A DNA stretch of 32,000 nucleotides from assembly GCA_001695645.1 (NCBI GenBank), contig LVZN01000001.1, positions 1 through 32,000 on the forward strand. Reading direction: 5' to 3'. A program made the position numbers and the translations under genes. The notes beneath the pieces are model-generated. The model was given only the letters and a program-made list of their open reading frames with translations, did not search any database and was not told the origin of the DNA. Shown in pieces: positions 1-32,000 of the stretch (position 1 is the first letter of the stretch; each line of letters starts with the position of its first letter). The stretch is from Erysipelotrichaceae bacterium MTC7 (lineage in GTDB: Bacteria > Bacillota_I > Bacilli_A > Erysipelotrichales > Erysipelotrichaceae).

Positions 1-1100
1 AAGAAGGATTTGAGGTCCTTATGGATCGCTACAATGAGCTCAAAGAAAACAGTGGTCACGAAGTGATGTTTATCTTTGAATCTACCGGGGTGTATCACAA
101 AGTGATTCAACACTTCTTGGAAGAAAAAATCGCAAGAAATTTATTATGATTAGTCCATTACAGTCTGCAAAGGTGCGCAAGTTGGATCTAAGAGCTGCAA
201 AAACTGATAAATTGGATCCAATGTATATCGCTAAAGCGTACTATATGTTGGATATCGATATAAGTGTCAAGAAGCAAGAGGTGTATGATGAGTTGATGCA
301 GTTGGATCGTTATTATGAAGCGCAGTTAACCTCACTAACAAAGGCTAAAGTACATTATCGAGAGAGTCTCGATTTAGTATTCCCTAGACTTGATGAACAT
401 TTCGATGTATATGATCCTTGTGTTGTATTGATGATCCAAAAGTATAAGCATCCTGAGAACATACAGCGCAAAGAAGTGAAAACTGTGATTGACTATTTAA
501 CTAAAAAGAATTCACATAGAAAAGCATATTTGCAGTCATTTGCAATCACTTTTATTGATTACTGCAAGGATTGTATGAGTGGATGTAGCATGAATGATAT
601 AGCAATCGACATTCTTTTAGGTCATCTAGACAGTGTTGAACATTTTCAACAGAAAGTTGATTACACATTCAAACGAATGAGAGAACTTGCTAGAAGCCTT
701 AAGCAATACGAGCAATTAATAAGTATCCCAGGAATTGGTGAAATCTTAGCAACAAGACTGATTGCAGAGATTGGTGATATGGATCGATTTGATTCCCATA
801 AACAGCTAATTGCATATGCTGGCATAGAACCTATTATCTATCAATCTGGAAAGAAGGATGGAATGCATTATCGGATGAGTAAAAAAGGAAATAAAATACT
901 GCGCAAGTTATTATATTTAGCCATTACTTGTAGTCTTAGAAGCAAAACACAAGATAACAAAATCAAAGAATATTACCAAAAGAAAAGACAACAAGATAAC
1001 CCAATGTATTATCTCGCTGTCTATTTCGCCTGCGCCAATAAATTACTACGAATAATTTATGGCATGTATAAATCGAATTCGATTTATCAATAACCAGGTC
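1..1100 (+). mobile_element. IS110-family insertion sequence. The 5' end is cut by the window edge and the 3' boundary is approximate.
   Basis: The transposase reads in two frames. Frame 3 (3..149) gives EGFEVLMDRYNELKENSGHEVMFIFESTGVYHKVIQHFLEEK, the DEDD N-terminal domain with an ESTGxYH motif. Frame 2 (146..1093) gives the Transposase_20-type C-terminal domain (IPGIGEILATRLIAEIGDMDRFDSHKQLIAYAGIEPIIYQSGKK...SKKGNKILRKLLY). Confidence 0.8.
146..1093 (+). pseudogene. IS110-family transposase, the part downstream of the frameshift. The N-terminal part lies in another frame at 3..149.
   Basis: ORF track plus manual translation of 3..149. Adding one A to the A6 run at 124..129 gives a continuous ...HFLEEKNRKKFIMISPLQSAK... 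reading frame, which matches the usual IS110 layout (YH..L....G..V.VVNPL). Confidence 0.7.
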
Positions 1101-1117
1101 CATTATAACACTTTTCT

Positions 1118-1138
1118 AAAAAAACTGACATAGTTCAG
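1118..1138. terminator. Weak hairpin with flanking A and T runs. Possibly a bidirectional terminator between the IS110 element and hsdR.
   Basis: ctgacatagttcag (CTGA/TCAG stem) is preceded by aaaaaaa and followed by gattttt. The stem is only 4-5 bp. Confidence 0.3.
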
Positions 1139-1215
1139 GATTTTTAGTGTGATGAAATATCATAGAATGATTTTTTAATATTATACTTGATTTTTATTAA
1201 CTAATTTTTTGTTGG

Positions 1216-4200
1216 TCAGTCTTTTTTATTCTTTTCTCCATAGGTAGCAGAGTCTTCTGCAACCATACTTAACTCCGGTTCTGAAATCTTATAAATGAAC
1301 TTCTTTTTTAATCGTTCATACAGGACTGTGCCGATTGACTCCATAACCTGTTTCATCATGCCTGGGTCAGAGAACATACGAACAAAAAAATCATCATTTT
1401 GCTCATATCTGCTGGCAGCCATTTCAGGGAAGTCCTTCTCAAATAGCAACATGAATGTTTTGCGGTCGTTATTCTTAGCATAGCTTTGCCACTTTTCTTC
1501 AGATGCATAATCATTTTCAAGTTGTAATAGCACCTTGTCCATTTCTGTAAAGTTTGTTCCGTACTTCTCATTAATTTTATCAATCAGAACAGTAAGAGGG
1601 TCTTTCTTCTTTTCACGTCTTCCGGATTCTCCTGTAATAGAGTGAAATCCTTCCTCTGTTCCTTCAAGACCTATATTACCTTCGAAATCTTTTTCAAGAC
1701 GATAGTATTCGAGCAACACCTTGTCATCAACATCGACTTTTTCTCCACCACCTTTTGGCAACATGGTAGCAAGAAATTTAGCATACACGCTGAATTTATG
1801 TATATCCTTATCAAACAATCTGCATACCTGCGTAACGAATGCATAGATTCGATTAAAGCGTTGTATCGTTCCTTTGAAAATATCCTTCTTGTCATCGGCT
1901 AAAGCATTATATCTGTCTAACGCAGGTCTAATAGTACCTTGTAATTTACCAAGGTCTCCAGCCACCTGTGTTTTAGACGCATAGAATATTTCTGCAAATT
2001 TATCTATCTCCATTTGCTGATATACACGGAAACCATCCAGTGTGTTTTTCAAGTCATAAATCACATTCGGATTTGTTTCTTCTTCAAGAACAGTTTCTTC
2101 ATAATATGGTTCAAATGACTTCTTGATATCCTCTGCAGAGTTTACGAAATCAAGGACGAAGGTATCCTGCTTTCCACGCATTGTTCGGTTAAGTCTGGAA
2201 AGAGTCTGTACAGCTTTAACACCAGACAATTTCTTATCAACAAACATCGTATGCAATAAAGGTTCATCAAATCCGGTTTGATATTTTTCCGCAACAATCA
2301 GCATACCAAATTCATCGGTGTGGAATGCTTCTGGCAGAGCCTTTTCTTTTATAGTTTCTCCGACATTGTTTTTATTTAATTTTTCCTCGGTGTACTTTTC
2401 TCCATCGTCATCGACTTCGCCTGAAAATGCAACCAGAACATCAAGGTCGGTATAACCTTTTTCCTGTATCTGACGCTTGAATTCGTGTAAATATCGTACT
2501 GCGTGTAAACGAGACGGTGTAACAATCATTGCTTTTGCTTTACCACCGATTTTATGCATCGTCACATTTCTGAACTGTTCAAGCATAACAGAAGTCTTTT
2601 GTGAAATATTATGTGGATGCAAGGATTCATAATTAAGAATGGCTTTTACCCCTGCTGCTGTGTCGAGTTCTGGATTATCAGCAATGCTCTTGGTAATCTT
2701 ATAATACATTTTATAGGTCATATAATTTTGCAATACATCAAGAATAAAACGTTCCTCAATTGCCTGTCTCATAGAATAAATGTGGAACGGATGATACTTA
2801 CCTTCTTTATCACGGCAACCAAACATCTGCAGGGTTTTATCCTTTGGTGTAGCCGTAAAAGCAAAGAAGGATAAGTTGTCATGTATCCCTTGTGCTGCCA
2901 GTTCGTCAAGAAGTTTGTCCTCATCATCCTTACGCCTGCTTTCTTCTTCATATTCCATTTCGGCATATTCTTCAAGTATCTTTTCAGTGTCAGCCAATGC
3001 ACGTTTTAATTTTTTAGCTGCATCTCCTGTTTGAGAAGAGTGTGCTTCATCAACGATAATGGCGAAACGCTTATTGCCGGATTTCACTTCTTTATAGATA
3101 ACAGGGAATTTTTGCAATGTAGTAATGATAATACCTGTTCCAGCTTCAATGGCATCTTTCAATTGCTGTGCGTTTTTATCAATCTTCTGAACAACACCTT
3201 CCACATGGTCAAACTGATACACGGTATTTTGTAACTGGCTATCAAGCACTCGTCTGTCTGTAACAATAATTACTGACTGGAATATCTTCTCATCAGAATC
3301 ATCGTGCAAACCACTTAAACGGTGTGCTAACCATGCAATAGAATTAGACTTTCCGGAGCCTGCACTATGTTGAATTAAGTAATTATTTCCTGCACCATTT
3401 TCTTTCACATCTGCTAATAATTTTGTGACTACATCAAGCTGATGGTAACGAGGGAATATCATGCGTTCTTCCTTTACTTCTCCCGTTTTATCATCCTTGA
3501 TTACCTGTAAATGCAGATATTTATGTACAATTTCAAGTAGACGGTCTTTGCGCAAAACACTCTTCCATAGATACTCTGTGTCATAACCATCATCGTTAAT
3601 CGGGTTGCCTTTTCCACCGACTTTTCCCGCACCATTACTGCCTTGATTGAATGGTAAGAAATATGTTTTACCACCTTGTAAGCGTGTGGTCATATATACA
3701 TTAGTAAGGTCAACTGCAAAATGCACAAGCACTCGGTTCTTAAACTCAAAGATTGCATCATTGCCTGCACGGTCAAATTTATACTGGGCAATAGCATTTG
3801 CCGTATCCTGCCCTGTAAATTGGCACTTCAGTTCCATAGACACAACAGGAATACCATTGATAAAAAGCACAATATCAATACTGTTTTCATTCTGCAAAGA
3901 ATAGTGCAACTGCCTTGTGCAGTGCATAATGTTGGAATCATATTGCTTTACAATCGTTTCATTGATGCTCGTTTCCGGTTTCCAAAATACCGCACGGAAT
4001 TTAATGCCACGGTCTGTAAAACCTTGACGCAGAACCTTTAAAAGACCCACCATTTTTACTTCACGGCAGAAACGGTCTATGATTTGTTTTTCGGAATCTG
4101 AACCATATATTTTCACATATCGTTCCCATTGCTTAGGCTGGCTCTCCTTGATAAATGAAACAAATGTCTCCTTATCAAGAGCAAGCTTACGGTCAAAGTT

Positions 4201-4293
4201 TTTAGGATTGCCTTTTGTATAGCCTCCTTCAGTACAAAGGAAGCTTTCAATATCTTCTTCAAATCGCTTTTCTTTTACGTCAAAATCTGATAT
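1216..4293 (-). CDS. hsdR: Type I restriction enzyme R subunit (HsdR), SF2 helicase/nuclease
   Basis: Walker A (QHSAGSGKSNS) and DEAH box (IVDEAHSSQ), with HsdR-typical N-terminal nuclease-region similarity (IDIVLFINGIPVVSMELK). The ORF track starts at a GTG at 4116. The same frame stays open up to the TGA at 4329..4327 and encodes a typical HsdR N-terminus (SDFDVKEKRFEEDIESFLCTEGGYTKGNPKNFDRKLALDKETFVSFIKESQPKQWERY). The start was therefore placed at ATA 4293..4291, which is uncertain. Confidence 0.88.
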   Translation of the reverse strand: MSDFDVKEKRFEEDIESFLCTEGGYTKGNPKNFDRKLALDKETFVSFIKESQPKQWERYVKIYGSDSEKQIIDRFCREVKMVGLLKVLRQGFTDRGIKFRAVFWKPETSINETIVKQYDSNIMHCTRQLHYSLQNENSIDIVLFINGIPVVSMELKCQFTGQDTANAIAQYKFDRAGNDAIFEFKNRVLVHFAVDLTNVYMTTRLQGGKTYFLPFNQGSNGAGKVGGKGNPINDDGYDTEYLWKSVLRKDRLLEIVHKYLHLQVIKDDKTGEVKEERMIFPRYHQLDVVTKLLADVKENGAGNNYLIQHSAGSGKSNSIAWLAHRLSGLHDDSDEKIFQSVIIVTDRRVLDSQLQNTVYQFDHVEGVVQKIDKNAQQLKDAIEAGTGIIITTLQKFPVIYKEVKSGNKRFAIIVDEAHSSQTGDAAKKLKRALADTEKILEEYAEMEYEEESRRKDDEDKLLDELAAQGIHDNLSFFAFTATPKDKTLQMFGCRDKEGKYHPFHIYSMRQAIEERFILDVLQNYMTYKMYYKITKSIADNPELDTAAGVKAILNYESLHPHNISQKTSVMLEQFRNVTMHKIGGKAKAMIVTPSRLHAVRYLHEFKRQIQEKGYTDLDVLVAFSGEVDDDGEKYTEEKLNKNNVGETIKEKALPEAFHTDEFGMLIVAEKYQTGFDEPLLHTMFVDKKLSGVKAVQTLSRLNRTMRGKQDTFVLDFVNSAEDIKKSFEPYYEETVLEEETNPNVIYDLKNTLDGFRVYQQMEIDKFAEIFYASKTQVAGDLGKLQGTIRPALDRYNALADDKKDIFKGTIQRFNRIYAFVTQVCRLFDKDIHKFSVYAKFLATMLPKGGGEKVDVDDKVLLEYYRLEKDFEGNIGLEGTEEGFHSITGESGRREKKKDPLTVLIDKINEKYGTNFTEMDKVLLQLENDYASEEKWQSYAKNNDRKTFMLLFEKDFPEMAASRYEQNDDFFVRMFSDPGMMKQVMESIGTVLYERLKKKFIYKISEPELSMVAEDSATYGEKNKKD

Positions 4294-4685
4294 TAGATAT
4301 TCACCTCCGTTAGTATTTTTTGAATCTCACCATAATAGCAGTCCCTATTTTTAGGATACTCTGTAATAGTGAATCCAAACTTTTCGTAAAAATGATGAAG
4401 TCTTTCCTTGTGGTCTGTGTCAATGATGGATAAATTTCCATGGATTGTCGTATATCCATACTCTGTAGCATATGATAATAGCTTGTCCATCATAATAGAA
4501 CCGTAACCTTTATTGTAATCACGATTTTTCATATGAACGATATCACCAATCAAAATGGATTCATCTGATTCAATAACACACTGCATTTTAGATGTCATCT
4601 TGCTCTTAACAAAGCATTTTACCATCAGCAGCATATCAGATTTATCGATTCTAACCTCTGGCGATTGTGACTTATGAAAGAACAT
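4293..4685 (-). CDS. Small GNAT-family N-acetyltransferase (130 aa) embedded in the hsd operon
   Basis: Acetyl-CoA motif A-like segment (DIVHMKNRDYNKGYGSIMMDKLLSYATEYGYTTI) and C-terminal FYEKFGF. A GGAGGTG RBS lies inside the last hsdS codons, 6 nt before the ATG. Its own last codons (ACG GAG GTG AAT ATC TAA) supply the RBS for hsdR. Confidence 0.75.
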   Translation of the reverse strand: MFFHKSQSPEVRIDKSDMLLMVKCFVKSKMTSKMQCVIESDESILIGDIVHMKNRDYNKGYGSIMMDKLLSYATEYGYTTIHGNLSIIDTDHKERLHHFYEKFGFTITEYPKNRDCYYGEIQKILTEVNI

Positions 4686-4688
4686 GGC

Positions 4689-5927
4689 TCACACCTCCAT
4701 CTTTCCGGTAACAACCTCGTAAATCAGAGATTTTTTGTATTCGGTCAATTTGTCTATTGCTGATTGTTTACGACTTATAATAATATCTAATTCTTGACAC
4801 AGTTCCGTGATTCTATCAACCGCTTGTATTTGCAGTTCCATTGATGGAATATTGATTGATATTTGTGACAGCAAATCTTGATTTATATTGCTAATATTAG
4901 AACCCTGACTATACTTCTCAAGTTGTTTTCTGAAATAAGGGCTTCTAAAAAAGTATAACAAATACATATCATTTATGATGTCTGTTCTATTATTGCGAAA
5001 TCTGATGCAGAAGCCACTGTAAGTAAGTGGAAAATTTATATTTTCGACCATAATACTACGTCCAACAAGTTCTTTGCTCCCATTAGATCGTACGAAAACT
5101 ATATCACCACTTCTTAACAAATAATCTTCTGCAATATCATTATCAATAATTATATCCGAGAACATTTCTTCACTATTTAAAATGAAGTGGTCTTTAAAAT
5201 CACCAACTCCAAGAAATTTTATTCGTTTACTGCTCGTATTACTATTGAAATTTAAGCCGTTTTTCATTGTAGCGATGTATCCCAAATGACATCTATCTCC
5301 ATCAACATCTACAATAGCTTCATTTATTGCAGATAGCTTGTATTCCTTCAGCTTTTCAATCATAGCCTGCTCACGCTCGATGATGGCGTCGATTTTAGAG
5401 CACTTGCTGTCGAGGTAGTCGGCAATACGGTGTTGCAAAATAGAAGGTGCTACTGGTAATGCCACTGTATTTAATTTTGACATTTGAATACGCATTCGTA
5501 TTTCCATAATGCCATTTCCATAACCTTTTAACTTGCTTTGTAATTCCTTGGTTTGAAACAGATAATTATAATATCTAATATCATCATTTTCGTTTCGTGG
5601 AAAGAGCATATAATACACCGGACTAACACACCCATAATAATCAGATAAGGCAACAGACCCAATAATTACATTCATGCTGTTTAAAACTATATCACCTTGA
5701 TGTGCGAGTTTGTATCCGGTTAAATCATCTTTTGATTTATTTCCAATCTCTCCTTTATCGCTGTAGGGAATAACACCTCTATCATTTGTCAGCGATAAAA
5801 TAAAATCTGTTTTCACTGGATTATTTGATTCGTTTCTTTCACAGAGAACCGCTTTAAGTCTTTTGACAGTCCAACCAGATGGAATTACACCAATCCAATC
5901 TATTCCACTTTCTTTCATATCAATCAT
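4689..5927 (-). CDS. hsdS: Type I restriction-modification specificity subunit (HsdS), with two target-recognition domains
   Basis: Two variable halves are separated by conserved coiled-coil spacers (LPVAPSILQHRIADYLDSKCSKIDAIIEREQAMIEKLKEYK and IPSMELQIQAVDRITELCQELDIIISRKQSAIDKLTEYKKSLIYEVVTGK). It overlaps the hsdM stop by 4 nt. Confidence 0.9.
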   Translation of the reverse strand: MIDMKESGIDWIGVIPSGWTVKRLKAVLCERNESNNPVKTDFILSLTNDRGVIPYSDKGEIGNKSKDDLTGYKLAHQGDIVLNSMNVIIGSVALSDYYGCVSPVYYMLFPRNENDDIRYYNYLFQTKELQSKLKGYGNGIMEIRMRIQMSKLNTVALPVAPSILQHRIADYLDSKCSKIDAIIEREQAMIEKLKEYKLSAINEAIVDVDGDRCHLGYIATMKNGLNFNSNTSSKRIKFLGVGDFKDHFILNSEEMFSDIIIDNDIAEDYLLRSGDIVFVRSNGSKELVGRSIMVENINFPLTYSGFCIRFRNNRTDIINDMYLLYFFRSPYFRKQLEKYSQGSNISNINQDLLSQISINIPSMELQIQAVDRITELCQELDIIISRKQSAIDKLTEYKKSLIYEVVTGKMEV

Positions 5928-7654
5928 AAGCTAAACACCTCCGCCAAGGCTCCATCTAACTCAGTTTCGATATCCATAATTTCTGCCATGATTTCAGCAG
6001 AACTGCGAGGTGCTTCATATTTATAAAAATAGCGTGTGAATGGTATTTCATATCCAACCTTAGATTTGTTTTTATCAATCCAAGCATCCGGTGCGAAAGG
6101 AAGAACTTCACGCTTGAAGTATTCCGAAATATCCTCTTTCAATGGCACATTTTCTGTATCACGAAGAGAAGTGTCAGGTTGCTTTTTACCTTTCTTTAAC
6201 ACAAGTTCTCCGTTCTCGTCTTTGAGTGGACGCTCAACAGTGATTTTTGTGTAGCCAAAATCCTCCGTGTCATAAATCTGGCTGATTTCACTTGTCTTGA
6301 AATCTCCATAAATCTGCGTGATTTCATTGATTGCAGAAATAGGAATATCATTACGTTTGTTGCCTAATGTTTTTCTTCTTCTTTCATACAAATCATTAGC
6401 ATTGATAAGTTGAACTTTTCCCTCACGCATTGTGCCTGTTTTCTTGTTGGAAAGCACCCAGATATATGTTGCAATACCTGTGTTATAGAAGATGTCGTTT
6501 GGCAAAGCTATAATAGCCTCAAGCAAATCGTTCTCTAAAATATACTTTCTAATATCAGAAGGTCCACTTCCGGCATCGCCTGTGAACAGTGGAGAGCCGT
6601 TATGAATAATTGCAATACGACTACCACCCTGTGTTATATCTTTCATTTTGGAAATAGCAGTCATGAGGAACAGCATCTGTCCGTCACTTGCTGCCGGTAG
6701 TCCAGCCCCAAATCTACCTGCAAATCCAAGCTTTGCTTCTTTTTCAACTTTTGGTTTTTCGTTTTTCCATTCACGTCCAAAAGGCGGATTGGAAAGAATA
6801 TAGTCAAAGGTTTGTCCTTCGAATTGATCATCTGAAAGTGTATTACCATCTTTGATGAATTCAGCATTATTTCCCTTGATAAGCATATCTGCTTTACAGA
6901 TAGCAAAAGTCTGGTCATTTAACTCTTGTCCGAATGCCATAATTTCAGTAGAGGCATTCATCTTGTGCATATATTCCTCAGCCACAGATAGCATACCGCC
7001 GGTTCCACAGGCAGGGTCATAAATTGTCTTTGCTACGTTGTTGCCTGATAGAACATCATTATCGTCATAGAACAGAATATTAACCATAAGTTCAATAACT
7101 TCACGAGGAGTGTAATGCTGTCCTGCATCCTCATTATGTGCCTCAGAAAATCTTCTGATGATTTCTTCAAAAACATATCCCATCTCAAGATTAGAAATAA
7201 CACTTGGGTGCAGATTTGCTTTTGGAGATGTAAATTCTTTTATGACAATATAAAGGATGCCCTTATTAGCCATAGTAGTGATGTGACCATCAAACTTGAA
7301 CTTCTCAATAATATCCTGAACATTCTCAGAGAACCCGTTTAAGTAGTCACGGAAATTTGCTTCTATATTGTCCGGGTCATCAAGCAATTTGTCAAAATCA
7401 TATTTGCTTGTATTGTAAAATGCGTGACCGGATGCTTTACGCAAAAGGACATCACGCATAGGTAATGCTTTCACGCTTTCATATTTATCAAGCACAGCCC
7501 CCTTTGTATCAGCAAGAATACTATCAAAACGTTTAATAACTGTCATAGGAAGAATGACTTCTCCATATTCATGTGGCTTGTATACTCCTGTCAATTTATC
7601 TGCGATTGCCCATATAAGGGCAGCCTTTTCACTTACATTACTACTTAAGCTCAT
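5924..7654 (-). CDS. hsdM: Type I restriction-modification N6-adenine DNA methyltransferase subunit (HsdM)
   Basis: Motif I is DPACGTGGML and motif IV is NPPFG. There is an HsdM N-terminal domain (AALIWAIADKLTGVYKPHEYGEVILPMTVIKRFD). The start was moved to the second ATG (MSLSSN...) because GGAGGT sits 7 nt upstream of it. The ORF-track start is 7669. Confidence 0.92.
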   Translation of the reverse strand: MSLSSNVSEKAALIWAIADKLTGVYKPHEYGEVILPMTVIKRFDSILADTKGAVLDKYESVKALPMRDVLLRKASGHAFYNTSKYDFDKLLDDPDNIEANFRDYLNGFSENVQDIIEKFKFDGHITTMANKGILYIVIKEFTSPKANLHPSVISNLEMGYVFEEIIRRFSEAHNEDAGQHYTPREVIELMVNILFYDDNDVLSGNNVAKTIYDPACGTGGMLSVAEEYMHKMNASTEIMAFGQELNDQTFAICKADMLIKGNNAEFIKDGNTLSDDQFEGQTFDYILSNPPFGREWKNEKPKVEKEAKLGFAGRFGAGLPAASDGQMLFLMTAISKMKDITQGGSRIAIIHNGSPLFTGDAGSGPSDIRKYILENDLLEAIIALPNDIFYNTGIATYIWVLSNKKTGTMREGKVQLINANDLYERRRKTLGNKRNDIPISAINEITQIYGDFKTSEISQIYDTEDFGYTKITVERPLKDENGELVLKKGKKQPDTSLRDTENVPLKEDISEYFKREVLPFAPDAWIDKNKSKVGYEIPFTRYFYKYEAPRSSAEIMAEIMDIETELDGALAEVFSL

Positions 7655-7886
7655 AATCCGAACCTCCATTTTTTATTGTGATTTTTTCTCCATTAGGCAA
7701 TGTAAATGATTGCTCATAGGATATATTTAATTCATCAGCTATTTTAACAAGTTCTGTATCTGTGATAGTTCCTCTCTTTAGCTTCGCACTAAAGTTCTGA
7801 GGAGACTGACCAATACGCCTTGCCAATTCAGATAGGCTTATATCCATTCGTACACAAAGCACTTTAATTTGTTCTGCTGTTGTCAT
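7641..7886 (-). CDS. XRE-family helix-turn-helix protein (81 aa). It could be an RM controller-like protein or the element repressor.
   Basis: HTH_3-like segment (ISLSELARRIGQSPQNFSAKLKRGTITDTELVKIADELNIS). It is the first gene of the minus-strand operon and overlaps the hsdM start by 14 nt. Confidence 0.75.
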   Translation of the reverse strand: MTTAEQIKVLCVRMDISLSELARRIGQSPQNFSAKLKRGTITDTELVKIADELNISYEQSFTLPNGEKITIKNGGSDYELK

Positions 7887-7915
7887 ATCACACCTCCATC
7901 AAACTTCTGTGTTTT

Positions 7916-7944
7916 ATTATAAACGATTTCGTTGATAAATACAA
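7916..7944 (-). promoter_or_regulatory. Candidate sigma-A promoter for the HTH-hsdM-hsdS-GNAT-hsdR operon
   Basis: The minus strand reads TTGTAT, a 17-nt spacer, then TATAAT, about 30 nt upstream of the HTH start. The spacer contains the palindrome AACGA-TT-TCGTT (7922..7933). Confidence 0.45.
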
Positions 7945-7985
7945 TCTATTTAAAGCATTGTTTACAAAATAATTGATATTTTTTG

Positions 7986-8012
7986 AGCAGCCGACTATGG
8001 CTGCTTCTTTTT
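7986..8012 (+). terminator. GC-rich hairpin followed by a T run, with no plus-strand gene upstream
   Basis: AGCAGCC-gactat-GGCTGCT is followed by tctttttta. It lies between the divergent operons. Confidence 0.4.
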
Positions 8013-8100
8013 TATTCTTTTTTCCATATGAGGTTTAAATATCATCATTTTCTTTTGCCTGTGACTTAAGGGGTTCGATTGATTAGCATTTCTCGTTTAT

Positions 8101-8280
8101 GAATAGAAGATATTTTTTCTAAAACGTCCTTTTTTATGCGTTCTCAAGGCTATTAGGCATAAGGGAAAATATTTCTGAAAGTTGGTTCTTAAACACAGTG
8201 CAGGTGTCCTTTTACTATCAAAGGGAAAATGATTCCGTGATTTTGTTCTCGAACTGTCCTTTGGAAGATAGAGAGGGATA
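8101..8280. repeat. Three degenerate tandem units of about 60 bp (iteron-like) in the divergent intergenic region
   Basis: The units start near 8101, 8161 and 8221. Units 2 and 3 both begin AAGGGAAAAT(A/G)ATT(T/C)C(T/C)G, followed by GTTCT..AAC and then GTCCTTT. Unit 1 keeps GATATTTTTTCTAAAAC-GTCCTTTT. A further TTTTTTCTGAAATTGG copy lies at about 8395..8410. Confidence 0.55.
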
Positions 8281-8499
8281 AATAGTTTCTTCAAAGCCCG
8301 GAGAATACAATATCAATCTCCCTTAGTAAATTAGGAAGTAAAAATACTTCCGCTCAAATTGCCAGTTTATCTCCAGTGGAAAAGTGTAAGGATTATTTTT
8401 TCTGAAATTGGAAGTTTCATATCTTTCCAATACATAACCCTCAGAAGAAACAAAACTACAGGAACTGGCTACGCATAAAACAGAAGGAGGAAGAAGAAA

Positions 8500-10812
8500 A
8501 TGATTTATGACAACCTACCACAGCTAATCAAAGATACAGGTCAGTGCTGTGTTTGGAATTTAGAAAAAAGAAAAGGTCGCAATACTAAAGTGCCATATAA
8601 CCCTATCACAGGAAGGCACGCTTACGTTGATAACCCAGAAACCTTTGTAGATTTTGAAACTGCTGTAAATGCAGTCAGTAATTACAGTGGTATCGGTATT
8701 CGCGTGAATGGTCGCATTATTGCCATTGACCTTGACCACTGTATCGAAAATGGTCAACTGCTCTCGTGGTCAAAAGAAATCGTAGAGCAATTTAACAACA
8801 CCTACATCGAAATCAGTCCTAGTGTTACAGGCATTCGTATCCTTGCACTTATGCCGGAGGGCTACACCTATGATAGCAGTACCTTCTATATCAAGAAAGG
8901 CAATGTGGAAGTTTATGTTGCAGGTGCTACTAATCGCTTTGTAACACTCACAGGAAATGCATATCAACATTCTGATGTAACGGAGCAGGCTGATGCTATG
9001 CAGTGGCTACTTGATACGCATATGAAAAGAAAGCAGCCACTCAAGATGATTAATCCGAATTTAGAGCGTGACAGCTATCTTTCTGACGAGAGTGTGTTGG
9101 AAAAAGCTATGAAAGCAGCGAATGGCGAGAAGTTCAAAAAATTATGGAATGCAGACACCACAGGCTATTCCTCTCATAGCGAGGCAGATGCAGCACTCTG
9201 TTCTATGCTTGCATTCTACTGTAACGGAAATATGAAGCAAGTGGACAGGCTCTTTCGACAATCGGCACTTTATCGTGACAAATGGGACGAACAGCGTGGT
9301 GCAGACACTTATGGCAATCTCACGATTATGAAAGCAGTCGGCAATATGAAGAATTTTTATCAGCCAATCAAAATCAATCCTAATACGGATTTTAACGATG
9401 AACTGCAAAGACTCGTCACGCACAATCCATCGGACACGCTGAAATATCCGTGGACGGATATTGGTGCAGGAAAACTGTTTGCTGACTTCTACAAAGAGGT
9501 TCTCCGTTATGTGCCGGAACGCAGGAATTGGTTTTGCTACGAAGATGGTGCTTGGTCTATGGATACAGGTGGACTAAAAGCAATGCGATATTGCATGGAA
9601 CTTGCAAATTTTCTCCATCTGTATGCACTGGAAATTAAGGACGAGCATCAGAGAAAAAGTTACATGGATTATTCCAAGCGATGGCAGACGCATGGCTATC
9701 GTGTAAATGTTCTAAAGGACGCACAGGTGCATCATCCTATTTCCTTTTTGGAATTTGATAAAGACCCATACATCTTCAATTGTAGTAATGGCACTCTACA
9801 CCTTGATAGTGGGAAGTTTACGGAGCATTGCAGTTCTGACCTGTTGACGAAAATATCCGCTGTTGCTTACGACCCTTTGGCTCACAGTGAGCGTTGGGAC
9901 AATTTCATAACAGAAATTATGAGTAATGATCAAGACAGAGCCTTGTTCCTGCAAAAGGTTCTGGGTTATGCCCTTAGTGGTGATACCCGTCATGAATACA
10001 TGAGTATCCTCTATGGTGCTACCACCAGAAATGGCAAAGGTACGCTCTGTGAAAGTGTACTGAAGGTATTCGGCAGTTATGGCTGCACAGCAAGACCTGA
10101 AACCATTGCTCAGAAGAACAGCACCAACAGTTCTCAGCCAAGTGAAGATGTTGCCCGCCTTGCAGGAGTACGCTTTGTAAATATCGCAGAACCGGGAAAA
10201 AGTCTGGTATTGAATGCAGCTTTAGTAAAAAACATGACAGGCAATGACACTATCAATGCTCGTTTTCTCCATGAGAACAGTTTTGATTTTTCACCACAGT
10301 TCAAGCTGTACATCAACACCAATTATCTGCCTGTGGTAAACGATATGACGGTATTTGCCAGTGGACGAGTTATCATCATTCCTTTTGAGCGTCATTTTGA
10401 TGAATCGGAGCAGGACAAAGGCTTAAAGCGTGAGTTCATAAAACCACAGGTGCAATCAGCAATCCTAAATTGGCTGCTGAAAGGCTATGAGCAGCTACAA
10501 CTTCATGGACTGCATATGCCTCAGTCGGTCATCAATGCCACAGGTCAGTATGAGCATGACAGCAATAAAACTTTACTGTTTATTGAGGATTGCTTGGGGG
10601 AAGGTGCGGATTATGAAGAACGTACCTCTCAGGTCTATAACCGTTACAAATCGTGGTGCATGGAAAACGGACAATACGCTGAAAGCATGAAGAACTTCAA
10701 GCAGAGCTTGTCTGCTGTGATGGAAGTCAAGCGTAAGCGTCCAAAGTCCGGTGGAGAGAAAACCACAATGGTCGTTGGTTATCGGTTGATATCTGATTTT
10801 CTCCGAGGATAA
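8500..10812 (+). CDS. Replication protein: N-terminal prim-pol type primase fused to a P4/D5-family SF3 helicase (phage/plasmid primase family)
   Basis: Catalytic acidic motif (IAIDLDHC) and YIEISPSVTGIRIL. Primase C-terminal motif (SHSEADAALCSMLAFYCNGNMKQVDRLFRQSALYRDKWDEQRGADTYG). Walker A is GATTRNGKGT. An AAGGAGG RBS lies 9 nt upstream of the ATG. Confidence 0.88.
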   Translation: MIYDNLPQLIKDTGQCCVWNLEKRKGRNTKVPYNPITGRHAYVDNPETFVDFETAVNAVSNYSGIGIRVNGRIIAIDLDHCIENGQLLSWSKEIVEQFNNTYIEISPSVTGIRILALMPEGYTYDSSTFYIKKGNVEVYVAGATNRFVTLTGNAYQHSDVTEQADAMQWLLDTHMKRKQPLKMINPNLERDSYLSDESVLEKAMKAANGEKFKKLWNADTTGYSSHSEADAALCSMLAFYCNGNMKQVDRLFRQSALYRDKWDEQRGADTYGNLTIMKAVGNMKNFYQPIKINPNTDFNDELQRLVTHNPSDTLKYPWTDIGAGKLFADFYKEVLRYVPERRNWFCYEDGAWSMDTGGLKAMRYCMELANFLHLYALEIKDEHQRKSYMDYSKRWQTHGYRVNVLKDAQVHHPISFLEFDKDPYIFNCSNGTLHLDSGKFTEHCSSDLLTKISAVAYDPLAHSERWDNFITEIMSNDQDRALFLQKVLGYALSGDTRHEYMSILYGATTRNGKGTLCESVLKVFGSYGCTARPETIAQKNSTNSSQPSEDVARLAGVRFVNIAEPGKSLVLNAALVKNMTGNDTINARFLHENSFDFSPQFKLYINTNYLPVVNDMTVFASGRVIIIPFERHFDESEQDKGLKREFIKPQVQSAILNWLLKGYEQLQLHGLHMPQSVINATGQYEHDSNKTLLFIEDCLGEGADYEERTSQVYNRYKSWCMENGQYAESMKNFKQSLSAVMEVKRKRPKSGGEKTTMVVGYRLISDFLRG

Positions 10813-11067
10813 ACACAGGGGGCAGTATGGGGCAAGTAATATAGGTATTTCTCTATAGGAAATCAATATTTTCATATAACCATTTTTTCTTGCCACAATA
10901 TGCCCCACCACTGTGACCATTGGGCAACTGTGTAAAAGGTAGCGTTTTACGACCTTAGCATTTACTTGAAAGGGGTGATGCTTATGATTGCATAACTTTG
11001 GCTCAAAAATGAGCATAACTCGCTTTCCAATTATGGAAAGCAACAACAACGAAAGGAGGCGTTTGCC

Positions 11068-11277
11068 ATGATGAACAAAGAAGAATTTGAAAAGTATTTC
11101 AAGCTTCACAACAAGATCGTGCTTTATACCAAGGATAATATTCCTATTACATTCTCAAAGGAATATCATTTTCATTTTAGCGGAGGTCATTATGAATTTG
11201 ATATTGCAGATTGTGAAGACCTTGCAGACTTCTGCAAAAAGCGTGGTCTTTATCTGAAACCAAATAATGTTCAGTAA
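11068..11277 (+). CDS. Hypothetical small protein (69 aa)
   Basis: A GGAGG RBS lies 8 nt upstream of the ATG. The ORF is clean and non-overlapping, sitting between the primase and capsid genes. No motif was recognised. Confidence 0.5.
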   Translation: MMNKEEFEKYFKLHNKIVLYTKDNIPITFSKEYHFHFSGGHYEFDIADCEDLADFCKKRGLYLKPNNVQ

Positions 11278-11500
11278 TAAGCCTAGGTAGGGGCGGTCAG
11301 AATCTCTACCACTATTATAGCGGAAAACGGGGCAAGGCTCTCACGCACAAAAACGCAAATTCAAAGGGGTAATATACCCCACCTGCTAATGCTTGAAAAT
11401 GGCGTATTTATTGGCTTTAGAACCTTGCAATCCGTTTGAAATCGTTTGAAAAAACTATATTTATTCAAAAAAAATCAAACATTTAAGGAGGATTTTAATT

Positions 11501-12439
11501 ATGAATGAAAACACAAAAATTACTCTCCATACAGGAGACCCAGAATACGATAAAAACTTTTGGAACCTTGCACGAGGAACAGGTGGATACGAAGGATCGC
11601 TTGCTATGTGTACTGATCGAGCAACAGGTGGTTATCCACTTCCTGCTGTGGCTCAGAATAAGTTTTCCGAAGCACTGAACAAGGAAAGTCTATTCAGACG
11701 CATTGGTACTACTATGAATGCTTTAAATAATGGATATCGTATCTTTGCTAAAGACTGTGAAGATATTGCTATGTGGGTGCCAGAAGGTGGTGCTATTCCA
11801 ATCTATGAAGGCATTGAAGATTTCACGGAGCATAGATTAGAAAGCTATAAACTTGCTGCCTTTGTAAAACTCGATGAGGACTTTATCCACGATGTTAGTT
11901 TTAACATGGAGAAATATCTGATTGAGCGTTTAGCAATGAACTTCTCTAAGGGAGAAGAAAACGGATTTATCAATGGAACAAGCAATGCAGAACCAACCGG
12001 TATTCTTGCAGAAACAGGTGGTGCTGATATTGGTGTGACAACTACTGCCCTAACCTTTGATGATATTACAAAATTATTCTTCTCCGTTAAGCCTGAATAC
12101 CGAACAAATGGTAGTTGGATGATGAATGATGAAACAGCACTTTACCTTCGTAGCCTTAAAGACAATGATAGTAACTTTTTATGGCGAGGAAGTACCGATA
12201 CGCTTATGGGAAAACCTGTGATTATTTCTAATGAGATGCCATCCATTAGTACAGGTGCTAAAGCTGTAGCCTTCGGAGATTTTTCTTATTACTGGGTAGT
12301 CAATAGAAAGCTTATCTCTGTAAGAACTCTAAAAGAGAAATTTGCACTTCACGATCAGATTGGTTATCTTGCGTTTGAATTTGTAGATGGTCGCTTAATA
12401 AGATCAGAAGCCATCAAAGTTATTCAGATTTCTGAATAA
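11501..12439 (+). CDS. HK97-family phage major capsid protein (312 aa) lacking an N-terminal delta/scaffolding domain
   Basis: Phage_capsid-type motifs: NFWNLARGTGG...ATGGYPLP near the N-terminus, GFINGTSNAEPTGIL, LMGKPVIISNEMP, and AFGDFSYYWVVNRKLISVRTLKEKFALHDQIGYLAFEFVDGRL. A TAAGGAGG RBS is present. Confidence 0.85.
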   Translation: MNENTKITLHTGDPEYDKNFWNLARGTGGYEGSLAMCTDRATGGYPLPAVAQNKFSEALNKESLFRRIGTTMNALNNGYRIFAKDCEDIAMWVPEGGAIPIYEGIEDFTEHRLESYKLAAFVKLDEDFIHDVSFNMEKYLIERLAMNFSKGEENGFINGTSNAEPTGILAETGGADIGVTTTALTFDDITKLFFSVKPEYRTNGSWMMNDETALYLRSLKDNDSNFLWRGSTDTLMGKPVIISNEMPSISTGAKAVAFGDFSYYWVVNRKLISVRTLKEKFALHDQIGYLAFEFVDGRLIRSEAIKVIQISE

Positions 12440-12461
12440 CTAATCATTACCTAATCTACCG

Positions 12462-12689
12462 ATGGAGAAAGGTGCATACAAAATGAATAATGAAATTAAC
12501 AAAAGCCGTATCACCGAAACTTCCATCGGTGGAACGGTGTACATTGTGGAATCTCTGGTTAGTGATAAAGCCAAAGAAACTGCCTATACCAAGGTCAAAA
12601 GGCTCATTATAAGCAATTCCAAAGACCATATAAAGTTATCAGAAACGACACAATTATTATCGCCAAAAGACTACACTTCAGCGAAATAG
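12462..12689 (+). CDS. TnpW-like small transposon-encoded protein. The true start is probably the ATG at 12483.
   Basis: The segment RITETSIGGTVYIVESLVSDKAKETAYTKVKRLII resembles the TnpW family found in Tn4451-type clostridial elements. This is recalled from memory and was not searched. The gene lies directly upstream of the serine recombinase. Confidence 0.5.
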   Translation: MEKGAYKMNNEINKSRITETSIGGTVYIVESLVSDKAKETAYTKVKRLIISNSKDHIKLSETTQLLSPKDYTSAK

Positions 12690-12710
12690 TACGGTAATAT
12701 GTCATACTGA

Positions 12711-14460
<1,750 letters not shown>

Positions 14461-14505
14461 CAAGGGAATAAAATCCCTAAGACGCACCCTCTAAGTGCGC
14501 TTTCT

Positions 14506-14952
14506 TTATGGAACAATGGGATCGCAATTGAAATCTTGATCAACTAAGCGTTCGCGAAGTGTTTCCACATTCTTAACATCTGCCTCTGTTAATGGAACAT
14601 CAAACAAATGAAATGGATCATGTTCATAATCGTATCCATCAAGTTCCACGGTGATGATGTGTTCAACCATCGCACGGTCTAACACAATCTCTGAGGTAAT
14701 TCCCGGATTTCTTAAAATCTTTTTCTCATATTCCTCAATTTGTTTTTTCTTTTCTTCTACTTTTGCTTGGAAATCACCTTCATATATATATTGTCGTGAA
14801 ATCCGTACTTGTGTGATATTCGTACCACGATAATTGATTTCATAATTATTGGTCTTAAATGAACAAATCATTTTTTCACCATCAATTAACTTACAACCAC
14901 TTGTACTAACAAGCAAAATAAAGATGCATACTATTGTTATATATTTTTTCAT
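14506..14952 (-). CDS. Putative lipoprotein (148 aa), function unknown
   Basis: Signal peptide with a lipobox-like sequence (IFILLVSTSGC). It overlaps the upstream tagF-like gene stop by 4 nt. Confidence 0.6.
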   Translation of the reverse strand: MKKYITIVCIFILLVSTSGCKLIDGEKMICSFKTNNYEINYRGTNITQVRISRQYIYEGDFQAKVEEKKKQIEEYEKKILRNPGITSEIVLDRAMVEHIITVELDGYDYEHDPFHLFDVPLTEADVKNVETLRERLVDQDFNCDPIVP

Positions 14953-16073
14953 GATTGTTCACCACCCATAATTTGATCAATCAATGCCATCACGCGTTTG
15001 ATTGACTTTCCATCTTGATAAGCAAAGAACTTATTACGAAATGCTTTTCGCTCTTTTTGATAGCAATCGGGTGCTTGAATTGCAGCAACGACCGCATCCT
15101 CACTTTTACAGATTTGACCTGGCATCTCTTTTTCATAATCAACAAAGAGTCCTGGATTTTTTGCATACTCGTCGAGATCAGGAACGTAGAACACCATCGG
15201 TTTATCAAAAATAGAGAAATCAAAGATAATTGCAGAATAATCAGAAATCAGTACATCTGTCACCGAGAACAGTTTCTTGATACTCATTCCGTTGCAACAG
15301 ATAACATGTGAATGTGTATCGATGGTGCGATTGGTAAGTAATGGGTGCATTTTATATAAAATTACATACTCATCACCAAGTGCATCAATGATTTTATCCA
15401 GGTTGACTTGTCCATCACGAAAGCCAGCCATTAAGCGTCCACGAAAGGTCGGTGCATATAAGACTACCTTTTTTCCTTTTATCTCAGGAAACTGCTTATA
15501 CATGGCCTTGCGGTCTTTCTCAATCTTACGTTTTTTAAATAAACGATCGGTCTTGGGAATTCCTGTTACATACACCTGGTCTTCATTAATATTGAAAGCT
15601 TCTGCATACGGTTTACGGAAGTATTCACAATTGCTAATTACATAGTCATAGTTTGCGATTGTATAATCACGGTCAACAACATTACCAAATTGTTTAATTG
15701 CTCCTGTCGCATGCCACAATTGCAAAACTTTCACTTCCTTGCGTTTGAACTTACTTACCACATAGTTGTTGTAATCAAGAATTACTAAAGCACTTGAGTT
15801 AATAACAAACAACTGTTTGATACAAATAAAGAAATACTGAAGATTTCCCCATAAAGTCTTTTCAAATTTCGTAAGTAAATAATAAAGATGGTATTTATCC
15901 AACTCTTTTTCATTTTCTTTTTCTAGAGCTCTAGACAGCAAACGAAAATCTCCTGCTAAATGCTCATGTTCTAAAGAAACGAACGTAATCTTTTTTGGAT
16001 CCACCTTCACAAAAACTAAAAAAAGGCGAAAAAAACTCAAAATGACATCAAGTATGATTTTCTTAAGTTTCAT
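14949..16073 (-). CDS. CDP-glycerol glycerophosphotransferase family protein (TagB/TagF-like)
   Basis: Glyphos_transf-like features (LQLWHATGAIKQFG, VVLYAPTFRG, YKMHPL, DVLISDYSAIIFDFSIFDKPMVFYVPDLDEY). Confidence 0.85.
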   Translation of the reverse strand: MKLKKIILDVILSFFRLFLVFVKVDPKKITFVSLEHEHLAGDFRLLSRALEKENEKELDKYHLYYLLTKFEKTLWGNLQYFFICIKQLFVINSSALVILDYNNYVVSKFKRKEVKVLQLWHATGAIKQFGNVVDRDYTIANYDYVISNCEYFRKPYAEAFNINEDQVYVTGIPKTDRLFKKRKIEKDRKAMYKQFPEIKGKKVVLYAPTFRGRLMAGFRDGQVNLDKIIDALGDEYVILYKMHPLLTNRTIDTHSHVICCNGMSIKKLFSVTDVLISDYSAIIFDFSIFDKPMVFYVPDLDEYAKNPGLFVDYEKEMPGQICKSEDAVVAAIQAPDCYQKERKAFRNKFFAYQDGKSIKRVMALIDQIMGGEQS

Positions 16074-16090
16074 TTTTTCACCTTCACTTT

Positions 16091-17341
16091 CTAATGTTGG
16101 ATATCTTTACCTTCAAAGACAATATCGACAACACGTTCACTTGCATGTCCGTCTTGTAGATTGTTGAATTCCTTATTGAAGGATTCCAATCGACTGTAGT
16201 CGTAATTTCCTGCTTTAATTTTTGCAAGTAGTTCATCTTCATCTTGGATAATATCTCCAGGAAGTGTTGTATGAATATCAAAATAAAAACCACGAAGTTC
16301 TTCTGCATATTCTTTTAAATCAAACATGTAGAAGTACATAGGTCGTTTCAAATTGGCATAATCAAAGAACACACTGGAATAATCAGTTACCAATACATCT
16401 GCAATAACATACAGTTCATTGATATCACGCCCTGCTCTTACATTGCGTAAAAACTCACGCAACTCTTCATCTTTTTTGTACTTATTGATAATCAAGTAAT
16501 GAGGTTTGTATAACAATACATACTCATCACCCAAGACCTCTTTCCATTTATGGAAATCCGCTTCTAACTCAAATGTATAACCGCGCTCAGTATACGAGTT
16601 ATCACGCCATGTTGGCGCATAAAGTAATACTTTCTTTCCTTCAGGAATGTTGTATTTCTCTTTCAACGCTTGCACTTCTTCAGAACTCACATTGGTTAAG
16701 AAATCATTTCGTGGGTACCCGGTTTCAATCAAACGTTCACGATTGATTCGAAAGGCACTTTGAAACACTTTTGTACTAAAAGCGTTTGGACTAATCATAT
16801 AGTTGTACTTACTTACATCATTGTCATAGGTTGATGCCATTTGATCAAAGTTCATCCCACTACGATAGTACGTAACCTCTTTATCTTTTGGACGAATGAT
16901 ATCATGTGCCAAACGTTTTAACGGCGTACCATGCCACGTTTGCAAATAGATTTGTTCATCTTTTTTTATAATGTGCTTTGGCATCTTACAGTTGATGACC
17001 CAGTACTTCGCTTTTGACATATAGTAAAAATACTTCAATCCGTTATAACGGATAATCTTAGCATCTGGAATTCGGGTAATTTTAAATTTCTTTACAGCCC
17101 AAACAAACGTATAATCTTTGTATTTTGGACCATTCATTAAATATTGATGAATTGCTTTTGGATTATCAGAATATCCTCTTCCATGGAAGGAAATAAAAAT
17201 AACCGTTTTATCATCAACTTTTATTTTTTGGTACATGTTTTTATAAATGATTTTTGAAATCTTCGTAATCACACGACGTACAAATCGCATCACTTTACGC
17301 AGACGTTTTCGCATTTTCTTTTTAATCTTTCTTAGGCTCAT
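16091..17341 (-). CDS. CDP-glycerol glycerophosphotransferase family protein (TagF-like)
   Basis: LQTWHGTPLKRLAHD, VLLYAPTWRD, YKPHYL, DVLVTDYSSVFFDYANLKRPMYFYMFDLKEY. Confidence 0.85.
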   Translation of the reverse strand: MSLRKIKKKMRKRLRKVMRFVRRVITKISKIIYKNMYQKIKVDDKTVIFISFHGRGYSDNPKAIHQYLMNGPKYKDYTFVWAVKKFKITRIPDAKIIRYNGLKYFYYMSKAKYWVINCKMPKHIIKKDEQIYLQTWHGTPLKRLAHDIIRPKDKEVTYYRSGMNFDQMASTYDNDVSKYNYMISPNAFSTKVFQSAFRINRERLIETGYPRNDFLTNVSSEEVQALKEKYNIPEGKKVLLYAPTWRDNSYTERGYTFELEADFHKWKEVLGDEYVLLYKPHYLIINKYKKDEELREFLRNVRAGRDINELYVIADVLVTDYSSVFFDYANLKRPMYFYMFDLKEYAEELRGFYFDIHTTLPGDIIQDEDELLAKIKAGNYDYSRLESFNKEFNNLQDGHASERVVDIVFEGKDIQH

Positions 17342-17744
17342 CAGTATTGTTTGCTCCTTGTTTTAACTGCGCTTTAATTTGCGTTGTCGAAATCCCTTCG
17401 GTACGCGGTAAATAGACAACCTCACAATATGGTTTTAAATGGTCAAATTTACCTTGCCAGTCTTCTCCAATTACAAACACATCCACATCATATTTTTGAA
17501 CATCTTCTACTTTTTGTTCCCAAGAATCTTCAAAAATCACTTCATCTACATATTTAATCGCTTCTACAATGGCAGCACGATCCGTATCTTTTACCTGGCA
17601 TTTTTTCCCTTTTTCTTCCCAGTTAAAACGATCGCTTGACACTGCAACAATCAAATAATCGCCGAGTTCTTTTGCACGACGTAACATATTTAAATGTCCA
17701 ACATGGAATAAATCAAAGGTTCCATAGGTAATTACTTTTTTCAT
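17322..17744 (-). CDS. tagD: Glycerol-3-phosphate cytidylyltransferase
   Basis: MKKVITYGTFDLFHVGHLNMLRRAKELGDYLIVAVSSD is the canonical HxGH cytidylyltransferase N-terminus. RTEGISTT is near the C-terminus. Confidence 0.93.
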   Translation of the reverse strand: MKKVITYGTFDLFHVGHLNMLRRAKELGDYLIVAVSSDRFNWEEKGKKCQVKDTDRAAIVEAIKYVDEVIFEDSWEQKVEDVQKYDVDVFVIGEDWQGKFDHLKPYCEVVYLPRTEGISTTQIKAQLKQGANNTDEPKKD

Positions 17745-18517
17745 TTCGTGGTCCTTCCTGCCATAATCTTAGCTTTTTGTTTCTTTTGTTCCTCTTTACT
17801 CAAGGCTTTATATTCTTCTACATATTTCTCATACGCATCGGCAACCTCATTCACCGTGCCTTGCATGCGTAACTCCCCACCTTCAATCCAAATTCCTTGT
17901 TCGCAAAATTCACGAACTTGACTAATTGAGTGAGAAATAAAGAAAATTGTTTTTCCTGAATCACGCAGTTCAAACATTTTTTCCATACATTTTGCTGCGA
18001 ATGCTTTATCTCCAACCGATAACGCTTCATCAACAATTAATATTTCAGGATCAAGTGCAATCGAAATGGAAAATCCAAGACGCGACTTCATCCCACTTGA
18101 GTATTTTTTTACGGGTTGGTATATGAAATCTCCAAGTTCCGCAAATGCGATAACATCTTCGATAATCTCATTGATGTGTTTTTTACTTAAACCAAGCAGA
18201 GCACCTTTCATCTTGATGTTTTCAATTCCGGTAAGTTGGTCATTCATCCCAGCCTTAATCGCAATGAGTGCTTGTTCTCCCACAATCGTTACATTTCCTT
18301 TTGTTGGATAAGAAATTCCAGCTAGAATGTTTGAAAGTGTACTTTTTCCACTTCCATTGGTTCCTAGAATCCCAACAATACTCCCTTTGGTAATCGAAAA
18401 ATTAATATCACGCAAGGCATAAAACTTCTTTCGTTCCCCAAACCATCTTTTTTTCTTGTCTTGTAGCGTATAGACTTTATCTACATGCTCAAAAGCAACA
18501 ACAATTTCTTTTGCCAT
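17741..18517 (-). CDS. tagH: Teichoic acid export ABC transporter ATP-binding protein
   Basis: Walker A is GTNGSGKST, the signature is YSSGMKSRLGF and Walker B is ILIVDEALSVGD. It is adjacent to an ABC-2 permease and the tag genes. Confidence 0.9.
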   Translation of the reverse strand: MAKEIVVAFEHVDKVYTLQDKKKRWFGERKKFYALRDINFSITKGSIVGILGTNGSGKSTLSNILAGISYPTKGNVTIVGEQALIAIKAGMNDQLTGIENIKMKGALLGLSKKHINEIIEDVIAFAELGDFIYQPVKKYSSGMKSRLGFSISIALDPEILIVDEALSVGDKAFAAKCMEKMFELRDSGKTIFFISHSISQVREFCEQGIWIEGGELRMQGTVNEVADAYEKYVEEYKALSKEEQKKQKAKIMAGRTTK

Positions 18518-18527
18518 AATTCACCTC

Positions 18528-19373
18528 TTAAAGCATATCGATAAACTTATGTTTAAATTTATACATAAGGATACTACCAACCACATACAAACCAATGACA
18601 ACACACCAAAAGTATAACGTTTGTGCAGGGTGCATTGTTACCGGATCGTGATAAAATATTGATCCACGGTACCCCTCAATCACGTAATACAAGGGATTTA
18701 ACTTAATAACAGGTTCCAATGAACGAACAAGTGCGTTGGAGTTTGCAAGTACATCAGTAATCGGCCACAAAATCGGTGACAGATACATCAACATACGCAT
18801 ACATGCAGAGATTAGTTTCTTTACATCTCGCGTAAACATATTCAGCACACTTGTGACCATCCCTAAAGATATCGTCAAACAAACCGCACAGAACATATAG
18901 TAAAACACTTGTAACCAAAGCATATTTGGCATATGTCCACGCACAACCAACAAAGCTACCACAACCAACATCATAACTATGTGATTGAACAACTCCTTAA
19001 ACACCACCGTTGCAGGTAAAATACTGATCGGAAACTTCATTTTTGTAATGATGTTACGTTTTGCATAAATGGCATTACATCCTTTGGTAATACAAGGACT
19101 CACAAAAAACCATACCGTAATCCCAACAACCATCCAAGGCAGATAGCTAATCCCAACACCAGTCGGTGAAGTTGCTGGACTTCCTTTTCGCATGATTAAA
19201 CCGAAGGCAATCCAATACGTAAATATCTGAATGAGTGGATTAAAAACACTCCAAAGTACACCCAAACGCGATTCACGATAATCAGCTAGCGTTTCATATT
19301 TGGAAATCGATAGAATTCGATTAAAATTGGTAAGATTCTCTTTTAATACAAACCAAACACTTTTCATAGTCAT
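18528..19373 (-). CDS. tagG: Teichoic acid export ABC-2 type permease
   Basis: Six-TM ABC-2 membrane protein directly upstream of tagH. Confidence 0.87.
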   Translation of the reverse strand: MTMKSVWFVLKENLTNFNRILSISKYETLADYRESRLGVLWSVFNPLIQIFTYWIAFGLIMRKGSPATSPTGVGISYLPWMVVGITVWFFVSPCITKGCNAIYAKRNIITKMKFPISILPATVVFKELFNHIVMMLVVVALLVVRGHMPNMLWLQVFYYMFCAVCLTISLGMVTSVLNMFTRDVKKLISACMRMLMYLSPILWPITDVLANSNALVRSLEPVIKLNPLYYVIEGYRGSIFYHDPVTMHPAQTLYFWCVVIGLYVVGSILMYKFKHKFIDML

Positions 19374-19428
19374 ACCATCCTATATCCTACTCATTTTATA
19401 CTATTTATCATGCTTTTACAATATTTCA

Positions 19429-19473
19429 GCCATTTCTCTATAGACTGATTTCTGCCATTTCTCTATAGACTGA
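19429..19473. repeat. Perfect 20-bp direct repeat (GCCATTTCTCTATAGACTGA x2, period 25 bp) in the tagG upstream region
   Basis: The copies lie at 19429..19448 and 19454..19473. Each contains the 8-bp palindrome TCTATAGA. Confidence 0.9.
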
Positions 19474-19523
19474 CCATAATGATAGAAAAGTCCGCTTCCA
19501 TGAAACGAACCTTATTTACTCTT

Positions 19524-20843
19524 TTATTCTTTTAAATACTTATTTATTTTTCTTTGTAGCGACAGCAAACCTGTATCGATACTCTCATGCTGGTTGATGA
19601 TTTGCTTGATTTGGTAATCAGCCATCTCCATAGCACCTTGATATTTTCTAAACTTTGAACTGTTCATGGCATTTTCCATGACTTCGTTTAAAATTTTCAT
19701 ATCAATTTCATAATCATCCATCGCATTATCTTGAAGTAAAGCAAGTGCTTCATCAGACTGTGTCACTTCCTTTAACGGTGAAATTCCATGTGAATTTTCC
19801 AACAATTCATATTGCGTATCTTGATCATAGACATAGTCCTTTAGCAATTCCCAAGCTAACGCTTTGTGCTTGGAACGGTTGCTTATCGACATGAGCATCG
19901 TTGACATTTGGGTTTTACTATCACGATTTAAGACTGAAGGCATTCGAATGCAATCCCATTCAAACCCAGCATACTTTTTTACTCTCCATGGGTATGGATT
20001 ATACGCCCGGTATTCAGATAGCGGCATTGGTGTAAAGGCAACATGTCCATCATCAAAGTCAGCTGCCGAGACCGCATAACCTCCCGTTAATCCATCAAGT
20101 TTTTGAATGAATCGCAAAGCCTGATTTACACCTTCAGAACCAAAGTAACTTTCCGTTCCTTCACTGTTAAACAAACTTGCCCCATAACTATAGACCGCAT
20201 CAAACCAACTGTAGTTATACACACCATATTGATCGACGACGCCATTATCGTTTGTGCCTTTCGTGACTTGCGTACAAATGCGATAAAAATCTTCCAACGT
20301 CCAATCGCTCTTTGGAATGGAGATCCCTTCTTTTTCTAGTAACGTACGATTGACAAACATAAGCATCGGATTGCTTTCATATGGTAGGGCATATTGCGTT
20401 CCTTGATACGCGCCTGCAAGTAAGGCACTTTCATAATATGCATCTTTATGGAATTGCTCATCTTTTTGAATCATCACATCCATATCTTGTAAGACACCAA
20501 GCTCAGACAGCGTATTGAAATCATCACCCAAAATCATGAATACATCGGGTTCATCACCCTGCAAGACTTTTGCAGCTAACCAAGCGGAGTAATCATCTTT
20601 CAAAATTCCACTTTCATAAACGACTTTAACCCCAGGGTGTTTTTTTTCATATCGTTCAATCACATCATCGATCACTTTATAACTTGCACCGTTTGGCACA
20701 TCCCAGTTGCTTCCTGCAAAAACACCCAAACGGATGACTTTGGGTTGCAATTCTTGGTAAACCGAAAAGCCAATTGCACCGACCAACACCAAAATGAGAC
20801 TCACAATTAGAAAACGTTGTTTCTGTGATTTACTCATCCTCAA
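19524..20843 (-). CDS. Membrane-anchored extracellular solute-binding protein (family 1 sugar-type SBP)
   Basis: An N-terminal TM anchor (FLIVSLILVLVGAIGF) is followed by an SBP_bac_1-like domain. It overlaps the response regulator stop by 14 nt. Confidence 0.8.
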   Translation of the reverse strand: MRMSKSQKQRFLIVSLILVLVGAIGFSVYQELQPKVIRLGVFAGSNWDVPNGASYKVIDDVIERYEKKHPGVKVVYESGILKDDYSAWLAAKVLQGDEPDVFMILGDDFNTLSELGVLQDMDVMIQKDEQFHKDAYYESALLAGAYQGTQYALPYESNPMLMFVNRTLLEKEGISIPKSDWTLEDFYRICTQVTKGTNDNGVVDQYGVYNYSWFDAVYSYGASLFNSEGTESYFGSEGVNQALRFIQKLDGLTGGYAVSAADFDDGHVAFTPMPLSEYRAYNPYPWRVKKYAGFEWDCIRMPSVLNRDSKTQMSTMLMSISNRSKHKALAWELLKDYVYDQDTQYELLENSHGISPLKEVTQSDEALALLQDNAMDDYEIDMKILNEVMENAMNSSKFRKYQGAMEMADYQIKQIINQHESIDTGLLSLQRKINKYLKE

Positions 20844-21504
20844 ATTCCTTCATCGTTTGACCGGTTTGCACAGCCCAAATCGCAAGTTGTGTACGATCAC
20901 GCAAGTTTAGTTTCGATAATATGGAACTAAGATAGTTTCGCACTGTCCCTTCCGATAAATACAATTCTTGTGCAATTTCTTTATTTGATAAACCAAAACC
21001 GATTTGTTGAATCACTTTCCACTCTGTTTTGCTAATTTCGGCAACGGCATCTTCATCTACGTGAATCGTTAAGTTACTTTGTGTAATTTGCGAAAATAAG
21101 CGGAATACCTTTGTTGCGATATCCGGGTTAATCATTGCTCCACCACCAAGTACGGTGTGAATGGCTTGATAGAGTTCATCTGTTCCAACCCCTTTTAGTA
21201 GATACCCACTGGCTCCAAATTTCAGAGCACTAAAAACAAATTCATCATCATCAAACGTCGTCAGAATGATAATTTTGATTTCTGGATATTGTTCTTTCAC
21301 GACTTTCGTACAATATACACCATCCATTTCCGGCATACGAATATCCATTAAAATCACATCAGGTTTATTTTTCTTAATCGCTTCAAGCGCTTCAAAACCA
21401 TTACCGACCGTTGAAATGACATTAATATCCTCATAGGTATCCAAAACGATCTTCAAAGATTGGGTGATCAATTCTTGATCGTCTGCAATCATAACTTTAA
21501 TCAT
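20830..21504 (-). CDS. NarL/LuxR-family response regulator
   Basis: Receiver domain (MIADDQELI...DVILMDIRMPEMDG) plus a LuxR-type HTH (LSNKEIAQELYLSEGTVRNYLSSILSKLNLRDRTQLAIWA). Confidence 0.92.
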   Translation of the reverse strand: MIKVMIADDQELITQSLKIVLDTYEDINVISTVGNGFEALEAIKKNKPDVILMDIRMPEMDGVYCTKVVKEQYPEIKIIILTTFDDDEFVFSALKFGASGYLLKGVGTDELYQAIHTVLGGGAMINPDIATKVFRLFSQITQSNLTIHVDEDAVAEISKTEWKVIQQIGFGLSNKEIAQELYLSEGTVRNYLSSILSKLNLRDRTQLAIWAVQTGQTMKEFEDE

Positions 21505-22816
21505 TGTATTCTCCTTTTTTCATTGGGATTTTCACATGCGTGGTAAATCCGTTTGTTCCATCAAAGGTAACATCACCATTGATGATACCAATACGTTCTT
21601 GCATTTGTTTCAAACCAAAACCAGGTACAATGGTTTCACAACCTTCCCCATTATCTTCAATGGTTAAGCACAATACCTGTTCTTTTTCATAAACGTGAAT
21701 TGTAAGTAGCGTTGCATTACCATGTCGCATGGAGTTGGTAAGACTTTCTTGAATCACACGAAACAACACATCTTCTTTTATTTTTTCAAAATCGACATCA
21801 TCAAGTTCATACAACAAATCAACTTTAAGCTCCGATACTCCTGTAAACTCTTCAATCATTTCCACAATTGCTTCTTTGAATGTATGTTTTTCCAGTGCTC
21901 CTGGTCGCAGTTTATTTAGCGAACCACGAACATCACCGATACCTTGTCGAACAACTTTAGAAATCGCAAACAATTGTTTCTTTGTTTCTTTTGGATGCAA
22001 ATCAATCATTGCAATACAAGCATCAATTCCTGCGGCAATTCCTGTCAATGCATGTCCCAGTGTATCATGAATTTCACGTGCAATTCGTTTTCGTTCCTTG
22101 TCTTCTCCAATTTTTTCAGTTATCTCTGCATAGTTTTGCAGTTCTCGATTCACACGGTTGATCATCGACAACTCTTTTGTAATATTCTCATTTTCTTGAA
22201 TTTGATTGGCAATGTAGACGATCATAAACAAAATAAACAAGATCAGATTTAAAGACTCCAATAAATTGATTAATGCATATAAGGTATTTCGCGTTGTTGC
22301 TTCATATACAGAGATGTAGCTGTCAATGGATGTCATTGGAATTTGAATGGATACCACATGATAATTTGATAGCAAGAACACTACAATGAGCACAGCTAGA
22401 AACACATAGGTTTTCTTTGTTTTCATATAAGAAATAATATCTGCAAAAACCAGCAATAAGATTCCGTTGTATCCCATATACAACATAAAAATGATGATAA
22501 AACAGATAAGAATTTCAAGTAAGTTAATGGTAATGTCCACACGTTGGTCTTCCACACGATTGGTTTGTCTAAGATAAATTATTGCACTTAATACTGCATA
22601 CAAAAGCAAAGGAATAAAATACGAATACATCGGTTGCATCGGTAAGTGTTCTAGTTTTTCAAGAAAGTCGCGTGCAACCTCATTTGCGATGACATACCGC
22701 GTAGTCAGTAAAATGATACTTGAGAAAAACAAGATGATAATAAAATTCACAAATATCATTAAATTTCGAATGAACAGCGCAGAATCTACATGGAATCGTC
22801 TAAACATTACTGCCAC
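21497..22816 (-). CDS. Multi-pass membrane sensor histidine kinase (HisKA_3 type)
   Basis: H-box (ARE IHDTLGHALTG) and ATPase motifs (IEDNGEG, PGFGLKQMQERI). The N-terminal half is polytopic. Confidence 0.9.
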   Translation of the reverse strand: MAVMFRRFHVDSALFIRNLMIFVNFIIILFFSSIILLTTRYVIANEVARDFLEKLEHLPMQPMYSYFIPLLLYAVLSAIIYLRQTNRVEDQRVDITINLLEILICFIIIFMLYMGYNGILLLVFADIISYMKTKKTYVFLAVLIVVFLLSNYHVVSIQIPMTSIDSYISVYEATTRNTLYALINLLESLNLILFILFMIVYIANQIQENENITKELSMINRVNRELQNYAEITEKIGEDKERKRIAREIHDTLGHALTGIAAGIDACIAMIDLHPKETKKQLFAISKVVRQGIGDVRGSLNKLRPGALEKHTFKEAIVEMIEEFTGVSELKVDLLYELDDVDFEKIKEDVLFRVIQESLTNSMRHGNATLLTIHVYEKEQVLCLTIEDNGEGCETIVPGFGLKQMQERIGIINGDVTFDGTNGFTTHVKIPMKKGEYND

Positions 22817-23784
22817 CCCTCTAGGGAGAAGTCATCAATGTTATCCTTCGTAATTAAAGTAATTGGAACGGTGATCTTTTTAGGTATCGTTCGCCCTTCT
22901 AACATTTCATATGCTTGTTCAATGGCAATTTTTCCATACGAAATCGGTGACTGTGCAACACTTCCCTCAATCACATCACCATTTTTCAACATATATTTAA
23001 CTTCTGGGGAACCATCGACACCATAAATAATCACATCATCAGCCATTTCTTTGACTTGTAAAGCAGCATAGGCCCCTAGTGCACTGGGATCGTTGAGTGC
23101 CATAATTACGTCCACATTTCCAGTTTCATCCAACATCCGTTCCGTTTCTGGCCAAGCACGCTCCAATTGTCCTTCACATTCTGCACGATTCACAATCCGA
23201 TAGTTATCATTTCCAGAGATCGTATCCGTAAATCCTTGAATTCGCTCTTTGGCAGATTTAGCTGCGCTATGCTCCAATAGCATAATATTCGCAGATTCCT
23301 TTTTCTTCATCATATCTGTTGCACACTTTACTCCTGCTTCATAGTTATCTGACGTAATGGTGCAATCGATAATTTTCTCATCATCGATTGGCACATCAAT
23401 GACGATAATCCCAATCCCTTTCTCCTTTGCTTGTTTTACGGCTGGTTTGATTTTATCCCATTCAATTGGATTCACAAAAATCACGTCAACATTTTGGTCA
23501 ATGAGACTATAAATTTGTTCATTTTGATTGGATACATCAAGGGCAGGATCTAACGTAATCAAGATATCTCCATTTGCTTCTACTTCTTTTTTTATTTCAT
23601 CATTAATGACATCAAAAAAAGGATTGTTCATCGTCATATATGTCGAACCGAACACCTTTTTTCCACTTTCATTTAAAAAATATGCATGATTATAATGCAC
23701 AAATATATAGCAAACAACCATAAACAAAATCAAACCTATGACTCTGCTAATGGCTATGTAATCGATTTTATTTCGTGGTTTCAT
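22807..23784 (-). CDS. Membrane-anchored periplasmic-binding-protein type I (ribose/LacI-like) sugar-binding protein
   Basis: A TM anchor is followed by a Peripla_BP-like fold (DVIFVNPIEWD, GIIVIDVPID, DVIMALNDPSALGA, YGVDGSPE). It overlaps the kinase start by 10 nt. Confidence 0.8.
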   Translation of the reverse strand: MKPRNKIDYIAISRVIGLILFMVVCYIFVHYNHAYFLNESGKKVFGSTYMTMNNPFFDVINDEIKKEVEANGDILITLDPALDVSNQNEQIYSLIDQNVDVIFVNPIEWDKIKPAVKQAKEKGIGIIVIDVPIDDEKIIDCTITSDNYEAGVKCATDMMKKKESANIMLLEHSAAKSAKERIQGFTDTISGNDNYRIVNRAECEGQLERAWPETERMLDETGNVDVIMALNDPSALGAYAALQVKEMADDVIIYGVDGSPEVKYMLKNGDVIEGSVAQSPISYGKIAIEQAYEMLEGRTIPKKITVPITLITKDNIDDFSLEGWQ

Positions 23785-23902
23785 CCTTGCCTCTTTCCGC
23801 GAATTATAGAATCCTACTCACCCATCTACACACAACACTATTTATCATATTATATAGTATTTAGAAAGCGCATTTCAACTTATTAGAGTTTTCTTTCATT
23901 TT

Positions 23903-23930
23903 AAAAAAACAGGATGGCTCCTGTTTTAAC
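23903..23930 (-). terminator. Rho-independent terminator downstream of the oxidoreductase gene (bidirectional shape)
   Basis: aaaaaaACAGGAtggcTCCTGTtttt. The minus strand gives the hairpin followed by a T7 run. Confidence 0.6.
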
Positions 23931-23934
23931 ATTT

Positions 23935-24906
23935 TTATTCAAATGGATACACCATACCCCACTCTTTTCGAATTTTGGTTAGCAAGTCCATGACATCGCG
24001 AACATACATTAAGTTTTGATCCCCATTTTTGTTTTGAATGTACGCTTGCATATCCATGACTTCATAATCTAGAGCGCGTGCACTTTCACCAACTTCAATT
24101 TCTTCAACCCGACCATCTTCAGTAAACGTAATCGTTGCACGGTCTGCACGAGGATAATTCGTCACTTCAATATAACCAAGTTCACCAGCAATCACTCCAC
24201 GTTTTGGTTGTTTTGCACGCATTGTTAGTGCCATAACTGCCATTTCACCATCTGGATTACGCAAGATAATTCCCGATGTTTCATCTACACCCGTTTCAAA
24301 GTAGTTCGCTGTTGTTAGTATTGTATCAGGTTGACTACTCATAAAATAGCGAGCAAAACTTGTCGCATAAACGCCTATATCAAGCAGTGCTCCTCCTGCA
24401 AGTTCCTTTGAGAAGAAACGGTTGTTTACATCATATGTTTTGCAACTTCCAAAATTCACTTGAATCATTTTCACGTTTCCAATCACGCCTTGTTCTACGA
24501 TTTCTTTTAGCTTTTTGAACAACGGCATATGCAACAGTGTTGTGCCATCACAAATCACCAAATCTTTTTCTTTGGCAAGGCGCACTGCCATTTCCAATTG
24601 TTCCGCATTTACTGTAATCGCCTTCTCACAAAATACATGTTTTCCCGCTTCAAGCGCTTGCATGATGTATGCAGCATGTGAATTGTGTGGTGTAGCAATG
24701 TAAACGACATCAACGTTGTGATCAGCTAGCATATCTTCAAAAGTAGCATAGCTGTTTTTTACATGATACGTCTTTGCAAAACCTTCAACTTTTGCTGTTG
24801 TACGACTGGTTACACCGTACACTTCTTCATTTACTCGAAGCAAAGCTTGCGCCATTTCTTCTGCAATTCCTCCAGTACCTAAAATTCCCCAATTTAATTT
24901 ACTCAT
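23935..24906 (-). CDS. Gfo/Idh/MocA-family NAD(P)-dependent oxidoreductase
   Basis: N-terminal Rossmann motif (LNWGILGTGGIAEEM) and EKA motif (VFCEKAITVN). Confidence 0.88.
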   Translation of the reverse strand: MSKLNWGILGTGGIAEEMAQALLRVNEEVYGVTSRTTAKVEGFAKTYHVKNSYATFEDMLADHNVDVVYIATPHNSHAAYIMQALEAGKHVFCEKAITVNAEQLEMAVRLAKEKDLVICDGTTLLHMPLFKKLKEIVEQGVIGNVKMIQVNFGSCKTYDVNNRFFSKELAGGALLDIGVYATSFARYFMSSQPDTILTTANYFETGVDETSGIILRNPDGEMAVMALTMRAKQPKRGVIAGELGYIEVTNYPRADRATITFTEDGRVEEIEVGESARALDYEVMDMQAYIQNKNGDQNLMYVRDVMDLLTKIRKEWGMVYPFE

Positions 24907-24944
24907 GACTCCTCCTTACAATAACTCTCATACATATCTTAATA

Positions 24945-24972
24945 TAAAAAATGGTATGGGCTTGCCCATACC
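24945..24972 (-). terminator. Rho-independent terminator downstream of the VanZ-like gene
   Basis: Perfect inverted repeat GGTATGGGC-tt-GCCCATACC. On the minus strand it is followed by ATTTTTTAT. Confidence 0.6.
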
Positions 24973-25079
24973 TCTAAAAGTGAGAAAAAAACGAAAATTA
25001 CATGTTAATAATATCTTTTATTGGTGCATGTGCATAGTGCAAAATGTCATATATTTTTATGATGTTTGTCACATCTTGT

Positions 25080-25682
25080 TCATTCACTAGATGTCGATAA
25101 TCGGTGTTCAAGCCATTGATATGCATGCAATACCATCAGTCCACAAAGTATACCAATCACGTATAAACTAATATCACTTAAATCAAAAGCACCTCGGTGT
25201 AGTACAAGTTGTAACACTTCCATTAAGATTCCAAAACCAACACTTAAGCTAAATAAACAAAATTTGCTTTTCACAAAAACATGCAATACCAATGGTGCTG
25301 GTATAAACAACAAAACATTCAGCACCACCAATTGCATCAAATACATGTGTCCAGATTGCATATCTTGAATAAACGAAAATGGGTTCAATCCACTCAATTG
25401 GAACGATGCTGAATATACAGGGGTACGCCCTAGTAAAAGCAACATTACAATTATAAAATAGCCCATACACACCATTCGCTTTTCTTTTTCACTCCATCCC
25501 ACACATAGATACGTTAGAAAACCATAAATAAATGCCACAATACCAAAAGCAATCAATCCGTATTGCAAATAATTTGGATTGTTGAATTGCATCAGTTCTT
25601 GAATCACTGGATACCACACGACTAGCCCTACCACGATTGCAATACAAAAAATATGCGTTTTATTGTTTAAGTAATTTCTCAT
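25080..25682 (-). CDS. VanZ-like family membrane protein
   Basis: Polytopic membrane protein with VanZ-like segments (LNPFSF..., NVLLFIPAPL, AFDLSDISLYVIGILCG). Confidence 0.65.
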   Translation of the reverse strand: MRNYLNNKTHIFCIAIVVGLVVWYPVIQELMQFNNPNYLQYGLIAFGIVAFIYGFLTYLCVGWSEKEKRMVCMGYFIIVMLLLLGRTPVYSASFQLSGLNPFSFIQDMQSGHMYLMQLVVLNVLLFIPAPLVLHVFVKSKFCLFSLSVGFGILMEVLQLVLHRGAFDLSDISLYVIGILCGLMVLHAYQWLEHRLSTSSE

Positions 25683-25763
25683 TTCAAATCCTCGATAAAA
25701 CTATACTACCATAAATCATACTTTTCTTTGTGACGTTTTATTGATGATTCGATGTTATTTTGT

Positions 25764-25790
25764 AAAAAAAGAAGGTGTAAACACCTTCTT
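25764..25790 (-). terminator. Rho-independent terminator of the arsR-permease-thioredoxin-like operon
   Basis: AGAAGGTG-taaa-CACCTTCT. On the minus strand it is followed by a T7 run. Confidence 0.65.
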
Positions 25791-25798
25791 AGTCTCAA

Positions 25799-26095
25799 TT
25801 ATTTTGTTAACAATTCTTTGATTTGACTTACACTCAAAACCTTTCCAAATGCAAGTACTTTATCTTTATAGACAATCGCTGGTGTTGACATGACACCATA
25901 TGCTGCAATGCGTGCCATATCGGTGACTTTTTCGATATCTTCAGATAGACCAAGCTCTGCAAGTGCTTGTTTTGCGTTGGCTGATAATTCATTACACTTT
26001 GCACAACCGGAACCTAAGATCTTTACATCTGCACCAACAACACTTTCAATGTTACTTGTTTGTTCTTGAACTTTTTGTTTTCCAAATATTCTCAT
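25799..26095 (-). CDS. Thioredoxin-fold protein (redox-active disulfide protein 2 / glutaredoxin-like family)
   Basis: CxxC motif (GSGCAKCNEL) and small size. It is the usual partner of the adjacent permease family. Confidence 0.8.
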   Translation of the reverse strand: MRIFGKQKVQEQTSNIESVVGADVKILGSGCAKCNELSANAKQALAELGLSEDIEKVTDMARIAAYGVMSTPAIVYKDKVLAFGKVLSVSQIKELLTK

Positions 26096-26112
26096 TTTCT
26101 TTTCTCCTTCAT

Positions 26113-27117
26113 TTAAAATAGATATTGAAATGCGTTAAAGCCATAACCTATAATCATAATTCCGACACCGACGATGGCAATAAACGTAAATAATAGTTTC
26201 GGTTTCACTGCACGTCGCAACATGATGAGTGACGGTAATGATAGTGCGGTTACCGCCATCATAAATGACAGAACAGTCCCTAGTCCCACACCTTTGGCAT
26301 ACAATGCTTCGGCAATCGGAATTGTTCCAAAGATATCTGCATACATCGGTATTCCTACAATGGTTGCAAGGATTACTGAAAATGGGTTATTTTCACCAAG
26401 TACATTTTGAATAAATGACTCGGGTAACACATTATGAATCACAGCCCCGATTCCTACACCAACTAGGACATACGGAAAGACTTTTTTAAATGTCGTAACA
26501 ACTTGTTCTTTTGCAAAAGCAATGCGTTCTTTACGACTCACACTTTCATCGTCAATAGTTACATTTGGTGCATCTTTTATAAAACTTTCGACGTATTGTT
26601 CCATTCCAAGCTTTTCAATTAACATACCACCAAACACCGCTAATACCAAACCGACGACAACGTAGACAATGGCAATTTTCCAATCAAAAATCGACATTAA
26701 CAATACCAACGATCCCAAATCAACCATGGGGGATGAAATCAAGAACGAAAACGTAACTCCTACTGGCAAGCCAGCACTTGTAAACCCCATAAAAATAGGA
26801 ATGGAAGAACAACTACAAAATGGTGTAATCGTTCCTAGTAAAGCACTGATGATATTTGCCCAAATACCTTTGAATCGACCCAAAATCTTTTTTGAACGTT
26901 CTGGTGGAAAATAACTTTGTATATATGAAATAATGAAAATTAATACCGATAACAAAACAAGAATTTTGATTGTGTCATAAATAAAGAAGTGAATGCTTCC
27001 ACCCAATTGACTTTTTGTATCAAGACCTAATTGAGAAAGTAATAGACCAATCAAATCGTTTAGCCATTTCATTCCCAATAGTTGACTTTGAATAAAATCC
27101 CACATAAAACCTCCCAT
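26113..27117 (-). CDS. Predicted permease of the ArsP/DUF318-like family. The start could be the second ATG at 27105.
   Basis: Polytopic membrane protein with the cysteine motif TPFCSCSSIPIF. It sits in an operon with an ArsR regulator and a thioredoxin-like protein. Confidence 0.75.
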   Translation of the reverse strand: MGGFMWDFIQSQLLGMKWLNDLIGLLLSQLGLDTKSQLGGSIHFFIYDTIKILVLLSVLIFIISYIQSYFPPERSKKILGRFKGIWANIISALLGTITPFCSCSSIPIFMGFTSAGLPVGVTFSFLISSPMVDLGSLVLLMSIFDWKIAIVYVVVGLVLAVFGGMLIEKLGMEQYVESFIKDAPNVTIDDESVSRKERIAFAKEQVVTTFKKVFPYVLVGVGIGAVIHNVLPESFIQNVLGENNPFSVILATIVGIPMYADIFGTIPIAEALYAKGVGLGTVLSFMMAVTALSLPSLIMLRRAVKPKLLFTFIAIVGVGIMIIGYGFNAFQYLF

Positions 27118-27193
27118 ACATCGACCGATGTCGATATACCAATTATAACTTCATATCGATAATTGTCAATATGTAATATAAAAAAAAGAAGTT

Positions 27194-27481
27194 TTACTTC
27201 CTACAACATGTTCCGTCGAACAAAGCAAAAACTTCATCTCTTATAGTTGAACAAACTTCTTGGCTAATCGAATAGTTGGTCCATTTTCCACTTTTTGTCG
27301 ATTGGACCAAACCTGACTCAACCAAGATTTTCATATGATGCGAGAGTGTTGATTGCACAATATTTAAATCCTCCAACAGATCGCACGCGCATCGTTCTCC
27401 CTCAGTTTTGAGAATTTTGAATATTTTAATACGATTTTCATCACTTAATGCTTTCAATACAGTAATTAATTGTTTATCCAT
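27194..27481 (-). CDS. ArsR/SmtB-family metalloregulatory transcriptional repressor
   Basis: LKALSDENRIKIFKIL...ERCACDLLEDLNIVQSTLSHHMKILVESGLV. The CxC lies in the alpha-3 position and the motif is a winged HTH. The start was moved to MDKQ (AGAGGTG RBS). The ORF-track N-terminal extension runs across the promoter. Confidence 0.85.
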   Translation of the reverse strand: MDKQLITVLKALSDENRIKIFKILKTEGERCACDLLEDLNIVQSTLSHHMKILVESGLVQSTKSGKWTNYSISQEVCSTIRDEVFALFDGTCCRK

Positions 27482-27500
27482 TTGTACACCTCTTGGCTTA

Positions 27501-27529
27501 AATATACCGAAATGAAAATATAAAGTCAA
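27501..27529 (-). promoter_or_regulatory. Candidate sigma-A promoter of the arsR operon
   Basis: The minus strand reads TTGACT, a 17-nt spacer, then TATATT, ending about 20 nt before the arsR start. Confidence 0.5.
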
Positions 27530-27790
27530 CGTAACCCCATTCCACTATACGATTATTCAATAAGACATCTCACTGGAATCAATGACGATGTCTACATGTA
27601 CATTTAATCTCTTTTAAAATTACAAAAAGTACTCAATGCATACATTTCACATCCGCACATACATACGAATACGTTATCTGTATCCCTTATTTTACATTTC
27701 TAACAAAACAGAAAAATTATCCACAATGGTTATACTGCTACAGCACCGTATGTCACTTTTGATGACCAGATTTTAACTTGTTGTTTGCAT

Positions 27791-27830
27791 AAGAAAATCG
27801 GTTCTTCCTTTATTTAAGGAACGAACCGAT
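27791..27830 (-). terminator. Rho-independent terminator of ssrA
   Basis: The minus strand reads ATCGGTTCGTTCCTT-aaataa-AAGGAAGAACCGAT followed by TTTTCTT, about 10 nt after the tmRNA 3' CCA. Confidence 0.7.
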
Positions 27831-27840
27831 ACTTTGAATA

Positions 27841-28222
27841 TTGGTGGAGCTGAGGAGAGTCGAACTCCTGTCCAAAAATAGCCTCGTGTACAAACATCTA
27901 CAGTTTAGTTTGTTAATGTAAGAGTTAGATTGAAAACAAACAATCGAGTCTAACAATTTGGTCTATTCAATTTCAAGAATGCAGCTAAACCAAATACATT
28001 CTCTATCTTCCTAGTTATACGAGATTAGCAAGCGGAAAGATACGCTCACTACCAAGGCTGCAAACCAGTATTTAGGTTAAATTAAGCAGCTAAAGCCATG
28101 CTTTGGTTTGCACCAAAGAAGCTTGATAATTTGTTTTTTCCAGTTAAATTGGATTGATGGTTACGCCATCAGCCGACTGCAGTTCATACTAGACATATCC
28201 CTGTCGAAACCATGACAGCCCC
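27841..28222 (-). ncRNA. ssrA: Transfer-messenger RNA (tmRNA, SsrA)
   Basis: The minus strand begins GGGGCTGTCATGGTTTCGACAGGG and ends GGACAGGAGTTCGACTCTCCTCAGCTCCACCA, giving a tRNA-Ala-like acceptor and T-arm. The internal tag ORF is GGA AAA AAC AAA TTA TCA AGC TTC TTT GGT GCA AAC CAA AGC ATG GCT TTA GCT GCT TAA, encoding (A)GKNKLSSFFGANQSMALAA. The gene lies immediately downstream of smpB. Confidence 0.93.
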
Positions 28223-28242
28223 ATGTCGTAGATAGTATAACA

Positions 28243-28689
28243 CTATCTATATTTCTTTGCCAATTTTTGCATCATGCGATTGGCATCGCGATCTTTTTCC
28301 GATTGTCGTTTATCGTACAAATGTTTCCCTTTGGCTAAAGCAATTTCGAGTTTTGCTTTTCCATGGTGAATATACAAGCGTAATGGAACAACAGTATATC
28401 CTTGTAGCTTTACTTTCTGTTGGAGTTTCTTAATTTCATGTTTATGCAACAAGAGTTTGCGTTCTCTAGTTTCATCATGATTGAAGCGATTTCCATACTC
28501 ATATGGTGGTATATGCATATTCTTAATAAAGGCTTCTCCATCAATGAACGTAATGAAACTTTCTTTGAGTTGGACCGAACCTTTGCGAATGCTTTTGATC
28601 TCTGTTCCATGCAAAACAAGGCCAGCTTCAAAAGTGTCCTCAATGAAATATTCATGCTTTGCTTTACGATTGACAGTGATAACTTGCAT
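28243..28689 (-). CDS. smpB: SsrA-binding protein SmpB
   Basis: NRKAKHEYFIEDTFEAGLVLHGTEIKSIR...LLLHKHEI is the canonical SmpB sequence. Confidence 0.95.
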   Translation of the reverse strand: MQVITVNRKAKHEYFIEDTFEAGLVLHGTEIKSIRKGSVQLKESFITFIDGEAFIKNMHIPPYEYGNRFNHDETRERKLLLHKHEIKKLQQKVKLQGYTVVPLRLYIHHGKAKLEIALAKGKHLYDKRQSEKDRDANRMMQKLAKKYR

Positions 28690-28699
28690 ATTTCCTCCG

Positions 28700-29845
28700 T
28701 TAGTAAACTACTTCTATTTTATCATTCATGACCTGTTGAAGTAAATCAATAAAATATTGACGACGCATGTCAATTCCCATCTTGGTTAGGGTATGTTCAC
28801 TTGCCATCGCATCTGTATAATCTTTTAATGTATACATTTTATAGTCATGATAGTTGTTGGTGATTTGGGTAATGGTTGGAATAAACTGAACATCTTTGAA
28901 TTGAAGTTTTTTGTTAGTCTTATCGTAACTCATCGTAAAGTTTGCCATACCACCAAGCATTCCATTGTTGGTATCTTGTGCAGATAAGAAATTTCCTAGT
29001 GAATAATACGTCAATGTGGTATTTCCATTTTTACCAGTTAGGATGTCACCGGTTTGAATGACGTGTGGATGCGAACCAATGATTACATCAGCTCCTGCAT
29101 CACTTAAACTTTGTGCGAGTTGTTTTTGTTCATCGTTTGGTTCAAATTGGTATTCTTCTCCCCAGTGCATACTCACCATTTGAATATCACTGTGTTTGTT
29201 TGCTTCTGCCATATCTTGTTCCATGATGACTGGATCAATAAGATTCACAAGATATTCTTTTCCTGCAGGCAACGCAAAGCCATTTAAACCGTAAGTGTAA
29301 CTAAGAAATGCAACAGTTACTCCATCATACTCCATATAACGTATACGAGATTCATTTTCATCCATCTGCATACCGGTTTGCATCAAACCAATGGTCTGAA
29401 GGTAGTTATATTCGTTAATAACCCCTTGTTCTCCCTTATCAAAACTATGATTGCTTGCTGTGTTCACCCAGTTAAAGCCTGCTTGTTTTACAGCATCTAG
29501 AATTTCATAAGGACCATTGAAGGTTGGATAGTGGCTTAGCCCTAGTGCTTCACCACCAGCGATTGTCTCTTGGTTAATATAAGAAATATTCTTTTGGATA
29601 TAAGGTAAAATCGGTTCATAAATCTCATGAAATGCATAGGTTCCATCAGCGTGCTTTGCATAGGTGAAAATCGCTCCATGGATTAAATTATCACCAACTG
29701 CAGATACCGAAAGCTCAACCACTTCTGGCGTCTTTTTTTCTGCTGTATCTGCTTTTGGTTTTGATGTACTTTCAGTTGCTTTTTGAGTTGTGGAATTACA
29801 ACCCACAAGCACAATTGCCAACATAATGAGCATTAACCGTTTCAT
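28700..29845 (-). CDS. CapA-family (PGA_cap metallophosphatase-like) lipoprotein
   Basis: Lipobox (LAIVLVGC). Motifs VSAVGDNLIHG, TASNHSFDKG, MHWGEEY and VIIGSHPHVIQ. Confidence 0.8.
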   Translation of the reverse strand: MKRLMLIMLAIVLVGCNSTTQKATESTSKPKADTAEKKTPEVVELSVSAVGDNLIHGAIFTYAKHADGTYAFHEIYEPILPYIQKNISYINQETIAGGEALGLSHYPTFNGPYEILDAVKQAGFNWVNTASNHSFDKGEQGVINEYNYLQTIGLMQTGMQMDENESRIRYMEYDGVTVAFLSYTYGLNGFALPAGKEYLVNLIDPVIMEQDMAEANKHSDIQMVSMHWGEEYQFEPNDEQKQLAQSLSDAGADVIIGSHPHVIQTGDILTGKNGNTTLTYYSLGNFLSAQDTNNGMLGGMANFTMSYDKTNKKLQFKDVQFIPTITQITNNYHDYKMYTLKDYTDAMASEHTLTKMGIDMRRQYFIDLLQQVMNDKIEVVY

Positions 29846-29857
29846 CCTATATCCCCC

Positions 29858-31954
29858 TTATTTCTTTACAATTTTAAAATCAATTTGCTTACGCATCTTA
29901 CTTGCATCAGCAACTTCAATAAACACTTTTTGACCCATCTTATAAATGGTGCCACTTTCTTCACCAACCAATGATTTTGCATTTTGATCATAGTGGTAGT
30001 AATCATCTTCCAAACTTGTGATATGCACAAGTCCTTCAACTGTATTTTCAAGTTCAACAAAGAACCCGAAACGTGTGACAGATGAAATCACACCATGGAA
30101 TTTCTTACCAATGAAGCGTTCCATGTATTCACATTTTTTCATGTCATCAACATCACGTTCTGCTTCAATTGCATTACGCTCCATCTTTGAAGTATGTTCA
30201 CTTGCTTCATCTAAGAAGTTTTCATCTTTTTCAATCTCTTTGATATCCGTTGTTACTTGAAAGTAATACTTCTTCAACATTCGATGAACCAGTAAATCCG
30301 GGTATCGACGAATTGGTGAGGTAAAGTGTGTATACTCTTTTAAACCTAAACCAAAGTGACCAAGATTGACCATATCATAACGTGCTTTTTGCATACTACG
30401 TAACATGTAGGTACTCAACACATCATAGTTTTCATTTCCTTTGGCTTGCAACAGTAAATCTTGCAATTGCTTTGGGAAAATATTTTGCGGGTCTGCTTTT
30501 AAAGGATACCCTAGTGCACTACTCAATAATGCAAACTCTCTGATTTTTTTAGGATCTGGGTTTTCATGCACACGATACATGCTTGGCATTTGCATATGTT
30601 TGGTATGGGTTGCCACGCATTCATTTGCCGCTATCATGAAATCTTCAATCATGCGTTCTGCATCTCCACGTTCGCGCAAGACAATGTCTTTCACACGCCC
30701 CTTGTTGTCGACTAAGATTTTACTTTCTCTTTTATCAAAATCGATTTCACCCAGTTTTGCTTTTCGTTTTTGCAATATTTTAGATAACTCTAAACCTAAA
30801 GTTAACATCTCTTGAATGTCTTTATACTTGCGTGTCGTTTTCAGATCACCAGCTAAAATTTTATTCACATCGGTATAGGTCATTCGATGCTTACTGTTAA
30901 TCACACTAGGTACAATACGATAATCGACCACTTGTCCCAAGAGGTTGATTTCCATGACACAACTCATCGTTAGACGGTCGACTTTTTCTTGTAAACTACA
31001 TACGCCATTACTAAGCAACTGTGGTAACATTGGGACCACGCGGTCAACAACATAGACACTCGTTGAACGTTTGTAGGCTTCTTTATCAATAATGGATCCA
31101 GCAGTAACATAATTAGAAACATCGGCAATATGTACTTGTAGTTCATAGTTGCGACCTTTCTTTTTAATGTGTACAGCATCATCTAAATCTTTAGCATCTT
31201 CTCCATCAATTGTTATAATCAGCTCCTCACGGAAATCTTCACGCCCTTTAAGGTGTTCTGTTTCCACATGTTCAGGAATTTGCTGGGCTGCATCCAATAC
31301 TTGCTTTGGAAAAACTGGTTCAATGTCATGCTCCAACAAAATTGATAGTATATCAACACCTGGATCGTACTTGTAGCCAAGAATTTGTAAGATTCGTATA
31401 TGCATGGTTTTGCCATACTTCTCAATGTACACTTGTACTTTGGTATCGTTGACCATCTTAAACGCATCTTTATTGATCAATTTGAACTTTTGATCTGGCA
31501 TGGGTGTATCTGGTAAAAACCACATACGTCCATCTTTTTTCTTGATGACTCCAATAATCGTGTGCTTATTGCGTTGAATGACTTTAACAATTTCACATTC
31601 CACGCGTCCGTCATTATCTTCATGGAGTTTGGCAAGTACCTCATCTCCATCCATAATGTTCTTTATTTCATACCGATTGGCATAAACACTCGTTTCATCA
31701 TTTTCCACAAACCCAAATCCTTTTGGATTTTTACGTAAGATACCTGTGAAATATCCCAACTTTTCCAAAGGAAAATAACGGTCTTTTTCATCGGTGATGA
31801 TGATGTACTCATTTTCAAGTGAGTTTAATGCTTTCATCAAAGCGGTAAAGTCTTCGCTACTTTCTACATGGAAAGCACGTTTGAAGTCCTCTACATTCAT
31901 TCCTTTATACTTGTGACTTTGCACCGTATCTAGAATCATATTCATATATTCCAT
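29858..31954 (-). CDS. rnr: Ribonuclease R
   Basis: Cold-shock/OB N-terminal region (GFGFV), RNB catalytic domain (IDGEDAKDLDDAV, FTSPIRRYPDLLVHR) and C-terminal S1 domain (GVISSVTRFGFFVEL). A GGAAGGAGG RBS is present. The rnr-smpB-ssrA order is conserved. Confidence 0.93.
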   Translation of the reverse strand: MEYMNMILDTVQSHKYKGMNVEDFKRAFHVESSEDFTALMKALNSLENEYIIITDEKDRYFPLEKLGYFTGILRKNPKGFGFVENDETSVYANRYEIKNIMDGDEVLAKLHEDNDGRVECEIVKVIQRNKHTIIGVIKKKDGRMWFLPDTPMPDQKFKLINKDAFKMVNDTKVQVYIEKYGKTMHIRILQILGYKYDPGVDILSILLEHDIEPVFPKQVLDAAQQIPEHVETEHLKGREDFREELIITIDGEDAKDLDDAVHIKKKGRNYELQVHIADVSNYVTAGSIIDKEAYKRSTSVYVVDRVVPMLPQLLSNGVCSLQEKVDRLTMSCVMEINLLGQVVDYRIVPSVINSKHRMTYTDVNKILAGDLKTTRKYKDIQEMLTLGLELSKILQKRKAKLGEIDFDKRESKILVDNKGRVKDIVLRERGDAERMIEDFMIAANECVATHTKHMQMPSMYRVHENPDPKKIREFALLSSALGYPLKADPQNIFPKQLQDLLLQAKGNENYDVLSTYMLRSMQKARYDMVNLGHFGLGLKEYTHFTSPIRRYPDLLVHRMLKKYYFQVTTDIKEIEKDENFLDEASEHTSKMERNAIEAERDVDDMKKCEYMERFIGKKFHGVISSVTRFGFFVELENTVEGLVHITSLEDDYYHYDQNAKSLVGEESGTIYKMGQKVFIEVADASKMRKQIDFKIVKK

Positions 31955-32000
31955 ATATTTTCCTCCTTCCTATGAAACAAAAAAAAGACCAATAGGCCTT

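Follow-up and report, generated by a model that had tools for sequence, protein, structure and literature searches.

This locus raises the question of what a small GNAT acetyltransferase gene is doing inside a type I restriction-modification (RM) operon, between hsdS and hsdR. The window, which is the whole 32,000-nt stretch of DNA that was analysed, carries the minus-strand gene order HTH-hsdM-hsdS-GNAT-hsdR, determined from open reading frames in combination with Pfam, PADLOC, and NCBIfam matches. The features to which the text refers are given below.

7641..7886, minus strand: HTH_26 (Cro/C1-type) gene, the first gene of the operon (Pfam HTH_26, 1.6e-9)
5924..7669, minus strand: hsdM, type I methyltransferase subunit, 581 aa (Pfam N6_Mtase 2e-60 and HsdM_N 1e-24; PADLOC MTase_I 7e-262)
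4689..5927, minus strand: hsdS, type I specificity subunit, 412 aa, with two target-recognition domains (Pfam Methylase_S in two stretches; PADLOC Specificity_I 4e-91)
4692..4698, minus strand: Shine-Dalgarno sequence GGAGGTG of the GNAT gene, within the final hsdS codons (read from the sequence; likewise in loci L001, L005, and L009)
4293..4685, minus strand: mini-GNAT, 130 aa (ORF, Pfam, homologues, alignments A1 and A2, AlphaFold2, Foldseek, dN/dS)
4302..4308, minus strand: Shine-Dalgarno sequence GGAGGTG of hsdR, within the final GNAT codons, 8 nt 5' of the hsdR start
1216..4293, minus strand: hsdR, type I restriction/translocase subunit (Pfam HSDR_N, ResIII, SWI2_SNF2, T1R_D3-like; TIGR00348 1.7e-57)
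4291..4293, minus strand: start-codon position of hsdR, reading ATA; base 4293 is common to the GNAT TAA stop and the hsdR start

HsdM, HsdS, and HsdR all feature their characteristic domains, and on this domain content the operon is assigned to type I RM. The GNAT ORF begins with ATG at 4685..4683 and ends with TAA at 4295..4293. The hsdS TGA is located at 4691..4689, leaving a gap of 3 nt to the GNAT ATG, and the other end of the ORF overlaps hsdR by 1 nt. These junctions agree with the earlier description of a 130-aa GNAT ORF coupled on both sides, and the gene is predicted to be transcribed together with hsdS and hsdR and to be coupled to both in translation. The GGAGGTG described in the last hsdS codons is found at 4698..4692, and the view of the GNAT gene as an integral same-strand member of the operon, in the slot that PrrC occupies in the prr locus, also stands. 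The claim that the last GNAT codons carry the ribosome-binding site of hsdR holds for the GGAGGTG itself (4308..4302), which is kept in L001, L003, and L005 and reads GGAGGGG in L009, but it needs a correction regarding the start codon that follows. The junction of the GNAT stop and the hsdR start reads TAATA in the window versus TAATG in L001, L003, L005, and L009, a comparison with four related contigs that represent three versions of the operon (L001/L003, L005, and L009). Because the start position reads ATA, hsdR is without a canonical start codon in the window. The first in-frame ATG, GTG, or TTG is a GTG at 4116, 59 codons downstream, and the hsdR frame is open over 1025 codons and otherwise intact. 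The mini-GNAT gene is intact although hsdR has no canonical start. Additionally, the operon is carried by a small integrative element that also has genes for a primase-helicase, a capsid-family protein, and a serine recombinase.

The assignment to the GNAT superfamily was confirmed with the Pfam profile Acetyltransf_1, which reaches 23.5 bits (gathering cut-off 20.7) and covers residues 58–106 only. The AlphaFold2 model (pLDDT 88) has GNAT topology, with four beta-strands followed by alpha3, beta5, alpha4, beta6, and beta7. DSSP run on the model assigns two helices only, at residues 61–75 and 87–102, and four consecutive strands over residues 10–51; the alpha1 and alpha2 helices, which shape the acceptor site in GNATs, are absent from it. 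A Foldseek search with the model returned 389 PDB matches at E ≤ 1e-3, and the top 50 are all GNATs with a TM-score of about 0.65. Matches in the Foldseek and profile searches are to the protein N-acetyltransferases HP0935, Ard1, RimI, Naa50, and 2i79. PHROGs gave weak matches to generic acetyltransferase families only. The acetyl-CoA pyrophosphate-binding loop, which has the form R/Q-x-x-G-x-G/A and follows beta4, is present as N58-K-G60-Y-G62-S. In alignment A1 residues N58, G60, and G62 are at least 90% conserved, in alignment A2 G62 is invariant with N58 and G60 at least 90% conserved, and the NKGYGS loop and Y100 are conserved in both sub-clades, whose common motif is LSxVDxDH...HFYxKFGF. 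The modelled structure shows the GNAT fold, with its acetyl-CoA motif conserved, and the mini-GNAT is predicted to be a minimal, active-looking acetyltransferase that is catalytically competent and acetyl-CoA dependent.

The mini-GNAT is more than a chance ORF because it has 48 homologues at E ≤ 1e-3 (best non-identical match 8e-71), a dN/dS of 0.13–0.19 against orthologous operons, and a model with the pLDDT noted above; it is a real gene under purifying selection. It shares 68–79% identity with its counterparts where HsdR is 93–94% identical to the HsdR of L001, L005, and L009, and its dN/dS is 5–8 times higher. Positive selection was considered and rejected, as a ratio in this range indicates relaxed or faster evolution only; evolution faster than that of the neighbouring genes fits contact with a variable target. 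No family in PADLOC-DB v2 matches the protein at E ≤ 0.1, and NCBIfam likewise has none. Fusions of clade members to other domains were sought, and the longer matches in the homologue search align with the C-terminal half only and are from other GNAT families. The mini-GNAT belongs to a previously unannotated GNAT clade.

Whether the GNAT recurs at hsdS-hsdR junctions, a check that had been proposed, was answered by the loci of its homologues, and the gene does recur in this position. At least three type I lineages that diverge from one another, Dehalococcoidia included, have the HsdS-GNAT-HsdR arrangement, and the order S-GNAT-R is seen in the window, in L001–5, L009, L022, L023, L097, and L117, and in the Dehalococcoidia loci L042, L061, L064, and L069. 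In a neighbour-joining tree the type I contexts form at least six separate branches that are interleaved with other contexts. The concern that the closest homologues might never be linked to hsd genes is answered by the neighbourhood counts, since hsd genes lie within 5 kb of 20 of the 46 non-redundant clade members and of 2 of 78 outgroup GNATs (Fisher P = 1e-8); the other 26 clade members have no hsd gene within 5 kb. Any defence neighbour was found for 35/46 clade members and 4/78 outgroup GNATs, a comparison that is biased because the probes were drawn from clade neighbourhoods, and the hsd-only comparison is therefore the one relied on. The hsdS-hsdR junction is the commonest site of the clade and type I RM is by far its commonest partner, across two phyla.

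The clade also recurs in operons with several unrelated immune systems. Its neighbours include McrBC, GmrSD, Dcm/Eco29kI type II, ThsB-like TIR, AbiH, Schlafen-AlbA_2, and PARIS-like genes. Arrangements in which type I genes are absent include McrB-McrC-GNAT-SLFN (L020), Dcm-Eco29kI-GNAT (L006–8), overlapping TIR-GNAT gene pairs at about 20 loci, GNAT-AbiH (L010–12, L028, L121, and L124), and a fused AAA_21+DUF4435 (PARIS-like) gene followed by the GNAT gene (L033 and L037). L015 is a GmrSD-linked locus with a related type I context, and Schlafen-AlbA_2 proteins adjoin the clade GNAT in L016, L020, L042, and L064. Four contexts do not look like defence: HxlR-GNAT-MetK-NUDIX (L119), a site beside CAT (L027), a site beside a hydantoinase gene (L030), and L035. 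The hsd linkage and the variety of immune neighbours together support a link to defence.

Since clade relatives adjoin many different immune genes, the mini-GNAT is probably a portable accessory immune gene, not the toxin of one restriction complex. The reading tentatively preferred here is that of an autonomous defence cassette embedded in the operon, which is non-toxic alone and acetylates a protein target. The clade would be a small mobile cassette that enters immune operons or settles next to them, where the mini-GNAT would act as an autonomous extra layer of defence. Alone, the enzyme would be non-toxic, and the protein it acetylates may come from a phage or mobile element and could be an anti-defence factor. 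The type I complex probably does not hold the mini-GNAT physically as a toxin. The contribution to defence, the independence from the type I complex, and the protein substrate are what we infer from this pattern. TgvAB, which is embedded in a V. cholerae type I RM operon, acts independently (PMC11411939), and a guilt-by-embedding survey reported that defence genes within type I RM are independent and that HEC and PDC candidates occur in RM, BREX, and Hma operons (10.1101/2024.01.29.577857). Several points count against an autonomous cassette. The 130-aa single-domain mini-GNAT has no evident sensor for discriminating infection, its likeness to N-alpha-acetyltransferases fits the alpha-amine of aminoacyl-tRNA equally well as a substrate, and some clade members are found in contexts that are not defence-like. 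Additionally, the partnership with type I RM may be ancestral, and a functional connection with type I complexes could then exist. A broader proposal, that mini-GNATs with the clade motif form a new and widespread class of accessory immune enzymes, is regarded as doubtful. Lacking the two helices, such enzymes would fit into type I, II, and IV restriction, TIR, AbiH, Schlafen, and PARIS-like operons alike. With acetyl-CoA they would knock out a phage factor such as an anti-defence protein, or they would stop translation when the partner is blocked, and acetylation would then be a general form of second-line immunity.

The original prediction was of a latent toxin that acetylates aminoacyl-tRNA, is held by the type I RM complex, and is freed by phage anti-restriction proteins so that infection is aborted. 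This is now considered unlikely. It draws on the shared prrC slot, on the translational coupling to hsdS and hsdR, and on the predominance of type I RM contexts in two phyla. The nearest solved relatives also lend it some chemistry, as Naa50, Ard1, and RimI acetylate alpha-amines, and GNAT toxins acetylate the alpha-amine of aminoacyl-tRNA. The recurrence beside Schlafen-AlbA_2 genes, and beside the PARIS-like gene in two loci, may be read in the same way; eukaryotic Schlafens and PARIS AriB cleave tRNA. However, the clade is also found with McrBC, type II RM, TIR, AbiH, and PARIS-like genes where type I is absent, and therefore a guard specific to type I cannot be general. The mini-GNAT resembles TacT, AtaT, ItaT, and KacT in being a small member of the GNAT superfamily that has acetyl-CoA motifs and whose nearest relatives acetylate alpha-amino groups. 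Unlike these toxins, it has no RHH/DUF1778 antitoxin, the model is without the alpha1/alpha2 helices, and the protein is close to neutral instead of basic (median pI 6.6, net charge about −1). No RHH/DUF1778 antitoxin family was detected with Pfam in any neighbourhood examined, and an all-against-all BLAST of the small flanking ORFs revealed no conserved antitoxin or partner ORF across the clade; the partners among these ORFs are local only, being the TIR gene, an ORF of ~70 aa common to L019 and L096, and one ORF common to L030 and L038. In the suggested fold comparison with TacT, AtaT, and ItaT, the top 50 of the 389 Foldseek matches in the PDB are generic protein acetyltransferases and contain no TacT, AtaT, KacT, or ItaT. 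When the full set of PDB sequences was searched with profiles of alignments A1 and A2, at E ≤ 1 and E ≤ 10, there were 28 and 57 matches, and no GNAT toxin is named among them. Membership in a toxin-antitoxin family was rejected on these results, as the PDB profile searches and the top 50 of Foldseek hold generic GNATs only. The intact state of the GNAT gene next to an hsdR without a canonical start also argues against a toxin guarded by the type I complex.

It is quite unlikely that the mini-GNAT is a small-molecule or nucleic-acid modifier carried as island cargo, which would detoxify aminoglycoside-like amines or acetylate an amine on DNA, a nucleotide, or a signalling molecule, with an indirect or hitch-hiking link to immunity. 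The sites beside CAT and in HxlR-GNAT-MetK-NUDIX are consistent with such a role, as are weak profile matches to streptothricin and aminoglycoside acetyltransferases among the PDB sequences, and among DNA-modifying enzymes of the GNAT fold Mom is known (PMC7261163) and GNAT/TGT is predicted (PMC12839542). However, the hsd enrichment is strong and phylogenetically repeated, and overlaps at the level of codons, with hsdR and with TIR genes, speak against a chance placement. DNA modification would also be paradoxical beside the modification-dependent McrBC or GmrSD, and the model without alpha1/alpha2 suggests an open acceptor face that would suit small ligands poorly.

There is a low probability that the mini-GNAT is an anti-defence factor of a mobile element, which in the manner of AcrVA5 would acetylate and disable an immune protein of the recipient and so aid the establishment of the RM-carrying element. 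AcrVA5 is a small GNAT that acetylates Cas12a (bioRxiv 10.1101/2021.11.16.468554, PMC10799925), and GNAT domains are present in anti-host polyvalent proteins (PMC5512222), which counts in favour of this role together with the mobile setting, as the window operon is element cargo, L009 adjoins Tn7-like genes, and L006 and L013 are ICE-like. The mini-GNAT is like AcrVA5 in being a very small GNAT on mobile DNA, and AcrVA5 acts on a protein of an immune system. Unlike AcrVA5, it is embedded in defence and not anti-defence loci, and AcrVA5 did not appear as a match in the PDB profile searches. A tblastn search of 50,697 phage records gave no clade match, one of the six loci from IMG/VR belongs to the clade, and PLSDB gave four weak partial matches; phage records are essentially free of the clade. 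The gene points the same way as the defence operon around it and overlaps its neighbours at the codon level, which is how defence genes typically lie; 96.7% of them share orientation in one survey (10.1101/2024.01.29.577857).

The proposal that the mini-GNAT serves self-protection or regulation, acetylating a neighbouring nuclease or effector or a host factor so that autoimmunity is curbed and restriction alleviation is tied to acetyl-CoA status, fits the potentially self-toxic nature of all the partners, a GNAT:HsdR ratio that tight coupling would fix, and the reversible acetylation control of a nuclease documented for Cas12a (10.1101/2021.11.16.468554), but it is improbable, as HsdR, McrBC, Eco29kI, TIR, AbiH, and PARIS-like proteins are structurally unrelated and unlikely to be recognized by one enzyme, and most type I systems manage without a mini-GNAT.

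The autonomous accessory cassette can be placed among the systems that come closest to it. PrrC and RloC, from the E. coli prr locus and the Campylobacter rlo genes, share the hsdS-hsdR slot, the strand, and co-expression with the RM genes, and the concept of an RM operon that carries a second-line function is common to both. They consist of an ABC-ATPase with a HEPN nuclease, whereas the mini-GNAT has an unrelated fold and chemistry; Pfam, PADLOC, and NCBIfam detected no ABC-type NTPase or HEPN/anticodon-nuclease domain in it. PrrC is almost exclusive to type I RM (10.1101/2024.01.29.577857), in contrast to the mini-GNAT clade with its type II, type IV, TIR, AbiH, and PARIS-like contexts. TgvAB and the HEC/PDC genes show the same-orientation embedding in type I RM operons and, like the mini-GNAT, are cassettes that are also found outside such operons, while the mini-GNAT clade differs from these embedded genes in having no PADLOC-DB v2 match.

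The original prediction also presented a GNAT effector coupled to RM as an undescribed class, which overstated its novelty, as two reports precede it. Bell et al. (2020, PMC7641849) used computation to describe PIN-GNAT-EVE proteins that accompany type I RM operons, and the integron cassette Brc113, which consists of a single GNAT gene, emerged from a functional screen as a candidate for phage defence (bioRxiv 10.1101/2024.07.02.601719), so that a GNAT link to type I RM and a GNAT defence cassette are both known already. [quoted passage not shown] Brc113 is set beside the mini-GNAT by its description only, as a single-gene GNAT cassette. A full-text search of the literature found no account of the mini-GNAT family, nor any that places a stand-alone GNAT between hsdS and hsdR.

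Genes embedded in RM operons have repeatedly proved to be independent defence systems, as with PrrC, TgvAB, and the HEC candidates, and the literature searched shows no established mechanistic role for acetylation on the host side of phage defence. With 130 aa, clear catalytic residues, and unusually broad partners in two phyla, the mini-GNAT is a small and testable candidate. If it protects against phages, it would represent a new enzymatic chemistry for bacterial immunity and would explain a recurrent hypothetical gene in the RM loci of gut Firmicutes and Dehalococcoidia. If it restrains partner nucleases or disables the immunity of a recipient, it would be equally informative on how mobile elements manage the RM systems that they carry.

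The operon opens with the HTH_26 gene, which is likely a controller-type regulator. Its 3' end overlaps the hsdM start by 29 nt, and the gene ahead of hsdM is 93–95% identical in L001, L005, and L009 and 53% identical in L025.

[quoted passage not shown]

7886..7641, minus strand: HTH_26 gene, 81 aa, operon head
7669..5924, minus strand: hsdM
5927..4689, minus strand: hsdS, TGA stop at 4691..4689
4685..4293, minus strand: mini-GNAT ORF, 130 aa, ATG at 4685, TAA stop
4293..1216, minus strand: hsdR, start sharing one base with the GNAT TAA

The embedding of the GNAT in the type I operon is confirmed, with one caveat concerning the hsdR start codon. A GGAGGTG at 4698..4692 (minus strand) lies within the final hsdS codons ahead of the GNAT ATG, and a second GGAGGTG at 4308..4302 (minus strand) lies within the final GNAT codons, with the hsdR start 8 nt further on. 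Both ribosome binding sites and the coupling described in the original prediction are thus found, and its view of the GNAT as an integral operon member holds given the shared strand, the tight packing and the one-base overlap with hsdR; the one correction is that hsdR starts with ATA here. The HTH_26 gene (7641-7886, minus strand) runs 29 nt past the hsdM start, is 93-95% conserved and heads the related operons; it probably encodes a C-protein-like controller for the type I system.

The junction reads TAATA in the window (hsdR start at 4291-4293, minus strand) and TAATG in four related contigs that represent three versions of the operon (L001/L003, L005 and L009; L numbers denote homologue loci). 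No in-frame ATG, GTG or TTG occurs over the 59 codons past the hsdR start, and the N-terminus that a later start would skip is conserved. The remaining frame is intact, with 1025 codons and 93-94% identity to homologues. ATA is a very poor initiation codon, so that, barring a sequencing error at this base, hsdR is probably expressed at a low level here or not at all. Two explanations fit the ATA: a base-call error, or a restriction-attenuated (R-minus, M-plus) variant.

The GNAT is a real, conserved protein. An NCBI entry with 100% identity is a "hypothetical protein" of MTC7, and a 5.8-billion-protein collection contains 48 homologues, the best non-identical one at 8e-71. The Pfam search proposed earlier found Acetyltransf_1 at the C-terminus (residues 58-106), above the cut-off but weakly (23.5 versus 20.7 bits), and PADLOC-DB and NCBIfam gave no match. 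Comparison with orthologous operons gives a dN/dS of 0.13-0.19, a sign of purifying selection; this value is 5-8 times higher than the 0.02-0.03 of the flanking hsdR and hsdM, and GNAT identity is 68-79% in operons where HsdR identity is 93-94%. A confident AlphaFold2 model (pLDDT 88, pTM 0.82), built from a 42-sequence alignment, predicts four consecutive N-terminal strands followed by alpha3 (61-75), beta5, alpha4 (87-102), beta6 and beta7; the model has no alpha1/alpha2, the helices by which the acceptor site is usually covered. Family alignments show conservation of both the acetyl-CoA loop (N58-K-G60-Y-G62-S) and the FY100xKFGF segment, and the GNAT is therefore probably an active enzyme. 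Foldseek returned generic GNATs with protein acetyltransferases on top (SACOL1063, HP0935, Ard1 and RimI, TM about 0.65), and the best matches of the family profile to PDB sequences were 2i79, Naa50 and Ard1. The proposed comparison with TacT, AtaT and ItaT yielded no toxin-named chain; none of the 57 PDB sequences matched by the profile at E<=10 is named TacT, AtaT, KacT, ItaT or AcrVA5. The family has a near-neutral pI (median 6.6).

The GNAT family is small, since an exhaustive representative search gave 466 matches at E<=1e-3 and only 43 at E<=1e-10. Contigs encoding homologues, together with scans of genomes, metagenomes and viral contigs, were filtered with a family HMM and motif to give 68 clade loci, from which 46 non-redundant proteins had enough flank. 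The clade signature is GxLSxVDxDH...L.HFYxKxGF, and D48, G62, G83, L85, S86, D89, L96, H98, F99, Y100, K102, G104 and F105 are invariant in Firmicute and Dehalococcoidia members. Viruses essentially lack the clade, with zero matches among 50,697 phage records and one member in IMG/VR; plasmids gave four weak, partial matches. A comparison of small ORFs beside clade GNATs found none that is kept family-wide, and the GNAT has no dedicated partner.

The predicted link to RM and defence is stronger than the window alone could reveal. Of the clade members, 20/46 have hsd genes within 5 kb, versus 2/78 outgroup GNATs, the other GNATs picked up by the same scans (odds ratio 29, Fisher P=1e-8). Any defence probe is found near 35/46 versus 4/78, a figure that is inflated because the probes were drawn from clade neighbourhoods. 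The hsdS-hsdR junction survey showed that the GNAT recurs in this slot in Firmicutes and Dehalococcoidia.

Type I RM contexts of the mini-GNAT clade
Window, L001-5, L009, L022/L023, L097: plain S-GNAT-R (L022/L023 HsdR only 43% identical to window HsdR)
L117: S-GNAT-R plus a further 185-aa ORF; nucleotide-cyclase-domain protein after hsdR (L117:11084-12403)
L096: S-GNAT-pP_pnuc_1-R, a pPIWI-associated-type nuclease between GNAT and hsdR (L096:3128-4045)
L015: S-106 aa-GNAT-GmrSD-R
L116: S-TIR-GNAT-R
L019: partial type I locus, contig stops past GNAT
L016: degraded type I locus
L120: GNAT-HsdR of EcoEI type, a different gene order
L042, L061, L064, L069: Dehalococcoidia S-R loci; GNAT overlaps the hsdS end in L061 and L064, and a Schlafen-AlbA_2/HATPase_c_4 gene is next after GNAT in L042 and L064

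Several of these operons vary further. The closest variant operon (L001:5645-7996) encodes hsdM as a 783-aa M-S fusion with a single target-recognition domain and has no separate hsdS, and its GNAT is still immediately before hsdR. A DUF6037 gene lies between hsdM and hsdS at L019:5098-5733. In Thomasclavelia cocleata DSM 1551 (L025:7810-8867) the GNAT is broken into 60- and 80-aa ORFs, apparently by a frameshift; the rest of the HTH-hsdM-hsdS-...-hsdR operon is intact, with unannotated 99- and 109-aa ORFs between GNAT and hsdR.

Other contexts of the mini-GNAT clade
L020, Ruminococcus flavefaciens YL228: type IV restriction, McrB-McrC-GNAT-Schlafen_AlbA_2
L006-8: type II RM, Dcm methylase-Eco29kI-GNAT
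L021, L024, L098-L115, about 20 gut-metagenome loci: ThsB-like TIR-GNAT, 17-nt overlap
L010-12, L028, L124: GNAT-AbiH; L121: AbiH-GNAT (the L010 island also holds RES and CTD6/MC2/MC4 genes)
L026: PLD-helicase-DUF3427 gene
L018: AAA_5/NACHT-like ATPase
No obvious immune gene: L119 (HxlR-GNAT-MetK-NUDIX), L027 (adjoins CAT), L030, L035, L123, L013/L014 (ICE-like)

The GNAT thus shares expression with immune genes that work by many different mechanisms. In a neighbour-joining tree, type I contexts fall on at least six separate branches among TIR, AbiH, McrBC and type II contexts, so the cassette has moved between immune operons repeatedly; the type I S-R junction is its favourite landing site. 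The two-gene cassette of ThsB-like TIR and mini-GNAT is common in human-gut metagenome contigs (L021, L098-L115), and at L116:4367-5378 both genes lie together inside the operon, with hsdS and hsdR on either side; no TIR-GNAT system was found described in the literature.

A contribution of the GNAT to immunity is suggested by its embedding, for which there is experimental precedent: TgvAB lies within a type I RM of V. cholerae (PMC11411939), and Hma-embedded candidates were validated by Payne et al., who report that 96.7% of embedded genes have the orientation of their host system (10.1101/2024.01.29.577857). The GNAT would be independent of the type I complex, as more than half of clade members have none nearby. 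Lacking an antitoxin and occurring as a lone gene, it is presumably not constitutively toxic. The favoured acceptor is macromolecular, probably a protein, and supplied by the invader, based on the acceptor face, which is open because alpha1/alpha2 are missing, the protein N-acetyltransferases that are its nearest relatives, its near-neutral charge and its faster evolution than neighbouring genes. The GNAT may tentatively be regarded as an autonomous defence cassette that would acetylate a protein of the invader; an attractive but conjectural extension is the neutralisation of an anti-defence protein made by phages.

The original prediction of a latent TacT/AtaT-like toxin guarded by the type I complex, as PrrC is, appears unlikely. 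The GNAT does occupy the PrrC slot, its relatives acetylate alpha-amines, and it recurs beside Schlafen and PARIS-like proteins, the relatives of which cleave tRNA where they have been characterised; however, the clade contexts are too broad, there is no antitoxin and there is no specific similarity to known toxins. The mini-GNAT is not a PrrC/RloC relative, its clade is not confined to type I loci, and, although a GNAT, it lacks each of the TacT/AtaT-family hallmarks that could be checked. It is improbable that the GNAT is island cargo that modifies a small molecule or a nucleic acid. An anti-defence factor of a mobile element, in the manner of AcrVA5, one of the existing GNAT anti-CRISPRs, and a regulator holding back partner nucleases both have little probability.

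The neighbours themselves show recurrent arrangements. Four independent contexts from two phyla (L016:3392-5026, L020:7974-9644, L042:7830-9732 and L064:7779-10168) have the mini-GNAT immediately followed by a Schlafen-AlbA_2 protein; one of these loci is McrBC, both Dehalococcoidia proteins also contain HATPase_c_4, and the pair may be a two-gene module. At L033:6120-8237 and L037:6169-8228 (Dehalococcoidia) an ABC-type ATPase gene (AAA_21) directly precedes the GNAT; that of L033 also has DUF4435, so that it is an AriA/AriB fusion of PARIS-like type. Downstream come a DUF3800 gene in L033 and an LRR protein in L037.

GNAT links to RM and defence have been reported before, so the novelty claim has to be toned down: type I RM-linked GNAT domains were noted as PIN-GNAT-EVE fusions (PMC7641849), GNAT/TGT modules were predicted in BREX-related systems (PMC12839542), and the GNAT integron cassette Brc113 came out of a functional screen as a phage-defence candidate that allowed growth when T4 or T7 was the challenge (10.1101/2024.07.02.601719). 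The literature yielded no description of the stand-alone helix-less clade or its multi-system distribution. The mini-GNAT counts as a putative accessory defence gene of the embedded kind, with GNAT chemistry, and is not categorically new. It is cheap to test, its range of partners is strikingly broad, and its chemistry, acetylation, has yet to be established for the host's part in phage defence.

A small integrative element (146-1093 and 8500-14432 of the window) carries the RM operon as cargo and is followed by teichoic-acid and ABC-transporter genes; it includes:

146-1093, plus strand: IS110-family transposase, Transposase_20 and partial DEDD_Tnp_IS110 match
8500-10812: D5/NrS-1-type primase-helicase
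11501-12439: Phage_capsid-family gene
12723-14432: large serine recombinase with DUF4368

L001 shares the element backbone (Resolvase, TnpW, capsid, primase, HTH-hsdM...), and the whole looks like a satellite, PICI-like or transposon-like element with a defence payload. The transposase abuts the hsdR 3' end, a position that is occupied elsewhere by a protein-kinase gene (L005, L009) or a 154-aa ORF (L001).

Follow-up and report, generated by a model that had tools for sequence, protein, structure and literature searches.

A gene for an HK97-family major capsid protein (MCP) that stands by itself in a bacterial chromosome raises the question of what a capsid subunit is kept for without the rest of a phage head. 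Such a gene, with a product of 312 aa, lies in the 32,000-nucleotide stretch of DNA analysed here (the window; Table 1). An earlier note on this DNA had found no protease, portal or scaffold gene nearby, and this holds across all 32 kb, in which we detected no portal, protease, scaffold or terminase gene and no helper prophage. Outside the element described below, the window is ordinary chromosome, with teichoic-acid genes, ABC transporters, a two-component system and RNase R. The note had offered three roles for the protein: parasitism of a helper phage, formation of an encapsulin-like compartment, or service as a decoy in helper assembly.

Table 1. Features of the element and their positions in the window
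Feature	Position	Strand	Evidence or remark
Type I restriction-modification (R-M) system, cargo arm (probable)	1216..7669	-	Pfam and PADLOC matches
hsdR	1216-4116	-	part of Type I R-M arm
GNAT-like ORF	4293-4685	-	part of Type I R-M arm
hsdS	4689-5927	-	part of Type I R-M arm
hsdM	5924-7669	-	part of Type I R-M arm
Cro/C1-type HTH regulator, 81 aa	7641..7886	-	PF13443 HTH_26, E = 1.6e-9
Divergent intergenic control region, HTH to primase gene	7887..8499	.	gene layout
Replication protein, 770 aa: primase-polymerase (NrS-1 HBD) + D5_N + P4/D5-type helicase	8500..10812	+	PF22763, PF08706, PF03288, PF19263; phrog_1829, E = 2e-159; TIGR01613 match
Conserved 69-aa ORF 5' of the 95-nt motif	11068..11277	+	dN/dS 0.13-0.18
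95-nt conserved non-coding motif, cos-like	11285..11382	+	blastn to Heliusvirales-type phages, E = 2e-8 to 6e-8
Delta-less HK97-family MCP homologue	11501..12439	+	PF05065, TIGR01554, AF2 model, dN/dS
TnpW-family small protein	12462..12689	+	PF14202, E = 3.8e-13
TnpX-type large serine recombinase: Resolvase + Recombinase + Zn ribbon + DUF4368	12723..14432	+	phrog_95 integrase, E = 3e-100; PF14287, E = 3e-25; dN/dS 0.06-0.08
Right end of element (...CAAGGGAATAAAATCCCTAAGACGCACCCTCTAA)	14433..14494	+	chromosome junction near 14494

The capsid gene is preceded by a ribosome-binding site (AAGGAGG) 8 nt 5' of its ATG. The PF05065 profile (Phage_capsid) matches residues 43-309 of the product over positions 1-279 of 280 (E = 2.8e-64; 217.6 bits against a cut-off of 24.2), confirming the full Phage_capsid signature reported earlier, and the NCBIfam profile TIGR01554 (major_cap_HK97) matches residues 15-309 over positions 80-384 of 385 (E = 1.1e-68; 232.1 bits against a cut-off of 27.5). 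The first 79 positions of TIGR01554, which cover the delta domain, have no counterpart in the protein. As had also been noted, the FWNLARG motif begins at residue 20, with only 19 residues before it; in the nearest phage counterparts, which have 399 and 402 aa, a coiled coil of ~95 aa precedes the corresponding SFWNAMR or AFWNAMR. Judged by its sequence, the window's MCP is without the N-terminal delta (scaffolding) domain of roughly 80-90 aa.

An AlphaFold2 model of the monomer, built on an 80-sequence alignment, reached a pLDDT of 90.8 and a pTM of 0.86, superseding an earlier run with 36 close homologues (pLDDT 60.9). It contains a long helix (residues 136-158), which we read as the predicted spine helix, and a beta-rich core, read as the P and A domains. 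Foldseek matched the model with probability 1.0 to the capsid chains of RcGTA, HK97, T5, EcCI2 and SaPIbov5. The protein is a bona fide HK97-fold capsid protein, complete in its fold and devoid of the delta domain.

Structure prediction and comparison, which the earlier note had proposed, also bear on whether the protein might have been exapted to form an encapsulin-like nanocompartment for the host or for the element. Such a role would suit an HK97-fold shell protein that stands alone and has no scaffold, and PF05065 is also the annotation given to Family 3 encapsulins. However, encapsulins are absent from the best 50 PDB and best 50 BFVD structural matches, every one of which is a capsid of a phage, GTA or satellite, and neither Linocin_M18 nor any other encapsulin Pfam family matches the protein. 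Its conserved neighbours are a primase, TnpW and a recombinase rather than a cargo-type enzyme, the gene is found only inside a mobile element at varied sites, and it is linked to a motif from a phage packaging region (see below). We consider such a compartment very improbable.

Conservation and purifying selection across copies, also raised earlier as a check, were both found. About 30 distinct relatives, at 35-94% identity, agree with the window's MCP in length and start. Nearly all of the best 120 homologues are 308-320 aa long, as are, within 296-328 aa, nearly all full-length matches among the best ~45 clusters at 50% identity; proteins of ~400 aa enter the cluster list only at 39% identity or below. 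Residues Y16, F20, W21, R25 and G26 are invariant in the N-terminus of the delta-less family. The dN/dS ratio of the capsid gene is 0.14-0.18, alongside 0.06-0.11 for the adjacent primase and recombinase genes, values that place the MCP gene under purifying selection at the sequence level. In a neighbour-joining tree the delta-less proteins form a single clade apart from the phage MCPs in 100/100 bootstraps, and on these sequences a large family descends from an ancestor that already had the short form. This clade is old and diverse, with identities down to 35%, and its evolution has therefore been largely independent of that of any single helper MCP.

The isolation of the gene from all other morphogenesis genes could also be taken to mark a decaying prophage remnant, or a gene truncated at its 5' end and read from a fortuitous start codon. 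These explanations are refuted, and we leave them next to no probability: instead of the frameshifts and high dN/dS expected of decay, related copies have intact ORFs under purifying selection, and in place of a one-off truncation the short form and its start codon are family-wide, with a good ribosome-binding site in the window and a monophyletic clade of their own.

The relatives come from gut Bacillota, namely Oscillospiraceae, Lachnospiraceae-like lineages, Christensenellales and Phascolarctobacterium. IMG/VR holds 23 delta-less elements, already filed as 'viral contigs' by virus-prediction pipelines, and another database copy is GenBank MT838964, a record named 'Bacteriophage sp.' that could plausibly derive from a VLP virome study (Mexico, scaffolds of 4 kb or more). 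A single-protein pattern scan of genome contigs recovered 2 loci, its patterns being too specific.

The delta-less genes examined all belong to an element of invariant synteny, in which variable R-M cargo is followed by the HTH gene, the primase-helicase gene, small ORFs, the MCP gene, TnpW and the TnpX-like serine recombinase. At least one of primase, small ORF, TnpW or serine recombinase stands beside the capsid gene in 39 of 39 delta-less loci, none of which carries terL, portal or protease; almost all of ~58 loci with full-length MCPs show the reverse pattern. Portal, protease, head-tail connector and scaffold genes are absent from all delta-less elements surveyed, and in the window's element we found no structural gene other than that for the MCP and no lysis gene. 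The earlier note's term 'transposon-like' for the other genes is only half apt: it suits TnpW and the TnpX-like recombinase, but the replication module and the layout resemble those of a satellite. The replication gene is syntenic across related elements, TnpW lies between the MCP and recombinase genes in most of them, and the recombinase gene occupies the end distal to the HTH gene. The latter overlaps the start of hsdM, is divergent from the primase gene and recurs in the equivalent position in four related elements (L001, L004, L016 and L017). The region between the two divergent genes is presumed to hold promoters and possibly an origin; DNA homology to L008 begins within it, at 7940, and positions 8014-8068 are similar to a non-coding stretch of Terrisporobacter phage TPDSL_ph1.

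We considered whether a scaffold might be encoded separately by an upstream ORF. The relatives' 102-aa ORF encodes a CxxC...CxxC Zn-ribbon protein with no family match, and was rejected as a split-off delta or scaffold. The window's 69-aa ORF, 75-84% identical to its counterparts in L001 and L008, has no match in Pfam, PHROG, NCBIfam or PADLOC and no coiled-coil character, and was rejected as well.

At the right end, homology to three related elements (L001, L008 and L105) stops at 14489-14494. A metagenome scan with a 23-mer of this end returned six further copies and no circular junction, and these copies and the window together present five different flanks, a diversity of sequence indicating that the element inserts at many different sites. 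The left end was sought in several ways: positions 1-8500 of the window contain neither a direct nor an inverted copy of the right end, when the left arm was compared with eight related loci by short-word blast, no match rose above chance level, and a wobble-tolerant pattern derived from the right-flank gene, used to look for the empty insertion site in metagenomes, had 0 matches. A fragment of an IS110 transposase at the left edge of the window complicates placing this end. Because the left end was not located, we infer that the R-M arm belongs to the element; other R-M systems occupy its position in related elements. The element is integrative and about 13 kb long (at least 13.3 kb, from 1216 to 14494), and the ORFs scanned over this interval contain no relaxase-type domain.

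The phage MCPs closest to the delta-less proteins, at 30-52% identity, are those of Heliusvirales gut phages and of Erysipelothrix phage phi1605. They are ~400 aa long, possess the delta domain and are encoded in terL-portal-protease (ClpP)-MCP modules. Two of them, XTK84668 of PV036447 (399 aa) and ASD51100 of phi1605 (402 aa), are 36-39% identical to the window's MCP and share with it the mature-domain family and the FWN..R motif at the boundary between delta domain and N-arm. Unlike it, they begin with a coiled-coil delta domain of about 78-92 aa, and their genes, unlike the window's, directly follow those for the portal and a ClpP-like protease. The related phage genomes measure 49-80 kb, so a monomer of an element of at least 13.3 kb could not fill a helper-sized head.

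These phages share a second feature with the element, the conserved 95-nt motif that ends 119 nt 5' of the MCP gene and contains a hairpin (GGGGTAATATACCCC) at 11366-11380. Neither this packaging-site-like motif nor the R-M cargo had figured in the earlier note, and the presence of the motif next to a lone MCP gene is a new observation. Among 11 phage copies checked, 9 lie between an HNH gene (phrog_144) and the small-terminase gene terS (phrog_83); in the other two, either the locus begins too near the motif to show an HNH gene or none is annotated (Javan191). All 11 have terS or a terS-sized gene directly downstream. One phage that bears the motif, Terrisporobacter phage TPDSL_ph1, is culturable. 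Phage cos sites sit between HNH endonuclease and small-terminase genes. In the elements, the motif is found near the MCP gene in 28 of 30 distinct cases, for the most part no more than 1 kb away, and in either orientation: in the window and roughly half of the elements it lies 5' of the MCP gene in the same orientation, in at least eight distinct elements the sole copy is inverted and 3', and in five the gene is flanked by two inverted copies, an arrangement awkward for simple cos-to-cos packaging. One of the two elements without the motif (L036) carries terS directly 5' of the MCP gene, 55% identical to phage terS. Position suggests that the motif may be a copy of the helper's cos (packaging) site; it could alternatively be a control site of the late operon.

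Several other identities for the motif were examined. Phage records annotate small ORFs here ('hypothetical proteins' of 30-43 aa), but copies of the motif differ by 1-nt indels and the window has TAG at the would-be start, so the motif is non-coding. A structured RNA was rejected after RNAalifold gave -1.26 kcal/mol and almost no covariation over 36 copies, and Rfam at E <= 1 had no match at the motif. No mapped genome termini at the motif are given in the phage records.

The alternative of a control site deserves separate consideration. The motif could be a helper-responsive late-transcription element, such as the site bound by a phage late activator whose gene lies upstream of HNH; it would then only time MCP expression to the late genes of the helper, with packaging achieved otherwise or not at all. 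In the phages it heads the terS-led block, just 3' of a transcriptional regulator (phrog_36), and Javan191 has no HNH gene between the motif and the region upstream; the same-orientation placement 5' of the MCP gene, seen in the window and in roughly half of the elements, would also fit. A sole copy that is inverted and downstream of the MCP gene, however, cannot drive that gene. The phages offer a separate gap of 100-130 nt, between regulator and HNH gene, for a late promoter, and promoter-like matches are no commoner than in shuffled sequence, the counts in our scan for sigma-70 promoters and terminators equalling those of shuffled controls. We regard this explanation of the motif as unlikely.

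The conserved element family, the Heliusvirales-type affinity of the nearest MCPs and the motif shared with the HNH-terS region make helper parasitism the best supported of the roles proposed in the earlier note. We think it probable that the MCP is the capsid-hijacking part of an integrative phage satellite of ~13 kb whose helper is a Heliusvirales-type phage. The broader proposition, that gut Bacillota harbour a widespread and ancient family of serine-recombinase-borne satellites, of which this is the first to be recognised, and that these parasitise Heliusvirales by means of just a cos copy and a delta-less capsid paralogue and ferry R-M and other defence cargo between hosts, we would put at about an even chance. 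In the literature searched, we found neither a published account of a delta-less MCP element family nor any description of satellites of Heliusvirales-type phages.

In the mechanism that we propose, the element would integrate by its TnpX-like serine recombinase, replicate by its own primase-helicase and carry R-M cargo. The cycle would start when a Heliusvirales-type helper, with its HK97-like head module and HNH-terS-terL packaging genes, infects the host or is induced. The delta-less MCP, being unable to scaffold its own assembly, would co-assemble with the helper MCP and use the helper's delta domains; mixed assembly would shift the shells to a size fitting ~13 kb, and the helper terminase would take the 95-nt motif beside the MCP gene for its own cos site and package element DNA, with a lower helper yield as a side effect. 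Helper induction, co-assembly, size redirection and transfer in phage particles are steps that we infer. The delta domain of HK97 is essential for assembly. Since that is so, and since Ccm, the capsid homologue of the satellite SaPIbov5 and the sole analogue that has been characterised, keeps its delta domain, the entry of a delta-less subunit into shells is put forward as a proposal.

The protein might instead form small shells alone, as encapsulins do, and draw portal, terminase and tails from the helper, which would make the element a minimal capsid-forming PICI rather than the source of a Ccm-like mixed shell. Its complete and confidently predicted fold would allow this, as would the old and diverse clade, down to 35% identity, and the MCP of the cf-PICI EcCI2 (9GYI) is among the closest solved structures. 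On the other hand, assembly of HK97-type MCPs depends on either a delta domain or a scaffold supplied separately, and portal incorporation normally needs a scaffold. This general knowledge speaks against assembly by the delta-less protein alone, and, whereas cf-PICIs encode a full head module, no element here has a portal, protease, connector or scaffold. A self-built capsid has, in our estimate, a small chance of being correct.

It is also conceivable that the protein only interferes: as a dominant-negative poison or decoy it would block capsid assembly by Heliusvirales-type phages, and the element, itself unpackaged, would protect the host population, with the MCP gene simply adding to the defences of an R-M-carrying island. 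Assembly could plausibly be poisoned by a subunit that lacks the scaffolding domain, all elements examined have a defence system as their cargo arm, and Ccm likewise interferes with its helper. Moreover, among 19 full contigs (15 from IMG/VR, one from GenBank and three from metagenomes) none is circular or has terminal direct repeats. Interference by itself does not explain, however, why the MCP gene is tightly linked, in 28 of 30 elements, to a motif from upstream of phage terS, why L036 has a terS gene or why the element retains its own replication module; in addition, the MCP matched no defence model in a PADLOC scan and so is not a catalogued defence gene. A decoy is not separable from helper parasitism by sequence alone, and in SaPIbov5 one protein does both; interference without packaging nevertheless strikes us as improbable.

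If helper parasitism is the correct reading, Heliusvirales-type phages, which are very widespread in the human gut, would have satellites, and defence systems would have a new route of movement among gut Clostridia. Capsid piracy might then need as little as one scaffold-less capsid paralogue and ~95 nt copied from a phage, which would bring into sharper focus how shells recruit HK97-fold subunits and what purpose the delta domain really serves. An HK97 subunit that lacks the delta domain and still enters shells would represent a new solution to such piracy; with its scaffolding domain entirely lost, the paralogue could assemble only on the helper's scaffold. Recognising the elements would improve gut virome catalogues, and the conserved terS-upstream motif would provide a computational handle for packaging sites and for helper-satellite pairs.

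Among known systems, the closest parallel is SaPIbov5 (~14 kb), which has a helper cos site and encodes an MCP homologue, Ccm, of which the pentamers in small capsids consist (PMC5052747, PMC8569155). Ccm has 355 aa, of which the 87-aa delta domain (residues 1-87) is cleaved off (PMC5052747, PMC8569155). Like SaPIbov5 and SaPIbov4, the element described here is a small, integrative and self-replicating unit with a lone MCP homologue and no other head gene, and it has a copied non-coding region, here a candidate one, from the packaging region of helpers with HNH-terS-terL genes and HK97-like heads; capsid homologue and site lie close together in both. In contrast to Ccm, the window's MCP has no delta domain at all, and the two are not orthologous: identity to the 7RWZ procapsid chains is about 14% in the Foldseek alignment, and Ccm was not found in a sequence search of solved structures with the MCP at E <= 0.001. 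SaPIbov5 employs a tyrosine integrase and a fixed att site, whereas the present elements use a TnpX-like serine recombinase with TnpW and varied sites. Their hosts are gut Clostridia and Negativicutes, their presumed helpers are Heliusvirales-type phages, and their function is deduced from sequence.

Prochlorococcus PICI-like tycheposons, which carry a lone MCP or terS gene, are proposed capsid hijackers and have never been seen with cargo (bioRxiv 10.1101/2020.12.28.424599). They too are small, integrate, encode a primase or helicase and carry just one predicted MCP or terS gene (the latter in L036 here), but their hosts are different, their hallmark genes are unrelated, no shared packaging-site motif is reported for them, and R-M cargo is present in the elements described here. 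The cf-PICIs (EcCI2, PDB 9GYI) likewise encode an HK97-fold MCP, together with protease, portal, connectors and terminase, whereas only the MCP is encoded here. As with Sid of P4, CpmA/CpmB of SaPIs and Rcm of SaPIpT1028, the proposed small capsids would fit the satellite and exclude the helper genome; those effectors, however, act as scaffolds, whether external or internal, and have no relationship to the MCP, whereas here the effector would be an MCP paralogue.

With Tn4451 and Tn4453 the element shares a serine recombinase with a C-terminal DUF4368 domain, an adjacent TnpW gene and varied insertion sites. It has, however, no Mob/relaxase (TnpZ), TnpV or TnpY and carries instead a primase-helicase, an MCP and a phage packaging-region motif, a difference that argues for phage-mediated rather than conjugative mobilisation. 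Classical PICIs have, at one end and beside a divergent pair of regulators, a tyrosine integrase with a specific att site, in contrast to the large serine recombinase and at least five different flanks found here; the HTH gene divergent from the replication operon is PICI-like, and on the same comparison the element has its own primase-helicase, a length of at least 13.3 kb, no tail or lysis genes and a putative packaging determinant suggested by the motif. By analogy, the element is best read as a counterpart of SaPIbov5, with its pairing of cos site and Ccm capsid homologue, in a new delta-less and serine-recombinase-borne form.

The gene singled out in the earlier note as a solitary HK97-type major capsid protein (MCP) gene, without a delta domain or partner genes, is preceded by a ribosome-binding site (AAGGAGG) with the ATG 8 nt downstream, and profile searches with its product bore out that description. 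Residues 43-309 match positions 1-279 of the 280 in the Pfam Phage_capsid profile (PF05065, E = 2.8e-64), and the NCBIfam profile major_cap_HK97 (TIGR01554, E = 1.1e-68) is matched at positions 80-384 only; nothing in the window protein corresponds to its first ~80 positions, which represent the delta domain. The FWN motif begins, as had been noted, at residue 20 (FWNLARG), and no portal, protease, scaffold or terminase gene was found anywhere within the 32-kb window. The AlphaFold2 model, computed with 80 diverse relatives as input (pLDDT 90.8, pTM 0.86), has a beta-rich core and a long helix (136-158) that we read as the spine helix. Its top structural matches in PDB and BFVD are exclusively phage, GTA or satellite capsid proteins, among them RcGTA (6TB9, E = 7e-21), the cf-PICI EcCI2 (9GYI), Mycofy1, T5, HK97 and SaPIbov5 (7RWZ), with no encapsulin among the top 50 PDB or top 50 BFVD matches. 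These capsid-only matches and the mobile-element context of the gene argue against an encapsulin-like role, one of three explanations advanced in the earlier note.

A search of 5.8 billion proteins returned 1557 relatives, the best 120 of which show 54-91% identity and are nearly all 308-320 aa long. When a library clustered at 50% identity was searched, the ~45 best clusters (37-52% identical) gave full-length matches that almost all span 296-328 aa, and proteins of ~400 aa turned up solely at or below 39% identity. All proteins in an alignment of 36 sequences share one start point and a conserved N-terminal segment, with Y16, F20, W21, R25 and G26 invariant. Measured against the two closest DNA relatives, dN/dS is 0.14-0.18 for the MCP gene, 0.08-0.11 for the neighboring primase and 0.06-0.08 for the recombinase. 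The nearest true phage MCPs, from Heliusvirales gut phages and Erysipelothrix phage phi1605, share 36-39% identity with the window protein and have lengths of 397-408 aa; ahead of the same FWN motif they possess a 77-92-aa coiled-coil extension, and their genes directly follow portal and ClpP-like protease genes. On a neighbor-joining tree of MCP mature domains (30 distinct delta-less, 50 full-length), the two groups split in 100 of 100 bootstraps, and the delta-less clade must be old, because identities within it reach down to 35%. A 5'-truncated copy with a fortuitous start codon and a decaying remnant, both contemplated beforehand, were rejected on the uniform length and start across relatives, the purifying selection on the MCP gene and the separate clade.

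We gathered 39 delta-less MCP loci from metagenomes, MAGs and IMG/VR; because many of these are fragments from metagenomes and duplicates occur among them, we counted distinct elements wherever we could. All 39 present, whole or in part, a recognizable version of one arrangement, in which the left arm varies, in most cases being a restriction-modification (R-M) system, and runs leftward behind a small Cro/C1-type HTH gene, and a rightward primase-polymerase/D5-type helicase gene is followed by one to three small ORFs, the MCP gene, a TnpW-family gene and a large serine recombinase gene, whose product mostly bears DUF4368, a domain typical of TnpX. Not one of the 39 contains terL, portal or protease, whereas almost all of ~58 full-length-MCP loci show the reverse pattern. 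Named sources of the family include Oscillospiraceae, Candidatus Avispirillum, Phascolarctobacterium, Metalachnospira, Christensenellaceae and Anaerovoracaceae. In the window, the first gene of the R-M arm overlaps the HTH gene, and counting the R-M genes as cargo, by analogy with the relatives, would bring the element to at least 13.3 kb. Its left end was looked for but not located; an IS110-family transposase fragment (PF02371 and the C-terminal part of PF01548) lies just outside hsdR, runs off the left edge and may mask it. The IS110 ORF as listed lacks the first ~75 profile positions and appears interrupted.

Near-identical elements at the same chromosomal site (L006 versus L004, L005 and L007) have swapped cargo arms, with a Type IIG-like methylase/nuclease in one and three unknown ORFs in another, and a further locus, L105, encodes a 1345-aa protein in place of the usual cargo; the left arm behaves as a hotspot for exchangeable, probably defence-related cargo. 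In most family members a conserved protein of ~102 aa with two CxxC pairs (Zn-ribbon-like), for which no family match was found, abuts the MCP start and may act as the capsid protein's partner. Neither the window nor L008 has it; both retain a 69-aa ORF alone.

Coordinates of features in the window, in related loci (L handles) and in phages
Sequence	Position	Strand	Feature	Remarks
Window	1-1093		IS110-family transposase fragment	ORF as listed begins at 146
Window	1216-7669		Type I R-M system: hsdR, GNAT-like ORF, hsdS, hsdM	left arm
Window	about 7940 to 14494		conserved core of element	
Window	8014-8068		HTH/primase intergenic match	
TPDSL_ph1	17529-17583		counterpart of window 8014-8068	unannotated
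Window	11285-11382		shared 95-nt motif	
Window	11501-12439	+	delta-less HK97-family MCP, 312 aa	PF05065, TIGR01554, AlphaFold2 model
Window	14483-14499		terminator-like hairpin at right junction	
Window	beyond 14.5 kb		ordinary chromosome	teichoic-acid synthesis, ABC transporters, two-component system, RNase R
L001	~12953-12985		terminator-like hairpin at right junction	
L004	9678-9986		~102-aa Zn-ribbon-like protein	
L013	9693-10001		~102-aa Zn-ribbon-like protein	
L016	9677-9988		~102-aa Zn-ribbon-like protein	
L001	9010-9550		compare ~102-aa protein	
L105	117-5092		1345-aa protein	
L036	9080-9637		terS	directly upstream of MCP
L108	3001-3092		motif	Streptococcus phage Javan191
L109	3001-3094		motif	Terrisporobacter phage TPDSL_ph1
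L016	11148-20939		truncated recombinase gene and putative prophage genes	Anaerovoracaceae MAG
L017	9538-19479		truncated recombinase gene and putative prophage genes	Anaerovoracaceae MAG

When the 688 bp of non-coding DNA ahead of the MCP gene were compared with 50,697 phage records, a motif emerged that matches four Heliusvirales phages at 74-77% identity (best E = 2e-8); it also matches MT838964, a GenBank 'Bacteriophage sp.' entry of 4.7 kb, which itself belongs to the element family. In the phages, the motif separates an HNH endonuclease gene (phrog_144) from terS, the gene for the small terminase (phrog_83), in a region just downstream of a transcriptional regulator (phrog_36). The same HNH-terS position is occupied in Terrisporobacter phage TPDSL_ph1, terS directly follows the motif in six further IMG/VR phage loci (upstream HNH ORF detectable in four), and the phage version matches Streptococcus Javan prophages (Javan191, with further matches in Javan102/105/108/112) directly upstream of a terS-sized gene. 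Across Streptococcus, Terrisporobacter, Ruminococcus and Oscillospirales phages this ~95-nt sequence upstream of terS keeps 75-80% identity, and, judged from these sequences, its conservation is unusually wide for a phage non-coding site. It is often mis-annotated in phages as a 30-43-aa hypothetical protein; a coding ORF was rejected, copies differing by 1-nt indels and the window having TAG at the start position of the phage 'ORF'. Being non-coding, with no Rfam match and no conserved RNA fold (-1.26 kcal/mol, negligible covariation), the motif behaves as a protein-recognised DNA site. HK97-like phages that need an HNH protein for packaging (HK97 gp74; phi12, phiSLT) have their cos site in the HNH-terS interval, and from this position we infer that the motif is the cos site of helper-type phages.

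A motif profile detected the site in 28 of 30 distinct elements, mostly less than 1 kb from the MCP gene, either upstream in the same orientation (by 119 nt in the window) or, in inverted orientation, right behind the gene. Such frequent downstream, inverted placement weakens the alternative that the motif is a helper-responsive late promoter rather than cos. Five elements (L009, L018, L020, L023, L025) have both placements, with inverted copies flanking the MCP gene, and may record inversion or duplication events accounting for the two placements in the family. One of the two motif-less elements, L036 (IMGVR_UViG_3300045591_000246), encodes its own terS, 55% identical to Heliusvirales phage terS; the family therefore has a terS type besides a cos type, as PICIs likewise do. 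The window also shares 55 nt at 84% identity (E = 1e-4) with TPDSL_ph1, itself a bearer of the terS-upstream motif; the resemblance may point to another regulatory or origin site in common, or may be chance.

The right end of the window element reads ...CCCTAAGACGCACCCTCTAA, and five different chromosomal flanks occur among the window and six further metagenome copies. The right junction sits inside a terminator-like hairpin, also in L001, L105 and L107, where the last bases of the element (CGCACCC...) pair with the host flank (..GTGCG, GGGTGG, AGAGG) and a T-run then follows. Judging from the independent insertions in which this could be seen, the recombinase seems to target intrinsic-terminator-like sequences, the element end rebuilding the stem. 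In L016 and L017, the truncated recombinase gene is followed by a second, opposite-strand serine recombinase gene and phage tail genes (TMP_3 tape measure); the 10-kb flank suggests that a prophage has inserted itself into the recombinase gene of the satellite.

The anatomy of the element matches that of a phage satellite: it has an integrase, a divergent regulator, its own replication module and accessory defence cargo, it lacks virion genes other than the MCP, and it bears two devices aimed at a particular helper head module, the MCP and the motif. Because of this anatomy, and because SaPIbov5 is the closest characterised analogue (small size, cos site and lone MCP homologue), we propose as the most likely mechanism that the 312-aa protein would co-assemble with the MCP of a Heliusvirales-type helper, borrowing helper delta domains as scaffold; that assembly would shift to shells suiting about 13 kb, since related phages are 49-80 kb; and that the helper terminase would package element DNA via the motif. 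Having lost the delta domain, the protein would be inactive unless a helper is present and would need no protease cleavage. For HK97 gp5 the delta domain is indispensable to assembly; the proposed entry of a delta-less subunit into shells is hypothetical. The helper-parasitising capsid suggested in the earlier note is thus the best fit to the satellite anatomy and the motif, and its decoy stands as a rival. A delta-less MCP that only poisons phage assembly would be consistent with the defence cargo, but it leaves the linked motif, the terS variant and the replication module unexplained, and no PADLOC model includes the MCP. Self-assembly into satellite-only shells, as a minimal cf-PICI, is possible, but portal, protease and connector genes are never present in the elements.

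SaPIbov5 (about 14 kb) bears the cos site found in its helpers phi12 and phiSLT, and its MCP homologue Ccm fills the pentamers of small T=4 shells otherwise made of helper MCP and lowers helper yield (PMC5052747, PMC8569155); the main difference is that the window MCP has no delta domain. PICI-like tycheposons carry MCP or terS (bioRxiv 10.1101/2020.12.28.424599). Because lone MCP homologues are already known from these satellites, the kind of system is not new. The full-text literature searched yielded no description of a delta-less-MCP element family, an absence that is no proof that it is undescribed. What sets the family apart is a delta-less capsid paralogue forming its own deep clade and integration by a TnpX-like serine recombinase with TnpW at varied sites, instead of a tyrosine integrase at a fixed att, together with presumed helpers among Heliusvirales-type phages of gut Bacillota.
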